From a virus, in IMG/VR virus record IMGVR_UViG_3300037258_000514, positions 96,001 through 160,000 of that record: a DNA stretch of 64,000 nt; one strand, 5' to 3'. The translations under genes were made by a program, and so were the position numbers. The notes below the pieces were generated by a model. That model made no database searches and was not told the DNA's origin. It worked only from the letters and a program-made list of their open reading frames with translations. How positions within the stretch are numbered: the first letter of the stretch is position 1; each line of letters starts with the position of its first letter. This document shows positions 1 through 64,000 of the stretch, piece after piece.

Positions 1-33
1 CAACCATCCTATTAACCAACCCCGCCTTAAAAC

Positions 34-228
34 TTATCGCAAGAAGCTTGTAGGACTCATTGCTGCATACTTTAGCAAGAATGAAAGCAATCCTACCCAA
101 AACATGTGCAAGCCAATTACATTGCATTTCATGTTAAGATCTGATGGTGGAGGTGTTGTTGGTCTGGCTGTGATTAAAAACATTACCAAACCAAGTAAAC
201 ACACTAAAAGTGAAAGATAAATTTGCAT
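34..228 (-). CDS. small two-TM membrane protein
   Basis: ATG at 228 with AGGAG RBS; two hydrophobic stretches. Confidence 0.6.
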   Translation of the reverse strand: MQIYLSLLVCLLGLVMFLITARPTTPPPSDLNMKCNVIGLHMFWVGLLSFLLKYAAMSPTSFLR

Positions 229-241
229 TGTTGATCTCCTT

Positions 242-394
242 TTATATTCGTCCAAGCAAGAATAAGATCAGAACAATAATAAAAATTGTTCCTAATAGTC
301 CTGATGGAGCGTAACCCCAGTTTTGACTGTGAGGCCATGATGGGAAAGCGCCAACGAGCAGTAAGATTAAAACGATTAGCAAGATTAAGCCCAT
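242..394 (-). CDS. DUF3309-family small membrane protein (50 aa, not in ORF track)
   Basis: Translates MGLILLIVLILLLVGAFPSWPHSQNWGYAPSGLLGTIFIIVLILFLLGRI; PxWPHSxxWGYxPSG...LLGRI pattern; GAGGTG RBS. Confidence 0.8.
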   Translation of the reverse strand: MGLILLIVLILLLVGAFPSWPHSQNWGYAPSGLLGTIFIIVLILFLLGRI

Positions 395-507
395 AGTTGT
401 CACCTCGCTTGATCGTAATATAAACCTAAGCCAGAAATCTGTTCAGTTTTATACACTTCGTACTCTTTGATGCTGTTTGGGAGAAAAACGTTTGATACAA
501 AATTAAA

Positions 508-582
508 TGGCAGGGGATCCGAGACTCGAACTCGGGTAAACGGTTTTGGAGACCGACGTAATGGCCGCTATACGAATCCCCT
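508..582 (-). tRNA. trnW: tRNA-Trp(CCA)
   Basis: Acceptor AGGGGAU/AUCCCCU, loop CUCCAAA, T loop UUCGAGU, encoded CCA. Confidence 0.93.
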
Positions 583-587
583 AAATT

Positions 588-719
588 TATTCTGAGAGGC
601 GCCAAAGCCTTGTCCGTTGTAGAATGCTCGTAACGACTAGGGGTTGCGCAGTCCCGTTCCGATAGTTTATACTGACACATTCTTGGTCAACCACTCGCCA
701 CCTACCACCTCTCAGAATA
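588..719 (-). ncRNA. unassigned structured RNA candidate between tRNA-Trp and tRNA-Asp
   Basis: 12-bp perfect terminal inverted repeat (TATTCTGAGAGG/CCTCTCAGAATA) closing about 110 nt; internal AGAAUG/CAUUCU helix. Confidence 0.4.
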
Positions 720-720
720 T

Positions 721-797
721 TGGCGGGCCGTACGGGATTCGAACCCGTGAATGTACGGTAGACAGCCGTATAGCTTAGACCGCTTGCCTAACGACCC
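721..797 (-). tRNA. trnD: tRNA-Asp(GUC)
   Basis: Acceptor GGGUCGU/ACGGCCC, anticodon arm UACGG-CUGUCUA-CCGUA, GGUUCGAAUCC, CCA. Confidence 0.93.
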
Positions 798-826
798 CAA
801 TATTACTCTATTCAGTTGTCAAAGAA

Positions 827-1486
827 TTACAACACCGCCGCCTGAACGGCTTGATGAGAATGCGTCTCTTTCTCATCGTTGAACTTTCGGCACTTACTAC
901 ACCAAATTAGTTTATACCCAAATTTATAAAGACGATTTCCTACTGCAACGGCACTAACGCCCAACTTTTCTCCTACATATGTGTAGGAAGAATTCTTAAC
1001 CATTGTTACAAGCTCGTTAATCTCAGGCCATTCAATCTTCGTTCTTAACCGTAAACGAGCATGAATCTTATTATAAACGCCTTCAGTATGAAGCCTTTTA
1101 GTACGTAACGAAGCCTCTTGACGCGCTTTAACACTAGTAATTCTACACTTTCTCAACTGCATTGCTTTTTCTTCGCCATATTTAGCTATTGTATATAACC
1201 AAATATTTTTCTTTCCATTTGCTATAGCATCTGCAGTATTTTCTGCTGCAGTACCCCAATACAGATGATAAGGATTACTGCACTTCTCATTGTGACAGGC
1301 ATGACAGCAATGAATTTTTACTTCAAAAGGGATTGTAGTATCAACTATATATGCTAGTAGACCTCTACATTCACCTGAACTGCCTTCCTTTGGATTTCCT
1401 CCTCTTTCTACGCAAGGTGAGTCAAGTTTTAAATGAGATTGCCTTTCTTTCTTTGGACGTAGAATATATTCTTCTATATTAATCAT
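827..1486 (-). CDS. HNH/His-Me finger homing endonuclease-like protein
   Basis: CHACHNEKCSNPYHLYWGTxxEN motif; C-terminal HTH-like and CxxC segment; inside tRNA cluster. Confidence 0.7.
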   Translation of the reverse strand: MINIEEYILRPKKERQSHLKLDSPCVERGGNPKEGSSGECRGLLAYIVDTTIPFEVKIHCCHACHNEKCSNPYHLYWGTAAENTADAIANGKKNIWLYTIAKYGEEKAMQLRKCRITSVKARQEASLRTKRLHTEGVYNKIHARLRLRTKIEWPEINELVTMVKNSSYTYVGEKLGVSAVAVGNRLYKFGYKLIWCSKCRKFNDEKETHSHQAVQAAVL

Positions 1487-1520
1487 AAATACTTCAAGCC
1501 CCTGAGGGCGTCACAAACTT

Positions 1521-1597
1521 TGGCTGGCCACCCAGGATTCGAACCTGGAATCTTCGCGTTCAGAGCGCGCTGCGTTCGCCGGTTGCGCCAGTGGCCA
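1521..1597 (-). tRNA. trnQ: tRNA-Gln(CUG)
   Basis: Acceptor UGGCCAC/GUGGCCA (U1-A72), loop CUCUGAA, GGUUCGAAUCC, CCA. Confidence 0.93.
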
Positions 1598-1602
1598 ATT
1601 TA

Positions 1603-1782
1603 CTAAACAAAATCTACTACGTTGTTATTTATACCGCCCTGCGGCGGTGCTGGATTCGTCTGTTCAACATTTGTATTCACAGGATTATCAACTCCCGGTA
1701 CAGGAAGTCCGTAAGGATTAATGTACGAAGTTCCTGTGTTTTGGTAGTACCATCCGAAGTTATTAAATCCCGGTGATGACAT
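1603..1782 (-). CDS. hypothetical 59-aa N/P/G-rich protein
   Basis: MSSPGFNNFGWYY...VVDFV with AGGAG RBS, fills the gap between tRNAs. Confidence 0.55.
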   Translation of the reverse strand: MSSPGFNNFGWYYQNTGTSYINPYGLPVPGVDNPVNTNVEQTNPAPPQGGINNNVVDFV

Positions 1783-1811
1783 TAACGTCTCCTAAATGGC
1801 AGTTCTAATTT

Positions 1812-1887
1812 TGGTAGCCCGAGCAGGACTCGAACCTGCGCTATTCTGCTCCAAAGGCAGACGTCTTGGCCGCTAAACGATCGGGCT
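1812..1887 (-). tRNA. trnQ: tRNA-Gln(UUG)
   Basis: Acceptor AGCCCGA/UCGGGCU, arm UCUGC-CUUUGGA-GCAGA, GGUUCGAGUCC, CCA. Confidence 0.9.
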
Positions 1888-2505
1888 ATTAACTTTCTCT
1901 AACTTCTTTCCGGCATACATTCGTTGAATTTTTCCCAACTTCCAACCCTGTATTGTTGCTAGTGCTATAAGATTCTTTTCGATTCTAATATTCTTGTCTT
2001 CTTTGTTCATCCAAACTGTATCCGTAGCTTGGTTTCTACTTCCAACGCAAAGCTTACGTCCATTTGAAATCTTTGCTTTTAGTTCAGATGAAACTATGAA
2101 ACTAGGATGAAAACCTTCACGTCCTTCTTTCCAACCAAGAGTAACAAAAAGTTCTTTGTCATAAAGACAAATTAATCGTGTTAAGCCGTTGTAAGACATC
2201 CAAACTTTATCGGCTGTATTGCGTTTATCTCCGAAATTATTTGTGTATCCGTTTTCTACAGCATCAACACGATTATCTGTCGGTGTTCCCCAGTATAGAT
2301 GAACTTTGTTACTACATTTTTCATTGTGACACGCGTGACATAAGTAAATTTTATATCCCTTTGGGATAGAAGTGTTTAAGTAGTCAGCTAACATGCCTTT
2401 AAACTCAACTGAAAATCCCCCGCGTTCAATGCAGGGATCGTGCAATTTTAAATGAGAGCGTCTTTGCTCTCTTGACAACAAAATGTACTCTTCTATTTTT
2501 ATCAT
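1873..2505 (-). CDS. HNH/His-Me finger homing endonuclease-like protein, paralog of 827..1486
   Basis: Same N-terminus (MIxIEEYIL...SHLKLxxPCxERGG) and CHACHNEKCSNxxHLYWGT; repeated VWM...GWKxG modules; start placed at MIKIEE. Confidence 0.7.
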   Translation of the reverse strand: MIKIEEYILLSREQRRSHLKLHDPCIERGGFSVEFKGMLADYLNTSIPKGYKIYLCHACHNEKCSNKVHLYWGTPTDNRVDAVENGYTNNFGDKRNTADKVWMSYNGLTRLICLYDKELFVTLGWKEGREGFHPSFIVSSELKAKISNGRKLCVGSRNQATDTVWMNKEDKNIRIEKNLIALATIQGWKLGKIQRMYAGKKLEKVNSPIV

Positions 2506-2690
2506 ACTTCCAATGCTATAGCTTGTCCGCAGCGCATACATAAAACAAAACTTGAATCTACATCAAATCCAGCATTTTGTCTTGCCACACGCGCCTCATT
2601 CCTAAGAATGATATGATCATCACCGCTTCTTGTGCAAACTCGCTCTGTTGTTATCTCTGCTTTGTGTCCAAGTACATTAATTGTCGGCAT
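2502..2690 (-). CDS. hypothetical small Cys/His protein
   Basis: ORF track; CxxC near C-terminus; coupled to the next gene. Confidence 0.5.
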   Translation of the reverse strand: MPTINVLGHKAEITTERVCTRSGDDHIILRNEARVARQNAGFDVDSSFVLCMRCGQAIALEV

Positions 2691-2694
2691 AAAC

Positions 2695-2769
2695 TGGTGG
2701 GGCTAACGGGAATCGAACCCGTATTTAAGCTGTGAAAGAGCTTTTACCTGACCGTTAGTAGATAGCCCC
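2695..2769 (-). tRNA. trnE: tRNA-Glu(UUC)
   Basis: Acceptor GGGGCUA/UAGCCCC, arm AAGCU-CUUUCAC-AGCUU, GGUUCGAUUCC, CCA. Confidence 0.92.
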
Positions 2770-2970
2770 TAAAAATCTTTACAACTTGAAATTGTGTTTT
2801 GAGTAGTTCTACAGCTCTTTTGTTTTTTGGCTTGTAAGCCACGCCGTCTGTGTATGAGCGTTATTCCCGTCAATCACCTGACAGCTCGGAGACGATGGGG
2901 TTGGTCTAAAACCGCGTTCACGTAAATATCGCGATATGACCATAACGGTCTCCCTTTGATTAGCTATTAA

Positions 2971-3000
2971 AGCCTATAATAATAGGCTAATTAATGTCAA
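2971..3000 (-). promoter_or_regulatory. sigma70-like promoter for the tRNA cluster, with overlapping palindrome
   Basis: TTGACA-18 nt-TAGGCT; AGCCTAT-N4-ATAGGCT palindrome over the -10/spacer. Confidence 0.5.
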
Positions 3001-3019
3001 GCATTTCTTTTAAAAAATT

Positions 3020-3180
3020 TTATGTGTAGGCTTCAAACGTATCCGGTCCTAGGTGCTCCGAATAGTTTCCTTCTGATGAGAACTTCTTCGTATTACTTTA
3101 TTGGTAACACGGGCCACAGCTAACTCCCGTCTCATCCTCCCGTGGACAGACATCCCGTCTCTCGATGCCACTACACATAA
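3020..3180 (-). ncRNA. structured ncRNA candidate (possibly a diverged Y-RNA-like element)
   Basis: 10-bp terminal stem UUAUGUGUAG/CUACACAUAA, then UGGCAUCGAGA; internal helices GAUGAGA/UCUCAUC and CGUGUUAC/GUAAUACG. Confidence 0.5.
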
Positions 3181-3182
3181 CT

Positions 3183-3941
3183 TTATGTCCACATTAACTT
3201 CATCTTGCCAACAGTCTCAGAAAAGGCTCCTGCCTTCTGTGTTAAGTCTAACTGCATTTGTACGATTACTTGATTATAATCGGTCCAGTTGGATTTAACT
3301 GCTGGTACATTCTGTAAACTAACAGGTACAAGATAAAGATCAGCATCTATTGCTACTGCCGTTGTAGAACTAATCTTCTTAACAAAATCAAATGTATGAA
3401 AAATTTGGATTTTGTGGGCGATATTCGGCATTAGCTTGCTTGCGATAGAAGCGAAGTTTACCCAACTTCCATCAGCTTTAGCAATCTGTAGAGTTAACGC
3501 AGCGGCGTTAATCTGAAAGCTTCGATTATACTTATATGCAGAACCGTCAGTTTCTTTTGCGCCTGTGAGAATTAAATCACTCTCTTCAGCCTGCGCGTCC
3601 GTTAAACTCGACGCACTTAATTCCATTTCGAAGCTGTGGCAAACTGCATGACTACCAGTAGGAATTGGCCGAGCCAGATACCACTCTGCTCCAGCATATT
3701 TCCCGGGCGTAACGCTACCAGATACGCTGAACACTGCGTAATCTAGTACAGGTTCCATTGCATATTCTTGCGGTACTCCATCACTTACGGAACCGCCAGC
3801 TTGTGCTTTCCATGCAGGGTAAAGAGGAACCCAATCTATTATCATATATTCCCCTCCATAAAAATACTCAGGTGTGAGTCGATCAATTTCTTGATCGGCT
3901 TGGGCGGGTATTGTGGGAGAATGCAACCGTTCCTCCCACAA
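3183..3941 (-). CDS. hypothetical protein, probable beta-sandwich (ConA/lectin-like) fold
   Basis: Alternating beta-strand pattern; AQAxExD and QxQLD motifs recalled from acidobacterial proteins; start uncertain. Confidence 0.4.
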   Translation of the reverse strand: MWEERLHSPTIPAQADQEIDRLTPEYFYGGEYMIIDWVPLYPAWKAQAGGSVSDGVPQEYAMEPVLDYAVFSVSGSVTPGKYAGAEWYLARPIPTGSHAVCHSFEMELSASSLTDAQAEESDLILTGAKETDGSAYKYNRSFQINAAALTLQIAKADGSWVNFASIASKLMPNIAHKIQIFHTFDFVKKISSTTAVAIDADLYLVPVSLQNVPAVKSNWTDYNQVIVQMQLDLTQKAGAFSETVGKMKLMWT

Positions 3942-3994
3942 TTTTTATGGCTTCCCAGCTAGCCTTGCATTTAGCTATCTCACACCCGAACTTG

Positions 3995-5332
3995 TTATTG
4001 AATCTTCTCTAGTTCACGAATGAAATTGATGCAAGCTTCACTCCATCCGTCAATGTGTGTCCACTCTCTGTAACCAAGGCCGTTCTTGTTAGAAGCAACG
4101 TTAATTACATACCCTTTACCTTTGGGTGAAGCAATCCCATCGTGGGCTTGTTCATCAGTGAACACAATGATACGATCATAGCCTTCTCTTGAATTAATGT
4201 GCTGTAAAGCTCGTTCAAGATAAGTTGAACCGTGGGGCAAGCTGTTTACGATCGCATCACGTAGAGCAAATCCTCTACGAGCAGGTACTAGCACGCATTG
4301 AGAGCTGAATGTGTAGACAACACAATCAGAACAAATTTCACGCGCTAGCATTGCCACTCCACAGGCAGCATCCATTCTAGTGATCTCAGACTTTCCTGAG
4401 ATTTGCGCTTCCATTGAACCGGATACGTCTATTAATAGAATAGTCTTACCTGTAAGCTTTTCCTGCTCCTTGAGACACTTCATCATACCTGCTTCAAGTT
4501 CTTGCTCAAGTTTCGGAGCATAACGAGCAGCGGCGATGAAGCGGAACGGAAGTACGCGTTCGGTCTTGATGTTTAGCAACGCCTTACGAATATTGGAAAT
4601 GTCGACTCCTGCTTCTTGCATGTTACGCAAGTTGCGAAGGAGAGCCAAAGCGCCCAGCTGATTTTCTGCGAGCTTTGATTCCCATACTGCTTTCTTCTGT
4701 TCCTCTGTCTTCTTTTCCTCTCCTGCCGACAAGGCTACTTCCCAAGTCGAAGCAGGCGGGAGAGTTCCATTAACTAACTGTTTCCAAACTGCTTCTTGCT
4801 CTTCGTCTTTCGGCTTTGCGTGCGACAGGAACAAAACATCACGAAGCTTTACTGCATTGTCTTGGTTGTACTTCGCCAAGTCATAGGCAGAAAACTTATT
4901 GAAAGCCTTTGCAAGACCTTTTTTCACTTGAGCAGAAAGTGTTTTCTTTCCCGGTTGATCTGCCCAGTAGAGTGCAAGGAACTCTGCAAGTTCATCAGCA
5001 CGTTGAATTACACGTGCAAGTGTGTCAGCAACGAGACTACCATCAACATCTTTTCTCTTTGCCAACGAACGGACAAGGAAAAGAGGCATGTGACGAAGCT
5101 TCTGTTGTTCGCGACATTCGATTGCCAACTGTGCAACTTTGTTGGAATCAACATGCTTTGCCGCTTCGAGAACTTGCTCAGAGATCGTCTTACCATCAAC
5201 ATAAAACTGATCTTCAAATAACATCGTTGCAAGAGTTAAACGACGAAGCTGAAGTTCAGGCGAAATCTGAACCGCCTTTGCTCCTTCGTGTGTAAAAATT
5301 GGGTTGGATAGTACGGCTGTGTTTGTACGCAT
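3995..5332 (-). CDS. rsr: Ro60/Rsr ortholog (TROVE + vWA domain RNA-binding protein)
   Basis: THEGA, QRADELAEF, YDLAKY, LRDVLFLSHAKP, TWEVALS, ALLRNLRNM, LPFRF; vWA MIDAS DVSGSM...GST...TDEQ. Confidence 0.95.
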   Translation of the reverse strand: MRTNTAVLSNPIFTHEGAKAVQISPELQLRRLTLATMLFEDQFYVDGKTISEQVLEAAKHVDSNKVAQLAIECREQQKLRHMPLFLVRSLAKRKDVDGSLVADTLARVIQRADELAEFLALYWADQPGKKTLSAQVKKGLAKAFNKFSAYDLAKYNQDNAVKLRDVLFLSHAKPKDEEQEAVWKQLVNGTLPPASTWEVALSAGEEKKTEEQKKAVWESKLAENQLGALALLRNLRNMQEAGVDISNIRKALLNIKTERVLPFRFIAAARYAPKLEQELEAGMMKCLKEQEKLTGKTILLIDVSGSMEAQISGKSEITRMDAACGVAMLAREICSDCVVYTFSSQCVLVPARRGFALRDAIVNSLPHGSTYLERALQHINSREGYDRIIVFTDEQAHDGIASPKGKGYVINVASNKNGLGYREWTHIDGWSEACINFIRELEKIQ

Positions 5333-5373
5333 TTGTTGCCTCCGCCAGAGTCTAGTTGACTCGGAAATTTAAT

Positions 5374-5474
5374 CTACCGGGAACACTCGAGCAACGTAGC
5401 GTTTTAAAGTCCGCAACGACCCACATGGTATGAGGTTATTAGCCTCGAAGTAATGCTACTCTACGCCACGGCAG
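5374..5474 (-). ncRNA. Y-RNA-like element E
   Basis: CUGCCG-UGGCGUA-GAGUAGCAU-UACUUC-insert-GAGUGUUCC-CGGUAG; directly upstream of Ro60. Confidence 0.75.
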
Positions 5475-5478
5475 TTAG

Positions 5479-5814
5479 TTACTCGTAAATACCTAAAACC
5501 TCTTCTTCACGCATCATTAATAGCTTTTCGCCATCGACTTCAATATCTACACCTGAATACGGTCCGAAAAGAACTGTCTCACCGACCTGAATATCAAGTG
5601 GAAACAATTCTCCATGTTCGTTCTTCTTTCCTCGTCCTACAGCTAATACTGTTCCCTTTAGTGGCTTATCTTGAGCTGCATCAGGAATAAACAACCCACT
5701 ATCTGTCTTTGTTTTGGCTTCATGTCGTCGAACGGTAAGACGATCGTGTAGCGGTTTAAACTTTTTTACTGCAAAAGCTGCTTTCTTTTCTTCCTGCATT
5801 GCTGTACTAGGCAT
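5479..5814 (-). CDS. groES: co-chaperonin GroES
   Basis: FKPLHDRLTVRR...GLFIPDAAQDKP..GTVLAVGRG...VLFGPYSG...MREEEVLGI. Confidence 0.95.
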   Translation of the reverse strand: MPSTAMQEEKKAAFAVKKFKPLHDRLTVRRHEAKTKTDSGLFIPDAAQDKPLKGTVLAVGRGKKNEHGELFPLDIQVGETVLFGPYSGVDIEVDGEKLLMMREEEVLGIYE

Positions 5815-5841
5815 TCTATCCCTCTCAGGAGTTTTAAAAAA

Positions 5842-5993
5842 TTAGCTTCGGGAACAAGCGATTCAAGTGTTTTTAGCGTGCTACCATTACACCACCGGCC
5901 AAGTCTATTCGTTATTGGTTGGCCAGCAAGGACTCGAACCTTGACCTCTTCCTCTCAAGGGAAGTAACTCAAATCATAACGCCACGAAGCTAA
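5842..5993 (-). ncRNA. YrlA-like Y RNA (element D) containing a circularly permuted tRNA domain
   Basis: 9-bp terminal stem, shared scaffold; T arm CAAGG-UUCGAGU-CCUUG, acceptor CUGGCCA-ACCA...UGGCCGG, D arm GUGU-AAUGGUA-GCAC. Confidence 0.85.
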
Positions 5994-5998
5994 ATTCT

Positions 5999-6095
5999 AT
6001 CCGCGGGGAATATGCGACTTAGGATAGCCCATACCAATAGGGCAGTTCCCCGATTACACGGTGAAGAAGTAACCCAAATCTATCGCCACGCAGAC
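5999..6095 (-). ncRNA. Y-RNA-like element C
   Basis: GUCUGCG-UGGCGAUA-GAUUUGGGU-UACUUC-two hairpins-GCAUAUUCC-CCGCGGAU. Confidence 0.75.
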
Positions 6096-6109
6096 TTAAA
6101 CTTTAAATC

Positions 6110-6315
6110 GTTCCAGGGAATAGTCGAATCTGGTCGATGTTACCTTTAGGGCTTACTTCATTCGGGTTTCAGTTATTTACTCCCCTACGTGTTTTAGCCT
6201 TATATCTCACATCTAACGGATTTGAAAAGGACGCTTAGCCTTTGTTCAGAAACGCTGTTTTGTTTCTGCTACAGCTGCTAGGTATGAAGTAGCCAGCTTC
6301 TGTCGCCACTGAAAC
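6110..6315 (-). ncRNA. Y-RNA-like element B (long insert)
   Basis: GUUUCAG-UGGCGACA-GAAGCUGGC-UACUUC-about 150 nt-GACCAGAUUC-GACUAUUCC-CUGGAAC. Confidence 0.72.
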
Positions 6316-6319
6316 AAAC

Positions 6320-7138
6320 TTAATCCAAAAACATTGAAACAGTTCCAAAAATTGCGCCTTCTTTGTTTAGCAAAACCTTGTGCCAACCATTAAGGAAGAT
6401 CGTTTTGTGATCTGCGTGCTTTACGCTTCCTCTTGCGTATACAGTTGCATTACGCTTCATCTGGTTAAAACCGCGCTGCTGATGCGGTTCAAGTCTTTCG
6501 TATTCAGCAGGCGAAATAACTGCCTCACCGCGAACGTAAACTGTGTCACCACCAAATCTGTAAAGCTGTTCGCACATGTGCGGTTTGCTTCCACGCCCGC
6601 GACTGATCGGTTCGTTTTTCAAGATTGGATTCTTCCAATCACTTTTAGCAAGAACAAAATTTGGATCAGGAATGAAAAACCATTCACCCTGGCGAAGCCT
6701 CGCAGCATTGCGACGACGATCACGATGACGTGCGCTTAATCCTTGTTCTGCTTCACGTACATCTGTTGGTTTCATTGACTGCTTAGCATCACGAACAGTT
6801 GTTGCATTTCCATCAATTCCGGAAATGAACCAATGCCGTTCATCATGTCCAAGCAACATTCGCGTTACGGATTCACCAAGTTTTTGTCCTACACGATTGA
6901 ACGTAGGAGTTGCTGCCATCAAAACCATGTGACGTTCTTTTGGAACAAGATTTAAGACGTTGAATCTTACATCTGCTCCCTTTTCAACAGCCAACTCAAA
7001 ATGTTCACCTTTCCTATCGTTTACAATGTTGATAAGAAAAGGTGTTGTCCTTCTGTTCCATGGATTGGTACGTAACTCAGACAGCTTGAGTCGCGCTCCC
7101 ATCTTCTCAAATGACCGTTCTAGTGTTTGTAGTTCCAT
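6320..7138 (-). CDS. conserved hypothetical protein (RQGEWFF...HxDH motif)
   Basis: Long ORF with GHDERHWF, RQGEWFFIP and VKHADHKTI motifs; His-rich, possibly metal-binding. Confidence 0.7.
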   Translation of the reverse strand: MELQTLERSFEKMGARLKLSELRTNPWNRRTTPFLINIVNDRKGEHFELAVEKGADVRFNVLNLVPKERHMVLMAATPTFNRVGQKLGESVTRMLLGHDERHWFISGIDGNATTVRDAKQSMKPTDVREAEQGLSARHRDRRRNAARLRQGEWFFIPDPNFVLAKSDWKNPILKNEPISRGRGSKPHMCEQLYRFGGDTVYVRGEAVISPAEYERLEPHQQRGFNQMKRNATVYARGSVKHADHKTIFLNGWHKVLLNKEGAIFGTVSMFLD

Positions 7139-7152
7139 TTTTGTATAATCTC

Positions 7153-7219
7153 CCGGGGAACAAACGACTAAAGGTATATTTTCTCCAATTGAGAAGTAAC
7201 CCTTAGTCTACGCCACCGG
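7153..7219 (-). ncRNA. Y-RNA-like element A (minimal)
   Basis: CCGG-UGGCGUA-GACUAAGGGU-UACUUC-small hairpin-ACCUUUAGUC-GUUUGUUCC-CCGG. Confidence 0.75.
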
Positions 7220-7268
7220 TAAATTATCGAGCAGTCTGGTCTCGTTGTGCCTATAAATATACCAAAAC

Positions 7269-7472
7269 TTAGCTCTTACCAGTTTGCGCATATCGTTGGT
7301 TAGTGATAAGTACGTTGAGTGGTGGTGCAGTATTACTGAAGGGATTGTGTCCTCCTGTGTGATCTTTATCACGCAGGCAAGGACGCTTCGAGAAATCCCA
7401 GCACTTATACATAACGCCACACGTTTCTCTAACTGTAAGTTCTTCGTTCTGTGCGTTAATAACGGCTAGCAT
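7269..7472 (-). CDS. small Cys/His protein
   Basis: AAAGGAGG RBS before MLAVINAQ; CxxxxxHxGxH motif. Confidence 0.5.
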   Translation of the reverse strand: MLAVINAQNEELTVRETCGVMYKCWDFSKRPCLRDKDHTGGHNPFSNTAPPLNVLITNQRYAQTGKS

Positions 7473-7511
7473 TTTACGTCCTCCTTTTAAATTACCAGTG
7501 ACACTACTGGT

Positions 7512-7540
7512 AACGTAATATATTACCGAAGGCATGTCAA
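7512..7540 (-). promoter_or_regulatory. sigma70-like promoter heading the Y-RNA/GroES/Ro60 operon
   Basis: TTGACA-17 nt-TACGTT with AT-rich upstream element. Confidence 0.6.
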
Positions 7541-7796
7541 GCAAATTCTTATTATTTTATTAAATTACTATAAATTTATGCCCACTATACTTAAATCATT
7601 GTAGATATTATGATCTTTTAGCAGGGCATAGAATTCACTAATCTTACCTGTTGAGAGTAATTCAGCGCCGGTAATTGCGATTTTCCATTGCTTAGTCGTC
7701 AGCAAAACATTTAGCATTCCTTTTTCGACTTTCGCTACACACCAGGTGAAGCTATAAGTGTCTTTGTCAAATCTGCTAAACACAAGAAACTTACCG

Positions 7797-8333
7797 TTAC
7801 GCCTTGCTAGCATTAACAACCTCGTTAATTTCAAAGAAAACAAACTCAGCTTGATCCATTAGTGTGAGAGAAAGAAAACGTGAACGTCCTTGATCTTCGT
7901 ATCCATATAACTCGTCCCATTTATCTCGGCGAGCTTTCCATTCACGATCAGAAATGTACTCCGGACGATCAGAAGAATTTTGGTAGTGATAATCTTCGAT
8001 TCGACTATCTTTTCCAACAAAATCAAGCGCGCGTTTAACTTTTTGACCTACTATTGTTACTAATCCATCGCCTTCAAACACTTGAACGTAAATGCGTCCT
8101 TTACTAAATCTAAACGTAATCGAACCATTAAAATCGAATTTACTTCTGAGCATTGTCTTCGACTGTATAAGGTATTTTTCTTTAAGTTCTTTTATGCCGC
8201 CGTCTAGACGCGAAGCGGCTTGCCTCATGCGGTAGTAAACATTTTGTGTGCCTTGTTTATGCCAGTTCTGGATTAGATGTTTGAGTTTAACGCCTCTCCT
8301 TACGCGATAAGCATTATAGATTTTTGTACTCAT
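7797..8333 (-). CDS. phage hypothetical protein
   Basis: MSTKIYNAY...EDYHYQNSSDRP..IS..EW..R...W pattern; coupled start. Confidence 0.65.
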   Translation of the reverse strand: MSTKIYNAYRVRRGVKLKHLIQNWHKQGTQNVYYRMRQAASRLDGGIKELKEKYLIQSKTMLRSKFDFNGSITFRFSKGRIYVQVFEGDGLVTIVGQKVKRALDFVGKDSRIEDYHYQNSSDRPEYISDREWKARRDKWDELYGYEDQGRSRFLSLTLMDQAEFVFFEINEVVNASKA

Positions 8334-8616
8334 TTTACCTCTCTCTTTCTTCGTTCTTCATATCTTGTTCCCCCACATTCTTTACAAATACCCTCTCCTG
8401 CAGTAATTCCTCTACAACAATGTTTGCAATCCAGCCGTATAAGCGAATACAAATTCCTAGTGTGCCATTCAGAATAAGCGGCTATAAGTATAGCCAATTT
8501 GTTTGCTGTATCATCTGCACCTTTCCTCTTTGGATTTTCACGGTAAGTAGCTTGTAGATATCCCTTTGCTTCGGCAAGGGCATAAAACAATTTGTTAGGA
8601 AGATCAAGATTATCAA

Positions 8617-9009
8617 TCATCTTATCGTTACTGTCCTTAAATTGCCATCCACGATCTTAAACTTGTTGTTTTCAAAAACAAGCAAAATTTCCTGTTCTGC
8701 TGCTTTATCGGGAAATTTATGAACATTGGCGATAACTTTTGCTACTTCTTCTTTGGCCTTGGCGTCGTCTTGTGTAGCTTCATACCAAAAGGACGAAGCT
8801 GGATGCCACCATAATACTTTATGTGTTTGCCAACATGGATTCGCAAACTCTTCTTTTTGTAATCCACGTAGTTCAAACTCGGTTCTTTTTTCGCTTTCAA
8901 GTATTAGATCAGCAAGTAAAGCAAGGCGAATAGCTTTTCCGTCGTTTCTCTTAACGAAACATAGCCAGTGCGTTTTAGAAATTTCACTTAATGTTTTTGT
9001 CTGACGCAT
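8617..9009 (-). CDS. hypothetical protein
   Basis: ORF in a tightly packed minus-strand operon. Confidence 0.6.
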   Translation of the reverse strand: MRQTKTLSEISKTHWLCFVKRNDGKAIRLALLADLILESEKRTEFELRGLQKEEFANPCWQTHKVLWWHPASSFWYEATQDDAKAKEEVAKVIANVHKFPDKAAEQEILLVFENNKFKIVDGNLRTVTIR

Positions 9010-9291
9010 TCCTATTTACTCCATCTACAATGCGAAGTGTATTCTGTTCTTTTATTCCTATCTTGTAACCTAAAGCTATTCCAAACATCATAGCTGTTTG
9101 ATATTTCCGCAATCTCTCTATCTTTTCTATTCTTATGTTGGACATTGCTATCCATGAAGATGCGTTTCATACACTTCGCCATTGGAGATGAGTTCAGCAC
9201 GTAATTCCGTACCATTAAAATTAAGTCACCGTCGTCTAGAGAAAACTCATCTGATAGGACAAAACCATCAAGCTCTTCATTTGTAAGCATC

Positions 9292-9915
9292 TCAGTTTTT
9301 CCTTACTCTAAAGTTCGCATCTACAACAGAGAACTGAGCTTTCTTTTCAGTTACAGAAGCTAAGCCGAGTTTACCAAGTGCATATTGATATTGAGCCTCT
9401 GCTTCTGGTGTTCCTGTACCGAGATTTGCGAAGTGAAACTTCGCCTCTTTCTTACCTTTGTTGTCGCGCATATCCCCTTCAAACGTACAGGCGATAAGAT
9501 CTCCTTTGTTAAAAGTAACCTCCAATCCATCAGTTCCATAAACAGAAGCAGGCATGTTAATCTCTAACTTAGCAGGAAGGGCTACATCATTAACAAAGTC
9601 TTTAAACTTTGTCATTAAGACTTTCTGCCCCATCCTAGCCGTAATAATCCAATTTCCTGTTGCATGATCTGGCGTCAATGTTGCTCCCTCCCTTATTTTC
9701 ATCTTATCGAGAAATACCGCGCCCTTGCCTGCTGACGTGAATCCTTCTGTTTCATCTATGATTTGTTTAAGTCGTGGTAGTATTTTATCCAATTCTGCTC
9801 TTTCCTTCTTAACCGATTTAAGTTGACGCTTAATACTCCTAAGCTGTTGTTTTTTAGCTTGAAGATGAAATTGAATAGCACGACGTTCACTTCTTTTCAT
9901 TTCTATTAACTCCAT
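9292..9915 (-). CDS. hypothetical protein with N-terminal coiled coil
   Basis: 207-aa ORF, heptad-like N-terminus. Confidence 0.6.
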   Translation of the reverse strand: MELIEMKRSERRAIQFHLQAKKQQLRSIKRQLKSVKKERAELDKILPRLKQIIDETEGFTSAGKGAVFLDKMKIREGATLTPDHATGNWIITARMGQKVLMTKFKDFVNDVALPAKLEINMPASVYGTDGLEVTFNKGDLIACTFEGDMRDNKGKKEAKFHFANLGTGTPEAEAQYQYALGKLGLASVTEKKAQFSVVDANFRVRKN

Positions 9916-10720
9916 CTACACGAGTTAGTTCAATTCTATCCGGAAGATATTTACTCCCTTCAAGTAAATCGGCCAGGTTGTCAGCAGATATTGGTAGCTT
10001 TAATTTCTTCTCAAGAACGGAACAATCAGGTGTTACAACAATACTAACCTTTGTGCAGTTTTTTGTTTTGATTATAAGAGGATTTAGATTCTTCATCTCC
10101 CTTACGTTTGCTGCATCAATAACAATAAATAGCGTATCAGCTACAGGGAAAGTAAGCATCAGGAAGTCCTCTGAACACCATCCACAACATTGTAGAATGA
10201 AAGCGCATCCACAGGAACATTGTTGAGATGGCAAAGTACTATCAAAGCGGGAAAGATAAGAGGAGTGAATAAATCTAAAACACATTCGCCTTCTTCTTTT
10301 GTTAACATGCAAGCCTGGAAACGTTTTAACTCAACGAGTGGCCCCCCTAAGGGCGAGTTCATATTTACTGTGCCTTTTGGAGTAAGTTTAATCTTCAGTG
10401 CAAACCCTCCCGCACTAAATATAGCTTTTCTTTCCTCGAAGTAGTGCATTTGAATTGCACTATCGGATAGCCCAAGCCCATCGTTCACACCCTACCCACG
10501 GAATTATGCCGTACTCGGATGAGTTAGAAGCTTCAGGTGCTTTAAACTCTATCCATGTGTATCTGTTCTTTGGGCGAACATCGGGAAAATCATCCCAGTT
10601 CCAGTTTTCTCTGCTACACTTAACAAAGAAGAGCTCACTTGCGTACGTACCATCAATTTTTTCGTCTACGTGTTTTAGCAAAATACTACCCATAGGGTCA
10701 TCGTATAGAATAGATACATT

Positions 10721-11686
10721 TTACCTTCCTGCTACAAAGAGTTTTACTCCAGGGTCTTTTAAGGGTTTTCCCTCTGGTCCTTTGATGTACGATTCAACAA
10801 AGACAGGTCTGTGTCCTCCAGTTGAAGGTAAGTATTGATTTCGCCAATGTCCCCGAACAGACCACTGCCACTGCCAATCAGGCGCAGTTCCGGAGGAATC
10901 TTTCTTGCGCGCTTCCTCCAGCCTACGAAGTGTAATTACGCGAATGAAAGGCGTAACAGGCATTTTCTTAAATGCGTTTCTCCTTAGAACTTGCCTATGC
11001 GTGTTGTGTGTAACATTAGCTGCAAGACGTTGAGCCATTAAGTAAAATGCAGAGTAAATCCAACGTATTTCATGCTTTGTTTCAGACTCACGTCCTTGCT
11101 TGTATTGTCCTCCAACTTCAATAGATATACCTTCGAACTCTTTAATTCTATCAATTAACTTCTCCCCAGGTTGGAGCATAAAGTATGACCACGGGGAGAA
11201 TTTTAGCGTGGAGTGGATATGACTAAGATCAAGGAAGCAAAGGAACTGTGTGGCACCATTCTCCGCGATCTTACCCGGAACATTTCCTACCATTCCTTTT
11301 GCAGTTTGCTCACCCGCAGTGACAGGTCGCCACCCAATAGCTGAGATTTTTGGTTTAAAGTTCAATCCTGAATGGGCGTTTTCAATCTCAACTTGCTCAA
11401 CATGAGGAACTTCAAACGGATCTTCGATCCACAGAAACCCTTGCTTTGATTGCATCCATTCAGGATCAAAGGCAAGATCATCAGGAACAGTCTCCCTTGC
11501 ATGTTCAACAAGGGAACAGAATTTACTGTTCATAAAGAATGTATCACCGGATTCAAGCACATTAATATATAGTGGAATCGCGGCAGTTGAACCTCCTGCA
11601 GAGGCCCCTTTGTATAATCCACCCTCACGCGCCCATCTAAGCCAACTTGCTCTTGTTTCCAGAGCTTTGATGTAGTTTGTTTCCAT
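10721..11686 (-). CDS. conserved phage/plasmid hypothetical protein
   Basis: C-terminal WSVRGHWRNQY...YIKGPEGKPL motif; AAAGGAGG RBS. Confidence 0.7.
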   Translation of the reverse strand: METNYIKALETRASWLRWAREGGLYKGASAGGSTAAIPLYINVLESGDTFFMNSKFCSLVEHARETVPDDLAFDPEWMQSKQGFLWIEDPFEVPHVEQVEIENAHSGLNFKPKISAIGWRPVTAGEQTAKGMVGNVPGKIAENGATQFLCFLDLSHIHSTLKFSPWSYFMLQPGEKLIDRIKEFEGISIEVGGQYKQGRESETKHEIRWIYSAFYLMAQRLAANVTHNTHRQVLRRNAFKKMPVTPFIRVITLRRLEEARKKDSSGTAPDWQWQWSVRGHWRNQYLPSTGGHRPVFVESYIKGPEGKPLKDPGVKLFVAGR

Positions 11687-12796
11687 GTGATTTACCTCCT
11701 TTTTGTAATGCTTTCACAATACGATTAAGCGCTGATTTTCTAAGTTCGAGTGGTATTGGAATTTCAGAAAATGCGTTCCTTATAGCATAACGTAAACGAC
11801 GCTGTTTATTTATTTCTTCTTTCATTTTCTTCGAAAGTTTAAGTTGTCTAAGCTTTCGTTTCATCTTTGATTTCCACTGCTTAACACGTTTACTTTCCTT
11901 CTTCATCAAAATTCCCTATCTGAAGTATATCACAAAGATCATTATCAGAAAACGGTCCCCGCCATTCTGTGCAAGGTCTCCAATGAATAAAATACGTTGC
12001 CTGCCAGATTAATTTCTGATCTGAGTTTAGATTCGGATTTCCAACAAATCTACCTTCATCCTGAAGTTCAACAGCTCTACTCACAGGGACTGATATTGTC
12101 TCCGCTTGTCTGAACACTTTCCCTCCGCCTGAATTCGTTGTTAACTATCTTTAATCTTTCTCTGTCGAAATGATTAAGATCTGCACGTTGAGAAAGAATT
12201 TCAAGTACTCCACGAAGTAGTTCAACTTCTGAAAACTTCGATAAGTCCTCAGGGATAAGCTCTGATAGTTTAATTATGGGTACTGGCATGCTTCCTCCAT
12301 TGCTATCTATCAAGCAAACGCTAAGCATTCGCGTAGACTAAGCATTGAAATCGAACTTTTCAATGCTATATCCAATTCCGGGTAATGCTTTGATTTGATA
12401 CCCAATTAGATTGTCTTCGCAATAGTCAATAATATACTGAAGGGTCGACGCATTGCCTGAATGGTGCGCCTTACCTGTTAGCATAAAATTCTCAACTATA
12501 CGACGTACTTGCGCGTTAGTTAAGTTTCTATGCTTTCTAGGGAGAAGTTGCGGCGCTTTCTTTCTTCCATCGAGTTTAGTTTTGTCCATCGTTAGACCCT
12601 TGTACTTCTTTAACGACATTGCGAATTTGCTCGTTTAAAGCAGCAAGTTGCGCTGAAATTTCAAACATACATTGCATCTGATAAGTTTGAACCTTTGCCA
12701 TTGCAGCTTGAATTTGAAGGACATTTGCGGGGCCATCACAAGCCTTTACATCATTAAATGCTTTACTAGCTTCATTTCTAATCTGTTCTGCTGTTA

Positions 12797-13675
12797 TCAC
12801 AATTTTCTCCTGCTTGTTTTTTTGAGTGATGTTAACTTATCTTCGACTAACTTCTCAGTCGGGAACACGCAAAGGTTAGGTCTCTTTGGAGAATACGTAA
12901 ATGAATCTGTACAATACACTTTGGTAAAGTCTTCGAGAAGCAGATCAACTCCTTTCGAGAATATACCATGTGTAACGTACAGGTAAAGTTCAGGATGATC
13001 TTTCTGTTGTTCTCGAATCTTCTGAGCAATCCCCTTAAATGTTCCTCCACCATCACAGATATCGTCTACAATTAATACACGTTTTGTGTTGATGATTGGA
13101 ACAGTAAATTCTAATAAAGCTCCCGTTGTTACATCACGTTTTTTCTGACAATGCAGAACAGGGATGCCAAGTTTTTGAGCAAACAGAAGATTATAGCGAT
13201 CAACCGATCCTTCATCCGGGAGCAGGATAGTTACATCGTCTAGCTGCGCAACCACCGATGCAATTATTGGTTCTACTCCAATATTAACGAAGTTGGCAAT
13301 ACAACTTTTTGCTGCGTGAGAGTGAACATCCAAAGCCAATACGCGATCACAACCCGTCATGTTTATCATATCCCCGAACACTTTGAGTCCAAAGCAATCA
13401 GCAGGTGTAAACCTTCTATCAGCTCTTGCATACGGCAAGTATGGGAAAACAAGGGAAACCGGAATTCTCCGGCCTCCAATTACTTCTCGAACGCAATCAA
13501 CAAGCATCGCCGTTTTAATGAATGATGAACGCGAAATGATTTCTACTTCATCACTGCGATCAATTAGTTTCGCTTGCTCACTGTTCATTCTAACCTGTAC
13601 TTCACCTGCTGGATATGTAAATAGACTATACAGAATACTATTGTCTTCTGGAATGCGGATTTTGTGTATTTTCAT
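12797..13675 (-). CDS. ribose-phosphate pyrophosphokinase-like protein (candidate Adps, NARP1)
   Basis: FTYPAGEVQV, PYLPYARADR, DVHS, PDEG, KKRD, PRT motif VLIVDDICDGGGTF, VTHGIFSKG. Confidence 0.88.
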   Translation of the reverse strand: MKIHKIRIPEDNSILYSLFTYPAGEVQVRMNSEQAKLIDRSDEVEIISRSSFIKTAMLVDCVREVIGGRRIPVSLVFPYLPYARADRRFTPADCFGLKVFGDMINMTGCDRVLALDVHSHAAKSCIANFVNIGVEPIIASVVAQLDDVTILLPDEGSVDRYNLLFAQKLGIPVLHCQKKRDVTTGALLEFTVPIINTKRVLIVDDICDGGGTFKGIAQKIREQQKDHPELYLYVTHGIFSKGVDLLLEDFTKVYCTDSFTYSPKRPNLCVFPTEKLVEDKLTSLKKTSRRKL

Positions 13676-15165
13676 GCTCTTACTCTCGCCCTAATTTCAT
13701 CAAACGTCTGCTCAACCAAAAGATTACCATTACTGAACACCTTTCTAAAAGCGCACGCGTCAAGTGCTGCTGGGTTAGCTCCTTGCTCAACGTAATAACC
13801 GGGGTTAGCATCATCGGGTCTCGTTCTATATACAGCAGGAATTCCTTTGTGTGATTTCTTAAAATCGTGATCTGTGATTGGGTTTTTGAAAATAGCTTGT
13901 ACGCCTTTCTCTGTTCGTACTGCTGTTGCTTTCATTGCCCAGTTGTAAGTGTCTCTGGTGACGTATTCGTAAGTATACGAACCGATACCAAATACCAAGT
14001 TGTACGGCGATAGTTTTAAGTCGTTTACTGTTCGATCAAGGATCGCAGAAGCACGTTCAACAGAAATTCCGTCTCCGTAGATTACACCAGCCTTGTTGAT
14101 GAGAGGAAGTCCTTTTCTGTTTGAATCTGTGCCGAGTACCATTGCAAGCAATTGAAGTGCTCCATAGTGGGCAGGATGATGCGCCAAATACAACGGGTAG
14201 TCTGTATTTGGAATGTCAATATCCTTATCACCACAAACAATCTTAACAGGATCGCCTGAATCCGGACGGATAACAAGTTTGCCATCTCTTGCCAAGATCT
14301 CTGGTTTTAATCTTTTAACATAATCAGTGATTACTCTCCAGAGATCCCAAGTGTCAGATACAATCGACACAATTCCTGTTGGATATACATCCATGATTAG
14401 GCGACGAAATGTTTCGAATTCTTCATCCTTACCACCAGCGCACATTACTGAGTGTTCAGTTGCAGGAACAGAGCCTCCGCAGCTAAGATTTGCACCATAA
14501 AATTCTTTCGCTGCTAAGATTGCAGGAATGGTATCCGTCCCATTAAAACTTAACAGGTGACCCATACCTGATAGGATTGCATCTTCATAACCCGACATAC
14601 CTCTATAGCTAAAGTCATGTCCCATCCAGTCAACAAAACCAAGATCAGTTTCGCCAGCCTTAGTAGCATACTCAACAAATAACTTTCTGAAACGCTGTGC
14701 CGTTGTTGCAGAAGTTGAAGGCTTCCACAACACGTTAGACATACACGTTTCAAGGAAGTTAGGCAACCAGAAACAGTTCTGATCCGTGTTTGTAATAACA
14801 AGTGCAGGACAACCAAGCGGGACTCTTGCTCCTTCAGGTAAAGCGTAGATATCAATTGGCAAGTATCCTAAATCGTGCAGATATTCAATGTGATCTACTT
14901 TTGGATTGGCTATGCCAAGTGTTGCTTTGATTAACTCTCTGTATTCAGAAAGTACCTCAGCTTTAGGTCGTTTAAAAAATCCTTCGTTCCAACCTTTCTG
15001 TAACCTGTTCTTGATAAAGTATTGCAGGCCAAAGAACACCGTATATTTCTGGTCAAGAATACGGCTTGAACGTGGCGTCCAGTTAGACCAGATTTGCTTT
15101 GTGCCTTCAGGATATTGACTAACGTGTCCTACTTTGTAAAAATCAATTTCAAACAGTGGATTCAT
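13672..15165 (-). CDS. nicotinamide phosphoribosyltransferase-like protein (candidate Namat, NARP1)
   Basis: DFYKVGH..QYP, HDFSYRG, SVPATEHSVM, SIVSDTWD, VIRPDSGDP, IYGDGI, FGIGS. Confidence 0.92.
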   Translation of the reverse strand: MNPLFEIDFYKVGHVSQYPEGTKQIWSNWTPRSSRILDQKYTVFFGLQYFIKNRLQKGWNEGFFKRPKAEVLSEYRELIKATLGIANPKVDHIEYLHDLGYLPIDIYALPEGARVPLGCPALVITNTDQNCFWLPNFLETCMSNVLWKPSTSATTAQRFRKLFVEYATKAGETDLGFVDWMGHDFSYRGMSGYEDAILSGMGHLLSFNGTDTIPAILAAKEFYGANLSCGGSVPATEHSVMCAGGKDEEFETFRRLIMDVYPTGIVSIVSDTWDLWRVITDYVKRLKPEILARDGKLVIRPDSGDPVKIVCGDKDIDIPNTDYPLYLAHHPAHYGALQLLAMVLGTDSNRKGLPLINKAGVIYGDGISVERASAILDRTVNDLKLSPYNLVFGIGSYTYEYVTRDTYNWAMKATAVRTEKGVQAIFKNPITDHDFKKSHKGIPAVYRTRPDDANPGYYVEQGANPAALDACAFRKVFSNGNLLVEQTFDEIRARVRA

Positions 15166-15174
15166 ATTTTCCTT

Positions 15175-15465
15175 TTACCACGAATTGTAAAAACGAATTA
15201 GCTTGATATCTTTCGGAAGTTTCGAAAGGTTTACTTCGTAGCCTTTACCGTTATCGTTATGCCATTCTTCTAAAGCGCCTACTTTTGCGAGATAGGCTGA
15301 GTTGAGGATGACGCCTCCCTCTTCAGGAGGTTCGTACTCGAAAAATTTCAATACATCAGTCGGTTTCTCAACTCCTGCTGCAGTACATGCATCCCATACT
15401 GCCTTCATCTTCTTCCATTTCTCGTCTGCAGGACGAAAAGCTACAACTGTAGTAGACATACCCAT
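15175..15465 (-). CDS. phage hypothetical protein
   Basis: MGMSTTVV...IRFYNSW; GGAGG RBS favours start at 15465. Confidence 0.65.
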   Translation of the reverse strand: MGMSTTVVAFRPADEKWKKMKAVWDACTAAGVEKPTDVLKFFEYEPPEEGGVILNSAYLAKVGALEEWHNDNGKGYEVNLSKLPKDIKLIRFYNSW

Positions 15466-15527
15466 CTTGTTTTTAAAACCCTCCAAACTACCCTCTCGAT
15501 AATTTGAGAGGGCAGGCGTGCAAGGTT

Positions 15528-15797
15528 TTATGCCATTCGACGCAGCTTGGCCCAACGAGCTTTCTGAGCCATACTGATGCGTTTACGTCCAGCAGCAGAG
15601 AGCACACGTTTAATTTTCTTAAACGGAATAACACGTCCTGCTGGTGGATGTACTGTTACATGCATGTTAACACTGTTTTTGGTAGCTTCGTCAAAATCAA
15701 GTTCAACTCGGACTTTTGAATTTTTCTTGCTACCATGTTCAAACGACTCGAAGAACGAAGCGATTTCGTTCATGTAGCCTTCCACGATGATTTTCAT
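15528..15797 (-). CDS. small basic protein with SAAGRKRISxAQKARW motif
   Basis: C-terminal basic helix; coupled to the rIIB stop. Confidence 0.6.
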   Translation of the reverse strand: MKIIVEGYMNEIASFFESFEHGSKKNSKVRVELDFDEATKNSVNMHVTVHPPAGRVIPFKKIKRVLSAAGRKRISMAQKARWAKLRRMA

Positions 15798-16927
15798 TCT
15801 TTGCTACTAACAGGCGTTGGAAACGATACAGTTTTACAACGTGCTCCTGTTAATGTTCCTACTGCTGCGATGTAGCTATCCATCGTAGTAGCATCAATGT
15901 CGTGTTTCTTTTCAAGAAGAGCAACTACCTTGTAAGTCTTCTTAAGTTGTTTTGCTACTTGACCGATCGTTAATCCGGCAGCTTTTCGCATAGATTCAAG
16001 CGCGCGGTTGTCTGTTACTTCAGGTCCAACACTCACAAGTTCGTAGCGTTGAACGAGAGTTTTCAAACGAGCATAAGAAGATTTGATAAGTGTTTTTGTG
16101 CTCATCTTCTTCTTACGGATATCACGCTTTACTGTCGGATGAGCAAGGAGCATCTTAATCATGTCCTTGCGATCCTTCTTAACCTCGACCACAAGTTTTT
16201 TCTCAAGTTCAGAATAACCTTCATGCTTGAAGATATGCGTGTCTTTGTCGCCTAGTTCCATCAGTACTTCGTATCGAAGTACTCTAATCTTTCCTGATTG
16301 CGCTGAAAGTACATCACGCGGATTTGCTTTTACAGCCATCGTTTTCTCTCCATAAACTCCATACTGTTTTGAACAGATATGGAATCCAGAAGAGCACTGT
16401 GTATACCAATGGGGATCACCCTCTTTACGAGGCATCATGATGATCTGTCCTGGGCTGTTGTCAACTGTCTGCGAATGCGTATCCATGTTGTTACGTTTTA
16501 CTGACTTGTATGCAAGAAAGTGTCCATCATCTGTGATTGGTAAGTCGTTGTTAACAAGCCAATCATAGAATTCTTTAATTGCATGTGGTTCAGGATTCTG
16601 ATACAAGTTATTCATGAAGCGAATAAGATGACTTACGTTCTTTCGCCCCTCAATCATATCCAAAATTCGTTTACTAAGCGAATTGTGAATCTCTTTGTCT
16701 TTGTAAAAGACTGCGTCTTTCTTCACAGTCACAAGTCCATGAGATTCGACTGAGATATTTTCTGCAAGCGTAACTAAGCCCGGAATTTTTTTCCATTCCT
16801 TAGCTTTGATTGCAGCTTTCATCTTCTTAAAAGTTGGATGAGACTCTTGCAATGCGAAAGGCTTACCTCCAACAATTACTTGGATAAAGTTATCTTTCAA
16901 AACAAAGGGAATAGTTTTAGTTGGCAT
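15794..16927 (-). CDS. rIIB: rIIB-like protein with C-terminal XRE-type HTH
   Basis: FMNNLYQNP, LPITDDGHFLAYKSV, CSSGFH, VKANPRDV, KIRVLRYEV; downstream of rIIA. Confidence 0.88.
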   Translation of the reverse strand: MPTKTIPFVLKDNFIQVIVGGKPFALQESHPTFKKMKAAIKAKEWKKIPGLVTLAENISVESHGLVTVKKDAVFYKDKEIHNSLSKRILDMIEGRKNVSHLIRFMNNLYQNPEPHAIKEFYDWLVNNDLPITDDGHFLAYKSVKRNNMDTHSQTVDNSPGQIIMMPRKEGDPHWYTQCSSGFHICSKQYGVYGEKTMAVKANPRDVLSAQSGKIRVLRYEVLMELGDKDTHIFKHEGYSELEKKLVVEVKKDRKDMIKMLLAHPTVKRDIRKKKMSTKTLIKSSYARLKTLVQRYELVSVGPEVTDNRALESMRKAAGLTIGQVAKQLKKTYKVVALLEKKHDIDATTMDSYIAAVGTLTGARCKTVSFPTPVSSKE

Positions 16928-19283
16928 AGATATTCTTCTTCTCCTCAGGAGTTACTGTTGTTTCTTCTGCGTTGTTGTTCGCAATAGCAAAGGCTAACGT
17001 TACAATTTCTTCGTTAGCTTTGCGATCAGCATCTTCATCTTTCAGACGAATGTATTCAATTACAGGTTCTGCAGCGAAAGAGTACAAGTACGATTCCTCT
17101 ATTATTTGTAGTAATGGATATTGTTTTAATATTTTCCTCCACTCCTCCTTAAAGTTAAACGCGTGTTTAATCTCAAATTTCTTTAAACGTGTTGCATTTG
17201 CGATTACGATTGCAAGCCCTTTAGGCGCTTTTCCAACTGTAATGACCAGTGAACAAAACGCTTGCATGGGACTATCTTTTGGTAGCATTTGATTGCTGCC
17301 TATCGTTTTAAGAATTGGTAAGAGCTTAGTTTTGAATGGATAGACATCAAAACTGAGTGATAGTTCGATCTCACGAGTGATAACAGAAGTAGTTTTGTCC
17401 AAAACCAGATTAATTACGTTAATCCAATTCGGATCTTTTACAAGTTGGCTGCTCTCATTAAAACCGTAAATCTTTGTCGTGTCATCAATCCCGAACAGTT
17501 TTGATGTCTTTGCTGCTTCGATAAACGTATTAAAATCTTCTGCGAACTCAAAACTTCCATCACTCGGTTTTAAACTTTTTAGAGGAATGTAATAGTTCTT
17601 TCCCTCTATTGGTTTAGTAGCTATGTCGATCGGTTCCCAAGCATTTAACCATCCTGCGCGTTCGTATCCATCGTTAAATTTCGCGATGTCATTTTGTTTG
17701 TTGAAGTATAAAATATCTCTATTTACTGTCTCGCCTTGAGGGATTACAGGATCCATTAGCGGTTTGTATTTCGCTTTAAGCGCGCTTAGCAAAACATACG
17801 GTGGATTACCTAATCCCGCAATTATTGTTTTAGCATCTCTTAGCACGCGCTCGATAGGCACATCTTTTCGTGTACGTACGATATGATAAATAGTTTCAAT
17901 TTTACCACCGTACGCAGATCTTTCGAGATATTGCGTGTTGTCCGCTGCGTTTTGAAGTAAGTAGTGTATGTAACGTTCACCGCCGCGCAACGTATCATCA
18001 ATAACAAACAATACGTCGCTTCCAACTTCGATTTGTCTATCGTAATAAGTTTTCTTGCGATAGTTTAAATCTAAATCTTTCTGCGCACTAACTCTACCTT
18101 CGGATGCTAACTCAAAAACTTTTTCCTTCTTAGCATCTGATCTACTTCTACTGCTTTTTGTAAAAACATTTATTTTAACTTCGGAATAATCCAACTCATT
18201 TACTGAGACTTTTCCGTGAGTTAAAGTAAAGTTTGGATATTGACCATCGAACACCCCGCTGTCAATTGCACTTTCATACAATGCAGCTATATTAGGCGTA
18301 TTCGTCATTGTGAATAAAAGAATCATGGCCTTCCAACTACAATCACACGCCGCAATTTGCTTCTTAGCGTTATCTATTAGCTCAGCGTTGATCTTGTCAT
18401 AAGCTTTCAAGATATTTGCGATCGTTCTATCATCATTGCTTAGTGTTTCTCGCGAAGCTGCAACAGACAACTCACCAATTGGAAAGAAGATATCAATAGG
18501 CAAATTGTGAATTGTTGCTTGCATGAGAGACATTTTGCTAGAGTCAATACTTCCAACTTTGTACTTAACCATGCCTTGAATTGCACGAATACCTGTAACT
18601 CCGAGATATGAGTTACTTCTTAATCCCCAGGATTCATTTTTCTGTAAATATTCCGTTTTTTTGATATGGATCTCACGGTTAATTGTTGGAGTAGGATTAA
18701 AAAACTCTAATACACTTTCAGTGTTGTTTTGAAATTCTCTAATATCACCCTGCTTAACAGGAAATGAAACCTCCAGTCCGTTTTGTGCATCAGGAGTATC
18801 TTCTTCAGTTTGAAGAAGTATTTCAGGCGTACCCTGCGATCCTAAGAATGCAGAGTAAACGCGAGTCTTCCCCTCAAAGCGACTAATAACTGTAAACCCT
18901 TCTGTGTAGCAGAAAGGACTCTTACTACCTAATCCTAGTGCTCCAACAAAAGCGTTTGAATTAGATTTGTTAGTTCCGAAGTAAGTTGTATATAGATCAA
19001 GAATGTCTTGATGCGATAAACCTACTCCGAAATCCTTTACTGAGAAGAAAGGTTCAAACGTTGTGGGTAAGTGCAGTTCAAAAGGAACTTCCTTCCTTTC
19101 TGCTGCAACATGGGCGTCGTAAGCATTACAACTCAGCTCACGAATAATTGCTTGAATCTTGTTGTTATATAGTCCTGATGAAAGAATCGAGAACGCTTCT
19201 TTCGAAGCGGCGATTTGAAATGCTTTCGGTTGTTCGATTGCATCTCCAAGTTCAACAGAACTACTTGTTGTTTGCATTTTCAT
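16917..19283 (-). CDS. rIIA: rIIA-like protein (N-terminal GHKL ATPase)
   Basis: IIRELSCNAYDAH, VKDFGVGL, GALGLGSKSPF, ASRETLS. Confidence 0.9.
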   Translation of the reverse strand: MKMQTTSSSVELGDAIEQPKAFQIAASKEAFSILSSGLYNNKIQAIIRELSCNAYDAHVAAERKEVPFELHLPTTFEPFFSVKDFGVGLSHQDILDLYTTYFGTNKSNSNAFVGALGLGSKSPFCYTEGFTVISRFEGKTRVYSAFLGSQGTPEILLQTEEDTPDAQNGLEVSFPVKQGDIREFQNNTESVLEFFNPTPTINREIHIKKTEYLQKNESWGLRSNSYLGVTGIRAIQGMVKYKVGSIDSSKMSLMQATIHNLPIDIFFPIGELSVAASRETLSNDDRTIANILKAYDKINAELIDNAKKQIAACDCSWKAMILLFTMTNTPNIAALYESAIDSGVFDGQYPNFTLTHGKVSVNELDYSEVKINVFTKSSRSRSDAKKEKVFELASEGRVSAQKDLDLNYRKKTYYDRQIEVGSDVLFVIDDTLRGGERYIHYLLQNAADNTQYLERSAYGGKIETIYHIVRTRKDVPIERVLRDAKTIIAGLGNPPYVLLSALKAKYKPLMDPVIPQGETVNRDILYFNKQNDIAKFNDGYERAGWLNAWEPIDIATKPIEGKNYYIPLKSLKPSDGSFEFAEDFNTFIEAAKTSKLFGIDDTTKIYGFNESSQLVKDPNWINVINLVLDKTTSVITREIELSLSFDVYPFKTKLLPILKTIGSNQMLPKDSPMQAFCSLVITVGKAPKGLAIVIANATRLKKFEIKHAFNFKEEWRKILKQYPLLQIIEESYLYSFAAEPVIEYIRLKDEDADRKANEEIVTLAFAIANNNAEETTVTPEEKKNIYAN

Positions 19284-20411
19284 TCTTTTTCTCCTCTTCT
19301 ATTTCTATAACAGAAACTTTTGTTTCTGCATCAACAACACTTTTCATTAAATCGTGCAGTTGGTGTTTTTGAGCAGTAAGCAATTCTTTGTTAAGCTGCC
19401 ATGCATCTACTCTATCAGCAACGCTGACAGCTAGTGTTCCTTGTTTCGCTAGATTAACTAATCCACGAAGCAATACTTTGTATTGCTTGTCTGACAATGT
19501 TACTGTGTAGGTTAATTTACTCGTTACATTTGGCATAGTTGTTATTCCGTAGTAAGGCACGTATTTTTAACACGCCCTCTTTTACTTCTACAGCATTCTT
19601 TGTTGAAAGTTCTTCTAACTTCTTTACTATGAAGTTATACGCACCATGTGTGCTTAGTGCTTCTGCAATCAACTTCATAAACTCTTCTTGACATGCTCCA
19701 TCATAAATGATAGGAATGTGTTGATACTTACCTTCACGAAAGTAAAGCCCTTTTCCCCGTGCTTCAATTGTATGTTTCATATCTCATTTACTGTTATTGA
19801 AGCTCCCTCTGCATGTCCAGCAGCCTTTAATATCTTATCTGCTAAACCTGTTGCAAGAAATGTTTCGTACCAGTAGTTAGGATAATGCCCGTTGTGAGCT
19901 TCCTTAACTTTGGCACAGTTAGCGTTCCATTCTCGTGGAGTCTTGCTTGACGACATGAGTGCTACTACATCTTCTTTTGTCATTTAATAAATTCCCGAAT
20001 GTCCTGATGCACGTGCTCGTTGCTTTCTAACCACTCCATAACAATGGTCACACAAGGGAACAAGTCTACTCGAACCTAATGGATAGTGATGTTTCCTTGT
20101 TTTCTTTGGTTTGTGGCAGCGCGCACAGTTTGGTTTACTTGCTATAGTGGGTTTGGTTTGCGTGTTATCTAGTTGCTGCTTTTGAAGGTTCATCTACTGT
20201 CTCCTTTCTTATAACTCCTTCCAGTTTATTGTGTTAACTGCGCTGTGCATTTTAGCTTTCATTGCTTCAGCAACTCTTGTACACTCTGCTTTAGCGAAGA
20301 TTGTAAATTGATCTGCCATCTGCTCGTTAATAACCCAACCACGACTATTTAGTTCTTTAACAAACTCTAAAGCGCGATCATGTACTGTCTTCATTTTCTC
20401 TCCTTTCTATC

Positions 20412-21254
20412 CTAAAGCTTGATTCCTTCTAACATTGAAAGTTCTTTTTCTGTTACTACTACAAAAGTAGAGTTGTTTTCCTCCGCCCATTTTATAGCAG
20501 CGGCAAACTTCGCAACATTTTCTGTTGTTTCTAAAAGATTAAAAGGTTTAATCTCAACTAGTTTCCTATCTCCGTTAGTGTAAGTAACTAAGAAATCTAC
20601 AATGTAAATTCTAACTTCATTGTTAAGTATGTATTGAAGTCGAATTTTATCCTTTTCAAATAAAAGAACGTCTTTTCTTTTATCTAAAAATCTTGTAAAC
20701 GTTCTTTCCCAATTACTCTGACAGAAAATATTACCGCCTTTTACTGTTATTTCTACTGATGATTTTGCTTTGAAACGATGTTTTTGCGGGTTTGTTTTTC
20801 CTTGACTTATGTTTTCAAGACAAGAATTACTAAGCTGCTTCCTTAAACTCTCAGGCCATGGATGCATAATCTTTCCCGGTTTTTTGGCTATAGCAGCCCT
20901 TATGCTAGCCGAAAGAAGATTTTTTATTGCAGAAGCTTTTTCTTTACCATATTGTTCCTCAAAACTTCTGCCTTTCTTGTTATTTGGAGGATGCCATGCT
21001 CCAGAAGCAATTAAATTCTTCTTTGATTTACTCATATTCTTCTTATTTTCTTCTGTTGGCTTCCAACCTTTGTTTCCATGTCCTCCTCTATTTTTATCGC
21101 CAATTTTAATTCTAGCTTCGATAGAGACTTTATGGCCAAGAAGTCCTTCGCTTATATGAGTACGATGAGCTTCAGAACACTTCTTTCCTTTTCGAGAAAG
21201 GCTCATTCTCTCTTTCCAAAGAGCGTAAGCTTCGGGATTTTTCGGGGCAGGCAT
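20412..21254 (-). CDS. NUMOD3-like repeats + TnsA-N-type PD-(D/E)xK endonuclease (free-standing homing endonuclease-like)
   Basis: SExHRxxIS-type repeats; CQSNWE...YIVDFLV...LVEIKP...KFAAAIKWAEENN..FVVVTE. Confidence 0.75.
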   Translation of the reverse strand: MPAPKNPEAYALWKERMSLSRKGKKCSEAHRTHISEGLLGHKVSIEARIKIGDKNRGGHGNKGWKPTEENKKNMSKSKKNLIASGAWHPPNNKKGRSFEEQYGKEKASAIKNLLSASIRAAIAKKPGKIMHPWPESLRKQLSNSCLENISQGKTNPQKHRFKAKSSVEITVKGGNIFCQSNWERTFTRFLDKRKDVLLFEKDKIRLQYILNNEVRIYIVDFLVTYTNGDRKLVEIKPFNLLETTENVAKFAAAIKWAEENNSTFVVVTEKELSMLEGIKL

Positions 21255-21258
21255 TTTT

Positions 21259-22902
21259 CTAACCTAAAGCCTGATCTATCATATCTTGCTTTTCGATGAT
21301 TCGTTTCGCCATGTTCGCGTCTAAACTTTGATCGAACACAATATGAAGAACGTTAACAACGTCCTTCTGTCCAATTCTGTGTAATCTATCCTCAGCTTGT
21401 GTAACCATTGCAGGTCTCCAGTCAAGTTCACAAAGAATAACGTGACTTGCAGCAGTTAACGTCCAACCAACACCCATTGTACCAATGGAACCAATAATCA
21501 TTTTACACTTAGGATCTTTCTGAAAGCGATCTACAGCCTGTTGTCTTTGTTGAATGCTATATCCTTGGTGCATAACGCTGGCAACGTTTTGAAAGTGTTG
21601 ATAAATTCCGTTAACAACGTCTCCATGATGGGCAAACACAACAATCTTGTCAACTTGTTCAAGTGTGTTGGTTAAGTAATCAACGATAAAAGGAATTTTT
21701 GCTACAGCAGTATCATGTCTGAGTTTACTAATCTCCTCAAACATTATCTGATGAAGTCCTTTTAAATCTTTCGCTGCTTCATCGTAACTTTCTTTATCAC
21801 CTTCTGATTGAGCAATCTCAGCTTTCGCGATTGCTTCAAGCACTGCCGATTCGTTATTGGCGTAAAAATTTATTTCCTTCTGAACTTTACCTCTTACTTC
21901 AGGAGGAGCGGGAATGGCGATGATCTGTCTACGCTTTGGAGGAAGTTCTGTTAAAACGTCTTTCTTTAAGCGGCGAATCATTATACTAGCACGAAGGCGT
22001 TCTTGAAGAACGTCTAAGTTAGTGGCACCATCAAACGTTCTATAACCACTATCTCCATCCGCTCCACAGAATTTTTTCGCATACAACCAAAAATTTCTTC
22101 CAAGTCCCTCAGCATCTGCAACGCGGAGCATAGGCCATAGTTCAACAGGGCGATTTAGAATCGGCGTACCTGTTAACCAGAGTTTCTTTTTAGCCTCAAG
22201 TACACGACAGTTTTTAATATCACGTGTGTCTTCATGACCAAGAACCGCCATTGTTCGTTTAGCATCGGGATTCTTCATTAAGTGCGACTCATCGTATATG
22301 TGTAAGTCCCATTCTCTATCGAGAATTTTCGATTTTAACTTCGAGATGATTTCATAATTCGCTAACACGATATTCGAGTTAGGTAAGATCGTAGATGAAG
22401 CAAAGTCGCCTGATAAATTTCTTGTCATCCACTTCATGAATTCTCTGCCCCAGTTAAGCAACAGACTTGCAGGGCATACAAGTAGGATGTTTTTAATTTG
22501 AGGTAAAGCATTACATACACCAATCGCCTGAATTGTTTTTCCTAAGCCCATTTCATCAGCGATTAATGTATTTATTCTTGGTAGTGCATATTCGATTCCT
22601 GCTTTTTGGAAAGGAAGATAAGCAAAAGGTTTTCCAGTATCAGGATCAATTCCGTCAGGTACAGGAATTGTTAAATCTGAAGATAGTGCTTTTGATAAAG
22701 CTATCTGCTGATCGTGAAAATTTAATTGAGCTTTTGCCGATGTATCTGCAATATCTTCAAAGAGTTTTGCTACATGGGTCATGCCCGTCCACCAGACCTT
22801 ACTTCTAAAGTCAAAGTGAAAGCCTACATCTTTAAACTGACCCTTAAATGCAGGATAACCAGTTATTTCATACCTAGCGCCCGTCCATGTAAGTTTAGGC
22901 AT
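21259..22902 (-). CDS. SNF2-family (SMARCAL1/HARP-like) helicase/ATPase
   Basis: IADEMGLGKT, DESH, LTGTPILNRP, RRLKKDVL, QAEDRLHRIGQ. Confidence 0.92.
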   Translation of the reverse strand: MPKLTWTGARYEITGYPAFKGQFKDVGFHFDFRSKVWWTGMTHVAKLFEDIADTSAKAQLNFHDQQIALSKALSSDLTIPVPDGIDPDTGKPFAYLPFQKAGIEYALPRINTLIADEMGLGKTIQAIGVCNALPQIKNILLVCPASLLLNWGREFMKWMTRNLSGDFASSTILPNSNIVLANYEIISKLKSKILDREWDLHIYDESHLMKNPDAKRTMAVLGHEDTRDIKNCRVLEAKKKLWLTGTPILNRPVELWPMLRVADAEGLGRNFWLYAKKFCGADGDSGYRTFDGATNLDVLQERLRASIMIRRLKKDVLTELPPKRRQIIAIPAPPEVRGKVQKEINFYANNESAVLEAIAKAEIAQSEGDKESYDEAAKDLKGLHQIMFEEISKLRHDTAVAKIPFIVDYLTNTLEQVDKIVVFAHHGDVVNGIYQHFQNVASVMHQGYSIQQRQQAVDRFQKDPKCKMIIGSIGTMGVGWTLTAASHVILCELDWRPAMVTQAEDRLHRIGQKDVVNVLHIVFDQSLDANMAKRIIEKQDMIDQALG

Positions 22903-23156
22903 TCTCCGCTTTCTAGAGCAGGTTGATTATGTTTTTGCCAGTATAATTTTGCAAGACCAGCAATACCACCACATCGTAGTTTCTTCATGATGTGTGCCCT
23001 ATGCGTATCTACAGTTTTTTGCGACAAGCCGAGCTTTGTAGCGATTTCTCCATTATTCAAACAATCACGGCAAAGTAATTCTACTATTTCTTCCTCTCTC
23101 TGCGTTAGTCTCTTCGGCGGATTTTGAAGTTCAATGGCAGTTCTGTTGAAGTGCAC
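22863..23156 (-). CDS. stand-alone LuxR-type HTH regulator
   Basis: LTQREEEIV...NGEIATKLGLSQKTVDTHRAHIMKKL; GTG start inferred from RBS. Confidence 0.8.
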   Translation of the reverse strand: MHFNRTAIELQNPPKRLTQREEEIVELLCRDCLNNGEIATKLGLSQKTVDTHRAHIMKKLRCGGIAGLAKLYWQKHNQPALESGECLNLHGRALGMK

Positions 23157-24346
23157 GGATTCGTCTCCTTTTTCTTTGCTCCTGCAAAGTAATAACTTGT
23201 TGTTCAGGTATAATGCCTTTCTCAACAAGTTCAAATTCTACGATTTCAAGCTGAGGAACTTCTGTTACGTTGTCAGGAAGTTTACTATAGAATTGTATGT
23301 CATAAACAGGTGTAAGCAGACGATCTGCATTCCAATTAGATCGTCTTTCAATTTCACGTTTGATTCTGCGCTCCATATTTTTCTTTAATACTGTAGCAGA
23401 CGCTTTGTGCGTATTAAGTGCGGGCGTATCATTTCCCATTAACACTTTATTTCTACTAGAGCGGGGTATAAACTTTCCTGAAGCAGTATATCTTACAACG
23501 AAGCATTTCATAGTTAGTGTCGCCCATACTTAAGGTTAAGTTTTTCGTCAACTTCTTCTACAAATTCCTTTACCATTTCTGCAAGTAATTGCATTCGCTC
23601 GCCTCTATCTGCGCGTTTTGCTTCGCCTCTAATACGCTTATCTAAACTTGACCAGATGTCTACCATAAATCCAACCGCATTAAGATTGGGACGATTTTCT
23701 TTACTCATTAGTTTATGCCTCCTGTTAAGAATAGGATTCCTTTTTCAAACAGTGAATCTTCGCAAACACATACAAAATGTTCGTGAATGTACTGTGTATC
23801 ATCACCTTTTTCGGCACAGATAGCACAGGCTATCGTACCCATAGTTGTAGCAGTAGCGCATTCAATTAGACTAACGTCTTCAAGTTTTTTTACGTGATCG
23901 CACATAATATACCCCGGTCCAACTTTATCATGGCCTGCACAGTAGATGTTAGGGTATGAAAGTGTTTTTTGTTCAGACATTTTACTGCTTCCTTTCTCTG
24001 CTATTACCTTTCTTGAAGTTTTATGTCGTCAGGGATAAACCCTTCTCTCAACCACTGATCGACGATAATGCTTCCCTTTTTGTTGTCTTTTGTTACTATA
24101 CGAAAGCTTTTGTTTACAGCTTTTAACTGCTCTGCTAAAGACTTTGCCATTGCTGGAGTGCAAGGGGCACTGTAAAGAATGAATCCACATTTACAAGCTA
24201 GCCCGGTATCTTTATCTATCTGATAATTTTCACATAAAACTGTATGAAGATCAGATCGTTTTTTGATTACTTCGCTCACGATGTTTACACAACAGTTACA
24301 CTTTCGGCAATGAATTCCTTTGCAACAAGAAGCGCACTCCCAATCA

Positions 24347-24625
24347 CTAGTCATCTAACCTTATTTCACGCTCTTCGTTAACGTTTAGTTTTGGTCTAAG
24401 TTTTGCTTGGTGCACTCTCTCTTCTACTTCTGCGCGTTCTTTAGCAAGTTGCGCTTTAACCTGCTTCTCAATTTTTTCTTTCTTTTGTTTTTCTAATCGT
24501 AGATTACTTTCTCGCGCCCAGCGCGCCGTCGCTGTTCTACAATCTGAGCAGTAGCCCTCTTTGGATAGAAAGACAAGTGATTTAACTGTCTTCGCGCAAG
24601 AACCGCATCTAAGTGCTACTTTCAC
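24347..24625 (-). CDS. Zn-finger/coiled-coil protein ending REIRLDD
   Basis: CxxC...CxxC; shared C-terminal motif. Confidence 0.65.
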   Translation of the reverse strand: MKVALRCGSCAKTVKSLVFLSKEGYCSDCRTATARWARESNLRLEKQKKEKIEKQVKAQLAKERAEVEERVHQAKLRPKLNVNEEREIRLDD

Positions 24626-24717
24626 TAGTCCTCCAATCTGACTTCGCGTACGTCTAATATTTCTTTCTTCTTCTTTGGTTTTTCGTTCAGAAATTCTTTT
24701 CCTGTAAGCTTAGTCAT
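24625..24717 (-). CDS. 30-aa peptide ending REVRLED (not in ORF track)
   Basis: MTKLTGKEFLNEKPKKKKEILDVREVRLED; GAGGTG RBS; overlaps both neighbours. Confidence 0.65.
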   Translation of the reverse strand: MTKLTGKEFLNEKPKKKKEILDVREVRLED

Positions 24718-24991
24718 CAAAACGCACCTCACGCTCTGGTTTCTGCTCTTTCGAAACGTTTAGTTGCTCAAGTGTGCGGACTCTTGCCCTTAATCGTTCA
24801 ATATCTTTTTCTGTCTTTTTTACTTGCCATTGGGCTGTATCAAGTGCTCGTGCTAGTTTAACTACATTTGCTAGCAGGTTGTCATATTTTGATTTTACAT
24901 TCCTGTGTACTTTGTTATTACTATACGCCTGCAAGATTATTATTACTGTTAATCCCGCTAGCCAACCTCCGTAAGCAATATTGAAAGTCAT
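24710..24991 (-). CDS. membrane-anchored coiled-coil protein ending REVRFDD
   Basis: N-terminal hydrophobic helix, heptads, shared C-terminal motif. Confidence 0.65.
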   Translation of the reverse strand: MTFNIAYGGWLAGLTVIIILQAYSNNKVHRNVKSKYDNLLANVVKLARALDTAQWQVKKTEKDIERLRARVRTLEQLNVSKEQKPEREVRFDD

Positions 24992-25272
24992 TAATCTTCC
25001 AATCTTACAACACGCATTTCCTCGTCGGCAAGTTGCTTCTCATGCTTATCAACAGCGAACGAATATCCTTGTCCTGTTAATTGCAGTTGTTTTTGCAAGA
25101 TATGCTGACAGGCTTTCCTCTTTTCAAATTCTAACTTTTGGAATTTCCATGCAGGGCAAGTGCATCCAAACACTCCATCTTCGCGTTGACTTACTTTATA
25201 TTTCTTCCCTGAAGTACCAATTACATCCCAGTGTTTTACCCAACCATTCGTGTCTTGAGTCTTATTTTTCAA
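24991..25272 (-). CDS. SWIM zinc-finger protein ending RVVRLED
   Basis: CTCPAW...CQH SWIM pattern. Confidence 0.75.
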   Translation of the reverse strand: MKNKTQDTNGWVKHWDVIGTSGKKYKVSQREDGVFGCTCPAWKFQKLEFEKRKACQHILQKQLQLTGQGYSFAVDKHEKQLADEEMRVVRLED

Positions 25273-25544
25273 TTCATCACCTTGAAGAACAAATCCTGCA
25301 TTAAGACAGCGTTTTTTCGTACCGAGCGAGTTAAAGTGCGCGCTCCCTCTATATATCTGTAGATGTTATAGTCTTGAAACCCTTTTTCCTGGCATCTTCG
25401 CTTGCTTCTTCAGAAGGACGCGTTGCTTGGTAAGGCGCATCTGATTGCTTAGTAAGCATCATAATTTGATTAGAAGTAGACAATTTAAGTCTTCTGTTCC
25501 GCTCACTTCGGTGAACGGAACGCAGGACTTAACCTGCGTTTACC

Positions 25545-26492
25545 TTAGTCTTCGAATCTTACAGCGCGCATCGGAGCGTCAACCAAAGCCTTGTCCAATT
25601 CAGCTTTGATTTGTTCAAAGCCTGCTTGTACGCCTGCTCTCATTGACTCGTTAGTCCTTAACATATCAGGAGTAACGTCGTTGATAAGAGCCTTTGCTTG
25701 ATCAGCAAGTTTGTCTAAGTTCTCATTGCCTGTTAGATTTCTAACTTTGAGAACTTTCAGGAAGTCAGTCAGATTATCGAGCATCGAATCTCTGAAAACT
25801 TTCTTCTTTCCTTCTTCTGCTGGAGACAACCTTTCAACAAGATGTCCAACAAGTTCGTTCATTCCCGAGTAGAGGACTTGCTCTGCTACGTTACCCGCCT
25901 CTACCCATTTCTGAACCATCTTGTCAGCTTCTCTTGCAGCTACTTCTGCGCTGATCTCTTTTAGTTTCGCATCAACTGAGAACTGAACATATTGCCAACT
26001 AAAGTAAAAGCTAGCTCTATATGCTTCCTTTGTAAGGTAGTCATTGGGATCAAAAAGATCGCCTAGGGAGGCTTTTGCTTCTTCAAGATCGTGTTCGTAA
26101 GCATTAAAACAATTCTCAATCAATGGTAAACGTCCGGCTTGGTGTTGTGTAAGTTCGTTTTCTGTTTCGTTAAACAGGTCGATGGGCAACATATACATCG
26201 CTCTCTTTAACGGGAAGGGAATACAACGTCGAGAAAGGAACTCATCAATCTTAGCATCAAAGTTAAACAACTTCTTCAGTGCTTGTGAATTGAAGAGATC
26301 CTTTGAAACGTGAATGCGTTTCTTGTTCGCGTTCACTTGTATCTCAGAAGAGCTAACTGTCTTCGATAGGCTAGGCCACCTACGGCTAACCGTAAGGATA
26401 ACAGCTGAATCCATAATGTTGTTCTTGGGCTTAACTGTTGGGTTAACTTCGTTGTGTTGCGTTGAGGGCATTTCAATTACTTCTGCTGTCAT
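25545..26492 (-). CDS. DUF3150-like protein ending RAVRFED
   Basis: YMLP...F..AYE...A...LGDLFDPNDY pattern; context with AAA/DUF1257/DUF2997. Confidence 0.65.
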   Translation of the reverse strand: MTAEVIEMPSTQHNEVNPTVKPKNNIMDSAVILTVSRRWPSLSKTVSSSEIQVNANKKRIHVSKDLFNSQALKKLFNFDAKIDEFLSRRCIPFPLKRAMYMLPIDLFNETENELTQHQAGRLPLIENCFNAYEHDLEEAKASLGDLFDPNDYLTKEAYRASFYFSWQYVQFSVDAKLKEISAEVAAREADKMVQKWVEAGNVAEQVLYSGMNELVGHLVERLSPAEEGKKKVFRDSMLDNLTDFLKVLKVRNLTGNENLDKLADQAKALINDVTPDMLRTNESMRAGVQAGFEQIKAELDKALVDAPMRAVRFED

Positions 26493-27414
26493 TGTTGATT
26501 ACCTTCCTTTTCACAATTTAGTGATGAGTAATCCGCTGAACCTGTAAGAAACTCTATAAAATCGTACACGAGTTCAGGACCAGATTGAGGCTGGCTTTCA
26601 GCTTTTGATATTTCAAGTAAATAAGCGGCCATATTTTTCGAGCAGAAATGCTCAAGTATAAATTGTTGTTGTATTTGTTTCATTCTTCCCCTTTTAGATT
26701 AAGTAAGGACTACTCCCTACGGCGGAAGCCGTATTCTTTTTGTACAAGACTAACAAGTACAGCTCTTACTTTGTTTTCCTTCTCTTATTCCAAGTAAATA
26801 AGCTAAAGCGAGCATTCGATCTAATTCTAGAAGCTGATGCTCCTGATACGGATCCACATGAAGCGCAAGCGTTGTAATAAAATCAGTTGCTGCTACACTA
26901 TTTACTTCATTTGCCATTCCGCCTTCAATGAGAAGCGCTACTATTTCTGTTCTATTTACATGTAGACGCTTTTCGCATTCTGCTGCTAATTTAGCAGCCC
27001 AGGTTAATTCAAACATATTTCACCACGATGTATCGTTTGTTCTTCTTTTCTGTTTTCACTTCTGCTCCAGCCTCTCTAGCCCAAGCAACAGGGTCACCTG
27101 GATACTCAGGACAAAGTTCTGCGCATTGGTCGTAAGTAACGATATTCTTGTTAGCTTTAGCCAATGAAAAGAAAGCAAAGGCTATTACATCACCCTTGCT
27201 TCCTGGTTTTAGTTTGCTTTGACTTTTCTTATTTTCTTCTTTAGCTGCTGTTGTTACAGTTTTGTTATACGCTCTAGCTAACGCGTGTCCTGTAACCTCA
27301 TCAAGCCACTTATCTAAGCCAATTTCACGAATCCGTAGACGATCTTCTTTGTTCAATCCACTGTAGTCAATGTAACAACGTCCACCAGTTTGTAATGGTA
27401 AGGGGTTTGACATC

Positions 27415-28101
27415 TTATCCCTCTACGGTAATCAAGCGTTCAGGATTAAAATCTACAGCACGCATTTCAGCATGTTGCTGAAGTTTGTTCCTTTCTTCAG
27501 CAAGTTGTTGTTTAGCCTCGGCAAGATGTTTTTCTTTCTCTGCCTTTAAACGGTCCTCGTTTTGCTTCTCGTAAATAGCCTTATTTGCTGCGTATTCGGC
27601 TTCCCACTCCGCAGATTGTTTCGCTCGTTTATCCGCCTTTCTTTGTAGACGCGCAGCAGTTAATACTTCCTGATGAGCCTGCCTTTGCTTCCAAACTTCA
27701 GGGTCGTCTGAAGTTGTAAACGCTGTGTAATACGAATCAAAAGGAATGTGTATATGAAACCACTTTCCATCGGATGTTATTTTATAATCTCCCTGATTAA
27801 ATCCGGCAGTTTTTAGTGTTGTAATTGCAGTTGCAGCACGTTGAATATTAATATTCACGCCACCTGATTCGTAATTCATCAGCCAGATTACGTCTCTGTA
27901 TTGATATTTATGTCCACTCATGTCTGCATTGGCATTGCCGAACGGTTTGCCGATTGCTTCAAGCAGGATTCTTATTGCTTTTCCTGCTTCATCGAACGTT
28001 AATGTTCGGCAGCTCCCAGAGCGCAATGCTTCTTCCCACGACCTAATTTCTAGTTCAGGATCAAGCTCTTGCAGTTGTGTTATGTAATCTTTTACTTTCA
28101 T
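27415..28101 (-). CDS. hypothetical protein with coiled-coil C-terminus
   Basis: 228-aa ORF; ends ERLITVEG. Confidence 0.6.
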   Translation of the reverse strand: MKVKDYITQLQELDPELEIRSWEEALRSGSCRTLTFDEAGKAIRILLEAIGKPFGNANADMSGHKYQYRDVIWLMNYESGGVNINIQRAATAITTLKTAGFNQGDYKITSDGKWFHIHIPFDSYYTAFTTSDDPEVWKQRQAHQEVLTAARLQRKADKRAKQSAEWEAEYAANKAIYEKQNEDRLKAEKEKHLAEAKQQLAEERNKLQQHAEMRAVDFNPERLITVEG

Positions 28102-28156
28102 TGACCATCCTTTCTTGTTTAGCGCATGTTGAAATAGATTGTTTTTGCAAGTGACA

Positions 28157-28402
28157 TTACTTCCTCTCTCCTAACAGGTCTTGAACTTTGTCACACGGAA
28201 CTGTTGCTATACTCGTTACATACGACCATCCGTAAGTATAGGAGTTAATAGCGGCAAAACAAATACCAGTTCTTTGATCTTTGAAGTAGCTAATCGTTTG
28301 GCTTGGTTCTATCTTGTCAGGTTTATCGTTGGATTGACACGAAGTTAGAAATAGTGCAGCAGTAAGAACCAGTGTTTTAAGCAGGCGACTCTGTGTTTTC
28401 AT
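28157..28402 (-). CDS. putative lipoprotein
   Basis: Signal peptide with LTSC lipobox; AAGGAG RBS before MKTQS. Confidence 0.6.
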   Translation of the reverse strand: MKTQSRLLKTLVLTAALFLTSCQSNDKPDKIEPSQTISYFKDQRTGICFAAINSYTYGWSYVTSIATVPCDKVQDLLGERK

Positions 28403-28658
28403 ACTCTCCTTTAGAGAAAAGAACCCTCTCAATATATGAAACCTCTTCAGCTAAAGCATCAGCACGAAGCTTATGCTTTCCTAGCTTCGTACCATCTATC
28501 ATTGTTGCTTGCCACATGCCGTCTTCTGTTGGTTCGACATTACTAACACGACAAACGCTGGCTTGCCCCTCACGGAGCAAGTCAGCTAATCTGTCGTCGT
28601 ATATGAAGGCTATACGGCCTTCTTTACTGATTGAGAGTTTGAGTTTCTGGTCTGGCAT
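28377..28658 (-). CDS. conserved hypothetical partner of DUF2997/DUF1257
   Basis: GxIxFIYDD...RVSNVEP..DG.W.A...RADAL..EV pattern. Confidence 0.6.
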   Translation of the reverse strand: MPDQKLKLSISKEGRIAFIYDDRLADLLREGQASVCRVSNVEPTEDGMWQATMIDGTKLGKHKLRADALAEEVSYIERVLFSKGEYENTESPA

Positions 28659-28806
28659 ACATCTCCATTGTTGGTTCGTCGCTTGATACTTTGCCGAGTG
28701 CTTCTTCAAGATTGCGCGTTAACTCTTTGCAACTACTTCCTGAAACACCATTAACAAAGATGGAAACTTTACCATCTTTTGGAATTAACACTTTGATTGT
28801 TTGCAT
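28624..28806 (-). CDS. DUF2997-family protein
   Basis: IxxDGxVxxxVxGxxGxSCxxxTxxLEEALG..T.E.Y. Confidence 0.8.
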   Translation of the reverse strand: MQTIKVLIPKDGKVSIFVNGVSGSSCKELTRNLEEALGKVSSDEPTMEMYARPETQTLNQ

Positions 28807-28808
28807 AG

Positions 28809-29249
28809 TTAGTTCTTTACCGCCTCAAGCTCAATCGTTCCATCCTTGAGCGTAGTTGTTCGGATTTCGAATCCAAACGGAATGTTCTTCTTCGCAACTT
28901 CCAACTGATAGTTTTGGATCAGGTTAGAAGCATTGGAACCTACCTTTGCTTCCAAACCATATCCTCCACCGAAGAAGTCGTAAAGTAGAGTGTAGCCAGA
29001 CTTTGCAGTGCGGCTCTTTACAACACCAACTTCGTAAGCGTTTTTGTTTCCAGGCACACGAAGAGCATGATCACACTTACCAAGATCCTTCTCGCTAAAG
29101 CCGGCAGGGACCGGATAATCTCCTACGCTATGTCCCCACCACTTATATGAATGTTGATCACGAACAAATTCTAATCCAATATTCTTAGCTGCTTTTTCAA
29201 GACAACCTAAATCCTTAATTTCACAATCTATCGTTACAACGTGTGACAT
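28809..29249 (-). CDS. DUF1257-family (Ycf35-like) protein
   Basis: MSHVxTIxxEIKDLxxLxxA...YEVGV...YxLxYD...L.Q.Y. Confidence 0.8.
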   Translation of the reverse strand: MSHVVTIDCEIKDLGCLEKAAKNIGLEFVRDQHSYKWWGHSVGDYPVPAGFSEKDLGKCDHALRVPGNKNAYEVGVVKSRTAKSGYTLLYDFFGGGYGLEAKVGSNASNLIQNYQLEVAKKNIPFGFEIRTTTLKDGTIELEAVKN

Positions 29250-29889
29250 TTGTTATATCCTCCATTAGTTTATTTATACCGTTGTTCTTGAACTTACCTG
29301 TTAAATCTGTGACTATAATAAATTCGGCGTTATTTTCTGCGCACCATCCCTCTGCTGCCGCAAATTTTCTTGGATTATCATAACAATCCAAGAAACACTT
29401 TGGTTTTACCTCAACAAGAAATTTCTTTGTCCTTATGCTGTAAAGCATAAAATCAGGTACGTATTTCTTCTTGTATCCTGATTCAGATATGTAGGCTATT
29501 CTAATTGGTTCATATTCAAATCTTTCTACAAAAGGATTTTCTTCCAAGAATCTAATGTAGTAACGCTCAAAGCTGCTTCTACAATAGAAATTTCCTCCTT
29601 TTTCAGTTTGAATATAGCCTCCACAAAACTTACCGCGCTTTGATATAAGATTCTCTTTTCCTATAGATCTAAGAATCTTCTTTACGGAATGTAAATTAAT
29701 TCCTGATATACTCCGTAGTTCAGAAGCGTTAAGTAATGAATGCTGTTCGAGTAATGATACAACTACTCGACGCTTTCCCGCAAAATCCAGTTGTTCTTTG
29801 TGCTTCACGTATTTTTGTATTTGCTCATCTGGCGAAGTGCGCCATCGAATTTTCATTTCTTCCTGACGATCTTTTAAAGATTGAATCAT
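29221..29889 (-). CDS. HTH + TnsA-N-type endonuclease (homing endonuclease-like)
   Basis: YCRSSFE...FEYEPIRIAY...YVPDF...LVEVKP; own TTGACG-17-TACCAT promoter at 29899-29927. Confidence 0.75.
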   Translation of the reverse strand: MIQSLKDRQEEMKIRWRTSPDEQIQKYVKHKEQLDFAGKRRVVVSLLEQHSLLNASELRSISGINLHSVKKILRSIGKENLISKRGKFCGGYIQTEKGGNFYCRSSFERYYIRFLEENPFVERFEYEPIRIAYISESGYKKKYVPDFMLYSIRTKKFLVEVKPKCFLDCYDNPRKFAAAEGWCAENNAEFIIVTDLTGKFKNNGINKLMEDITNVTRCNDRL

Positions 29890-30379
29890 TAAGTAATAAT
29901 GGTATCAAAAATCGTAAAAATCGTCAAGCATTTCTTTAAGTTACAGTTTTTTCTTCGCCCCTTTCTTCTTTGTTTTCTTGGTAATATCCTTCACATACAC
30001 CTTTACAAGTGGGGATGCAAAAGGTCTGTTTCTGTATCCACATTGCGACTTCAATGTAAATTCATGAAACCACATCTTTACCTTCCCACCCCACTTAATC
30101 TTCATGCCGCAGTTATTGCAGCGATGCAAAATCTTATACGTTTTGAGAATTTTCAACTTTCACTCCTACTGAATGCTTTGTGGTTTGTGCAGTTTAAGGT
30201 CTATTCTTTCTCCGTCTATTATCCATAGCGCTTGTTTAATAATTTCTTCTGCATCCCAATATTTCTTACGCAGCGTGCCTTCTCTGTTTTTGTAATTAGC
30301 TAGAAGATACGACCAAGCATTAATCAGCTTAGTCTTTCCTGGTTCTTCTCTTTCAGCTAAAGGCGTAGCCCGACTGTAA

Positions 30380-30850
30380 TTAATTTTCAACTATTACTCC
30401 TGTTTCCTGTAAGATGTAATAGTCAATTACGTTTGCTACAACTTGCGCGCGCTCTTTTAGAAGAATTGCATTTTCAAATCTTACCTGATCTTCTTCGCGC
30501 CAATCGCCCACGTAGAATAGCCAATCGTCTTGATGACGATCGCTAATCCTGAGAAGTGCCCGCGCTACTCTAGCATCGCTTCCTTCAAACTTAGCTCTTT
30601 CTTCTTCAGGAGAGAGCAATACGCTCCATCCTGCTATACATCCTGCAGTTCCACACGATGGTAGATTAAAAGCAAATCCACAATCCATAATTGGTTCACC
30701 CGCAAATCCTCTTCTAACATATCCACCCATTATCAAGCGAGCGGGCTCTTCAAGAATGTGCTTCTTTACCTCAAGTAGTAGCTCGATGTTGAGGTTTGGG
30801 TTGGGATAATTAGTTGTACCAACGGCGTTTTCCATCTTTCGGTTCCTCAT
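30380..30850 (-). CDS. phage hypothetical protein (CGTAGCIAGW motif)
   Basis: Motif common in phage hypotheticals; start uncertain. Confidence 0.6.
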   Translation of the reverse strand: MRNRKMENAVGTTNYPNPNLNIELLLEVKKHILEEPARLIMGGYVRRGFAGEPIMDCGFAFNLPSCGTAGCIAGWSVLLSPEEERAKFEGSDARVARALLRISDRHQDDWLFYVGDWREEDQVRFENAILLKERAQVVANVIDYYILQETGVIVEN

Positions 30851-31441
30851 TCCTAAATTCTTCTATAGTCGCATCATCTTCTTCAATAATCGAATTACAA
30901 TCAATGCAACGACGAGGCCCAGTTACATCTGTTTCCTCTTCAACCCATGTTTTATCGCATTGTATACATGTTAGTCTAACGTATATTGTTTCATATGACA
31001 TAACTCCTCCAGAAGATGCTCTTTTACTAAGAGCATCTACATGCAAAAGTTACTTCCTCACAATATAACCAATGGCTTCGAGCCAAGCGATAAAGCCCGC
31101 AATAGACATAAGTGAGAACAAGAACTTTAGCACTATGTTGAATATATCAGTTGTTTTCCAAATTACAGCCAGAAACAAAAACACTACGGCTGCGCTAAAC
31201 ATATAAAGTTGGTATAGATGTGTCAATTTTTTCTCTCCTTTCCGCATTCCTCAAAGAAATGCATCGCACTTATCTGTATTTCACTCATTGCTCACCTTCT
31301 CATCGTAAGCAGCCTCAAAAAGCTTCTTAGCTACGTCATAGTGAATATGACGCAGTGATTGATAGATCAAGTTACAAATCGAACAGGCTTGATTTGCATG
31401 ATCGTAGACAGGCGCTTCTTCACAGAATCGACACATCATGC

Positions 31442-33001
31442 TCATGCTTCACCTACTTTCGTATCAAGATTTACAATTCGTCCTTGATCAGAATCTTGCG
31501 TTTGTTTTACGTTACTGAATGTGTAAACACCGCTCTTGCTAGCGGATAGATACTTTCGATCTGCCATTCTGCGCAGTTCTTCAATCCTCTTTGGATCAGC
31601 CCTTATGACTGGAACGATGTAACATGCTGCTTCCTCAAGCGTAATGCGTAATTGCCATGCCAACATGCAGCAATCGTGGATATTTCTTGGGGTCCATCCA
31701 TCCTCGTTAGACGGTAGTGGGTGGTCCAACTTATATTTAGTTTTCCATACGTCCCACACTGCCATTCTTTCTTCCCTTGTCGGCAAATCAAAGAAGAACG
31801 TTCCGAGATTAAATCTGTCCTTTAATTCTGACGACAAGGCACTCTCATCATTGCAAGTAGCAATCACAAGTGGCTTGCCTGACGCAACAATTGCAGCAAG
31901 AGCGTTCTTCAACTGCTGAGTTGACTGTCCAACAAACTGTCCCTTCAACTCAGAAATGTTATTGATAATAAGTGGAATCTTATACTCTCCAGCCAGCGCC
32001 TTCGAGATATAAGATTTGCTGCATCCCTGAATGCCTGCAAACCTAATCGCAAGCACTTCATTATCAGCCATCCAAGAAAGAATCTGTCCGTGCATTTCCT
32101 GCGATACTCCACTGCTATCACCTTTTGATCCTGCAAAGGCTTTCTCAAGTTCATCCCAGAATACAAGAACAGTTGGCGGATCTTGGCCGTTCATTACTTT
32201 TGTAAGATATTCCTTAATTACAGGAACACCTCTTACATCGTTGAATGATTCTTTCCCGCCCCAGATTCTCATTCCAGGGTTTTGTTCAATAGCCGCTTTC
32301 TTTCTATCCCATAACCGCTTTGAATCTATGCCTTCTTTGGTAAGTGACATAGCAACAACTTGTTCCGCCGAGAATGCTGCTAACCCTTTGATTGATCTAA
32401 CAGCACGCTTAATGTCGTCCTCTTCAGGCTTAACTTTCGCTTCTTTGTAAGTTGACTTACAAAGCTTCTCAACAATTACTTTTAAATCTTCTTCTGTTGG
32501 AAGAGGATCTTCAAGTACAAGCATATCCTGCTTTAGTTCAGCGGGCAGTTGAATGCCTGGTGTTAGGATAACCAACGTCTTGCGCGAAGATTTGAACTGA
32601 TCACGCAAATTCCAAATCGCTTGCCCAACGATCGCCTCTGCAAGATCGTGACTACCAATAAATCTGTGACCATTGTGGATGAAGATGATTGTCTTTCGAT
32701 CCACATGTGCAAACAATTTCATTGCGGCGGCAGGATCAGTAATCTGACTTGGGAGAATGTTCTCCCTCTGTGTTGCAACGCACAGTTGCTGAACCTGATC
32801 TTCGCCAGCTTTATTGACAGCTTTTAATCCCGATGAAATATCAAAGCTGATAAGTGGGGCACCCTCGTTGGCGGTGCCTTTTTCTTCTGTAATTGCGTTA
32901 ATTTGCTTAATTACGGAAGCAGGGTCAGGTGTTTGGATACACAGCAGAGGTACACCAGCGCGTAAAGCAGCTTTAAAGTCTTGTATCAACTTTGTTTCCA
33001 T
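31442..33001 (-). CDS. Ycf46-like AAA+ ATPase with permuted Walker motifs
   Basis: VLVFWDELEKAF (Walker B) before GIQGCSKS (Walker A); IATCN sensor-1; RF...FFFDLP. Confidence 0.85.
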   Translation of the reverse strand: METKLIQDFKAALRAGVPLLCIQTPDPASVIKQINAITEEKGTANEGAPLISFDISSGLKAVNKAGEDQVQQLCVATQRENILPSQITDPAAAMKLFAHVDRKTIIFIHNGHRFIGSHDLAEAIVGQAIWNLRDQFKSSRKTLVILTPGIQLPAELKQDMLVLEDPLPTEEDLKVIVEKLCKSTYKEAKVKPEEDDIKRAVRSIKGLAAFSAEQVVAMSLTKEGIDSKRLWDRKKAAIEQNPGMRIWGGKESFNDVRGVPVIKEYLTKVMNGQDPPTVLVFWDELEKAFAGSKGDSSGVSQEMHGQILSWMADNEVLAIRFAGIQGCSKSYISKALAGEYKIPLIINNISELKGQFVGQSTQQLKNALAAIVASGKPLVIATCNDESALSSELKDRFNLGTFFFDLPTREERMAVWDVWKTKYKLDHPLPSNEDGWTPRNIHDCCMLAWQLRITLEEAACYIVPVIRADPKRIEELRRMADRKYLSASKSGVYTFSNVKQTQDSDQGRIVNLDTKVGEA

Positions 33002-33006
33002 TAAAT

Positions 33007-33819
33007 CTATTTCCTTCCTCTCATCGATTTTATTAGTTCATCAACTGTTGTTATCTTGCTCTCAAAATCTAAGAAGATTCTTTCAATATCTTTCGTTAAA
33101 TCTTCTTTTGTTTTTTCCCTGCGCATTTGAAGCGCTTGTTTAAATCCAATTCGAAATCCTACGAGTAAAAATCCTTTTCGTTGCGATTCTGGTTCAAGAA
33201 TTTTATGGCAAGCTGTACAGACCGTTATACCATTCATTAAATCATATTGAAGTTCGGGAAATGCTCGTCGTGGTTTAAGATGATGAGCGTGGCGATCTTT
33301 TCCTTTTACTATTTTTTCGCAAATTCTACAAGTATCCTTATCTCTTTTGTAAACCGCTTGTCGCCATTCATAATATTGAATGCCTCCTTGCGTATCGAGA
33401 GTAGCGCGTGCTCGTTGACTTTTAATTCTTCGTGCAAGAATTTCTTTTGCTTTTTCTTCTCCGTGAATTTCCTGGAGAGTTTTACCACGAAGTTTATCGC
33501 CTAGAATATTACCAGCTTTTACTATGTTCATAAGCATCTCATTTGCGCGTTCACCATAAGTCTCAGTTAAAGACTCTCCTTTATTATGCGGCTGCCGTGC
33601 TCTTGCTTTTTTGATTAGTTCGGCTGCCCTTTCCTCTCCGTACAGTTCAACATACGATTTGCCTACTGTGCGACCTTTTCTCCCTTTTAAAGCCTTTGAA
33701 ATTTTCTCAGCTATACACAGTTTTTCTGCTTGAGATCGCGTAGATGCTTGGGCAATTGCAAACAAACGCCTCTCCTCGATCCATATTTTATAGCGCTCTG
33801 GATTCAGAGGAGCAGGCAT
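33007..33819 (-). CDS. HNH homing endonuclease-like protein
   Basis: WRQAVYKRD..CxxC...HAHH...NGITVCTACH; GKSYxExYG repeats. Confidence 0.8.
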   Translation of the reverse strand: MPAPLNPERYKIWIEERRLFAIAQASTRSQAEKLCIAEKISKALKGRKGRTVGKSYVELYGEERAAELIKKARARQPHNKGESLTETYGERANEMLMNIVKAGNILGDKLRGKTLQEIHGEEKAKEILARRIKSQRARATLDTQGGIQYYEWRQAVYKRDKDTCRICEKIVKGKDRHAHHLKPRRAFPELQYDLMNGITVCTACHKILEPESQRKGFLLVGFRIGFKQALQMRREKTKEDLTKDIERIFLDFESKITTVDELIKSMRGRK

Positions 33820-34509
33820 TAATTATTTTCCTTCCCTTCTTTCTTTTAGATAATCTTCTAACTCATCGGGTAATCCATCAGCATCTATATGCTCCATATA
33901 CGATGTAGGAACATAGTGACGCCACGCTCCGCTTCGGCTAACAACTAACGTGTCCTCGCCATTATTAGGATCTTTGTAACCAGATTCGTCGTCTGTTCCG
34001 AGAAGCTCCCATCCATACGCTGTTAGCAATGTGTGTGCTTCATCGTTTATCGGTCCTTGCGTTAGCATTACCTTCCTTTCTGTTTACACCATCTACGATT
34101 GAGTTCTTTTCATGCATGCGGATAAACTCTTTCATTGCTTCGATTACATCCATGCGATCCGCATTACCTGTGTAAAACATGTTCTTTCCATGAAATTGAA
34201 ATAGCAAAAGAGAGAAACCATACCCCTTTGGCAAACGCTCTCGAATAGCCCGACCTACTAACTCTAAGGCTTTTTCTGCTTGTGTATCTCTTACTTGATA
34301 ATCGGATGTCATTAACTCTCCAATGCTGCCGCGATCCCCATCCATGCCAGGCATGCAGGGAAAATTGCGGCAGTTCCAACTGCAATCATCAATAGAACAG
34401 TAAAAAATTTCTGCACAAATGATGTTGGTTTACAGAGCTCCCAAACAAGTACTGGAGGAGTTGCTGTAATAATGATTGCAACAACTGTTGCAATTAGGAA
34501 TCCCATAAG

Positions 34510-34827
34510 TTATATTCCTTTCAAGGTCCGAATAAATATATCTAACTTTTGAAGATCTTCTTCGCTAGTCCATATTGGAAGTGCGCTACGAAGCCCTTGC
34601 GCAACCATATTAGCCGTTCCCTTACTCAATCTAAGATTGTTGTGGAATGCTACAATTCCATTTGCTCCTTTTCGGAGCATCTCTGTATTACGAATGGGAC
34701 CAGCAGCTCTTCCAAATTCTTTCCAATTGGCGGGCGTAGGGTCAACAGGTAGAATACAAATGTTCTCAGCGACGTAACGTGATTGAAGGTCCGCTCCAGG
34801 AGCTTCACCCTCAATCACTGTAAACAC
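34510..34827 (-). pseudogene. DUF2493/YspA-like SLOG-domain protein lacking its N-terminus
   Basis: VIEGEAPGAD, PANW..FGRAAGPIRN.EML, SKGTANMV; in-frame stop 13 codons upstream. Confidence 0.6.
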
Positions 34828-35013
34828 ACCAAGTTCCTGTTTTACGTTGCTCGTAAACTTTTGTTACTTTCCACTCCCCATCATCACCATCAAACTTAAC
34901 GATGAGTCCTTCTTTTAATTTCCACCGAGCGTCTACCCAAACAACTTTGCTTACTTCGATTAAAGCATCTGTAAGAAGCTGACGACGTTTAACTTCGATT
35001 TGAATCATTTCCA

Positions 35014-35319
35014 TTAACTAATCCTTTTCTTCTTTTGTGCAAATTCTTCTGCATCTATCCGCTGATTTGTCCAGTAAATGTCTTCCGGAGAATCATCGTC
35101 CCTAACGTAGAGACCTACGTATTGCGGGTAGATAAATTGGTTAGCAAATTTCCCTTTACTATCCGCTAACATGAGGGCATCGTACAATTCTTCAGGGAAG
35201 CCGTTCGGGCCATGATACTGGTAAATCTTACCTGAATTAAAGCAGATTTCGAGTGTTTTCTCATGTTTATTATACCCGATGCTGCGAATGTTAGAGCTTT
35301 TAACGAGTGTGTGGTTCAT
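35014..35319 (-). CDS. KTSC-domain protein
   Basis: VKSSNIRSIGY...LEICFNSGKIYQY...LMLADSKGKF. Confidence 0.88.
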   Translation of the reverse strand: MNHTLVKSSNIRSIGYNKHEKTLEICFNSGKIYQYHGPNGFPEELYDALMLADSKGKFANQFIYPQYVGLYVRDDDSPEDIYWTNQRIDAEEFAQKKKRIS

Positions 35320-36131
35320 TTATTTCTCCTGTTCGAGAACAGCATCAACGACAGCTCGATGTACATCGTTCATAGAATCGTTGCGTGATTCAATTAGTTC
35401 TTCGACTCTATTCGCGATTAAATTTGCATGTTGAAATGCTCTGCTCTCTTTTGTTTTGCTTCCGGGTCGGTGAAACATACAATAGTCATTCATTGATGTT
35501 GGATCCCAAGAACAACCGCACATTTTCTTACAATGCGCGCATTCTCCATGTGTCATCGTACCCATATCTTTATGACAATGAGGGCATTCCATTAGTATAA
35601 CGCCTTTCCGCAAAGTCTATTTGCTAGATTAGAATAACGAATTTGTCTCATTCTCTTTACAAAATTCTTTCGCTCGTCTCCTTTTAGGTTGTAGGGTGTA
35701 CCATACATATCCATGCGATCTGCATCGAGGGTTACTTCGATTCTCGCTGCTTTTGTTATGCGTTCGCCAGGATCAACAGAAGCTTCAACATCAGCTCCAA
35801 TGGCATCCCACGTCCTACCGCATGCCTGTACGAATTGTTGTTTCTCTTCTTTTGTAAACTCAGGATAATTACCTTTCCCTTCACAATCTTCGCAGTCTTT
35901 TCTTTCTTTCATTGCACTGCCAACGATTGTAAGATTGTTTGGGAAGTATCCTGCACCTTTACAAAAATCACAGATTCTCATTCTTAACCCTCCACTCTGC
36001 CCTCTGTCACAGGGCAGTAGCAAGACTAAGTCTTTTCTTTAGCAAGACGTTTTAATCGTCGTAAAGCTTTGCAGACATCACATCCTCGACCTGTACAGAG
36101 GTTAAAGAATTGATGTCCTAACCCACGATAA

Positions 36132-36632
36132 TCAAGCAGTAGATTTATTATCTGTTTCGGAATGAACTGCCTCCTGTACTGGCGGTATGTGTGCTCTTAG
36201 CTCTGCTGCTATTCTTTCTCTCTCAGCTTTGTTTGTTACTGCAACTTGCCGACGACGACTCATCTCAGCTGATCGTGCTTCAGGTGAAAGTGTATCCCAG
36301 AAACTCCTGATCTTCTTCTTACGAGGCTTTGCAACGAGCTTTTTCTTCTTTGCCAATGGAGTCTTACCCAATTTCTTGAACTTCCTCCATCGTGCTTTCT
36401 GCGCAGCAGCAATCTTTCGCTTGCCTGCAGATGAGATCTTATGGATCGTTATTTCCGGCCAGCCCGGATCTACGATGGGTTCATATGCAAACACCTCAAC
36501 ATAACCTTCGTCCTGTGAAAAAGGTGAATGGGCTTTTCCCACAAGCATCTCAAGCAACAGTGAATCATTTTCATCTTCGGCAAATAGTGCAAATTTGTAT
36601 TTGCCTGTCATGTGTTTTATTTGTACTCTCAT
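36132..36632 (-). CDS. basic protein with SAGKRKIAAAQKARW and FWxxLSPEARSAEMxRR motifs
   Basis: Shares motif with 15528..15797; AAGGAG RBS. Confidence 0.65.
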   Translation of the reverse strand: MRVQIKHMTGKYKFALFAEDENDSLLLEMLVGKAHSPFSQDEGYVEVFAYEPIVDPGWPEITIHKISSAGKRKIAAAQKARWRKFKKLGKTPLAKKKKLVAKPRKKKIRSFWDTLSPEARSAEMSRRRQVAVTNKAERERIAAELRAHIPPVQEAVHSETDNKSTA

Positions 36633-36648
36633 TTACTCTCCTTTTGTG

Positions 36649-36921
36649 TTAGTAGTTAACATACTCTTTCGTTTTATCTGCATTAGGACGACGGCGACCT
36701 GTTTCAGGATGACGCATCCATCCATCCGGTTCACCTTTACCATCCCAAACTGCTAAGGCGACAACTGCCGCCTCTACAGTATCGTATCACCAACTATTGC
36801 TTAACCACTCCGCGTTAGTTGGTCCATAGATAATCCTCGCACGATCGAACGTTAGAGGAACTACCCATGCAGAATTTCCATCTTCAAAATCTTTCTGTGT
36901 GATATAATATTCTTCTTTCAT
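36649..36921 (-). CDS. candidate selenoprotein (90 codons, in-frame TGA at codon 45, W-U-Y)
   Basis: Frame continues through TGA (36787-36789) to TAA; AGGAG RBS; SECIS-like hairpin downstream. Confidence 0.7.
36749..36780 (-). promoter_or_regulatory. bacterial SECIS-like hairpin
   Basis: ACUGU-A-GAGGCGGC-AGUU-GUCGCCUU-A-GCAGU; apical loop starts 20 nt after UGA and has G at position 2. Confidence 0.65.
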
Positions 36922-36935
36922 AAACATCTCCTCTG

Positions 36936-37439
36936 CTATTTGCTTTGATTTACTTTGACTCTGCGTGATCGTTTTACTGAGGGACGATGCACGGGTAAGA
37001 GCGTTAGTTTCTGCGCAATGATGTTTTTAAACTTCGTAAGATAATACGCAGTACCATCAGTGCCTTCTGCTAAGATGTTTTCAAGCATAACAGGATACAC
37101 TTTGCACGTCTTGTACTTACTTGAAAGTGTATTTTGCCACAACTTTTTTAGAGCCACCTTTGCATCTTTCTGCGTTTTATAGGCATGGAAGCCGTTTGGA
37201 TATTGGTATCCATCATCTGCAGAAATAAAGCGTTCTGTCCAACCACTCTGATCAAGTTCTCGTGTTACTTGCACTCCCTCGCGAAAAGAGAAGTTTCTGA
37301 ACGGAGAAAGATAGTGATATGGAATCTCCTCTTTGTCTTCGCCAATGATCGGGATTGATACTCTCTGAAGTATCTTCCATGCTTTTACTTTCTTTCTGAG
37401 CATCGGTCTATGCACTTTACTTACTGTTGCTAAACACAT
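36936..37439 (-). CDS. phage hypothetical protein
   Basis: MCL...AWK...GFHAY pattern; AAGGAGG RBS. Confidence 0.6.
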   Translation of the reverse strand: MCLATVSKVHRPMLRKKVKAWKILQRVSIPIIGEDKEEIPYHYLSPFRNFSFREGVQVTRELDQSGWTERFISADDGYQYPNGFHAYKTQKDAKVALKKLWQNTLSSKYKTCKVYPVMLENILAEGTDGTAYYLTKFKNIIAQKLTLLPVHRPSVKRSRRVKVNQSK

Positions 37440-38154
37440 CTTTACCTCCTTGGAAGTTGTCCCTACTACACTCAAAGGTACTTGTGCAAGTGCTATATAC
37501 CACCTACACTTTCATTAAACGTGCCGGCGTTCGTCCTTTGAATGTAGAAGGCACAGCTTCCTGTGCCCTGTTACTAGTCTTCCCATTGAACTAAGTCGAT
37601 TGTTGGCATTTCTTCACCGGACATTTCAACGGGAATACTCCAAAAGTATCCGCCTGCTCTACCAATTAAATCTATTTCCTTTTCAATCGTTTCTCCGTTA
37701 TACTTTACGGATGAAATGTGCGGACGCATATTTTCAGGATCTTTTTCCATTTCAACTTCAATTGTAAATTTCATCTTCTCCTTTCAGAAGCTCGGATCTG
37801 ACTGCCTTTTCTTCGAAGCCTTTCTGATTAAGACATTTTCTAACCAAACAGGAGCGTTGATCTTGTAGAGAGTGTCACGATAGAACACACTCCATTTTCC
37901 GGTTTCGCCATCGTACTGCCAATATACATCTTCAAAGAACACTATCCACGGTCTGTGGTCTTTAAAGCATGTACTAACAATACGCTCACGTACCTTTCCA
38001 CTACCAAGTAGTTCGCTGTCTAATAACAAGGTTCGCTTTCCCTCTTGTTTCATGTTTGTGACTGCATAGTAATTGGTAATGATTCCTCCTGTTCGATTTC
38101 TTTCTTATTTTTTTCATACATAGCAAAAGCTGCTTTCCATTGCTTGTCCGTAGC

Positions 38155-38282
38155 CATAACATTACCTCAAACATCTTATCGGTAAGAGTCTTGAGATCGG
38201 TTGCAGTTGCAGTTGAGAAACCTGAAAGGTCAACTTTGCTTACAGGCTTCAATAGGAACGGATCAGGATGTTTTAATATCAT
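38155..38282 (-). pseudogene. N-terminal remnant of peptide deformylase
   Basis: MILKHPDPFLLKPVSKV...LKTLTDKMFEVM, breaking off where GxGLAAxQ is expected. Confidence 0.55.
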
Positions 38283-38554
38283 CTTTCTCCTTTAAACCAA
38301 AAAGGCTTTCTCCTCTAACAAACACCTTCCAGTAATTAAAATCTAACGTATGAGAATACGAAAAGCTATCCTCTAACTCTACGCCTTCTTCATCGTTTGC
38401 GCGTTGAATTGCTTGTTCTGGTGAATCTGCCTCTACTTCAATGCTTTGATAGTAGAGTTCAGGACGTTCAACGATGTATTTCACTTTACCTCCTTCAAAA
38501 GTAATCCTTCCTGTGCATATCACTATGCACAGGCCACATTACTCTATATGCTTA

Positions 38555-39091
38555 TCAGGAAGTTAAAGTATCACGCTTTCCTGTTATCTTCGCAATCATA
38601 GAGTTCTTTATGCCTTCACGCAGGCTGCGCACTGATGCAGGAGCATCCTGCCATTTTACTGTTTCATCTCCTTCGTAAGTTGCAAGCGCTGAAGATGCAA
38701 TATTGTAATCGAGTTTAGGATAAATTTCGCCCGCTAATTTCCAAGCTTCAACTTCTCTCGGAAGAGTTCCGATCAACTCTTGAATTATGTAGTTGTGCGA
38801 AGGAGTATTAACAGCGTTAGCAATTGCATGACCCATTTCATGTGCAATAACAGTTGCAAAGAGCTGTCCCTTATTTTCGGACACTCTGTCGCCTAACAAA
38901 GAGTCAATTTGCTGAACATCGTTGCTAGGAACCATGATTATCGCAAATTCTCCTTTTCCATGAGGGTTAGGAGTTAACCGTGATACTTCATTTGTTTGTT
39001 TTCCATCGTCGTAAATCAGATGGATAGTTGCAATGCGCTTTTGTCCTTCTTTCAAGATAGGGCCATAAAATGCTTGATTCTCTTCTGTCAT
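38555..39091 (-). CDS. zincin-like (HExxH) metallopeptidase
   Basis: VIAHEMGHA...REVEAW. Confidence 0.65.
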   Translation of the reverse strand: MTEENQAFYGPILKEGQKRIATIHLIYDDGKQTNEVSRLTPNPHGKGEFAIIMVPSNDVQQIDSLLGDRVSENKGQLFATVIAHEMGHAIANAVNTPSHNYIIQELIGTLPREVEAWKLAGEIYPKLDYNIASSALATYEGDETVKWQDAPASVRSLREGIKNSMIAKITGKRDTLTS

Positions 39092-39652
39092 AATTTACCT
39101 TCCTTTCTTTGTATTATTGCTCAAGAATTGTTTCGTTGAGATGGTAAAGATATTGCTTCTTCAACTCTTCTCTTGCCTCAATCACAGCTTCTTTGACAAG
39201 ACGCTCTGCTTCACTTCGATTAATAGCGTTACGTCCGCCGAAGAAATCTGTGACAAGTTTGGTAATATCCATTTACCGTCCTTTCATGGTTATACCGGTT
39301 GCAATTAGCAACGAACTTTAGTTAGAGGTTAGGATTTCGGCGGGCAAAACAGATGCTGAGATGCGTTTTGCGTTTGGTCCACCATAGATGTTGCCTTCAG
39401 GTTGAAGCTTAATGAATACAGGCTGTTTAGCCAGATTTCCAATTGCTTTACCTGTGATGAAGAAATAACGACCGAGTAAGAGTTGAGAAGGAAGCTCACA
39501 CTCAGCATCAAACTGTGCACTGTCAGAAAAACCAATTGCTTTTACTAACTTCTCCATGTCCTCTGCATTATCGACGAACAAATATTCATCACCATCTGAA
39601 TCGTCAATCTTTAACGATGCAATTTCTACTTCACCTGTTTCTGAGTAATAGA

Positions 39653-40072
39653 TCAATTCGAGCCTTTCTTAAGATCGAACGTGCCCCAGTACTGCTTGCG
39701 TACTCCGAACTGGATGAAATACGACTTCCAGGCTTCATCGAAATAGCAGTTTGGAGGCGAATCGAGAAATAGAGCCACCATTTGTGTGTGTTCATAGCCT
39801 GCATGACCTGTGCCAATCTGAGTTACCTTGAATTCAAGTTCAGGATGTCTTTGGGCGAATGTAATAAACATCGCCACATAGTCCTGAATCTCAATGAAAG
39901 GCATGTCTACAATGTACGGATTGCCTTGTTCAACAGTCCGCGTTGGAATGGCAAAAGATTGACCTTGAATGCCAAACCCTTGCCCCTGCTTCGCACCGAA
40001 GTTAACGCGGGCGTCTCTCGCCGCGCCCGCACCGTGAATGCCGTGTGTATTACTGCCAAAGACAAAAATCAT
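39653..40072 (-). CDS. A1S_2505-family (macro-like) phage protein
   Basis: IFVFGSNxxGxHGAGAA...FGAxxGxGxGxQGQSFAIPT...FKVTQIGTGHAG. Confidence 0.8.
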   Translation of the reverse strand: MIFVFGSNTHGIHGAGAARDARVNFGAKQGQGFGIQGQSFAIPTRTVEQGNPYIVDMPFIEIQDYVAMFITFAQRHPELEFKVTQIGTGHAGYEHTQMVALFLDSPPNCYFDEAWKSYFIQFGVRKQYWGTFDLKKGSN

Positions 40073-41667
40073 ATTTTCCTCTCTACCTTCCAAGGCATAG
40101 ATACAAGATCTCTCGCTAGTTGTGAGAGTTCACCTCCATCATTGCACATCATTACAAGCTGATTATCTTTTTCAACTAAATCGGTTACGGAGACCACGAC
40201 AGTCTCCTCAAGATAGTTAGCGAAGCAGACATGTCGTTCCGGATTAAACTTTTCAAGCTTTACCATTAGATCAGCTACGGTCATTTGCCTCCTTTTCTAG
40301 ATGCAGTTGCATCAATAGAGTCTACTGTCACTAGACTCTAATGTTGAAACTACGTTAAAACACTAATTTCCTAGAAAGTTAACATCTTCAGCATTAAATC
40401 CTATCTCACCCATTGTAATATCACCGATGATTCCCGCTCCAAGGTCAGTTTGGAGAAGTTCGTCTAATGGGGGAAGTTGCGCGCCTTCAGGATCAGTACC
40501 AGCTTTGAGCGCGTTGTAATTAGCAGTCTGAGCATCTTTCTTTAACTGCGTTGCTTCTTCGAGGTTAAAGCCCACACCAATTAGTTCGTCCTTCTCACCA
40601 AAGATGCCCCACAACTTGTAGTGTTTATCTTCAAACATTAGCTTACCGTCCTTTCATTGGGTACTAACATCTGTTGAAGTTGTACCTTCCAGTTATCCGG
40701 AAGCTTTTTCCAATTGCCATCAACAAATTCTTCGATCTCATCGAAGATAGTTAGTAAATGTCCTTCAGGTGGATGCAGAAGATAGCCAGGATTAACATCT
40801 CTAAACATATCTGCTAGATGTCTCGAAGTTATTTCCAACATCCAAGCAGTTCTTCGTGCTTCTGTTGCATTTTGCCACATAAATTCAATTACGCTTGGGA
40901 TTTTCTTTGGGGACACGATTCTCTTCCTCCATTCTTCTTATTTTTTCCATTGTCCAAGTCTTGTGAACAAAACAACGCTGCACACCATCAATAACTTTTA
41001 TTGCAGGAAGACGGCAGCGTGAATATTTCGTCGTTAGACTCGGATATCTTGTAAGTACAGCGCATCTCTTCTCATCAGGTGGTGGAGTCGTACTAGCGAG
41101 GTATGTAAGATTACCATACTTATCGAGTCTGGACATCTAGTTTACCTTCGAAGGGTCTGTCTTCAAATATGGAGACATGTCCTTGATAAATTCGGGCATT
41201 AGTTCTTGTGGAACACCCTTCTCAGCCATTTGTGCGTAAACTTCTTGCAAAGTTGTCTCTCCGGGCTTGATGGCAATAACTGCACCGTTTATGTTGCTAT
41301 TGCTTTTATTCTTACTCGAGGATGAAAGCAAAGTTTGCAACAAGTCTTCAACAATAAGATCACGAACATCATGTTTAATGGAATGGCGAAAGTCTTTTCG
41401 TTGCTCTTCCGTAAGCTCATGTTTGTCGAAGAAAGCTTTCACTGCATTATGTGCAGTCACTGTTCCAACCGGGTCGTCGGCCATTAGTTTGTGGATTTCA
41501 GCAACCCCAAAATTAAGCGGTTCAAAGATCTCGTCTGTCATCAGTTTCTTCAGTTTGCAAGTTGGCGAGTGGATGTCTTTTGCGTCGTCGCAACTTATTT
41601 CCCATTGTTCTTTTGTGTATGCCATTCTGCTTGTTCTCCTTCATTTAAGATTAACACCCCAACCTTT

Positions 41668-42105
41668 TTAGTTCCTGATTTTCTTAGCAAGTTTATACGT
41701 AAAAGGTAATGAACATAGCCAATCCAAAGCCTGCTCAAAGTTATACCCGATACGTATGACATTCATTGCTGAATCGTGATCATACACATTGCGCCACCAT
41801 CTGTGGTTGCCGTCGAGTATATAACTGTCTCTTGACACTAACACAGGTTTTAGCTTGACTTCAATCGGCATATTCTTTGCCAAGTTAAAGTCAATATGCT
41901 GATGCGCATGTAATTCTTTTGGATCAACAACTTCCAAAGTTGGATTGAGTTTTTTCTCCCATGCTTTAACAATTAGCTGTGGAAGATCCTTTCTATCAAC
42001 CTGAGGCATAACAGCTCTCGGAACATAGAAAGGCAGCAATTCGCCTCCCCTATAGTCTATCCCAAAGAACGATTCGCCTCCAGCAGGTACTCTTTGTAAC
42101 TGCAT
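41668..42105 (-). CDS. ParB/Srx-like N-terminal domain protein
   Basis: PRxxMPQV...PVLVSRDSYILDGNHRW. Confidence 0.75.
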   Translation of the reverse strand: MQLQRVPAGGESFFGIDYRGGELLPFYVPRAVMPQVDRKDLPQLIVKAWEKKLNPTLEVVDPKELHAHQHIDFNLAKNMPIEVKLKPVLVSRDSYILDGNHRWWRNVYDHDSAMNVIRIGYNFEQALDWLCSLPFTYKLAKKIRN

Positions 42106-45100
42106 AAAACCTCCTATGTTCGGATAACTTTCTTTGCTGCTTCTTCCCATTGTTCGTCAGTTGCAAGAACATTAAGTAATGCTGTATGCAACGTAAGGAG
42201 ATATTCGTTTGCAAGCTCGTCGGCATTGTCGTAGATAATGTCGAGCTTTTTTGCTTGCTCTGCGATCCACTTAACTCTTTCGGTTGTTTTCAAGTTTTAC
42301 TCCTTTCTCAAATACAATTTCTTCTTCTTTCTCAACGTACTTATTAAGAGAAGAATCTTGTTGCATCTTTGTCTTAACAAATTCTTCATAGCTTCGCCAA
42401 GACAGAGAAGCAAGACGAGAAAGATATAGTGCATATACATCTTGTTTAGGCTTTTGCATCGTTATACTCCTGAAAGTTGTTTTAGCTTAGTAAGTTCTGC
42501 TTCTAATACCCTGATTTGCTGATTCTTCTCGCGAAGAAGATGCATTAATGTTGAACGTGTTGCTTTAACAACAGCAGAACAGCGTTCCGGATCGTCAATA
42601 AACTCCGATCCTCCAGGCGTTAATCCCTCTAGTTCACGTCTGTATCGCGTTAAGAGATCGTCTCCGTCTAATCTGTTCATTATATCTCCTTTCTTTTTAA
42701 ACTGCCTCCGACTAACCCGTCCTGTCTTAGTAAAACAGCTATTAAGTCGCGAAACATGCTGGTTGTCGTAATAGCGGCAGCTCTAATACATCTATCCAAT
42801 TGCACAACGGGTTCGCTGTGCAATTGGTAGGTGCGTTAGATGATTTCTTCTAACGATTCATCCGGATTAGCTTCCGGATCAAGTACGTCTGGCTCAGGAT
42901 CACGTTCAGACTGAAGTAGAGTGTCGATGTTGTCCTCTTTGAACAATTACTTTGCCTCCTTTCCATGAGGTTTGTTAGTCACAGCAACCTCTTGTACAGG
43001 TCCGGATACAATCATTGGATAGCCTCCCATTGCGACATACATCTCAGCTAGAGAGATTGACGATGCTTGTGGCATCTTCCTATCCAACCAGTTTCGAAAA
43101 CGTTTTAGCATGATGTTACCTTCCTTTCTAGCGTTCGCCGCGTAAAACTTGCGCGAGAGCGTTGTTAACAAACACATCGTCAGTGTGACGAAGAATTTGC
43201 GCAGCGATAAGCATGTCTATACGCAAATCTTTGGCAACACTGTAGGCTTGAGTTTCCAGCGTTTTTGCTACTTCCTTTGCAAATTTTGCTTTCATCGCTT
43301 CCTCCGCTTGCTGCTATTGTTGCGATTCGTTACGGTAAGGCGAAGCTTTAGTTGCTTCCCCAAGGAGCACTTCGTAATCTCGAAGCATACGTTCAGCAAA
43401 TTCCTCTTCCGACATTTTCTTCGGAGGCTTAGGTTTTCGCTCAATATTCAACATTAAACTTCCCCTGCACATAATCTACGATTACCTCAGCAACTACTAC
43501 GGCGAGGATTACGCAGACGGTTAAGATGATCTTACTCATCGCTGATACTCCCTTAAAATCGAAATACCACGACCACTCTACGATAATTGATGAGTGATCG
43601 TGGTTTACATGGCCCCGAAAAGCCTTACAGTTCCAGCAAGAAGTGTTCGCCAATCATACTAAAGGCGAACTCAACGAACTGGAATCCAACAAGCGTTGCG
43701 GAGATCTCCTTGTGCTGCATGTAAACTGCAACAGCAGCCAGAAGAACGACCAACGTGAAGATGGGAATGCGCCGGAACAAGACGCGCGCCAGTTTAGGGT
43801 GAGTGCAGAAGAAGCATTTCTTCCGCGCATTGTGCCTGTGGTACTTACGGGGCATAGAGCCTCCATGATCGCAACGTGAGCTATACACGTTGTTTGAGTG
43901 GACAACTACTGCTGTCCTTGCTGTACTAAGCCTACTTCGTCTCTAAGAGCGAAATAGTTAAACTCCTAACTTAGTACAGTAAGCACAGCAGAAGCCTGTG
44001 CTTTGTTTTCATGCAACTGTCTTATCAGTGATTCGTGCCGTAATGTAAGCGGTCATTTCCTCAGCAGACAGCAATTCTGTACCTGTCTTCTCAAGAACTT
44101 CCTCTGCAATATCCAACGCCCTCATGCCGTCTGGATAAGATAGATGCGAATCTTGAGACATAAATCTCGTAATAAATGCCACGGCACGACGCATTAGATC
44201 GTCGCGAGACATACCAGGATTCATTTCTGCTTCTCCTTTAGCGTCTTAATTGACCGATCAGCAATTGTGTCAGCAAAGACATCAAGAATGTCTTCGCTAA
44301 ACACTCCTCGTTGAATATAGATTTCGAGAATAGAACGAAACGCGCATCCTATTCCAGCACAGCCATTCACAACACTGTCGGGGAAGTGTTTAGTCATAAC
44401 GCTGTGCACGTCTTTGACTAATTCTGCTGCCTTTTCATCAGCGATCTTATCGAAGTAAAGAGAATCTTTAGAGGTCGACATTCATAAACCTCTCCACCTC
44501 AACTTCAGGCGTCCTGAAAAAATCGCTAAGAACATCGGCAACTAATCCTCCTGCAACAACAGTTGCAAGAATTGTACCGACTACTTTAGTGATAAACTGA
44601 ATGCTTTCCATTATATTACCTTCCTTTCATTAGTTTGAATTTCTGAGCGATCTTCTGTACTGCCCAACCAGTTAAAGCAATAAAGAAGAGTATGCAGCTA
44701 ACATACCAGCCAAACAGGAGTGTTTGCATTGTCCTCCTTAACTTACACCTGCACGGCTGCTGTGCCAGCCGTATAGTCTAAGCTAAGAATAGAGGTAAGA
44801 GCCAGCTAAAGCTCTAACTTCTCGTGTATGTAGAGGCAAATCGCAACAATAAGCTGATTTACCTAATGTCTAAACAAGCGTTGCGGGATAACATCGCCAT
44901 TAACATCCTTACAACCATGTGGTAGAACAAGATAGCCGAAGTCCTGTCCCTCCTTTGTTTTAACGACTGTGTGCTTCGGCACAACCCATTGATGGATGTG
45001 AAGGTCTTCCTGGAGAATCACATCTCCAAAAGCCTTCTTATGGAAAGGTAAATTTTCAATATACATGTTACCGTCCTTTCTTATTACATCTTCCAGTTTT

Positions 45101-45639
45101 CAGAAAGAAATTCTGTCGCCTTTTCATTTGCAGCAAGCATTTGACTAATGCGCGAACGAAGCTTTGTTAGTTTTGTGTAGTTCTCCTGAGCTTCGGAGAT
45201 ATTAGCGCCGCGAATCTTCCTCTCAGCGAAATATCTGCTAGCCCAAAGCGTCGTCCATTGATCGGCATAGCTGTAGGCAGTTGAGAGCGAGTCTTGCGCT
45301 TCCTCAAGCGCATTCATTACCTCTGCTTCTATTGCAGCGCCTTCAGCCTTCATCTTGTCAGCTTGTTTTGCCACAGTTTAACCTCCGAGTATAACTCTGT
45401 TTCTTGTTTGTAGTGCTTGCTCAGCGAATTTCCTCAGCTCAAACAGATGCGCTTGAGCTTGAGCAAGATCGTCAACGGGCAGGTTAGCATATGAAGCAAT
45501 ACGCTCTAATTCACCTGTTAAGTAGTTTTGCATCCGTAAATCATCCATGGACTCTCCTTTCATGAATTTGTCCAAAAACAAGAGCTACTCCTAATGTACA
45601 TCCAACAGCTAGCTGCGACTAGCGGTTGGTGTAAACTAG

Positions 45640-46044
45640 TTAGCCATTGTTAACGGCCCAATGCGGCATCTTCTGCTGCAGTTCTTCTGCTGCATCCTGA
45701 TTCTTCAACAGAATACTAATCGCATAGACCTGCTTACCATCCTTTCCAGGCGCGAAGCCTAATGACACGGTTGCATCAGTGTAGTGAAACTGACGGATGA
45801 GATCTTCCGATACACCGTCTGCTACTAGCGTAGCGCCCTCATCTTGAGGCAAATCGTTGAACGTCATGGTAATGCGCTGTTGTCGATGAGCCTGCGACAC
45901 AACTACGTCGGCAGTTTCTTTCAGCTCGCCAACTAGCGGTTCCATGCTATCTGCGTCTTTTTCCTCACGCGCTTCCAGAATCGAAAGATCCGGGATACGG
46001 CCACTGATAAGATCTTCGGCATTGCTAAGCGAAAGAGTTGTCAT
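45640..46044 (-). CDS. acidic hypothetical early protein
   Basis: 134-aa D/E-rich ORF with AAGGAG RBS. Confidence 0.6.
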   Translation of the reverse strand: MTTLSLSNAEDLISGRIPDLSILEAREEKDADSMEPLVGELKETADVVVSQAHRQQRITMTFNDLPQDEGATLVADGVSEDLIRQFHYTDATVSLGFAPGKDGKQVYAISILLKNQDAAEELQQKMPHWAVNNG

Positions 46045-46439
46045 TGTTATTACTTTCTCCTTGAGGTTTTGTTGATCCAGCGGTAAAAATCACTTTCAGC
46101 CACAGTAGAATTCCTACGAGGAATACAACTGTGACTACATCAGGAAGATCGTCACGCAACAACACATGCAGCGACATCGCACTCCTTACAGTATTGGCGG
46201 TTGACCAATACTAACTAAGACGTGATTAATAACAAATAGTAGCGGCACCAAGATTAGTGCCGCTACCAGGAAAAGCCAGCCAAGGCCCATTTACTTCTGG
46301 GCTTTCTTTTCTTTCTGTTGGCGAATTACGTTTACAAACATGCCCTCAAGCTTTCTGTTGCCTGAGTTCTTCAATGCCCCAAGCAGTTTGGAGCGCATCG
46401 TTGTGTTCATCATATGTACCTCCCTTTCTTGTTTTGTAC

Positions 46440-46468
46440 TTGACAGCAAGATCTAAATTTCTTACAAT
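46440..46468 (+). promoter_or_regulatory. sigma70 promoter, leaderless start
   Basis: TTGACA-17-TACAAT, ATG 6 nt later. Confidence 0.7.
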
Positions 46469-46474
46469 AAAAAC

Positions 46475-46843
46475 ATGAATCGTCCCTGCCCTGTCAGCAG
46501 GAAGTTAAAGTTGCAGTATAAACTGCATTGGAATAGTTTTTATAATCTACTGCATTGCAAACCTTACAATCCTGATGAAATAGCAATCTTTCCATATACA
46601 GAAGAAGGATTTCTCAAGTTTATAGACGAATTAGGTATTCCTAATTCGTTGATTAATCATCCCTCCCTTGCTCGAAAAGATCATCGCCTTCCTCATATTC
46701 CAGGCAATATTTGTTGGCAAGAACGTGAGTATAACATTGCTGAATCTCACTTCAGAAATCACTGGCTCCATCCTGCTGGCTACAGACATTGGAACGACGT
46801 AAGAAAAGGCGTTAAGGAACAAGTTCTGTTTTACAGATACTAA
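46475..46843 (+). CDS. degenerate HNH-like protein opposite to the flanking operon
   Basis: F..F..ELG...SLAR.D....PGNICW resembles 50415..50882. Confidence 0.55.
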   Translation: MNRPCPVSRKLKLQYKLHWNSFYNLLHCKPYNPDEIAIFPYTEEGFLKFIDELGIPNSLINHPSLARKDHRLPHIPGNICWQEREYNIAESHFRNHWLHPAGYRHWNDVRKGVKEQVLFYRY

Positions 46844-47773
46844 CTCTTGACAAAAAGTTTAACTTACTATAGACTTCGTCCGTGCGAAAGCACGGACGCC
46901 AGTCGTGCAACCTATGTTCCACTTCTGTTACAGCGCGTATACTTCGTTAAGCAGCTCACCTTCTACTGCATTCTACTCCTCGCTAATCTCGAACGTTGGA
47001 ATCTCACCAACGTATTGTCGTTGGGTGATTCGTTGTGGTACACTAGGCTCGCGCCCAGCAAACTGGTAAATCAGCCTGCGCTGGTTAACTTGCAGGTTGG
47101 ACGATCTTGTTGAACGAAACACGTGAAGCCGTTTTATCTTACGGTCATCACGTAGTTGAAAAGCCAGTCGTTCAGTATGAGATACAACGTGAGGATTACG
47201 GCCTGGATGCGCCATCGCATTTATCCCTCCTTGGCATGGAAGCCATTGTAAAACTCCGTATCGTACGGAGTAATAGGTAAGCTGTAAGACTCGACAGGAA
47301 ATTGCTCAGTCATTACTATGTTAACTCCTGCCTGTGAGAAGAGCACTTTAGCTAGTACATCTCTACCATCGTTTGTCCATGCTACGACGATGTGAATGAT
47401 TTCGATGTCTAAGCCTTCATCCTGCATAACTGTTACCTTCCTTTCGTTAGATTAGTGTAACCACGAAAGGCTACGTTTCTGACCACAATCAGCCTGCGCC
47501 TGAGCGTCTCCTGTTATTGTGGTAGTAGCCTTTCATCTGGTTGCGCTAGTCCTTTACGCTGTCCATACTAGCACAGCTACAGGCCATGATACACCTCTTT
47601 TCATTTGTTGTTGTGGTTTGACGAACGAGTTGATTACGCTGCTTAGGCGCCGATTTAGATTATGTTAATTGTTGTGTCTGGTTAAACTAGTAACGTTTCA
47701 TAAGGTAGCACCTCCTGTACTCATTACTACGCTCTCCTGGTTTGAAGAGCGCAGTATGAAGACAGGCTAGCCG

Positions 47774-48283
47774 TTAGCCTTGCGCTTTAACTTCTTCGCG
47801 AGACTCTTCGTCTTCCTCTTCCGCCTCGTTGTCTTCCAGTTCATGTTCCAGTTCGTCGACGTTTACCTCATCGCCGGCATCAGCAGCCGTCACCGAGTTG
47901 GCATCCATCATCTCCTGGTTGATATCGCGCCCGGTCTCAAAGCCTTCCTTCGTATTCAAGGAATGTTTGCCAACCGTAATGTGCACCTTGGTTGGATCGA
48001 CCGCTGCATGCGCAGCCACGGCAACCTTCGCCGTTACCTTTGTGTCTTGCTTGGTGAGCAACTGGTCACCGATAACGGCAGCCGCGAAACCCTCCTTGTA
48101 AGACTTGATCTCCGGCAACGATACGCCGCCCTGACGACCGATCTGAATCGTCGGCCAACCAGGCGCCTGGATGAAGACGTTCCCATTCTCTTCCGTCTGC
48201 TTAAAGTCCGGATTAACGGCCGGAACACGCGCAGCAATGGCCGAGACGAGCTTTTCCAGCGTAGCAGTTTGTTTTACGTTCAT
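47774..48283 (-). CDS. GC-rich early protein with acidic tail, paralog of 52773..53189
   Basis: WPxIxIGRxGGxxLPxIxSY...FxAAVIxD shared. Confidence 0.75.
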   Translation of the reverse strand: MNVKQTATLEKLVSAIAARVPAVNPDFKQTEENGNVFIQAPGWPTIQIGRQGGVSLPEIKSYKEGFAAAVIGDQLLTKQDTKVTAKVAVAAHAAVDPTKVHITVGKHSLNTKEGFETGRDINQEMMDANSVTAADAGDEVNVDELEHELEDNEAEEEDEESREEVKAQG

Positions 48284-50414
48284 ATTGTAACCTTCCTTTT
48301 AACGCCCAATGGGCGATGAATTGGAGCCTTGAAGCACTCCTTCCTCTACATCTGTGCATGTAGAGGCCACAGTGCTTAGTAGCGTGAATAGTGAGGTTTG
48401 CGACTAACAATGGGCGTTAGCAGCGGCAAGCCATTGACTGTCATGCCATCATAGTCGCAATGCTGCGCGATAGCAGGTTTCTTGAAGCCGAAGTATTTCT
48501 TCGTCACTTCCTGTTTACCGCACTTTGGGCAAGTATGAGACTCAGCCCATAGTTCTTGTGATAGGTGGGCGCAGCTATCGTTGTGCTCCCAGATGAAATA
48601 ACAGGAAGGACAGCGATGCTTATGGTTAGATCCGAAAGCCGATCCGTAGGACTTTGTGTTGTAAGGCATGAAACGCTCCTTGGTTGTTAGGAGTTAGAGA
48701 TTGTTAAATGTAGCGGACGTCGTCGAAGACTGCAACGTCATGTAGTGGATACATGACCATGTCGTTGTAGGTCTCAGGCCATCGTCTATTGTCTATTACC
48801 AACGCGGCAAGGTAGGCGTTCTTGGAAGGGAAGAGGTACGTAAGTACCTCTAGTTTGGTTTCAGGCTTGGGCCAGCCCAGTTCTTGGGCCTTACGCCCGC
48901 CTAGCCGAAGTGCTACTAGGGCAGCTTGTTCTGTCCATTCGGCTTCGGAGATGATGTTACCTTGAGGATCTTTGTAGATACCTCCGTCCATTGACATAGT
49001 GGTTCTCCTTACTGAGGGATGGGCCAACCGCGCCTGGTATATTCATTCTCAAGAAGACATTGGTCACGAATAGCATCCCAATCTTTAGGATTGGCAGCAA
49101 GAGCTGATGCAGTGACGCTCCACCAGCTATCCAGTTTTTCTTTCGGAATGTCTGTGTAAGACATGTAGTATCTCCTTTCGTAGTAACGATATAACTCGTC
49201 CAAACATAGTCGTTACTCCTTTCTGTTAGGGGTTAGTACGTGAGAAGAGGTAAGTGGTTAGTCGTTGAAGTGGTAGTAGGCGTAGTGGAGTGTGGTTGTG
49301 TGGAGTTAGTTAATAGTAGAAGGGGTAAGACGTTGCCGCCTACGCTCAACCGCAACCTCTTTCTGCAAGAGTACTTACCGTTGATATGGTTTGATTAACG
49401 AAACCAGGAAAAACGTAAGAGCGAAAGCAACTGCTGCAACTGCCAAATTCACAAACATGTTATAACCACCTTTCATTGAAAGTACAGTGAGAAGCACATA
49501 CCAAAACTGTCTATGCTTATAGCTCCCGTCAGTTGTTCAACGGTCCACCTAAGTCTCCAAACCTCCCCCATTTGTTCTACAATCCGGTCGTACGTTCGTT
49601 CGCCACAGTAAGTTGCCCTAACCGCCAGACAAACCAGTACGTTACACAATGAAGCACGTACAAGCACGTCTAACAGCGCGAACAGTGATTCTAGCGGACT
49701 GTAAACCTTGTGGTCTAGTCGCTGGGCTCACTATAAGCTTTAAATCGCTAATATTCTAGCGACCTACTAGGCGACGGTTCGGATGCTTCCCGTCCATCCG
49801 TTCGTTGGCGGTTTCAAAGTGCAACGGCGGCCATCTTCTATGTCCAACGTGTCAGTGATTCTTTCCACTGAACTGCCCACAGTGGTGGTTGTTCCACCAT
49901 GAGTTACCTGCACTTGGTGAAGCAGCAGGTTGACGCTGTACCGTTGCAGCCCGTTTTGGTATATGTTTCTCACTGTACTTCCTTCTTTTCTCTTTCTTCC
50001 TGTGAACCTATCCGTACGATAGGTCCTGCTAACAGCCCTAACTGCTTTAGTTTATTCCGATTGTCCTCCTTTAGATGCATCTGTCCAATCACCTTGTGGT
50101 AAGCGCCGCATGAGGCACAGTCACAAGTTTTAGCATGTGGTTGTGGATCAGGTCTATAATACCTTGTTTTAGGCATTATAAGAAATGGTAGGCGTTTGGA
50201 TTGAGGTGCTTTGGACATATGATTAATTAGGCCCTTTATGGCCCAATTATTATTATAATAGATCTTAATAGCAGATTATATAGAAGTTTTAAAGAAAACT
50301 GTGAATATCTAATATCTTCTGTTACACAACGTCTATACTACAACTGTTCTACAACTATTCTGCTACAAGCAGATGAGGTTGACTTACGGGACGATTCATA
50401 TTAAACTATAAGGT

Positions 50415-50882
50415 ATGTCATCACTAACTATGCAGTACGAAAGAGAATATGATGCATTCCTTGGTGCTCGTAATAGATGTAATACACCTTCAACAACAAG
50501 TTATGAAAGATATGGAGGTAGAGGAATTAAGTTCCTCTACAAGGATTTCCAAGAGTTCTTTACCGATTTAGGCGCCAAACCCTCTTATGAGAAACACAAG
50601 AATGGAATGCCATTATACTCGCTTGACCGGAAAAATACGAACGGGAATTACGAGAAAGGTAACTGTAGATGGGCTACATTCGAGGAACAGCAAGACAACA
50701 GAGAGAATGTAGGACGTCCGCGAAGATTAGAAGCAGATAAGCTAACAGAAGGAAAGTTCGATAAGATAGTCACGTTCTCGTGTACTAACAAGCAAGCTGA
50801 ACAGTTAAGAATCCTTGCTAGTGAGAAGGGCATGAATACTTCTGAGTATATGAGGTTCCTAATCTCAGAGCTTTCTACATAG
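50415..50882 (+). CDS. HNH endonuclease-like protein with C-terminal RHH-like domain
   Basis: RC...YGGRGI...SLDR.N.NGNYE.GNCRWAT..EQ; own TTGACT-17-TAAACT promoter. Confidence 0.8.
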   Translation: MSSLTMQYEREYDAFLGARNRCNTPSTTSYERYGGRGIKFLYKDFQEFFTDLGAKPSYEKHKNGMPLYSLDRKNTNGNYEKGNCRWATFEEQQDNRENVGRPRRLEADKLTEGKFDKIVTFSCTNKQAEQLRILASEKGMNTSEYMRFLISELST

Positions 50883-51285
50883 AAGTGGACCTTACTACAA
50901 CTGTTCTATATCTATTCTACAACTATTCTGCAGGGGATGTATTAATGCTTAGAAGGGATATTCGCACACAGGGATGAACTGATCTAAGAGTTGTGATACA
51001 TCTATACGATAGTTTAGATTGGCAGGAGAAGAGAACGGATCTAGAACACTTAACAAGTCTACAAACATGGTCCAAGCATTTGTCTGGATGTGTAATACAC
51101 CATTGTCCTCTGTACTCCGAACGTATGTGTGCTCCATACATCTGGTTATACCGATGCACGCGTAGTGCCCCTAAAATTCCCCCACGAGGGAGCTAGGTTT
51201 TTATGGCACGCACTACCAAGAATGTTCAGGATACACTGCTTCGCCTAAGCTTTTAGGGTACGTGGGAACTTTGGTATACTAGAAT

Positions 51286-51669
51286 ATGACTACGTGGTAT
51301 CAACGATATGAGCGGGATAAGAGGGCTGGTTATATCTATATTGTTGGTTCAACTACAGAACACAAGTTTAAGTTTGGAATGACGATGCAAAGTACGCCTG
51401 AGGAAAGGATGCGTACAGTTGCTCTATCAGTTAACTTTTTCTGTAACGTACGTATTGCGTGGTCTACAGATGATTGTTATGCTGAAGAACGATCTTGGCA
51501 TACAACACTAACGTCCAGAGCGTTAGGTGGAGAGTGGTTCGCCTTAGACGAAGAGGATTTATCTATACTGTTGAATGTAATAATAACATTTCCTAACTGC
51601 TATAGCTATCTTGCTGACGATTATAACAGGAAACCTATGCCGGAAAGAATACTTCTTCTATCTACATAA
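51286..51669 (+). CDS. GIY-YIG (T5orf172/MUG113-like) protein
   Basis: GYIYIV...KFGMT...ER...E..WH...GEWF. Confidence 0.75.
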   Translation: MTTWYQRYERDKRAGYIYIVGSTTEHKFKFGMTMQSTPEERMRTVALSVNFFCNVRIAWSTDDCYAEERSWHTTLTSRALGGEWFALDEEDLSILLNVIITFPNCYSYLADDYNRKPMPERILLLST

Positions 51670-52017
51670 CAACAACTTTTCTACACCACGTGTACGGGAA
51701 AGTATACAGCAGTAAGAAGTGGACCTTATAACAACCTTTCGATAACTATTCTTCTGCTACTGAGAGGCGGACCTTATAACAACTATTCTTCATCATTTCT
51801 GCGACCACTACTGTTCTACAACTATTCTGCAGCAGCAGAGGGGTGCAGACCGTAAGCAAGCATAGCAGCAGGTAATCATGCGGGAATAACGGGAGAATAA
51901 CGCGCATAAGAAAACCCGCCTGTACCAGCGCGGGTTTATCGGTCGGATGTGATGCGCGTTATGCGCGTAATCGGAGTGAGAGAACCGCGAGCACAATTCC
52001 TGTGATTATCAGCGCGG

Positions 52018-52269
52018 TCATGCCAACATGCTTTCTAACGTTTCGCGCTCACGCTGGAGTACGGTTTTCGCATCTTGCAGGTCACGTTGCGCTTTCGCAA
52101 CGCGATTCGCCTGTGCAAGCATGGTAGGCGTTACTGCCCCTGTTATTTGCGCCATGTGCGTTAGTAGGTTTGCACGGTAGTTCAGTGATTTTCCCGCACC
52201 TACTCCCGCCTGTATCTCACGGTAGCGGTCATTGTCTGAGATTAACGCGGTTTTCTCATTACCGTTCAT
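52018..52269 (-). CDS. hypothetical early protein
   Basis: GAGG RBS; coiled-coil end. Confidence 0.55.
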   Translation of the reverse strand: MNGNEKTALISDNDRYREIQAGVGAGKSLNYRANLLTHMAQITGAVTPTMLAQANRVAKAQRDLQDAKTVLQRERETLESMLA

Positions 52270-52772
52270 TTGTCTTTTCCTCGTTTTCGTTTGAATTGGC
52301 TTACTCTACCGTTATGGACACGTTACTAACCCGTATCCCATAACGCGGGAGTAACCCCACGTAGCGTCTAATACCTGTTTTTTAACAGCCAACGTTCTAC
52401 AATTTCGCGCAATTGCGTTTGTTCATTCTCTGTGAGTTCTCCCCTTACTGCCACTAACGTGAAAGTATGTGCTTCGTTGTTCGCGTGAAAAGCCTGCACG
52501 GTACTCTTGAGTACCTGCACATCGTTACCCGTTGCATTTATTAACATGGTAGTTATTCTCCCGTTACGTACAGGTAACCCCTGTCCATAACGCGGGAATA
52601 ACCCCGCGCCTTACGTTAACCCTTGCGCCTGAGTGTCTCAAGAGAACGCTGTTGCTCGCGCCATGCGGTCATGTAACGCGTTAACTCAGCTTGCCGTTTG
52701 TCATTCATTGTCGTCATCTTGTCTGCGCCTGAGCGCGGTCTATTACTACCGTTAAAGAGAAAAACCCCCGCG

Positions 52773-53189
52773 TTACTTTTTCGCGGGAATTGTCGCGGGA
52801 GCCGTTACACCGGGCGCATTGCCTACCGTAACGGCAACGGGTAACGCGGGAGTGGTGGCTAGTAACGCGCTGCGATACCCGTTTTGGCGGGCAAGGTGCT
52901 TGTCAGCGATTACGGCTGCATCAAACGCGGGATTGGCGTAACTACGGATAGAGGGTAGGTCGATTCCCCCATTGCGACCAATGGCAATAACGGGCCAATT
53001 GTCGATTTTCGCAACAGACTTGTCGGGCATCGTTCCACCCGTTACGCTGACCAGCACCTTACCCGTTGTTGCGTCATCCTTCAACTCGAACGTGGGAGAA
53101 AACCCGCGTACCGTAAGAATTGCTTGCGCGAGTGCGAGAACCGTTGCCTGTTGCTTCATGTTTCCGTTAGCTGACATTTGAGTAACCAT
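52773..53189 (-). CDS. first gene of the minus-strand arm, paralog of 47774..48283
   Basis: Shared core motif; Ala/Pro/Thr-rich tail. Confidence 0.75.
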   Translation of the reverse strand: MVTQMSANGNMKQQATVLALAQAILTVRGFSPTFELKDDATTGKVLVSVTGGTMPDKSVAKIDNWPVIAIGRNGGIDLPSIRSYANPAFDAAVIADKHLARQNGYRSALLATTPALPVAVTVGNAPGVTAPATIPAKK

Positions 53190-53228
53190 CCTTTTTGAAT
53201 TTCACGTTAACCTTAACGTGATAATGGG

Positions 53229-53256
53229 AGAATAACGCTAAAGGGGGAAATTGCAA
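53229..53256 (-). promoter_or_regulatory. sigma70-like promoter at the head of the leftward arm
   Basis: TTGCAA-16-TATTCT with AT-rich UP region. Confidence 0.45.
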
Positions 53257-53629
53257 TGCACTTTTACAAAACTTTACAATTCCCGTAATGGGATAATACC
53301 CTATAGAATTACTCAACATGCGTAAACCCTTTGTAATGAATGACATACAATCAAAAGTTTCTTCGCTTGCACCCGGGCTACGGAGGTTGAATATAACATA
53401 CTTCTGCAACCATTTAACTTACCAGTACCTCTAACACATACTACCACTTCACACCAGTCTTCCTACTTATACCTACAACATTCATCATAACAGTACATCT
53501 TACATCTAACATCTAACCACTACGTCTTAGCTCTTCTCCCCCACTATAGTATGCCTTCTCAGATTTTGTAGTATTATTACATTGACGTATTTTTGCTTAC
53601 CTGTTCTTTACTACGGTATAATTACATAT

Positions 53630-53819
53630 ATGCCAACACTAACACTAACAAGAACCTGTCCTTGGGTGCTATGAGATTTATAATCTAACACACAAAACAG
53701 AACAAGCTCATCTTAAAATTTGTTCGGTATATCAATCACTTCCTATTGCCTTAATTAAAGATGGCAAGACTTACGTAGCGCTCCCATCTAATCCAGAGAT
53801 CCTAGTTGAACGGATATAA
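53630..53819 (+). pseudogene. small CxxC protein with +1 frameshift (or sequencing error)
   Basis: Removing one G from TGGGTGC gives ...TCPWCYEIY...AHLKIC; TTGCTT-18-TATAAT promoter upstream. Confidence 0.45.
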
Positions 53820-55358
53820 ATGAACAGAGGCGTATTTGACGAACTAAACTGGCCTAACTGTACTGTACCGAATTGCTCTAACAAAGCCTGCATTGGCTTA
53901 TCGGATACGCTTTGCTTTCCTCACCACTTTAAGTTAAAGATAAAAACATTGCAAAATGGCGAGCACGCACCTGTATTTCCAGATAAAGCTACAAAGAAAA
54001 ATATTACAAACTATTACATGAGGCACTTGAGGAGTTGAATAAACTATGACTTTCGACAGAAGGGAATTTGCCAAACTCTTAGCTACATGTGCACTTAATA
54101 AATCTCGAGTGCAAACTTTATGCTATAGATAGAGAGAAGAAATGACTACTGCAATTGTGGATAACATCGAATTGTTCTTTCGCGGTATGGATGGCTGGGC
54201 ACCTTGCCCTAGATGTAAAGATACATCTCCGAAACTTATTTCTACAACAAACGAATACGATCACTACTGCGCCAAGTGCGATATAAGATATACTAGTAAA
54301 GGCGAGATATACACAGGATGAAAACTATTGCTGATTTTAAATATTGCCCTTTCTGTGGACAGCGACTAGAAGAAGATCAGAAGTTCAAGCTTGATGAAAC
54401 TCTTGAAGATGTGTTTCATGCTTGTGTCGGAGGATTGTATGTTTATCCTAATTACCGCTGGTCCGACGTACTAGTGTAACAGGATACGTTCCTCTTCTGA
54501 TGTGCATATTCTTTACTGCTAGTACACGAATAAGCAAATCCGTATTTACTAGTACAGACATAGGAAAATTATCTACACCAGGATTGTAACCGCATAATGT
54601 GTGAGCTACTGTTTTTCTTGCGTCTTCTACGTCCTCTTCTGACGGTTCCATTTGTACAATTCCTCATATAAAAATTTTGCTGCCTCTTTACTTACAAACG
54701 TACAGCCAACTTGTATTCCCTCTTCTGTTACTTTAACCTTCAAAGGCTTCTTCTGTCCTGAATGATAAATATAGCCGTTGGCAGCTGTTAATCTGATCTT
54801 ATTACGCCAAAAAAGAAATCTATTTCTTTCCATAATTCACTATACCAAAATCCACGTGGGAGCAGATTTTTAGTATTACATCATTGCTACAAATATACTT
54901 ACCAGTTCTATAGTCCTTACAATTGGTATAATTAGATATGAGTTCTATACCAGAAGCTTATATTTCAGGGGAACCTTACAGAGGGTTTTTGCCTAAGTTT
55001 TTTGCGTTTATTTGTCCTCACTGCAACTTCTGGAAGGCTTATCCTGCTTGTTTGGGTACTATTCGAGGGATCAAGTGTGCTGGAGGTGCCGGTGTGTTAC
55101 AACCTGTATGTGGCAAATTTACAAGTGAAGAAACAATCATTACTGCAAAGTTCTTACGAATGGTAGAAGAGTGATTCCCAAGAATCCTTTCCCCGACCCC
55201 CATGACGGCTACTTACGGAAGCTGTGCGAGAAGCACTCTACGCGAGTATCAAAGGAAAGTCAGTTAGTTCCTAGGGACCAATTCATGTCCGCTCTTCTCG
55301 AAGCGGTCCAGGCAATGAGAGAGAAAGCAGCGCAGACAATTTTGTCGTTCACTGAGGA

Positions 55359-55610
55359 TTGGCGTCCATGCGAATGCGGCTGGAGCGAAGGCAAGAAATA
55401 AAAATAAATCAGGAATTTGTGCGCCAACTTCTTCTGTACATGGATATTAATAACATTTCCAAGAGTGAGTTAGCTAAGCAACTAAACATTTCTAGATCAC
55501 GAGTTTCACAAGTTCTTAATTATCAAAATAATCTTACACTTAGAAGCATGATAAAGTTTTCTAGTGCCTTCGATCTAAAAATAGAAGTTGTAATTAGCAA
55601 TAATAAATAA
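55359..55610 (+). CDS. XRE-family HTH regulator
   Basis: ISKSELAKQLNISRSRVSQVLN...NLTLRSM. Confidence 0.8.
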   Translation: MASMRMRLERRQEIKINQEFVRQLLLYMDINNISKSELAKQLNISRSRVSQVLNYQNNLTLRSMIKFSSAFDLKIEVVISNNK

Positions 55611-55671
55611 ATTTTTCTCTTTTCGCGTTTTTTCACGAAAATACCCTTTAACTTATGGTATATAGTTTTAT

Positions 55672-56481
55672 ATGAGTGAATCTCAATATCATTCCTCAGG
55701 TTGTATTTGTGCTCCTTGTTGTCAACGTCGCGAAGACTTTGGTTCAAACGGAGATGCAACTACTCCAGGATTTTTTATCCCTACTACGATAACTTCCCCT
55801 GAAGCTGAAATGGGTCGTCCGTGTATATTACTAAATAGAGAAAATTATGCTACTGCAGAAGAAGTGTTGCAATTAAATCCCTCCTCAGAATCAGAACCTT
55901 TACCATGCGCTTCTGAGTTAGTTAGCGTTGAAGAAGAAAGAAGAATAGTTTGCACTAGTTGTAATAGAAGAGTTGCTCGTAAAGGAAGCACATTTTGTAG
56001 TAGATGCACTCAGAAAGGAACCTTTAATAAACTTCGCGATATACTCCCAGGCATTGAAATTCCAAGAGAAGAACAACACGAAGTTATTCATCATCGTCCT
56101 GTTGAAAATACTGTTACGGTCACAGAACTTAATGGTAAACTAATATATACAAGAAAACAAGTTGCAGAGATGTTAGGCACGAGTCAGACATCTATATGTA
56201 GATGGGAGAAAAAAGGAGTTGTTCGTCCACCTGTCCGTCATGTTGCGAGTGGACAACTGATCTATACAGAAGAGCATGTGCAAGAGCTTAGAGAATATAG
56301 GAATAAGGTGGAGATTGTTTATCATGCTCCTGTAGATCCAACAAAACCTGAATCTCAACAGAAAGAAGCAGCAAAGTCAATTGGCAGAAAGTCGTTCAGT
56401 ATTGGAAGAGGATTAGAGCGGGCAGTTGCTTCTAGGTTAGGACGCTTATCTTTAATCCCTGGTGGCAATCTCTTAAAATAA
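55672..56481 (+). CDS. Zn-finger + MerR-like HTH DNA-binding protein
   Basis: CxxC..CxxC; YTRKQVAEMLGTSQTSICRWEKKG...YTEEHV. Confidence 0.75.
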   Translation: MSESQYHSSGCICAPCCQRREDFGSNGDATTPGFFIPTTITSPEAEMGRPCILLNRENYATAEEVLQLNPSSESEPLPCASELVSVEEERRIVCTSCNRRVARKGSTFCSRCTQKGTFNKLRDILPGIEIPREEQHEVIHHRPVENTVTVTELNGKLIYTRKQVAEMLGTSQTSICRWEKKGVVRPPVRHVASGQLIYTEEHVQELREYRNKVEIVYHAPVDPTKPESQQKEAAKSIGRKSFSIGRGLERAVASRLGRLSLIPGGNLLK

Positions 56482-56521
56482 CGGTTAGCTAAGTAGTTTG
56501 GTATATGCACCTTTATGAAAA

Positions 56522-57295
56522 ATGGCTGACTTAGATATTTGTTCGCACGATGCTCCGGGACAAGAACAGAATGCGCTGTGTATTCGCTGCGGCAAGATTT
56601 TAGGTAAACTTCCTCAAACTCCAATATCAACGGAATTTGACTGGCGCGATATTCCAGTTTATATTCTCAATAGAAATAATCTGGATAGAGGATTTCGTGA
56701 TCTTGTTTCTTGGTTAAGTGCAACAGGAACACGTTACATAGAAGTATTGGATAATGATTCTTCTTACCCTCCCCTCCTTCAATATTACAACGTCTGTCCT
56801 GCAACAAAAATAACGATGCTAAAGGAAAACTTAGGTCCGTATGTGTTTTGGAGTAGTCAACGTCACCTACAAACAGAGACTCCTTACGTCATAACTGATC
56901 CTGATGTTGTTCCTGATAAAGAGTGTCCTCACGATCTAATTAAAAAGATGTTAGATGTTTTTATGCGTTACAGTCCTACATGTTTAAAAGTGGGTCCAGG
57001 ATTAAGGATAGATAATTTACCAAATAACTATAGCAGAAAGAATGAAGTCATCGCGCATGAAAAACAATTCTATGCCGAATTAATGCCTGAAAAAGATGTT
57101 TATAAGGCAGCAATAGATACAACATTTGCGATGTACTGGACAAGGCAGGATAACTCTGCATGGTATAATCATTACAGGTTAGCTCCTCCTTACGTAGTAG
57201 AACATCGTCCGTGGTACATAAATAGTGCTCAAAGAACAGATGAGGATGAGTTCTACGCTGCACGCTGCGAAGCTTGGTCTTATTGGAGAAGATAG
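56522..57295 (+). CDS. GT-A fold (family 2-like) glycosyltransferase
   Basis: IPVYILN, LDNDSSYPPL, YVITDPD, AxIDTTFA. Confidence 0.75.
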   Translation: MADLDICSHDAPGQEQNALCIRCGKILGKLPQTPISTEFDWRDIPVYILNRNNLDRGFRDLVSWLSATGTRYIEVLDNDSSYPPLLQYYNVCPATKITMLKENLGPYVFWSSQRHLQTETPYVITDPDVVPDKECPHDLIKKMLDVFMRYSPTCLKVGPGLRIDNLPNNYSRKNEVIAHEKQFYAELMPEKDVYKAAIDTTFAMYWTRQDNSAWYNHYRLAPPYVVEHRPWYINSAQRTDEDEFYAARCEAWSYWRR

Positions 57296-57963
57296 TGATC
57301 TCAATCATATTCCCCACACGCAATCGCCCCGATAATGTTAGAAGAATGGTTAAGTCTGCTGTTGGGACAGCATCTGTAACAAGAAATTTAGAATTTATCA
57401 TCTATGCAGACAGCGATGATCCTCAATCTGTGGAAGTAGCTAGAGAATTAGGAATTAAAGTAGTTAGTGGTCCAAGAAAAATACTTTCTGATTGCTATAA
57501 CGATTGTCTCATCTTAGCTGACGGTGAAATCTTTATGTTTGCTGGTGACGATCTTATTTTTCGCACATCCGGATGGGATAACATGGTTATTCGTGAATTC
57601 AATAAATACTTAGACGGTATTCTTTTTGTTCATGGTGATGATGGATATTGGGGAGGACAGTTAGGGACTCACGGATTTGTTAGTAAGCATTGGATCAAAG
57701 CTGTAGGTTACTTAACTCCGCCATACTTTTCCTGCGATATGACCGATATGTGGATAACAACTGTTGCCGATCAGTTGCGAAGACGTAGTTACTTACCATT
57801 CTTAATTGAACATATGCATCCTGCTTTTGGTAAGGCTGAGTTGGATACTACACACGAAGAACGTATCGCCCGCGGTGAGCGCGATAATGTACAACGTCTT
57901 TACAAAGAACTCACACCACAACGCCAACAGGATGTAGAAAAGTTAAGAAGATTTATGCACTAA
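57295..57963 (+). CDS. family 2 glycosyltransferase
   Basis: ISIIFPTRNRP, ADSDD, AGDD, D.W, IEHMHP; GTG start overlapping the upstream stop. Confidence 0.8.
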   Translation: MISIIFPTRNRPDNVRRMVKSAVGTASVTRNLEFIIYADSDDPQSVEVARELGIKVVSGPRKILSDCYNDCLILADGEIFMFAGDDLIFRTSGWDNMVIREFNKYLDGILFVHGDDGYWGGQLGTHGFVSKHWIKAVGYLTPPYFSCDMTDMWITTVADQLRRRSYLPFLIEHMHPAFGKAELDTTHEERIARGERDNVQRLYKELTPQRQQDVEKLRRFMH

Positions 57964-57996
57964 CCAAAAATAGTTCGTCTTTCCTATAAAAACTAC

Positions 57997-58025
57997 TTGA
58001 CTTTGTTTTAACCATATATTATAAC
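57997..58025 (+). promoter_or_regulatory. sigma70-like promoter upstream of the terminase genes
   Basis: TTGACT-17-TATAAC. Confidence 0.55.
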
Positions 58026-58070
58026 TTGCCCAAAGGGAAGAATGAATAAGTTATCATTCTTTTAGGTACG

Positions 58071-58754
58071 ATGGGCGCGCTACCTCAAATTACTCAACAA
58101 TTACCTCTGCGCCAATTAGAAACTCCTCAAACTTCTTCAGTTCAATCCACGGAAGAATTACCAAATCTCACGCGCAAGCAAAAGAAGTATATCGAAAAAA
58201 GAGTTGAAGGTTTATCCCCTTCAAAAGCAGCGGTAGCTGCGGGTTATTCACCATCAGTAGCAAATGTTGCTTGGACATCGATTGAGAGTAATTCATTAGT
58301 TAAGAAAGAAATTAATCGAAGAGTATCAGAAGTTTTTAGAGGGATGGAACTTGAAACAAGTAATATCATAGATGGAATTAGACACTGCGCTGAGTGGAAC
58401 ATTCTAGATTACGTCGAACGAGACCCCGAAAATCCTAATAAAGTTTATTTCGATCTTAGGAATGTCTCGCGTGCGCAAGCTGAGGCTATTCAAAGTGTTG
58501 GTTATGATTCTGAAGGAAGATTAAAGGTAACGCTTACAGATAAGAAAGCTTATAAAGAGCTGTTATTTAAAGCAAAGAGAATCGGTGAATCAGATTCAAA
58601 ACACCCAATGGGTGTGGATGGAGCTCCACTTACTATTTCAGCACTCGACGCCATTGTATCGCAGTATAGAAGCGTAACAATTCATAATACAACGATTAAC
58701 GTAACAGGTAAAGAAAAAGAAGTAGAAGTACCCTTCACAATTGACGCTCAGTAA
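58071..58754 (+). CDS. terS: terminase small subunit
   Basis: LTRKQKKY...AAVAAGYS HTH; NILDY...DKKAYKELL; upstream of TerL. Confidence 0.8.
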   Translation: MGALPQITQQLPLRQLETPQTSSVQSTEELPNLTRKQKKYIEKRVEGLSPSKAAVAAGYSPSVANVAWTSIESNSLVKKEINRRVSEVFRGMELETSNIIDGIRHCAEWNILDYVERDPENPNKVYFDLRNVSRAQAEAIQSVGYDSEGRLKVTLTDKKAYKELLFKAKRIGESDSKHPMGVDGAPLTISALDAIVSQYRSVTIHNTTINVTGKEKEVEVPFTIDAQ

Positions 58755-58771
58755 ATTTAGTTGGCCGGTGG

Positions 58772-59266
58772 TTGCCCGGCAACCAAAGCACATTTTGTCG
58801 AAAGACAGATATAGAGCTACATCTTCTTACAATGCTAACAATAATTAATCAAACGCGCCAAGAAAGCGCTTCAAGAGAAATTGTACCAGCATACTATCAG
58901 AATCAGGACGATACAACTAAACCCTGTCAACTGTTAACGCGCGCTGATGCTCGAATAGCTAAGAAAATGAACAAAGGGCGTTTTATTTGCAATGGAAAGA
59001 AATTTCGTTTTCATGATCAAGCCCCCGTTGCGTTAGTAGAAGTTTTACAAAAACCTTCGATTAATTCTTGCTGCGGTATTTCTAAACGGGAAATGCTTGC
59101 GAATAACGAAATACCTGTAGCATTGAATATATCGCCCTTAGAGATAATGAAAGCAAAAGAAAAAGTTAAAGCTTATCCATTTGTCCATGATACACGAGCA
59201 GTTTTAGCTTTCGGATCTTGGAGAAGTTTTACTCCGCAAAATACTAGAATACAATTAATTAAGTAA
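58772..59266 (+). CDS. hypothetical protein between terS and terL
   Basis: ORF track; start uncertain. Confidence 0.45.
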   Translation: MPGNQSTFCRKTDIELHLLTMLTIINQTRQESASREIVPAYYQNQDDTTKPCQLLTRADARIAKKMNKGRFICNGKKFRFHDQAPVALVEVLQKPSINSCCGISKREMLANNEIPVALNISPLEIMKAKEKVKAYPFVHDTRAVLAFGSWRSFTPQNTRIQLIK

Positions 59267-61038
59267 TGTCTAACGATCTTCTTGCATATAGTAATACAGC
59301 TATTCAATCAGCAATCCTAAATTCTAGCATCCCTCATGTAAATGTTGCACAAGCACTTGATGAGCCGGATTTGTTTGCTGAATACTTTTTACAAACGGAT
59401 CTATGGGATATTCAAAGAAAGATCCTTCAAGCCTTAAAGAAAAGTAGAAGAGTAGCAGTAAAGGCATGTCACGCTAGTTCAAAAACATATACTGCTGCAA
59501 GGGCTTTACTTTGGTTTTTAGCATCATTTGAGAAATCAACTGTAGTTACAACAGCACCGACCTGGATTCAGGTTGAGAAATTGTTATGGGGTGAGGTTCA
59601 TTCGGCTTTAACTAAGAGCCGATATCCATTTCCAAAACCTCTTAAGACTGAGTTAAGTTTTGCACCTGAATTTCCTAAACGTGAAGCTTATGGTCTTTCC
59701 ACATCCGTTACAAACCAGGATGAAGGCGTAAAGTTTCAAGGTATTCACAACGATCACGTTTTAATTATTCTAGACGAAGCTCCTGGTGTTGAGCCGAAGA
59801 TTTGGCAGGCTGTCGATGCTGCCATGTCAGCAGGTAATGCAAAGGTTTTAGCAATTGGTAATCCGACGTGGTCTTCAGGACCCTTTCATGATGCTTTCAC
59901 AAAAGCCCGGTTTGCTTGGAATTGTTTTACAATTAATGCTTTTGATACACCTAATTTTGTAGATATTCCGCACACGGCTCCTTTTCCGGTTAAAGATAAC
60001 TTAGTAGATAAAGATGGTAAAGTAATTGAAGGTTCCAGACTTGATAATTTACTAAAGATCGGAAAAGAAAACGATGCTTTCTTGGATGCTGACGAATTTG
60101 TTCGCCCTTACTTAACCAGAAGGAGATGGGTTTACGAACTGTATTATACATGCGGTCCCGGACATCCATATTGGGAAGCTCGTGTACTCGGAGAATTTCC
60201 AAAGCAAGATGAATTTGCTCTTATTAGTTTAGATTGGCTTGAAAAAGCCAAAGTACGTGAATTAAACGGTACAGGTAAGGTTAGTGCTGGGATAGACGTA
60301 GCCGGCGGTGGATCTGCAGAAACAGTTTTATGTGTTCGTAGAGGTCCACAGATAATCGAACTTAAATTTTGGCCTATAAGCGATCCTCGCGGCGAGATTG
60401 TCGCTGTTCTTAACAAGTATAGAGGAGAACTTCAATCAGTAAATGTTGACTCTATAGGTGTTGGATATTATCTTTACAAACATCTAGAAGAGATAGGTTT
60501 TCCAGCGAATCCAATTATTGCTCAAGCTACAAGCTCCGACTCAGAAAAATATCGCACATTAAAAGATGAATTCTACTGGGGATTAAGACTACGCCTTGAG
60601 CAAGGTGATTTTAGTGGATTGGATGATGAGACCACAATCGGACAACTGGCTGGAATTAGATATAAACATAATTCCAGAGGACAGGTAGAAATAGAATCAA
60701 AGGATGAAGCAAAGAAACGAGGAGTTCCGTCACCGGATAGAGCTGAAGCAGTAATGCTTGCTTTCGGAACTCATCAAGTTTGCTACGGAGTACTTGACGC
60801 TCAACGACAAGAGAAGATGCAAATGGAAAAAGTACAATCATCGGTAATGATTAAACCAACAACATCAGACAGTCAACTCAGCTGTCCTGAATGCCAAGCT
60901 ATTTGTATAGCTCCTTGTCAAGGAGGATGGCGGTGTGGACAGTGCGGACATCAATGGAATTCAAAGCCTAATGTTATCTCTCCTCAAACGAGAGGAGACT
61001 ACTTGGCAAAAGCTGAAGTAGCAAAATCAAGGTTATGA
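59266..61038 (+). CDS. terL: terminase large subunit with C-terminal Zn ribbon
   Basis: VAVKACHASSKT (variant Walker A), ILDEA, IGNP, VLGEF, GIDVA, SPDRAEA; CPEC...CGQC tail. Confidence 0.9.
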   Translation: MSNDLLAYSNTAIQSAILNSSIPHVNVAQALDEPDLFAEYFLQTDLWDIQRKILQALKKSRRVAVKACHASSKTYTAARALLWFLASFEKSTVVTTAPTWIQVEKLLWGEVHSALTKSRYPFPKPLKTELSFAPEFPKREAYGLSTSVTNQDEGVKFQGIHNDHVLIILDEAPGVEPKIWQAVDAAMSAGNAKVLAIGNPTWSSGPFHDAFTKARFAWNCFTINAFDTPNFVDIPHTAPFPVKDNLVDKDGKVIEGSRLDNLLKIGKENDAFLDADEFVRPYLTRRRWVYELYYTCGPGHPYWEARVLGEFPKQDEFALISLDWLEKAKVRELNGTGKVSAGIDVAGGGSAETVLCVRRGPQIIELKFWPISDPRGEIVAVLNKYRGELQSVNVDSIGVGYYLYKHLEEIGFPANPIIAQATSSDSEKYRTLKDEFYWGLRLRLEQGDFSGLDDETTIGQLAGIRYKHNSRGQVEIESKDEAKKRGVPSPDRAEAVMLAFGTHQVCYGVLDAQRQEKMQMEKVQSSVMIKPTTSDSQLSCPECQAICIAPCQGGWRCGQCGHQWNSKPNVISPQTRGDYLAKAEVAKSRL

Positions 61039-61173
61039 ATATCCTAACTGAACGTTCTCCAATCAGACCTTTAGAACCGCCATATTGTTATGCGCATTCT
61101 CAGAAAGCACCTTGTATGGAATGTTTGCGTATAGAAATTGCTCTCCTCGTAAATCAGTCAAACAAAAATAACG

Positions 61174-61827
61174 ATGCAATTATATTCTTTACAGATGCCG
61201 ACTCTAACTCAAACTAGTGTAGTAAAGATTAATAAAGATATTCTTAACGTTAATCTTACCCCGTATAGAGAATATTTGTCATGGAACACTGCTGCTGAGA
61301 AATGGTTCGTTGAAGAAACGCAATACAAGTTACTTAACTTTGTAGCAAAACAAATTGCATTATTTCCTCATATTATAGAAACTTCGCCCTATATAGCAGA
61401 TTTAGGAACTCTATATGGAGCATCTGCTCTAGCGCTCGGAGCAGATAATCCTCATTCATATATTAGAACATACGATATTATAAATCACATTCCTGCCGGC
61501 GAACTTTCATGTAAAGATCTTGGAAATATTGCAGTTGTTCATGCTGATTGCTTACTTCACATAAATGAATTTACAGATGCTGATTTAATCCACTTAGACA
61601 TTGATCCGCATGATGGTATTCAGGAACAGAGGCTTTTAGACCTACTTATCCGTAACGATTTTAAAGGCTTACTTATTTGCGATGATATTCACCTTTCAGC
61701 ATCAATGGAAAGTTTTTGGGATAGAATCAATCTGAAGAAGTTTGATATTACGCACTTAGGACATTGGTCTGGAACAGGAATAGTTGTATTTAACGATAAA
61801 GTACTTGATGTTGAAATAGAGAAATGA
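61174..61827 (+). CDS. class I SAM-dependent methyltransferase (Methyltransf_24-like)
   Basis: ADLGTLYGASALAL, LIHLDIDPHDG..E, ICDDI, GTGIV. Confidence 0.78.
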   Translation: MQLYSLQMPTLTQTSVVKINKDILNVNLTPYREYLSWNTAAEKWFVEETQYKLLNFVAKQIALFPHIIETSPYIADLGTLYGASALALGADNPHSYIRTYDIINHIPAGELSCKDLGNIAVVHADCLLHINEFTDADLIHLDIDPHDGIQEQRLLDLLIRNDFKGLLICDDIHLSASMESFWDRINLKKFDITHLGHWSGTGIVVFNDKVLDVEIEK

Positions 61828-62465
61828 GTTCATCAAAAGCATCAATAGTATCCATCTACATGGATAACATTCCTGTAGATGTTGTTGAATATCAACGAAG
61901 ATGTGTAACTAAATTTCTTCCTGAAGGTTGGATATTTACACAGTATAAACATACAACAGGAAATTATTCACATCCAGCGGCACTTGAAAAGTGTTTAGCT
62001 AATTGTGAAACAGATGTCGTAGTTTTTCTTGATATTGATTGTATACCGCTTAACAAACAAGCTTTAATTACACTCGAAGATAGAGCAAGCAAAGGTATAC
62101 TAGTAGGTGCCGTTCAAAGAGCAAATCATCTTCAAAACGACGAGCATATTTATGTTGGACCATCGTGTCTAGCTTTTTCAAGATCGAAATACTATGATCT
62201 TGGAAGTCCGTCGTTTCACGAGACGTTAAGAGGCGACGTTGGAGAAGAACTTACTTACAGATGGCAGGAAAGTGGTGCTCCTGTTTTCTTCTTATGGCCT
62301 ACAAATGTTCAGCGCCCGATGTGGTTATTGAATAATAGACAAAGTTTTGGTTACGGCACGACGTTCGGAAATATGTTTTATCACGCATTTTGTATTCGCG
62401 AGAATACAACGTATTTCATATCAAAATGTATTGAGATTTTAAATTCGAAGAAGGAGATGGTATGA
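61824..62465 (+). CDS. GT-A-like glycosyltransferase/nucleotide-sugar protein
   Basis: VFLDIDCIPL DxD motif; RGDVGE. Confidence 0.65.
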   Translation: MSSSKASIVSIYMDNIPVDVVEYQRRCVTKFLPEGWIFTQYKHTTGNYSHPAALEKCLANCETDVVVFLDIDCIPLNKQALITLEDRASKGILVGAVQRANHLQNDEHIYVGPSCLAFSRSKYYDLGSPSFHETLRGDVGEELTYRWQESGAPVFFLWPTNVQRPMWLLNNRQSFGYGTTFGNMFYHAFCIRENTTYFISKCIEILNSKKEMV

Positions 62466-64000
62466 GCAATAGACCTGTCACTATTGTTGCGTTAACGAAG
62501 TACGCAGAAGTATTAAAAGGGTTTGTAGAATCAGTAGAAAAATTCTGTCCCGGTATTCCAAGAATATTAGTAACAGACGGACTTCACTATGAAAAAGCAT
62601 TTAATATTAATGCTTCTCAAGTTACAGGCGTTTGGAATTTTATCCCCGGACCAGAGAAGTTCTCGATGGCCGGGAACGGAAACCTAGGCTTAAAAGCCGT
62701 TCCTAACGATCATGATATTCTATATTGTGGTGATGATATAAGATTCTTGGAAGAGAATACAATAGAACGGCTGCAAGAAATTGCTTATAAAGACGAGACT
62801 GTTGGTCTTCTATCGCCTAGACTTATGGGACGAGCAAGTCCAACACTTGCAAATCCGAAATTTGAAATTACATTTGTTAGACCGCTTGAGATGTGGTTCC
62901 CTTGTATTTATATCAAGCGTGAAGTTTTAAATAAAGTTGGTTATTTAGATGAACGGTTTTCGGATTTTGGTTCAGATGATTTAGACTATTGTATTCGCAC
63001 GCTACTTGCAGGATATTCGCTAGCAGCGACGCCTCGTGTTGTTGTTCAACATGACGCAAGTCCTGAGGGCGGCCCCACAACATTTGTTAAGAACATTGGG
63101 ATGGATAAGTGGGTTGCGCAAGAAAAAGAATCCTATGCGAAAATTAAAAACAAGTATGGTGTAGATACAAAAACATTTAATGAATTTCTTTCGACGGGTA
63201 ATCTAGAACTTCTAAAGACAAATGCTGTTGCTCAGATGCAAATTCCTGATGCTGTCAAGGAAAAGGCACGTGAAAATATAAAAGGACGTAGTTTGTACAT
63301 AGCCACCCCTGCTTATGGTGGTATTATGACTACAAACTATGTGGAGTCTTTATTAGGACTTCTTAACCTTTGTACTAACATGGGTATTTTTTACGAACTT
63401 GGGTTTGTTCGCAATGAGAGTCTTATTACGCGCGCACGTAATAAGATGGTAGATGGTTTCATGCGCAAGAGTAAATGCACTGATTTTGTGTTTATCGATG
63501 CTGATATAGGTTTTGATCCGCGCGGTGTTCTTTCACTTCTTCTTTATAATGAGGGTGTGATTGGAGCGCCCTGCGTTAGAAAGAATTTGCGTCTAGATAG
63601 AGTCGTAAGAGCTGCACGAAGCAATCCTGATAAGAACTATACGCAGGATGAACTTGAATTACTATGCGGTGAATTTGTACTTAACTTTCATCCTGATAAC
63701 ACGCCTTCTTCAATTCAACTCGGGTGTTTACTTGAAGTGAAAGATAGTGGCACAGGAATTATGCGGATTAGGCGCGAAGTGTTTGAAAAATTTAGAGAAC
63801 ATTACCCTGAGAAAATGTATGAACCCGCTCATGGTGAAGATGGCGATCCAATCTCGCCTATGTGCATGTATTTCCAAGCTGACCTTGATCCGGATAGTGC
63901 TAAATACACTACCAGTGGTCTACCTATTTATATTAGTGAGGATTATGGTTTCTGTCGCGATTGTCGTAATATGGGAACTAAAATTTACATCGCGCCTTGG
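62462..64000 (+). CDS. double glycosyltransferase fusion (partial, runs off window)
   Basis: Domain 1: GDD, GYLDERF..FGSDD.DY; domain 2: LYIATPAYGG, ESLITRARN, FIDADI, SEDYGFC. Confidence 0.8.
   Translation, partial: MSNRPVTIVALTKYAEVLKGFVESVEKFCPGIPRILVTDGLHYEKAFNINASQVTGVWNFIPGPEKFSMAGNGNLGLKAVPNDHDILYCGDDIRFLEENTIERLQEIAYKDETVGLLSPRLMGRASPTLANPKFEITFVRPLEMWFPCIYIKREVLNKVGYLDERFSDFGSDDLDYCIRTLLAGYSLAATPRVVVQHDASPEGGPTTFVKNIGMDKWVAQEKESYAKIKNKYGVDTKTFNEFLSTGNLELLKTNAVAQMQIPDAVKEKARENIKGRSLYIATPAYGGIMTTNYVESLLGLLNLCTNMGIFYELGFVRNESLITRARNKMVDGFMRKSKCTDFVFIDADIGFDPRGVLSLLLYNEGVIGAPCVRKNLRLDRVVRAARSNPDKNYTQDELELLCGEFVLNFHPDNTPSSIQLGCLLEVKDSGTGIMRIRREVFEKFREHYPEKMYEPAHGEDGDPISPMCMYFQADLDPDSAKYTTSGLPIYISEDYGFCRDCRNMGTKIYIAPW

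What the first reader, a model, noticed from the sequence alone, without database searches (positions are those of the whole stretch)
3995..7540. Phage Ro60 operon with a modular array of five Y-RNA-like RNAs: constant scaffold, variable cargo
Seen: five elements (7153-7219, 6110-6315, 5999-6095, 5842-5993, 5374-5474) share stem-UGGCGN(1-3)-GA helix-UACUUC-[insert]-helix UC-GNNURUUCC-stem. The stems differ in sequence but stay paired. Inserts range from about 17 to 150 nt and are unrelated. They are interleaved with a His-rich ORF and groES behind one sigma70 promoter, ending at Ro60. Known: bacterial Y RNAs have a Ro60-binding stem and an effector domain (PNPase tether in Deinococcus; tRNA-like in YrlA) and some phages carry them. 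Inference: one protein is programmed by interchangeable RNA adaptors. The motif differs from the GNCGAA-type Ro site as I recall it.
Basis: partly seen in the sequence, partly recalled or inferred. Interest (0 to 1): 0.85.

Follow-up and report, generated by a model that had tools for sequence, protein, structure and literature searches.

The report
Five Y RNAs beside phage Ro60
An uncultured soil phage carries a Ro60 gene preceded by five small structured RNAs that share one Ro60-docking stem but carry different middle parts. This is a large example of the known bacterial and phage Y-RNA system, not a new kind of system.

Summary
Five elements on the minus strand (7219-7153, 6315-6110, 6095-5999, 5993-5842, 5474-5374) share a closing stem, a bulged U, GG:CC, an internal loop (CG-N2-4 / GNNURUU), a helix starting G-C, A-U, and (U/C)UACUUC. 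The 5' motif has 5 hits against 0.05 expected. These are the only five copies in the 176-kb genome. Cognate halves pair at 93% of variable positions, swapped halves at 51%.

The element at 5993-5842 is a YrlA-type tRNA-like Y RNA. The other four share only its Ro60-binding module. The same scaffold occurs in about 1-6 copies upstream of Ro60 in 7 other viral loci and 34 of 36 Acidobacteriota-type bacterial loci. In relatives, the tRNA-like copies match Rfam YrlA (30-52 bits, below its 69-bit cut-off). Phage ET08, which has a published YrlA, has three tandem copies of an analogous scaffold.

"Constant Ro60 module plus variable effector module" is the textbook view of Y RNAs. What is new here: five copies, four non-tRNA cargos, a conserved 3'-strand motif (GYUUGUUCC), and elements sitting 2-50 nt after the stop codons of interleaved genes. 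The sigma-70 promoter is not supported.

The parts
7535..7540 (-). TTGACA hexamer proposed as the -35 of the operon promoter. It is unsupported as a promoter.
   Evidence: Read. No -10 with at least 4 of 6 matches lies at a 16-18 nt spacing. The promoter scan reports nothing here.
7269..7472 (-). 67-aa ORF with a strong AAGGAGG ribosome-binding site and no family match.
7153..7219 (-). E1, a minimal Y-like RNA of 67 nt. It has the scaffold plus a small hairpin formed with the UUCUC of UACUUCUC.
   Evidence: MFE fold equals the scaffold fold, z = -3.1. Motifs. Seed member of alignment A5, which shows strong covariation.
6320..7138 (-). 272-aa ORF (P0001) from a large family with no Pfam, PHROG or NCBIfam name. 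The confident all-beta model has no PDB fold match. It is not linked to Ro60 in other loci.
6110..6315 (-). E2, a Y-like RNA of 206 nt with a cargo of about 150 nt of unknown type. ACUUCAU pairs with a distal AUGAAGU. The element starts about 2 nt after the ORF272 stop codon.
5999..6095 (-). E3, a Y-like RNA of 97 nt with a two-hairpin cargo. It has one extra C opposite the bulged U.
   Evidence: Model R2 finds it at E = 0.03.
5842..5993 (-). E4, a YrlA-type tRNA-like Y RNA of 152 nt. In order it has a 5-bp stem with a 7-nt loop, AGGUC, a T arm (GGUUCGAGUCC), a closed 7-8 bp acceptor-like stem followed by an encoded ACCA, and a D arm.
   Evidence: Rfam tRNA model scores 26.9 bits over the arm, variable loop, T arm and acceptor 3' strand. 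Rfam YrlA RF02553 scores 18 bits, E = 0.15, over T-AS-D. Fold.
5479..5814 (-). groES (Cpn10), 111 aa.
   Evidence: Pfam PF00166, E = 5e-29.
5374..5474 (-). E5, a Y-like RNA of 101 nt. Its cargo has a GAGG-CUAAUAA-CCUC hairpin with a 7-nt loop. It starts about 2-4 nt after the groES stop codon and ends 41 nt before the Ro60 start codon.
3995..5332 (-). Ro60 orthologue, 445 aa, with TROVE HEAT-repeat ring and vWA domains.
   Evidence: Pfam TROVE, vWA_Ro60; PHROG 850. The closest solved structure is Thermus phage phiLo Ro60 (9KOP/9L5Y), E = 4e-26 over residues 13-442.
3867..3990 (-). Strongly structured closed-stem RNA just after the Ro60 stop codon. It lacks the Y scaffold and may be a 3' end structure of the unit.
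   Evidence: MFE -52.7 kcal/mol, z = -5.4, 0 of 200 shuffles fold as well. No GGCG/UUCC motifs.

Best explanation
This is a phage Ro60 / Y-RNA locus of the bacterial YrlA/YrlB type. The minus-strand run orf67, E1, orf272, E2, E3, E4, groES, E5, Ro60 is probably co-transcribed.

The five E elements are most likely cut out of that transcript or otherwise accumulate as stable RNAs. [quoted passage not shown] That module is a closing stem, a bulged U, GG:CC, an asymmetric internal loop (CG-N2-4 opposite GNNURUU), and a helix beginning G-C, A-U, followed by UA.

The variable part of each RNA then acts as the effector or gate module. E4 carries a tRNA mimic, as in YrlA. E1, E2, E3 and E5 carry other structures that would give Ro60 other partners or different gating. 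For example, they might recruit host PNPase, as shown for Deinococcus, Salmonella and Thermus phage phiLo.

Shown here: the motifs, the covariation, the exclusive linkage to Ro60 across more than 40 loci, and the YrlA-type topology of E4. Inferred: transcription, processing, Ro60 binding and what each cargo does.
For: 1. The five copies far exceed chance, and they are the only copies in the genome. All lie within 1.9 kb upstream of Ro60 on the same strand.

2. The pairing is maintained by compensatory change. Cognate halves pair at 93% against 51% for swapped halves within the window. In eight minimal elements from the window and relatives, 93.8% of cells are paired and 14 of 19 pairs change on both sides. 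Controls with the pairing partner slid by 1-3 columns give 34-52%.

3. A descriptor that did not require UACUUC recovered the same scaffold, with UACUUC present. These hits lie upstream of Ro60 on its strand in IMG/VR relatives, Xanthomonas phage Sopo, Caulobacter phage CcrColossus and 34 of 36 Acidobacteriota-type bacterial loci. By contrast, 20 shuffles of the window give 0-5 loose hits each.

4. The tRNA-like copies in those relatives hit Rfam YrlA at E = 1e-4 to 8e-9. E4 hits it weakly over the T-AS-D order.

5. Phage ET08, for which Chen et al. 2014 published a YrlA, has three tandem elements with an analogous scaffold, and the middle one is tRNA-like.

6. The published criteria are met or nearly met: within 4 kb of Ro60 on the same strand, a GNCGAAN0-1G-like 5' motif, and YUAY.

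7. The nearest solved Ro60 is phiLo Ro60, which was shown to bind two phage-encoded Yrl RNAs and host PNPase.
Against: There are no RNA data. The run-finding and read-laying route was closed, so expression, ends and processing are unknown.

No element reaches an Rfam gathering score. E4 scores 18 bits against the 69-bit cut-off for YrlA, and the other four match nothing.

Except for E1, the MFE z-scores of the individual elements are unremarkable, from -0.4 to -1.4.

E2's free MFE fold prefers an alternative pairing of the UACUUC region over helix 2, although the scaffold fold is only 0.8 kcal/mol worse.

The cargos have no homologues, so their structures lack comparative support.
Confidence: 0.8

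Rival explanations
1. The scaffolds act in cis and are not free Y RNAs. They would stay on the operon messages as Ro60-binding 3' caps or processing punctuation. Through them, Ro60 with host exonucleases would set the stability or translation of orf67, orf272, groES and its own message.
For: E2 starts about 2 nt after the orf272 stop codon. E5 starts about 2-4 nt after the groES stop and sits in the Ro60 leader. E1 follows orf67 by 50 nt, and its 3' flank holds the orf272 Shine-Dalgarno sequence.

The same ORF-then-element abutment is seen in relative L001, where elements begin 6-7 nt after stop codons at 5047 and 5661.

A different stable structure follows the Ro60 stop codon.
Against: In Sopo, ET08, CcrColossus and the Acidobacteriota-type bacterial loci, the same elements stand in tandem with no ORFs between them.

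Characterised homologues (YrlA/B, Yrn1/2, phiLo Yrl1/2) are discrete RNAs processed from precursors.

E3 and E4 follow no ORF.
Confidence: 0.1
2. The elements are decayed tRNA-derived or repeat sequences spilling over from the neighbouring phage tRNA island. They would have no dedicated relation to Ro60.
For: The operon lies directly upstream of a tRNA cluster on the same strand. E4 contains tRNA-like arms. Phage Ro60 genes often sit among tRNA genes.
Against: Four of the five have no tRNA-like arms.

The conserved parts are the non-tRNA scaffold motifs.

Covariation shows selection for the scaffold pairing.

No scaffold copy lies elsewhere in the 176-kb genome, including its tRNA island.

The scaffold tracks Ro60 across phages and bacteria that lack adjacent tRNA clusters.
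Confidence: 0.04
3. The elements are structured RNAs that serve another protein of the operon, such as the 272-aa protein or GroES, or that act as decoys against host tRNA-targeting nucleases without Ro60.
For: The 272-aa protein is conserved, of unknown fold and encoded between E1 and E2. The cargos of E4 and E5 show hairpins with 7-nt loops resembling anticodon loops.
Against: Neither orf272 nor groES accompanies the scaffold in any other locus, whereas Ro60 always does.
Confidence: 0.05

Closest known systems
YrlA / YrlB Y RNAs of bacteria and phages (Chen et al. 2014, PMC4201824; Rfam RF02553)
   Same: They are encoded within a few kb of Ro60 on the same strand. They have a 5' GNCG-type motif in a stem formed by the two RNA ends, and a conserved UA (YUAY) where the effector domain begins. 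One RNA per locus has a T arm, a closed acceptor-like stem and a D arm in that order (E4). Further RNAs in the locus lack the full tRNA mimic. They are probably processed from a polycistronic precursor.
   Different: There are five copies, whereas two have been characterised per species. The 5' motif is GGCG-N2-4-G rather than GNCGAAN0-1G. A 3'-strand motif (GNNURUUCC here, GYUUGUUCC across the clade) is strongly conserved, while the paper says only the 5' strand is recognisable in Salmonella and M. smegmatis. Protein genes are interleaved. E4 scores far below Rfam's cut-off.
Thermus phage phiLo Ro60 with Yrl1 and Yrl2 (PMC12135203; PDB 9KOP, 9L5Y)
   Same: It is a phage-encoded Ro60, and the best PDB match of this protein (E = 4e-26, full length). 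Its Y-like RNAs are encoded just upstream. In that system, binding of the RNAs and a ternary complex with host PNPase were shown experimentally.
   Different: phiLo has two RNAs recognised by a CGAA motif. Here there are five with GGCG-N2-4-GA. No tRNA-like member is described for phiLo. Nothing has been tested for this phage.
Deinococcus radiodurans rsr locus (Yrn1, Yrn2 and RNAs a, b, d; RYPER complex)
   Same: Several small RNAs lie upstream of rsr. [quoted passage not shown] A Y RNA tethers Ro60 to PNPase.
   Different: The Deinococcus RNAs are of the metazoan-like lineage, with a different Ro60-binding helix and a different orientation of the tRNA-like arms.
Mycobacteriophage ET08 Ro locus (published YrlA host record GQ303260)
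   Same: Three tandem elements upstream of Ro share a scaffold (stem, GCCGA(A/G)(A/G)G, helix, UUAYC ... CCAUGU, stem). Their cargos differ, and the middle one is tRNA-like.
   Different: The 3'-strand motif is of a different type (CCAUGU against GYUUGUUCC). There are three copies rather than five, and no ORFs lie between them.

Membership tests
YrlA family (Chen et al. 2014 criteria) | Encoded within about 4 kb of a Ro60 orthologue, on the same strand | tested here: met
   All five lie 42-1887 nt upstream of the Ro60 start codon on the minus strand. No other copy exists in the genome.
YrlA family (Chen et al. 2014 criteria) | GNCGAAN0-1G motif near the 5' end | tested here: inconclusive
   The copies read GGCGUAG (E1, E5), GGCGACAG (E2), GGCGAUAG (E3) and GGCGUUAUG (E4). 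GNCG and the closing G are kept, but the AA is not. Same-scaffold relatives carry the exact GGCGAAG.
YrlA family (Chen et al. 2014 criteria) | Conserved YUAY (UA kink) where the variable/effector region begins | tested here: met
   UUAC is present in E1, E3, E4 and E5, and CUAC in E2, directly after helix 2. (A/U)UACUUC is present in 61 of 73 related elements.
YrlA family (Chen et al. 2014 criteria) | tRNA-like domain with a T arm, a closed acceptor-like stem and a D arm, in that order | tested here: met
   This is met for E4 only. E1, E2, E3 and E5 have no T arm, so they are YrlB-like companions and not YrlA.
Rfam RF02553 YrlA | Score at or above the gathering threshold of 69 bits | tested here: not met
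   E4 scores 18 bits, E = 0.15, over model positions 30-81. The other four elements give no hit. For calibration, the published ET08 YrlA scores only 37.4 bits, and same-scaffold relatives score 30-52 bits.
Y RNA (functional class) | Bound by Ro60 through the terminal stem | not testable with these tools
   This needs RIP or EMSA. It is supported only by linkage and by analogy with phiLo, Salmonella, M. smegmatis and Deinococcus.
Y RNA (functional class) | Accumulates as a discrete small RNA | not testable with these tools
Ro60 / Rsr protein | TROVE HEAT-repeat ring plus a C-terminal vWA domain | tested here: met
   PF05731 at E = 7e-11, PF25045 at E = 2e-8, PHROG 850 at E = 3e-54. Full-length match to phiLo Ro60.

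The most novel reading that the evidence does not exclude
The Y scaffolds may double as message punctuation. In this phage and its nearest viral relative, several elements begin about 2-7 nt after the stop codon of the preceding gene. Ro60 docking on them, with or without excision, could therefore set the 3' ends and stability of each cistron, including its own message. In that case the five different cargos would recruit different partners to different messages. That would make Ro60 a regulator of its operon in cis, not only a free RNP.
Probability: 0.12. Interest if true: 0.65.

Novelty: new member of a known kind. Interest (0 to 1): 0.4.

Why it matters
Y RNAs are thought to programme Ro60 by pairing one docking module with different effector modules. 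However, only one or two RNAs per bacterial or phage species have been studied.

This locus and its relatives offer natural sets of about 3-6 paralogues with the same docking module and very different cargos. They also provide about 70 sequences that define the docking module on both strands, namely the bulged U, GG:CC and a GYUUGUU loop.

That gives a ready design for binding-site mutagenesis and for asking what non-tRNA cargos recruit. It does not change the concept.

Tried and rejected
- **MAFFT on whole elements.** Alignment of the five whole elements scrambled the 3' halves because the inserts differ 10-fold in length.
- **Single-sequence model R1.** It found only itself.
- **Eight-sequence model R2.** It found E1, E3 (E = 0.03) and E5 (E = 2.1) but missed E2 and E4. 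Covariance models cope poorly with 90-150 nt cargo swaps. I therefore used a hand-written descriptor in Python. The third model build was not used.
- **Rfam.** At gathering thresholds it reports only the tRNA genes.
- **IMG/VR pattern scan.** The scan with the 14-base 5' pattern returned 116 loci, but only 6 held a full scaffold. The rest are chance hits, so it gave no useful census.
- **DNA search of phage records.** It found no near relative.
- **The 272-aa ORF.** It has no Pfam, PHROG or NCBIfam match. Foldseek PDB gives nothing at E <= 0.001, and VIA-align wide gives a best Z of 3.7. No homologue lies near Ro60 in the other loci.
- **Sixth element.** The genome has five scaffold copies, and the structured RNA at 3990-3867 lacks the scaffold.
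- **Unavailable sources.** The supplementary tables of Chen et al. 2014 and the 2019/2020 Wolin reviews are not held.
Full report
**What is there**

The window is part of a 176-kb uncultured phage record. On the minus strand, in order, lie:

- a 67-aa ORF (7472-7269)
- element E1 (7219-7153)
- a 272-aa ORF (7138-6320)
- E2 (6315-6110), E3 (6095-5999) and E4 (5993-5842)
- groES (5814-5479)
- E5 (5474-5374)
- a 445-aa Ro60 with TROVE and vWA domains (5332-3995)

Each ORF has a Shine-Dalgarno sequence. A tRNA cluster follows on the same strand.

**Check of the observation**

The 5' pattern TGGCG-N1-5-GA-N5-10-TACTTC occurs five times in the window against 0.05 expected. It occurs nowhere else in the 176-kb genome. 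The 3' pattern TCGNNTRTTCC occurs six times against 0.78 expected, and five of those partner the 5' motifs.

The common architecture is as follows:

- a closing stem of 4-9 bp
- an invariant G-C pair, then a bulged U, then GG paired with CC
- an asymmetric internal loop, with CG plus 2-4 nt on the 5' side and GNNURUU on the 3' side
- a second helix that always begins G-C, A-U
- then (U/C)UACUUC, followed by the cargo

At the variable stem positions, each element's own halves pair in 56 of 60 cases. Halves from different elements pair in 123 of 240. Forcing the scaffold costs 0-4 kcal/mol relative to the free minimum-energy fold.

The cargos run from 17 to about 150 nt. They have no similarity to each other, to the rest of the genome or to relatives, apart from T-arm words.

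The promoter claim is not confirmed. TTGACA at 7540-7535 has no acceptable -10 at a proper spacing, and the scan finds none. No terminator-like site lies on this strand within the unit.

**What the elements are**

E4 contains, in order:

- a 5-bp stem with a 7-nt loop
- AGGUC
- a T arm (GGUUCGAGUCC)
- a closed 7-8 bp acceptor-like stem whose 3' strand is followed by an encoded ACCA
- a D arm (GUAAUGGUAG type)

The Rfam tRNA model aligns the first four parts at 26.9 bits. The Rfam YrlA model (RF02553) aligns T arm, acceptor-like stem and D arm at 18 bits, E = 0.15. T arm before D arm with a closed acceptor stem is the published YrlA topology.

Chen et al. 2014 define YrlA candidates by three features: location within about 4 kb of Ro60 on the same strand, a 5' GNCGAAN0-1G motif, and a conserved YUAY at the start of the variable region. 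The crystal-structure paper singles out the UA as a conserved kink. All five elements have GGCG-N2-4-G and UUAC or CUAC in the corresponding places.

E1, E2, E3 and E5 have no T arm. They therefore correspond to the second, non-tRNA Y RNAs (YrlB, Yrn2) found in every characterised species.

**Relatives**

The Ro60 protein finds 87 phage records, seven IMG/VR loci and 36 bacterial loci, almost all of them Acidobacteriota, at 52-66% identity.

I wrote a descriptor that requires only four things: GG(C/U)G, UU(C/U)C, a closing stem and a second helix starting with G and ending with C. It recovers all five window elements. The variant rerun on all loci, filtered for UACUUC, recovers four of them. 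Twenty shuffles of the window give 0-5 loose hits each.

In the relatives, the hits that also carry UACUUC, which the descriptor did not require, almost all lie upstream of Ro60 on its strand. Copy numbers are:

| Locus | Copies |
|---|---|
| IMG/VR L001 | 5 (three by descriptor, two seen by eye) |
| IMG/VR L002 | 3 by descriptor, at the same places as in L001 |
| L003 | 3 |
| L004 | 3 |
| Xanthomonas phage Sopo | 4 |
| Caulobacter phage CcrColossus | 4, plus two more Rfam YrlA hits |
| Acidobacteriota-type bacterial loci (34 of the 36) | 1-4 |

The bacterial arrays are typically one short element of about 75-90 nt followed by tRNA-like elements of about 130 nt.

Eight minimal elements from the window and relatives align cleanly. 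They show 93.8% pairing, and 14 of 19 pairs change on both sides. Controls with the pairing partner slid by 1-3 columns give 34-52%.

Across 73 elements, the 3' loop consensus is G-Y-U-U-G-U-U followed by CC, and (A/U)UACUUC follows helix 2. Several bacterial copies read GGCGAAG, which is exactly the published motif. The tRNA-like copies in relatives match Rfam YrlA at 30-52 bits, E down to 8e-9, and some match over the full model.

Mycobacteriophage ET08, whose YrlA is in the 2014 paper, shows three tandem elements upstream of its Ro gene. Their scaffold is analogous: GCCGA(A/G)(A/G)G, UUAYC, and CCAUGU before the closing stem. The middle one is tRNA-like and scores 37.4 bits on RF02553. Even a published member is thus below Rfam's 69-bit cut-off.

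**Mechanism**

The nearest solved protein is the Ro60 of Thermus phage phiLo, at E = 4e-26 over the full length. It binds two phage-encoded Y-like RNAs and forms a ternary complex with host PNPase.

The literature already describes Y RNAs as a Ro60-binding module plus an effector-binding module. It also suggests that additional Y RNAs widen the range of Ro60 complexes.

I therefore read the locus as a Ro60 gene with five Y RNAs that are co-transcribed and processed. Each would dock through the shared module. E4 presents a tRNA mimic and the others present different structures.

E4's 7-bp acceptor-like stem followed by an encoded ACCA suggests RNase P cleavage, as shown for M. smegmatis YrlA. 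This is an inference. Transcription, processing, binding and the partners of each cargo are all untested.

**Rivals**

The main alternative is that the scaffolds act in cis. The evidence for it is their position:

- E2 begins about 2 nt after the orf272 stop codon.
- E5 begins about 2-4 nt after the groES stop codon.
- E1's 3' flank carries the orf272 ribosome-binding site.
- In L001, elements begin 6-7 nt after stop codons.
- A different, very stable structure (z = -5.4) follows the Ro60 stop codon.

Against it, the same elements stand in tandem without ORFs in Sopo, ET08, CcrColossus and the bacterial loci, and the characterised homologues are free RNAs.

Two other readings fit poorly. The idea of tRNA-island debris is contradicted by the covariation, the strict Ro60 linkage and the absence of copies in the genome's tRNA island. 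The idea of RNAs serving the 272-aa protein or GroES is contradicted because those genes are absent from every other locus.

**Novelty**

This is a new member of a known kind. The following appear to be undescribed in the papers I could search, where no more than two named Y RNAs per bacterial or phage species appear:

- arrays of about 3-6 elements
- the conserved 3'-strand motif
- four non-tRNA cargos in one locus
- elements abutting interleaved genes

The scan's own notes show that other first readers flagged this same stretch. One counted six Y RNAs, whereas I find five.

**Limits**

The supplement of Chen et al. 2014 and two reviews are not held. I therefore cannot say whether multi-copy arrays are listed there.

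Noticed in passing
window 3867-3990 (minus strand): A 124-nt RNA directly after the Ro60 stop codon folds into a 12-bp closing stem around three hairpins (MFE -52.7 kcal/mol, z = -5.4). It has no Y scaffold motifs and is followed by a U-rich run. It may be a 3' end structure or another small RNA.
   Followed up: partly
window 6320-7138 (minus strand), protein P0001: This 272-aa protein has more than 1000 homologues of about 265 aa, many from Terriglobales. Its invariant motifs include GHDERHWF and RQGEWFF, plus HxDH. It has no Pfam, PHROG or NCBIfam name. The confident AlphaFold model (pLDDT 89.6) is mostly beta and has no PDB match (best Z 3.7). This is a large uncharacterised family.
   Followed up: partly
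window 5842-5993, inner part about 5895-5925: E4's acceptor-like stem is 7 bp and is followed by an encoded ACCA before the closing loop. RNase P and 3' trimming could therefore yield a two-piece RNA with a free CCA end, as reported for M. smegmatis YrlA.
   Followed up: partly
L049 (Caulobacter phage CcrColossus) 4128-4195; L008 (Brevundimonas phage Gurke) 4766-4840: The annotated 'tRNA-Gln' in CcrColossus lies inside a Y-RNA-like element (4119-4293). The 'tRNA-Ser' in Gurke sits in the non-coding gap upstream of its Ro60. Both are probably mis-called tRNA-like domains of YrlA-type RNAs.
   Followed up: partly
L012-L047 (genome contigs): The closest cellular relatives of the phage Ro60 (52-66% identity) are almost all Acidobacteriota, mostly Acidobacteriaceae/Terriglobales (Terracidiphilus, Granulicella). 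This hints at an acidobacterial host for the phage. ORF272 homologues also come from Terriglobales.
   Followed up: no
G000:C1:93809-93917 and 94805-94923 (minus strand), just outside the window: There are two weak full-length matches to Rfam YrlA (19.4 and 18.9 bits, E about 0.015-0.02) in the tRNA island upstream of the window. They lack the scaffold motif and may simply be tRNA-related, since weak YrlA hits also appear in 13 of 14 control genomes.
   Followed up: no
window 7476-7512 (minus strand): An 8-bp hairpin (UUACCAGU ... ACUGGUAA) sits in the leader just before the ribosome-binding site of the 67-aa ORF.
   Followed up: no

Follow-up and report, generated by a model that had tools for sequence, protein, structure and literature searches.

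The YrlA RNA of M. smegmatis is cut by RNase P both in vitro and in vivo and bears a CCA end in vivo (Chen et al. 2014, PMC4201824). It sits on Ro60 as two halves of 82 and 65 nt, the 82-nt half ending in CCA, and the possibility that it becomes charged has been raised (PMC4201824). It was singled out for its acceptor stem of 7 bp, found in no other YrlA tested, and neither the YrlA of S. Typhimurium nor Yrn1 of D. radiodurans was cleaved (PMC4201824). Binding by Ro60, and pseudouridine and dihydrouridine at the tRNA positions, are further marks of YrlA-type RNAs. The V stem-loop of YrlA, which starts at a conserved YUAY motif, has been equated with the variable arm, and Yrn1 was noted to have a "potential anticodon arm" whose stem is 5 bp long (Chen et al. 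2014, PMC4201824). The T- and D-stem sequences of YrlA are strongly conserved and are the likely effector site, and both the likeness of YrlA to circularly permuted tRNAs and its origin from a dimeric tRNA have been discussed (Wang et al. 2018).

The window analyzed here is a stretch of 64,000 nt (positions 96001-160000 in the record of an uncultured virus, 175,952 bp in length). A tRNA-like Y RNA lies on its minus strand, 510 nt upstream of the gene for a phage Ro60, and is one of five Y-RNA modules (Table 1). The distance from the end of this RNA (5842) to the Ro60 start on the same strand (5332) is well within the roughly 4 kb from a TROVE gene expected of a YrlA. Read 5' to 3', the minus strand presents an open reading frame (ORF), three tandem Y-type RNAs, the GroES-like gene, a further Y module, Ro60, and five tRNA genes. 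The three tandem RNAs occupy an ORF-free segment (6319-5815), and no ORF of at least 50 amino acids overlaps 5815-6319 on either strand. All five modules, which were confirmed by reading the sequence and by partial matches of a family profile, share an outer scaffold: the 5' strand is of the GUGGCG type, a YUAC-UUC motif is present, and the 3' strand carries the conserved motif ...UUGUUCCC. The other four combine this scaffold with differing inserts (a tiny hairpin, two hairpins, or about 150 nt) and form, together with the tRNA-like Y RNA, an array that surrounds groES and Ro60. The GroES-like gene stands between the array and Ro60 in the window; in the inspected relatives, by contrast, Ro60 directly adjoins the Y RNAs.

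Table 1. Parts of the tRNA-like Y RNA and neighboring features in the window
Feature	Position	Strand	Basis or remark
Whole YrlA-type Y RNA, ~152 nt	5842..5993	minus	fold and family profile match 5987-5846
Terminal-stem 5' strand and conserved GUGGCG-type putative Ro60-binding strand	5975..5993	minus	common to the five window modules and relatives
3' strand with conserved ...UUGUUCCC motif and terminal stem	5842..5862	minus	pairs with 5982-5993 in the fold; conserved in relatives
Inner Y helix, 5' strand	5966..5975	minus	pairs with about 5860-5869 in the fold
V hairpin, anticodon-arm geometry	5948..5964	minus	5-bp stem 5960-5964/5948-5952, 7-nt loop 5953-5959; conserved UUAC just before
4-nt variable loop ending in U48	5944..5947	minus	U48 is the Levitt partner of A15
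T arm, 5 bp, UUCGAGU loop	5927..5943	minus	compensatory changes in relatives
Acceptor stem 3' strand	5920..5926	minus	seven pairs with 5895-5901, one G-U
Encoded discriminator A and CCA (ACCA)	5916..5919	minus	N-CCA recurs in long-loop relatives
14-nt A/U-rich linker, predicted to be removed	5902..5915	minus	N-CCA statistic and M. smegmatis precedent
Acceptor stem 5' strand	5895..5901	minus	predicted RNase P site between 5902 and 5901, by precedent
U8-G9 and D arm	5878..5894	minus	U8-G9 5893-5894; D arm 5878-5892, 4 bp, loop with A14, A15, G18, G19, A21
G26 and single-stranded link to Y helix	5869..5877	minus	fold
U tract right after terminal stem, possible transcript end	5836..5841	minus	sequence reading
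Y module without tRNA body; 4-bp hairpin, 7-nt CU-NNN-AA loop	5374..5474	minus	weak scaffold match to family profile
Y module without tRNA body	5999..6095	minus	sequence reading and family-profile match
Y module with large insert, ~150 nt	6110..6315	minus	sequence reading
Minimal Y module, scaffold and one small hairpin	7153..7219	minus	sequence reading and family-profile match
Phage Ro60 ortholog, 445 aa	3995..5332	minus	TROVE and Ro60 vWA domains
GroES-like co-chaperonin gene	5479..5814	minus	Cpn10, E 5e-29; between Y RNAs and Ro60
ORF	7138-6320	minus	without Pfam match

The initial annotation had described this RNA as a Y RNA that carries the complete parts of a tRNA in circularly permuted order, from an anticodon-like arm to an internal CCA. 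Each of the listed elements is present in that rotated order on the minus strand at 5842-5993, and the minimum-free-energy fold agrees, with the same five-way junction and with the Y helices enclosing the rotated tRNA parts. In this fold the terminal stem pairs 5985-5993 with 5842-5850, and A73 can pair with U(-1) as an eighth acceptor pair. The z-score of the fold against shuffles is only -1.7, which is unremarkable, and the U tract that follows the terminal stem was not called by the terminator scan. The bases of the tRNA core are in place (U8, A14, G18-G19, A21, G53-C61, and the UUCGAGU T loop), and the T arm, acceptor, and D arm that define YrlA are all found in the window RNA. The Levitt pair is A15-U48, and a canonical pair occurs at this position in 57 of 61 relatives, as G15-C48 in 42 and as A15-U48 in 15; this is the covariation already reported for YrlA. 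Compensatory changes occur in the T and acceptor helices of the relatives, and from a MAFFT alignment RNAalifold retrieved no more than the T arm and some of the acceptor stem. The recurrence of N-CCA and the covariation of the V hairpin in relatives, both detailed below, show that the rotated arrangement is not due to chance.

An nhmmer profile built from 59 YrlA-like RNAs beside related Ro60 genes, with the window excluded, matches the RNA from 5987 to 5846 (E 4.9e-12; model positions 11 to 139 of 148). By this end-to-end match, the RNA is a divergent member of the YrlA lineage, which bears out its earlier assignment to the tRNA-mimicking kind of Y RNA. The Ro60 proteins of the relatives share 44 to 70% identity with the phage Ro60, and their RNAs score 30 to 46 bits against the Rfam YrlA model (RF02553; gathering threshold, 69 bits). 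The window RNA itself gives no match to that model even at E 10, because its T- and D-stem sequences are unusual, a hairpin is inserted, and the acceptor loop is long. The dominant stem sequences of the family (D in 38 and T in 24 of the 61 elements) differ from those of the window RNA. YrlA has a 5'-proximal Ro60-binding motif, GNCGAA(N)G; the window RNA has a related but nonidentical GGCG-type motif, putatively Ro60-binding, that is common to the modules and relatives. No close relative of the RNA was found by blastn against phage records or in two exact-pattern scans of viral contigs, and the YrlA that accompanies the closest Ro60 (70% identity, L008) is of the closed-loop type.

The RNA shares with the YrlA of S. 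Typhimurium (RF02553; 6CU1, Wang et al. 2018) the rotated tRNA wiring, the tertiary contacts, and, presumably, the character of a Ro60 partner. In that RNA, however, the acceptor stem has 6 bp and a small closing loop, there is neither a CCA nor a V hairpin, and the Y helix itself replaces the anticodon stem, whereas the window RNA has a 7-bp stem, a long loop with an encoded CCA, and the V hairpin. The Rfam YrlA consensus likewise has no V hairpin, a 6-bp acceptor stem, and a 3-nt loop. Closer in design is the YrlA of M. smegmatis, which also lies upstream of Ro60, contains T, D, and V parts, and has an acceptor stem of 7 bp (PMC4201824). Its Ro60-bound halves measure 82 and 65 nt, and those predicted for the window RNA 78 and 60 nt. 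It differs in encoding a single C, to which CA is added later, while the window RNA encodes the whole ACCA. Yrn1 of D. radiodurans differs from the window RNA by a 6-nt loop, another wiring, and an incomplete D arm.

Two systems outside the Y RNAs show comparable arrangements. Two-piece tmRNA (RF04321), known from alpha-proteobacteria and some phages, is likewise arranged as T arm, acceptor 3' strand, ACCA, disposable linker, and acceptor 5' strand, but the tag reading frame, pseudoknots, and alanine charging of tmRNA have no counterpart in the window RNA, and neither ARAGORN nor Rfam called a tmRNA in the window. Brevundimonas phage Gurke has a permuted tmRNA gene some 2 kb downstream of its Ro60 gene (L096:5842-6187; Rfam tmRNA_permuted, 57.7 bits). 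The permuted tRNAs of Cyanidioschyzon and the split tRNAs of archaea share the rotated order, and their acceptor stem is at first closed until RNase P or RNase Z opens it. Those RNAs are spliced and ligated into normal decoding tRNAs, while the helix that joins the parts of the window RNA is the conserved putative Ro60 site, and the phage record yielded no ligase gene. ARAGORN calls no contiguous cloverleaf tRNA in the native order, and the Rfam tRNA model (RF00005) scores 26.9 bits over the hairpin, T arm, and acceptor strand with the D arm deleted, which is below its cutoff of 29 bits.

The acceptor ends of the phage RNAs fall into two clear types, one closed by a tetraloop and the other with a 7-bp stem, an encoded N-CCA, and a linker. 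Among 70 distinct elements, 53 have a 7-bp acceptor stem, and 46 of these are closed by loops shorter than 8 nt, mostly GNRA tetraloops. The loop is at least 8 nt long in the remaining 7, and in 6 of them it begins with N-CCA (binomial P 1e-10); these six are not fully independent, with L066 and L068 related and two copies coming from one Rhizobium phage, and the P value is still very small after related copies are merged. They are the window RNA, L066, L068, Caulobacter phage CcrColossus, and two copies in Rhizobium phage TM21B. The recurrence of N-CCA in six of seven long-loop elements argues against chance and for a selected feature. In the same phage, all 32 tRNA genes detected by ARAGORN encode their CCA end, and a search for a gene for a CCA-adding enzyme found none. 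One of these tRNA genes has a CUA (amber-reading) anticodon and another an 8-nt anticodon loop; both lie outside the window, at G000:C1:41272-41347 and 84616-84690.

The encoded ACCA and its linker suggest opening of the acceptor end by RNase P and 3' trimming. We infer, with a probability of about 0.6, that this YrlA-class Y RNA is the partner of the phage's own Ro60 and is opened in this way into a two-piece, CCA-ended, tRNA-like module. Ro60 and GroES, encoded downstream on the same strand, provide the context for its reading as a Ro60 partner. The missing Rfam YrlA match, the unremarkable z-score, and T and D stems that depart from the family consensus at the likely effector site (Wang et al. 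2018) weigh against this reading. Starting from the observed anatomy, homology, and recurrence of N-CCA, the course of binding, cleavage, trimming, and function may be pictured as follows. The two conserved outer strands would form the helix that docks on Ro60, and the inner part, with its rotated wiring, would adopt the L shape of a tRNA. Host RNase P would most likely cut 5' of U5901, between 5902 and 5901, and 3' exonucleases would trim the linker back to the ACCA, leaving A5916 as the end. [quoted passage not shown] The loop of the V hairpin would be kept in the U-turn shape of an anticodon loop, with its middle three bases free to vary. Of the earlier proposal of a two-piece, chargeable tRNA mimic, the two-piece part thus gains from the recurrent N-CCA and linker, while its charging is unlikely, as no identity set fits.

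The strongest competitor is the same YrlA-type RNA staying in one piece, with the ACCA and linker forming an enlarged closing loop and the CCA never exposed. The uncleaved YrlA of S. Typhimurium and Yrn1 of D. radiodurans (PMC4201824) are precedents for it, most relatives are closed by a tetraloop, and the possible eighth pair between A73 and U(-1) could shift or weaken cleavage by RNase P. Against it, N-CCA would hardly stand at its exact position in six of seven long-loop elements unless a CCA end were selected for, and the uncleaved YrlAs have shorter stems, whereas the stem of the window RNA has 7 bp, the length tied to cleavage by Chen et al. (PMC4201824). We regard a one-piece RNA as rather unlikely.

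The hairpin that had been described as an anticodon arm does have the exact geometry of one. The UUAC directly before it identifies it as the V stem-loop of YrlA. A perfect 5-bp stem and 7-nt loop with a 4- to 5-nt variable loop right before the T stem are found in 16 of the 61 distinct YrlA-like elements, where about one case is expected by chance, and at least 4 of 5 pairs in that register are found in 30. In the fixed register, 91% of the cells are paired versus 66% in shuffles and 35 to 52% in slid controls, a percentage inflated by the preselection of rows with at least 4 of 5 pairs. The counts of double-sided changes in the stem cells, which that preselection does not inflate, are 31 versus 7.8 expected. 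Sorting of the hairpins by their longest contiguous stem gave scattered alternative registers, because G-rich 3' strands permit competing helices, and only the fixed-register table is informative. The length of the link from the D arm to the Y helix was also compared with the presence of the hairpin; helix detection was noisy in this comparison, and only three hairpin-less cases could be scored.

The universal signature of anticodon loops is C32-U33, a variable triplet, a purine at position 37, and A38. Among 28 V loops, C32 is present in 22, U33 in 26, a purine at position 37 in 25, and A38 in 21, together with 20 different middle triplets. The flanks of the loop are thus conserved, and the triplets vary even between close relatives. 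Hairpins with CU-NNN-AA loops after YUAC also occur in Y modules devoid of T, D, and acceptor parts, both in relatives and in the window (5474-5374). The minimal module (7219-7153) has only a small hairpin at this place, and some YrlAs have no V hairpin altogether. The presence of the hairpin in modules without a tRNA body marks it as an element of the scaffold that was not inherited with the tRNA body. What had been taken for an anticodon arm is therefore the V hairpin of the family scaffold, which probably does not decode, although its geometry is as claimed.

When the two halves are de-rotated and joined, ARAGORN reads a tRNA-Ser(UGA). With shuffled hairpins, 50 to 54 of the 61 elements are still called; the de-rotation test is uninformative about the hairpin because shuffled hairpins pass equally often. 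ARAGORN also reads the V hairpin of phage Gurke as an anticodon arm. GenBank lists a 75-nt "tRNA-Ser" in this phage (L096:2266-2340) and a 68-nt "tRNA-Gln" in phage CcrColossus (L098:1628-1695). Both span a Y-stem strand, the V hairpin, the T arm, and the acceptor 3' strand, and they are probably misannotations of YrlA-type RNAs.

In many relatives, with kinship uncontrolled, the 7-nt V loops read C-U-G-U-N-A-A (for example, L017, L019, L023, L039, and L052, and Y modules in L033, L034, L036, L046, and L048), corresponding to "anticodons" GUN (Asp, Asn, His, Tyr). tRNA-guanine transglycosylase recognizes the U33-G34-U35 of GUN anticodons. The V loops of the window do not have the GUN pattern.

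A bolder alternative follows the initial annotation: the RNA would be a complete tRNA in two pieces, held on Ro60, and would either be aminoacylated or offer its anticodon-like loop as bait to host anticodon nucleases. The exact geometry of stem, loop, and 4-nt variable loop, the conserved loop flanks around triplets that change even among close relatives, the reading of such hairpins as anticodons by annotation tools in GenBank phage records, and the possible aminoacylation raised for M. smegmatis (PMC4201824) all speak for it. It is opposed by the occurrence of the same hairpin in Y modules that lack a tRNA body, by the atypical G37 after A36, and by the phage already encoding a tRNA-Ser(UGA).

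The identity rules of the synthetases weigh further against charging. The first five pairs of the acceptor are those of the phage tRNA-Gln(CUG), and in global comparisons with all 32 phage tRNAs the two tRNA-Gln genes match best, scoring 25 and 22 (background, 6.6 +/- 8). The resemblance to tRNA-Gln is thus real but modest, and the Gln-like acceptor described in the initial annotation is suggestive only. SerRS requires a long variable arm, which the phage's own tRNA-Ser(UGA) has and the Y RNA with its UGA triplet does not. GlnRS requires a YUG anticodon and G73, and the identity pair of AlaRS is G3-U70; the Y RNA has a non-Gln anticodon, A73, and G3-C70. No coherent synthetase identity set fits by these established rules, which makes charging unlikely. 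We therefore consider the tethered tRNA or bait quite improbable for the window RNA. Variable triplets acting as nuclease decoys are possible. The broader proposal, of a phage Y-RNA subclass that presents a two-piece tRNA on Ro60 with a free CCA end and a fast-changing mimic of the anticodon loop, either charged or a bait for tRNA-cleaving defense nucleases or anticodon-modifying enzymes, is improbable.

A true circularly permuted or split tRNA gene, from which the Y helix would be removed and the ends ligated to give a decoding tRNA, would share its rotated order with the permuted tRNA genes of algae and archaea, a likeness discussed by Wang et al. (2018). The flanking helix, however, bears the putative Ro60-binding motifs common to the four other modules, and the joining region is this conserved scaffold and not a bulge-helix-bulge splice motif. 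The same module is also closed by a tetraloop in relatives, and no gene for RtcB, Rnl1, or Rnl2 was found in the phage record, which is 86% complete. Bacteria are not known to possess the splicing endonuclease. With a joining helix that is the conserved putative Ro60 site and no RNA ligase gene seen in that record, maturation to a decoding tRNA is unlikely, and we hold this origin to be very improbable. A decaying, functionless remnant of two tandem tRNA genes, as the modest similarity to the phage tRNA-Gln genes and the dimeric-tRNA model for the origin of YrlA (Wang et al. 2018) might suggest, is scarcely credible, given that all bases of the tertiary contacts and the scaffold motifs are intact, the Levitt pair covaries, and the architecture is conserved in relatives.

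Each feature of the window RNA has a precedent in the YrlA literature, and the two-piece, CCA-ended, Ro60-bound form is already known from experiments on the YrlA of M. smegmatis (PMC4201824). Three points were not found described in that literature: the division of acceptor ends into two classes, one with an encoded CCA; the V hairpin's strict adherence to anticodon-arm geometry and its loop signature; and the presence of this hairpin in Y modules that lack a tRNA body. The reviews by Sim and Wolin (2018, 2020) might cover the encoded CCA class or an anticodon-like V hairpin.

For the YrlA family, being opened to a CCA end seems to be a trait that recurs and is under selection and not a quirk of one mycobacterium, and the phage Y RNAs with N-CCA are concrete substrates on which such opening can be tested. 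Such hairpins have probably already been misannotated as tRNA genes in deposited phage genomes. With its anticodon-loop shape, found even in modules without a tRNA body, the V hairpin is a new handle toward the effector.

Follow-up and report, generated by a model that had tools for sequence, protein, structure and literature searches.

A short acidic C-terminal tail on eight unrelated proteins of a soil phage: a candidate docking peptide associated with an AAA ATPase module

Short tails that are read by one common partner wire proteins together in several settings, among them proteasome activators, clamp clients and peroxisomal import. The C-terminal tail of p97/Cdc48, which ends in L-Y-G, is a docking peptide read by cofactors with PUB and PUL domains. 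In phage T4, gp43, gp33 and gp55 use their C-terminal tails to dock on the gp45 sliding clamp. The XB peptide of SspB and other tails dock on the N-domain of ClpX, and ssrA-type C-degrons are read by an AAA+ unfoldase. In the GQYL/HbYX tails (Mpa and Bpa/PafE in mycobacteria; PAN, Cdc48 and others in archaea), an ATPase and unrelated non-ATPases share a motif at the extreme C-terminus, and all carriers plug into the same ring-shaped partner through a flexible tail. Bpa was found through the four C-terminal residues common to it and Mpa (PMC4254994).

Here we describe a comparable tail in the genome of an uncultured soil phage (175,952 bp, ~176 kb). The window is a stretch of 64,000 nucleotides of this genome. 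An earlier note on this DNA had claimed that five neighbouring proteins share the ending R-x-[IV]-R-[LF]-[ED]-D, hereafter the tag, and we found all five ORFs on the minus strand with the tails it gave. These genes, the other genes of interest and the tag copies beyond the window are as follows (window coordinates, except in the last line):

24347..24625, minus strand: Cys-x-x-Cys zinc-ribbon-like protein, 92 aa; tag R-E-I-R-L-D-D, codons 24350-24370
24625..24717, minus strand: mini-ORF, 30 aa from its ATG; tag R-E-V-R-L-E-D, codons 24628-24648
24710..24991, minus strand: hydrophobic-segment/coiled-coil protein, 93 aa; tag R-E-V-R-F-D-D, codons 24713-24733
24991..25272, minus strand: SWIM-type zinc-finger protein, 93 aa; tag R-V-V-R-L-E-D, codons 24994-25014
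25545..26492, minus strand: DUF3150-like protein, 315 aa; tag R-A-V-R-F-E-D, last 7 codons 25548-25568
27415..28101, minus strand: ORFan, 228 aa; ends R-L-I-T-V-E-G
28377..28709: module protein, 110 aa
28624..28806, minus strand: DUF2997 protein, 60 aa; conserved, untagged module member, Pfam PF11211
28809..29249, minus strand: conserved module protein, 146 aa; untagged, homologues in related loci
31442..33001, minus strand: Ycf46-like AAA ATPase, 519 aa; Pfam AAA, C-terminal tail about 31445-31483
Genome positions 46925, 47217 and 47810: three tag copies outside the window, between Mre11- and Rad50-like genes

When we searched a six-frame translation of the whole 175,952-bp genome with the strict pattern, we found 8 matches, 5 inside the window and 3 outside it; the latter lie between the Mre11- and Rad50-like genes, 70 kb from the window cluster, which itself adjoins a SNF2 helicase gene. 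All 8 matches stand directly 5' of a stop codon and none is internal. In block shuffles of the genome, 0.07 matches are expected over all positions and 0.013 immediately ahead of a stop codon, and with 8 real matches before stops a chance origin is rejected. On a position matrix the 8 tails scored 22.8-25.8 bits, as compared to 4.6 for the next C-terminus and 12.0 for the top internal site, a clear gap to every other C-terminus; the earlier observation is confirmed. The last residues of all 8 tails are Glu/Asp-Asp. Paralogy of the carriers is also rejected, as their bodies without the tails give BLASTP E>4, and the bodies are unrelated to each other. The set that shares the tail is larger than had been reported, at eight proteins and not five. 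We found no published description of a R-x-[IV]-R-[LF]-[ED]-D tail.

Little is known of the carriers themselves, and neither Pfam nor PHROGs gave a function for the tagged proteins here or in the related loci L009, L010, L013, L015, L018 and L021. The 93-aa coiled-coil protein has its hydrophobic segment at the N-terminus and a weak match only to PHROG 1397; a search of 1.84 billion representatives gave no true homologue, and the protein is an ORFan. No homologues were found for a tag carrier of 197 aa. The 92-aa zinc-ribbon-like protein contains a charged helix and belongs to no Pfam or PHROG family. The 30-aa mini-ORF is mostly linker plus tag; its ATG lies inside the upstream GAT-GAC-TAA, and its final codons provide the GGAGGA Shine-Dalgarno for the GTG of the next gene. 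We infer that the mini-ORF is probably translated, because the tag pattern otherwise occurs only at true ORF ends. The ending of the 228-aa ORFan, which has no homologues in related loci, had been noted as a weaker echo of the tag; R-L-I-T-V-E-G does fit the family-wide R-x-hydrophobic-x-hydrophobic-acid pattern, although its score with the strict matrix is low, and it is possibly a ninth, degenerate tail.

Such a tail might be a by-product of nucleic acid or translation: an RBS or coupling element, a repeat at recombination boundaries, or a nascent-peptide termination signal. Indeed, 6 of the 8 tag copies overlap or abut the following start (TAATG, TAGTG, ATGACTAA/ATGACTAG), as in the SWIM protein gene, where the stop overlaps the following start (TAATG); an ATG embedded in GAT-GAC occurs in exactly the two tag variants with D-D, GGAG-like purine runs lie inside some copies, and one pair of copies is 85% identical across 27 nt. 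However, pairwise differences among the copies at codon positions 1, 2 and 3 are 0.19, 0.09 and 0.65, with third positions near saturation and second positions fixed, and whole codon families are swapped (CGN vs AGR for Arg, CTC vs TTR for Leu), in line with the synonymous variation reported before. The repeats do not extend beyond the 24-27 nt that the tag occupies, and DNA similarity ends at its borders, with identities of 35% and 29% in the flanking DNA, as expected at random. The distance from the tag to the next start is variable, and 2 of the 8 copies have no coupled downstream gene; as the earlier note had stated for the DUF3150-like copy, two hairpins and ~270 nt without a coupled start lie downstream of the tag of the 315-aa protein. 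In addition, the same tail is found on orthologues in different genomic contexts and also on ATPase tails. The codon-position pattern, the tag-limited similarity and the two uncoupled copies largely refute a DNA repeat or RBS by-product, which had been named beforehand as the outcome to check for, and we consider any such origin extremely unlikely. These data indicate that the tag is kept by selection on the protein.

Orthologues of the 315-aa protein (47-64% identity) retain R-x-[IV]-[RT]-[FL]-x-[DE] as their very last residues. Across 28 sequences of this family, the first Arg of the tail never varies, and at least 90% of the sequences have a Pro two positions ahead of it. Orthologues of the SWIM protein end in R-Q-I-Y-L-E-D in L002 and in R-I-I-T-F-D-D-V in P0038, and SWIM-type proteins with a local tail are also present in L009, L015, L018 and L093. 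The close relatives L002 and L005 have two tagged proteins each (counted within 21 kb in L002). Scans of viral_contigs gave no match to the DNA pattern of the tag's commonest codon form, and neither the 315-aa protein nor the Mre11-like neighbour, each used there as a single-protein query, gave close relatives. As the tagged proteins are mostly ORFans, conservation of the tail can be tested for two carriers only; the other outcome named beforehand, a tag absent from orthologues, was not what we found, as both the DUF3150-like and the SWIM orthologues keep the tail at the very end of the protein. The 315-aa DUF3150-like protein is the conserved core carrier, and within the DUF3150-like family the tail is an ancestral trait. 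With the tail conserved in orthologues and no DNA repeat, the earlier proposal of a docking or degron peptide that acts at the protein level and is common to unrelated proteins holds.

Three family labels had been given to proteins of this region. DUF2997 is confirmed for the 60-aa protein, which matches Pfam PF11211 with E=1e-16 and 60.9 bits vs a cut-off of 24.1 and is present in 11 related loci. DUF1257 is not confirmed by Pfam for the 146-aa protein, which has homologues in 10 related loci: PF06868 found no match at E<=1 in the genome nor at E<=0.1 for this protein. Nor is DUF3150 confirmed for the window protein itself: the 315-aa protein is unmatched by PF11348, and only 2 of 28 aligned relatives match it (best E=4.4e-5). 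Foldseek found nothing in the PDB that matches the 315-aa model, and sequence comparison gave no solved relative for either the 146-aa protein or the ATPase. The fold of the ATPase is nearest to NVL, p97/Cdc48 and Rix7 (tandem AAA, classical clade). In AF2 models, the ATPase has a pLDDT of 86.6 with residues 499-519 below 50, and the body of the 315-aa protein has a pLDDT of 84.7 with residues 307-315 below 50. The tails of both proteins are thus predicted to be disordered, and neither is docked on its own body in the monomer models.

The sequence G-R-I-V-N-L-D lies in the C-terminal tail of the ATPase, and R-I-V-N-L-D had been pointed out as an echo of the tag. In the present phage, this likeness is weak and not significant (score 10, rank 20/35), but the family-wide comparison supports it. 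When the ATPase tail was compared with the DUF3150-like tail of the same genome, 0 of 100,000 permutations scored as high (31 loci; p about 1e-5), and the within-locus mean fractional rank of the ATPase tail was 0.19 (Wilcoxon p=3e-6).

In distant phages with the same gene module, we found different, lineage-specific tails, carried by DUF3150-like, SWIM and extra small proteins and often by the module's AAA ATPase. In L009, five ORFs end in D-E-E-V, the ATPase among them, and in L018 at least 6 ORFs end in R-x-Y-F-acid-acid; one or two extra carriers each are present in L015, L010, L011, L013, L021, L093 and L098. In total there are 19 extra carriers vs 2.9 expected, found in 12 of 31 loci. 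Some distant lineages have 1-3 additional residues after the motif. From one phage lineage to another, the tail shifts in parallel on several proteins. The tail is also associated with the AAA gene: all 10 loci that combine the R-x-hydrophobic tail type with at least 8 kb of upstream sequence carry AAA, as compared to 0 of 48 loci with the ending L-P-S-L-D-x, where the tail is on one protein only. This association is in effect one subfamily split, with few independent events.

We give about even chances to the reading that the tag serves as a short linear motif for docking, set on a flexible C-terminal tail and read by one common putative receptor. Such a receptor would read the tail together with the free carboxyl end, and the tail would link the DUF3150-like protein, the SWIM protein and phage-specific small proteins to one machine, to which, in the wider family, the p97/Cdc48-like AAA ATPase would itself be joined by such a tail. 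New clients would join in evolution simply by gaining the tail. We infer binding itself, the identity of the receptor and the fate of the clients. The receptor would most likely be encoded inside, or always travel with, the AAA / DUF2997 / 146-aa module, the candidates being the ATPase ring and the two small untagged proteins, the DUF2997 protein and the 146-aa protein. The association with the AAA gene and the tail matching within genomes support a link to the AAA module, one of the candidate hubs that had been proposed.

A C-terminal degron would also be expected to be strictly C-terminal and disordered, as the tail is. In that case the tail would be gripped by the p97-like AAA unfoldase of the phage, which might pass its substrates to a host protease, or by a host AAA+ protease, and tagged proteins would be removed or unfolded at a set time in infection. 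The tail is associated with a tandem AAA unfoldase fold of the classical clade, and most carriers are small ORFans of the early region, proteins whose timed removal makes sense. However, the ATPase and the core proteins (DUF3150-like, SWIM) bear the same tail type in many lineages, which is not what one would expect of a pure destruction signal. The phage record encodes no ClpP- or proteasome/HslV-like protease, and as neither the Proteasome nor the CLP_protease family was found in it, a phage-encoded ClpP or proteasome is rejected as the hub. The tails all end in Glu/Asp-Asp and not in A-A, which sets the tail apart from ssrA-type C-degrons; a degron of any kind seems unlikely to us.

The proteins might instead dock on a host hub, such as a DNA-replication/repair platform or RNA polymerase, with the differences among lineages reflecting different hosts. 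Three carriers lie between the Mre11- and Rad50-like genes, the window cluster adjoins the SNF2 helicase, the large terminase of L018 bears the local motif near its C-terminus, and tails do differ among phage lineages. On the other hand, the tail type tracks the presence of the phage AAA gene and not any visible host signal, and the tail is unlike the known consensus of clamp-binding peptides (Q-L-[SD]-L-F), SSB tips or similar; we regard a host hub as rather improbable. A beta-clamp/gp45 motif in particular is rejected, as the tag has neither a Q-L-[SD]-L-F-like nor a hydrophobic/aromatic C-terminus.

Returning to a docking peptide read within the module, we consider, with clear reservation, that the tail may be the common plug of an undescribed phage protein-remodelling machine comprising the p97/Cdc48-like ATPase, the DUF3150-like protein, the SWIM protein and a varying set of small proteins particular to each phage. 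All of these would insert the same C-terminal peptide into one pocket of a receptor encoded by the module, which would be either the ATPase ring or the two small proteins (DUF2997 and 146 aa). From lineage to lineage, receptor and plug would evolve together, and occupancy would be tuned by free mini-peptides, of which the 30-mer would be one.

How does the tag compare with the described systems? In contrast to the GQYL/HbYX tails, it lacks the penultimate Tyr (and any Tyr at all) and has an acidic end, the phage record encodes no proteasome or other chambered protease, and the tail is found on many more clients and changes fast between lineages. The tag is an analogue, not a member, of the HbYX/GQYL class, because it has no Tyr and the record contains neither a Proteasome nor a CLP_protease family member. 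The likeness to p97 lies in a phage ATPase with a tandem-AAA fold and a disordered C-terminal tail; however, in p97 the ATPase alone bears the tail, whereas in the phages clients and partners bear it too, and no PUB or PUL domain was detected. T4 clamp, PIP and beta-clamp motifs likewise place a similar short tail on several unrelated proteins for one hub, and the DNA-metabolism setting is found here as well, but those motifs are hydrophobic/aromatic whereas the tag reads Arg-x-aliphatic-Arg-Leu/Phe-acid-acid and is associated with the AAA module, not with a clamp gene. The SspB XB and ssrA peptides resemble the tag as short C-terminal peptides on flexible tails; XB is borne by an adaptor whereas the tag is on many clients, and ssrA has a non-polar A-A end whereas the tag ends acidic. 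No protease partner was seen.

Annotations of phage genomes hardly ever record tails of this kind, and most small early proteins of phages are without a known function. The tail is a testable handle on at least 8 small phage proteins at once and also on the widespread AAA / DUF2997 / DUF3150-like module, in which the protein that binds the peptide would be the hub, and the in-step change of tails between lineages provides natural covariation data for finding the receptor. If the remodelling machine is real, the Ycf46-type AAA module, which phages, mobile elements and cyanobacteria widely carry, would act as a hub whose clients can be exchanged. A cultured relative bearing the module is Tunturiibacter phage Tunturi_3 (PP885686.1), in which gp96 is the homologue of the DUF3150-like protein. 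As a separate observation, the tagged genes flanked by Mre11 and Rad50, 70 kb off, fit a DNA-metabolism hub equally well.

In the single virus record (175,952 bp, 40.6% G+C), we found that five tightly packed ORFs on the minus strand of the window (24347-26492; 315, 93, 93, 30 and 92 residues) each have R-x-[IV]-R-[LF]-[ED]-D as their last seven residues before the stop codon. All five tagged neighbours described in the earlier note are present, and the total is larger than was seen there: a six-frame translation of the whole genome contains eight matches to the pattern, every one immediately 5' of a stop codon. The carriers, that is, the proteins ending in the tag, are as follows (genome coordinates refer to the whole record; L006 is another stretch of it).

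Window 25545-26492, minus strand: 315-aa DUF3150-like protein
Window 24991-25272, minus strand: 93-aa SWIM protein
Window 24710-24991, minus strand: 93-aa protein
Window 24625-24717, minus strand: 30-aa ORF
Window 24347-24625, minus strand: 92-aa protein
Genome 46925-48034 (L006:4925-6034), minus strand, outside the window: three further tag copies on consecutive small genes called at 74, 197 and 96 aa

The trio outside the window sits between Mre11/SbcD-like (331 aa) and Rad50/SbcC-like (697 aa) genes; such genes usually adjoin in phages, and here three tagged ORFans are inserted between them. Shuffling (1-kb blocks of the genome) gives an expectation of 0.07 tag matches at any site and 0.013 immediately 5' of a stop codon. 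A position matrix made from the eight tails scores them at 22.8-25.8 bits, as compared to 4.6 bits for the next best C-terminus and 12.0 bits for the best internal site in the genome. Thus, the tag is real and far beyond chance. The next best C-terminus belongs to a 220-aa Cys-rich protein (genome 52103-52765, L006:10103-10765, minus strand, outside the window) that ends I-R-E-L-R-L-G-F; it has R-E-x-R-L in common with the tag and a different end.

Among the eight copies, pairwise differences at codon positions 1, 2 and 3 are 0.19, 0.09 and 0.65, and second positions show zero differences once the free second residue is omitted. The synonymous variation claimed earlier is borne out, with Arg written in four codons (CGC, CGT, AGA, AGG) and Leu in three (TTA, TTG, CTC). 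Identity between copies is 69% in the tag, 35% in the 21 nt before it and 29% in the 21 nt after the stop codon, so that the flanks are at the random level; a repeat finder returned only 24-27-nt matches restricted to the tag, and no pair of carriers is similar when the tails are removed (BLASTP E>4). With differences at third positions and similarity confined to the tag, this is not the DNA repeat that the earlier note had named as grounds for abandoning the idea. A by-product of ribosome binding or translational coupling would fit the six of eight copies that overlap or abut the next start codon, and an ATG inside GAT-GAC is found in the two D-D variants and in no other copy, indicating that gene overlap shapes some details of the tag. 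It does not account for the pattern, because two copies have no coupled gene downstream. As previously claimed, this is true of the copy on the 315-aa gene, which we find to be followed by two hairpins and then ~270 nt without a coupled start; the copy at genome 46925 has no adjacent start. Nucleic-acid or translation-level explanations of the tail are largely refuted and highly improbable.

The hairpins directly after the 315-aa stop codon (window 25273-25544, minus strand) are adjacent and without a T tract, and were not flagged by a simple terminator scan. The first has an 8-bp stem and a 6-nt loop, the second a stem of ~8 bp and a CGAA loop, and the sole ORF in the stretch past them is 44 aa long.

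The carriers other than the 315-aa and SWIM proteins are ORFans, and conservation of the tail was judged on those two, whose orthologues retain the tail. For the 315-aa protein, a large protein collection contains 35 relatives; in each of the closest seven (47-64% identity), the C-terminus falls at the same position and reads R-x-[IV]-[RT]-[FL]-x-[DE]. When 28 relatives (down to 24% identity) are aligned, the first tag Arg is invariant and a Pro two residues upstream is at least 90% conserved. DUF3150 is touched by two of these 28 relatives, so "DUF3150-like" is a distant label only; the window's own proteins have no Pfam match to DUF3150 or DUF1257, two names used earlier, and the DUF2997 name is confirmed by Pfam. 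The SWIM protein has an orthologue in the related contig L002 that is 51% identical in the core and has R-Q-I-Y-L-E-D at its end; in a second orthologue, P0038, the end reads R-I-I-T-F-D-D-V. Close relatives are known from short contigs, and two of them, L002 and L005, have two tagged genes each in the readable stretch.

Using a profile of the 315-aa family, we found relatives encoded on 282 viral contigs and 296 metagenome stretches, and the family falls into two groups. One comprises 48 dereplicated loci where the protein terminates in L-P-S-L-D-x, an ending found on no other protein, and where the neighbourhood lacks an AAA ATPase gene. This strongly conserved end (L-P-S-L-[DEG]-[ILMVW] in L019-L086 and L107-L166) looks like another docking tail with a different partner. 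In the second group, the DUF3150-like gene has a homologue of the window's Ycf46-like AAA ATPase (31442-33001, minus strand, 519 aa) a few kb upstream, as seen in all 10 loci that combine a clear R-x-hydrophobic tail with 8 kb or more of upstream sequence; there, the DUF3150-like protein ends in a lineage-specific R-x-hydrophobic-x-hydrophobic-acid-acid. The tail of this phage is linked to a gene module that is both defined and widespread (the ATPase with DUF2997, 146-aa and DUF3150-like proteins) and to one family, in which it is ancestral.

The C-terminal tail of the ATPase is similar to that of the DUF3150-like protein encoded in the same genome, clearly so in L017, L059, L013, L101, L103 and L106. 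The mean score is 16.6 when both tails come from one genome and 12.9 when they come from different genomes; the observed sum was not reached in any of 100,000 permutations. When all long ORFs on the same strand of a locus are ranked, the ATPase tail comes at a fractional rank of 0.19 on average (Wilcoxon p=3e-6). The likeness is weak in this phage (G-R-I-V-N-L-D plus six residues, rank 20 of 35), so the "echo" previously noticed at the ATPase end is supported by the family comparison but not by this genome alone.

Other lineages have their own shared tails. In L009, a high-G+C viral contig, the ending D-E-E-V is found on five ORFs. Four encode the ATPase, the DUF3150-like protein, a SWIM protein and a product of 164 aa, and the fifth is short. 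This fifth ORF (12852-13235, plus strand) has no obvious start codon and is in frame with an upstream 82-aa ORF, one TGA lying between; read-through or recoding would add a 44-residue tag-bearing extension. In L018, at least six proteins end in R-x-[YF]-F-acid-acid, some with up to three residues beyond the motif, and the ATPase ends R-Q-Y-Q-E-S. The large terminase of L018 (786-2872, minus strand) has R-G-Y-F-D-D ~40 residues before its acidic C-terminus and the 194-aa protein beside it has P-R-A-Y-F-E near the N-terminus; the motif can thus occur off the extreme end in some lineages. L010, L011, L013, L015, L021, L093 and L098 have one or two extra carriers apiece. With a threshold derived from other loci, we count 19 extra carriers in 12 of 31 loci, where chance would give 2.9, and SWIM-type proteins are carriers in six lineages. 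In the cultured Tunturiibacter phage Tunturi_3 (L001:1910-2265), the small neighbouring proteins gp110 and gp109 both end A-K-[LI]-E-L-T-R-R-A; they may be paralogues or have another shared tail.

In AlphaFold2 models made with family alignments, the bodies are predicted with confidence (pLDDT 84.7 for the 315-aa protein, 86.6 for the ATPase) and the tails are disordered (residues 307-315 and 499-519, pLDDT below 50). The free C-terminus of a disordered tail, selection at the protein level, occurrence on unrelated proteins and in-step change between lineages are how a docking motif behaves. We give about an even chance to the reading that the tail is a short linear docking motif for a single receptor belonging or adjacent to the AAA module, by a GQYL/HbYX-like logic; that receptor would read the tail on several unrelated proteins of a genome. 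The occurrence of the R-x-hydrophobic tail with the AAA gene, and often on the ATPase itself, leads us to place the receptor in this module or beside it; a host hub seems quite unlikely. Candidates would be the ATPase ring, the untagged conserved DUF2997 protein (28624-28806) or 146-aa protein (28809-29249), or something that all bind. The 30-residue ORF, little more than linker and tag, could conceivably be a competitor or modulator.

The GQYL/HbYX tail, the closest known logic, is common to proteasomal ATPases and non-ATPase activators, which use the same 20S ring pockets, and Bpa was discovered via just such a common ending (PMC4254994). The phage tail differs in sequence, and no protease of the ClpP or proteasome type is encoded in the phage record, making the likeness an analogy rather than membership. 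The lack of such a protease also speaks against a degron read by an unfoldase, which we consider unlikely, although the ATPase model is nearest to the tandem-AAA unfoldases NVL, p97/Cdc48, Rix7 and Drg1 (E about 1e-13). Full-text literature searches returned nothing on this tail or on the function of the module, and the fold of the 315-aa model has no PDB match. The ATPase model aligns best over its whole length with tandem D1-D2 AAA proteins (NVL, p97, Rix7), and thus its N-terminal half may correspond to a first AAA domain that has degenerated, and not to a distinct domain for substrate binding.

Follow-up and report, generated by a model that had tools for sequence, protein, structure and literature searches.

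Results

A candidate read-through gene and a SECIS-like hairpin in an uncultured phage

The window (the whole stretch of DNA analysed here, 64,000 nt) represents positions 96001-160000 of a 175,952-bp IMG/VR virus record, which derives from an uncultured phage and has an estimated completeness of 86%. A candidate selenoprotein gene lies on its minus strand at 36649..36921. The gene consists of 90 codons including an in-frame UGA, followed by TAA, and it forms a single ORF only when this TGA is read through. The start ATG at 36921 is preceded at a distance of 6 nt by the ribosome-binding site GAGGAG (36928..36933), and an alternative ATG at 36927 abuts this site and adds two residues. The in-frame UGA, which is the proposed Sec codon, is located at 36787..36789 and is codon 45 counted from 36921; the true terminator TAA was read from the sequence at 36649..36651, all on the same strand. 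The peptide around the TGA is ...EWLSNSW-[TGA]-YDTVEAAVVALAVWDGKGEPDGWMRHPETGRRRP...VNY. With the standard code, only a 46-aa ORF starting from ATG 36927 is listed, and it is followed by a gap in the ORF track. The sequence-only reading had proposed that this gap is filled by a read-through frame with a good ribosome-binding site, and the frame was confirmed at these positions on the minus strand.

A SECIS-like hairpin was found at 36749..36780 on the minus strand. Its stem of 5 + 8 bp contains one A.A mismatch and starts 6 nt after the UGA, and its apical loop, AGUU (36763..36766, minus strand), begins 20 nt after the UGA. Both the 13-bp hairpin and the position of its loop had been described beforehand exactly as we found them. 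The hairpin had a minimum free energy (MFE) of -20.9 kcal/mol (z = -4.04), a stability not reached by any of 200 dinucleotide shuffles.

The phage record has a GC content of 41% and contains a large terminase, a portal, a DNA polymerase, an rIIA-like gene and ca. 30 tRNA genes. Two of these, the rIIA-like gene (16917-19283, minus strand) and the portal gene (59266-61038, plus strand), lie in the window (L103). The former shares 40% identity with T4-like phages in its N-terminal third, and the latter is ca. 30% identical to that of the nearest cultured phages, which are small Brevundimonas siphophages; the two thus show 30-40% identity to cultured phages of unrelated hosts. A Gp23-type capsid had no match in the phage record, and no match to the window was obtained when cultured phages were searched for the nearest DNA. 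Judging from these comparisons, the phage looks like a member of a lineage without cultured relatives.

Five tRNA genes (Trp, Asp, Gln x2 and Glu) at 508-2769 on the minus strand form the end of the array of ca. 30 tRNAs, which extends upstream in the genome to about C1:81000. The phage thus encodes its own tRNA-Trp(CCA), and the anticodon UCA is absent from all phage tRNAs, those of the array included. ARAGORN also called a tRNA with the anticodon CUA ('Pyl') outside the window (G000:C1:41272-41347, plus strand), on the strand opposite to the array and in a locally GC-rich stretch; because of its non-canonical T-loop this call is probably a false positive, an amber suppressor being the less probable alternative. 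A Ro60/TROVE + vWA protein (3995-5332, minus strand) and a nicotinamide/nicotinate phosphoribosyltransferase (NAMPT-like; 13672-15165, minus strand) are further phage-encoded proteins of the window.

The candidate gene may be an early gene, as had been suggested, judging only from its position in a minus-strand block of small genes near rIIA. No conserved gene neighbourhood was found across ca. 55 loci of the family, and the window neighbours of the candidate gene gave no family matches.

Relatives carry Cys or a stop codon at the TGA position

A word-indexed search with the read-through protein returned seven relatives, and a profile search yielded 1892 cluster representatives at E<=1e-3. Matches of the read-through protein in tblastn came from jumbo phages of Caulobacter, Brevundimonas and Sinorhizobium. 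The TGA column was Cys in all of the first seven homologs, in an invariant W-C-Y motif, and in 130 of 156 aligned representatives of the profile search; Cys was also present in all homologs of the cultured Caulobacter, Brevundimonas and Sinorhizobium phages. The motif W-C-Y ... WDG.GEP.GW.RHP.TGRRR, which the sequence-only reading had put forward for this phage family, is therefore real, and the residue facing the TGA is Cys, not Trp.

We then collected the family by scanning IMG/VR, JGI/ENA metagenomes and GTDB genomes with the family alignment, and the codon at the centre of W-x-Y was read directly from the DNA. It was TGA at 36 loci, TAG at two, TGT or TGC at 16, and a codon for Asp, Glu, Ile, Leu or Thr at 15. 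The TGA loci together with the window and one TGA form in a contig of a metagenome-assembled genome (MAG) comprised 32 distinct TGA sequences, and TAG occurs in two more sequences. The stop forms share 36-75% protein identity with the window protein, range from ca. 41 to 65% in GC content, and come from many independent assemblies and unrelated samples. Since the same stop codon appears in dozens of independent assemblies, it is neither a sequencing error nor a lone nonsense mutation; these were two of the outcomes that had been named in advance as fatal to the selenoprotein proposal, and the 32 distinct sequences that keep the TGA speak against both. Relatives that retain the TGA together with the hairpin, the occurrence of which had been left to be checked, do exist, and the hairpin is retained in them with compensatory changes at synonymous sites.

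Approximately 15% of the relatives have Asp, Glu, Thr, Ile, Leu or another residue at the site, indicating that the residue is not universally essential. In the protein tree, stop and sense forms are interleaved with few supported branches, the protein being too short to resolve them. Three sense-codon relatives with Ile or Asp at the site (L067:418-1446, L074:730-1308 and L075:1486-2091) have the domain of ca. 90 aa fused to C-terminal extensions of 100-250 aa.

A difference between the forms was observed at the residue after the invariant GW. This residue is Met in 25 of 33 stop forms and His in none of them (the window Met codon lies at 36715-36717), whereas in the Cys forms it is His at 10 of 12 loci and in 73 of 129 representatives. 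The His/Met difference may represent clade history; it would also be expected if a His activates the thiol and can be spared beside a selenol.

A degraded copy was found in a close relative on the 180-kb contig Ga0335069_10000067 (L059:750-970; also L018 and L057). Its start, MGELT, is shared with L022 (75% identical), and its last 37 residues are also kept (76% identical); between them, unrelated sequence with stops has taken the place of the middle part, to which the TGA and the hairpin's 5' arm belong. As this copy is clearly degraded, the gene is dispensable.

The hairpin is restricted to stop forms and covaries

The presence of the hairpin was scored with a fixed criterion, namely at least five contiguous pairs, a loop of 4-5 nt starting 19-21 nt after the stop, and G at loop position 1 or 2. 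By this criterion the hairpin was present in 30 of 33 stop forms versus 0 of 24 sense forms (Fisher 3.9e-13, a value not corrected for phylogeny), and in the three remaining stop forms a local hairpin still folds, with a mismatch or a shifted loop. In the window and almost all relatives, the distance from the stop to the start of the loop is 20 nt, nine rows of the ungapped alignment having a 5-nt loop or a one-base shift. The loop sequence is GGUC in most stop-form rows and AGUU or CGUG in others, and its G and U hardly vary (columns 31 (G) and 32 (T) of alignment A3, conserved in at least 90% of the 33 rows). At the codon that supplies this G and U, most stop forms have Val and the sense forms vary; an RNA constraint is thus visible at the protein level.

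The stem was examined for covariation in the same 33 rows. Two of its pairs connect third codon positions (synonymous sites): pair 27:36 covaries through GC (8 rows), UA (6), CG (5), AU (2), UG (2) and GU (1), and pair 24:39 through GC (10), CG (8), GU (7) and AU (4). The covariation score of the 6-bp upper stem was 0.291, compared with 0.193 for shuffles (0 of 500 reached it), and was above that of every slid register. RNAalifold run on all 33 ungapped rows returned only two pairs and did not recover the helix, which we attribute to the nine rows that are register-shifted or have 5-nt loops. With the 24 in-register rows, the 6-bp helix was recovered de novo (-11.2 kcal/mol), and one of its pairs showed six pair types and 15 double-sided changes without a break. 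As the 24 rows were chosen for having the stem, only the covariation, and not the percentage paired, carries weight here.

The published model of bacterial SECIS elements specifies a loop of 3-9 nt, an upper stem of 4-16 bp, and at least one G among loop positions 1 and 2, in most cases with G or U next to it, together with a spacing of 16-37 nt and an MFE of -7.5 kcal/mol or lower (PMC13188914). The window element agrees with this model in all four respects: a 4-nt AGUU loop is carried on an 8-bp upper stem, the G stands second in A-G-U-U, the spacing is 20 nt, and the stability given above is well within the limit. The 33-nt core of the relatives (n = 33) had a mean MFE of -12.6, two of them being weaker than -7.5. 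Searches against Rfam, both at the gathering threshold and at E<=10 on the element, returned tRNAs and a chance snoRNA match only and no SECIS family.

In E. coli, the fdhF gene for the selenocysteine-containing formate dehydrogenase H has an element in which the TGA is followed after 18 nt by a GGTC loop (5,420 E. coli genomes). The G and U of the fdhF loop are the bases recognised by SelB. The phage gene resembles bacterial selenoprotein genes of the fdhF type, whose SECIS is bound by SelB, in having an in-ORF stem-loop after the UGA, a small loop with G then U and a spacing within 16-37 nt; GGUC, the fdhF loop, is the commonest in the phage family, Cys homologs exist, and TGA still acts as a stop elsewhere. 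It differs in the position of the loop (20 nt versus 18 nt in fdhF) and in being carried by phages that bring none of selA, selB, selC and selD.

Decoding machinery, hosts and TAG forms

The sequence-only reading had noted that selA/B/C/D are missing from the window. This held, and it extends to the whole 176-kb record, in which no tRNA-Sec over the Rfam cut-off, no SelB wing domain, no SelA and no SelD were found. The tRNA-Sec and SelB were likewise not found in four other phage records with stop forms, two of which are complete. With the Sec machinery absent from the phage, Sec decoding must use host factors, and the host would thus be expected to possess SelB and tRNA-Sec.

The family is nearly absent from bacterial genomes, with four matches in 185,579 species genomes and two in 401 Pseudomonadota genomes, the latter both sense forms. 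The sole full-length TGA form in bacterial genomes lies in a doubtful MAG bin labelled Candidatus Peribacteria, in which no tRNA-Sec over the cut-off was found. One of the rare bacterial-genome copies (L091, scaffold9 of Salipiger mucosus DSM 16094, and L094) is a Cys form in a genome with a tRNA-Sec scoring 49.2 bits, which is over the Rfam cut-off; the use of Sec by a host therefore does not make the Sec form obligatory.

Two sequences carry TAG at the Sec/Cys codon, at L034:603-605 and L041:1627-1629 (contigs Ga0308174_10379004 and Ga0066703_10020688). Both have the same GGUC hairpin and an intact downstream frame. L041 has a GC content of 65%, and the gene immediately upstream ends with TAG 130 nt earlier; the neighbour gene of the TAG form gave no phage match. 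According to a passage of PMC10778597 that cites Mukai et al. 2016, SECIS-directed insertion of Sec at UAG or UAA is natural in bacteria with a matching tRNA-Sec anticodon, and sense codons are also naturally recoded to Sec by a SECIS and a matching tRNA-Sec. Given such natural recoding of UAG, the TAG forms fit the Sec reading and predict hosts with tRNA-Sec(CUA). The recoding of TAG to Sec described in that passage (PMC10778597, citing Mukai et al. 2016) and L034 and L041 are alike in having TAG at the Sec position and a GGUC hairpin; the link to these contigs is a proposed one, and the window gene uses UGA. As read from their sequences, the TAG forms suggest either hosts whose tRNA-Sec reads UAG or a read-through signal that is independent of the codon.

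The latter possibility is the core of an explanation in which read-through is programmed but does not involve Sec: by slowing or remodelling the ribosome, the hairpin would allow the UGA to be read by a near-cognate or suppressor tRNA for Trp, Cys or Arg, and a low, regulated amount of full-length protein would arise in addition to a 44-residue peptide. The two TAG relatives with the same hairpin are the best argument for it, as the element then works with more than one stop codon, and the tolerance of non-Cys residues at the site in ca. 15% of the relatives, the phage-encoded tRNA-Trp(CCA) and the fact that the Sec machinery has been tied to no host can be added on the same side. However, a generic leaky stop would not be expected to coincide exclusively with the conserved Cys codon in 34 diverged sequences, SelB-type features are seen in the hairpin (20-nt spacing, a loop of small size, and a G and U that hardly vary, as in fdhF), no phage tRNA has the anticodon UCA, and the TAG forms also fit Sec, its SECIS-directed insertion at UAG being described as natural in the passage cited above (PMC10778597). 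Taken together, read-through without Sec appears improbable, although most of the probability left over by the Sec reading falls to it.

The downstream half is conserved as part of one predicted domain

In the 33 codons after the recoded stop, pairwise divergence among 31 stop forms was 0.27, 0.25 and 0.60 at codon positions 1, 2 and 3, and the same stretch contains no stop in frame 0 versus 21 and 36 stops in the other two frames. Such a pattern is that of protein-level (purifying) selection and shows that the downstream half is translated in frame. The most conserved block of the family, WDGxGEPDGWxRHPxTGRRR, sits downstream of the recoded stop, and no in-frame start codon or ribosome-binding site was found downstream of the TGA in the candidate gene.

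AlphaFold2, run with a 47-row alignment, predicted that both halves form one compact domain (pLDDT 93.5, pTM 0.84). In the model, strands at residues 10-13, 18-24, 30-36 and 44-48 are followed by a helix at 51-60 and an ordered C-terminal coil (numbered from ATG 36927), and the recoded residue is located at the end of strand 4, just ahead of the helix.

These data bear on the view that the gene is broken or split, i.e. that the TGA is a true terminator, only a 44-residue N-terminal peptide is made, and the rest is decaying or separately translated. The standard code does end the ORF at the TGA, and a degraded copy exists in the close relative on the 180-kb contig. Nevertheless, purifying selection acts on the 33 stop-free downstream codons in 31 stop forms, the best conserved family motifs lie beyond the TGA where neither an in-frame start nor a ribosome-binding site is available, and in the predicted single domain strands 1-4 come before or at the site and the helix and the C-terminal motif after it. 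A broken or split gene is thus very improbable.

No match for the read-through window protein was obtained in Pfam or PHROGs (E<=0.1), and a sequence profile search of PDB gave none either. Matches to phrog_24748 were obtained with the Cys-form proteins P0004 and P0009 and the Salipiger copy (3e-10 to 5e-9), and these proteins align over their full length with the window protein. The members of phrog_24748 include gp257c of Caulobacter phage CcrBL9, gp271c of BL47, XYS97833.1 of Sinorhizobium phage Phosso and BAMBUS_01390 of Brevundimonas phage Bambus. These Cys forms and the window protein are alike in W-C-Y, in (W/F)xGxGEPxGWxRHPxTGRRR, in a length of ca. 90-115 aa and in their location among small hypothetical phage genes. 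Unlike the window gene, the Cys forms have a TGT or TGC codon, lack a SECIS-type hairpin and mostly have His, not Met, after GW; the window protein itself falls below the PHROG model.

Structural searches were similarly without a named relative. Foldseek gave no match against PDB at E<=0.001 and BFVD was likewise uninformative, and in a wide VIA-align search the best Z was 5.5, the matches being uncharacterised phage proteins or common beta-meander pieces; nothing in these searches pointed to a thioredoxin or other known redox selenoprotein fold. A Protein Atlas feature search with a natural Cys homolog returned only clusters of hypothetical phage or Pseudomonadota proteins. The candidate protein has no Cys besides the Cys/Sec site and no UxxC motif.

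TGA remains a stop codon elsewhere in the phage

TGA terminates 63 of 229 ORFs of at least 80 aa in this phage (27%), as expected from the earlier statement that TGA is a normal stop elsewhere. After TGA, the frame closes at a median of 8 codons, the same as after TAA and TAG. In 11 stop-form relatives, TGA also terminates the same gene. Since TGA ends these 63 ORFs and the gene itself in 11 relatives, it has not been reassigned but is recoded at one place. A genome-wide scan detected 174 TGAs with at least 30 open codons on either side, among which only the TGA of the candidate gene has a strong hairpin at SECIS spacing; no further selenoprotein gene with a convincing hairpin was found in this phage by the scan.

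An alternative genetic code (TGA = Trp or Gly) is the least credible of the explanations considered, since, although one TGA form stems from the MAG labelled Candidatus Peribacteria and that lineage is close to groups that reassign TGA, TGA ends 27% of the phage ORFs with the frame closing at once and stands both inside the gene and as its terminator in 11 relatives, and an assembly error, which would share this low standing, is contradicted by the recurrence of the same codon in dozens of independent assemblies.

Discussion

The results of this study make it very likely that UGA-45 is read as selenocysteine, and that the gene encodes a phage selenoprotein decoded by SelB and tRNA-Sec of the host. 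The original interpretation as a selenoprotein with a bacterial SECIS element is supported by the Cys homologs, the conserved TGA, the covarying hairpin and the agreement with the bSECIS criteria (PMC13188914). The dependence on SelB, the insertion of selenium and the chemical role of the residue are what we infer from these observations.

The proposed process is as described below. When the mRNA is translated during infection, a SECIS of the bacterial type would be provided by the hairpin 3' of the UGA. Host SelB carrying Sec-tRNA(Sec) would bind the apical xGUx loop, and Sec would be incorporated at UGA-45, where translation would otherwise end. The phage would supply the mRNA signal only, with SelA, SelB, SelC and SelD all supplied by the host. 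In the protein, Sec would take the place of the single conserved Cys in a large family of small phage proteins (W-C/U-Y ... WDGxGEPDGWxRHPxTGRRR). Sec is decoded slowly and with low efficiency, an odd feature in a phage gene that counts against the Sec reading. On the same side stand the missing Rfam match, the non-Cys residues in ca. 15% of the relatives, the TAG codon of L034 and L041, and the lack of a tRNA-Sec over the cut-off in the doubtful bin with a TGA form.

Cys is otherwise absent from the window protein, so that its only reactive group, whether redox or nucleophilic, is probably the selenol. The sequence-only reading had referred to the Cys/Sec as catalytic, and it may be so. That the protein has a single-residue redox or nucleophilic centre and is a small, host-directed phage protein is a reasonable possibility, though one to which we would give somewhat less than an even chance. 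A wider picture can be drawn of a phage-specific selenoprotein family that is widespread, has a small fold for which the searches gave no structural match, and uses Sec as the sole reactive residue, in which the phages follow the Sec decoding of their hosts, the UAG forms are also selenoproteins, and the change from His to Met marks a catalytic partner that a selenol of low pKa would not need; we put forward this combination only tentatively and consider it rather doubtful as a whole.

The window family was matched to none of the known selenoprotein families or oxidoreductase folds, and its element has no Rfam SECIS match. Selenoproteins of eukaryotic viruses are represented by the glutathione peroxidase homologs of molluscum contagiosum and fowlpox viruses. 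These resemble the present case in that a virus-encoded gene relies on the Sec machinery of the host. They differ in being captured host genes with a eukaryotic SECIS, whereas here the family is phage-specific and the SECIS is of the bacterial in-ORF type.

The literature searched describes selenoproteins for cells and for a small number of eukaryotic viruses; no phage-encoded selenoprotein was found in it, and phages and viruses go unmentioned in a 2026 review of prokaryotic selenoproteomes (PMC13188914). Mechanistically, the decoding corresponds to that known from bacteria, and the novelty lies in its use by phages and in the particular protein family.

If the Sec reading is true, standard gene callers systematically split or miss such genes, as illustrated here by a 46-aa ORF followed by a gap, and phages would exploit the SelB pathway of their hosts with an mRNA hairpin alone. 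The TGA or TAG form could then mark the host of a phage as a selenocysteine user and indicate by which codon. A large family of small phage proteins with one key Cys/Sec would also offer a concrete handle on function, and the cultured phages of Caulobacter, Brevundimonas and Sinorhizobium that carry the Cys form make the family experimentally accessible.
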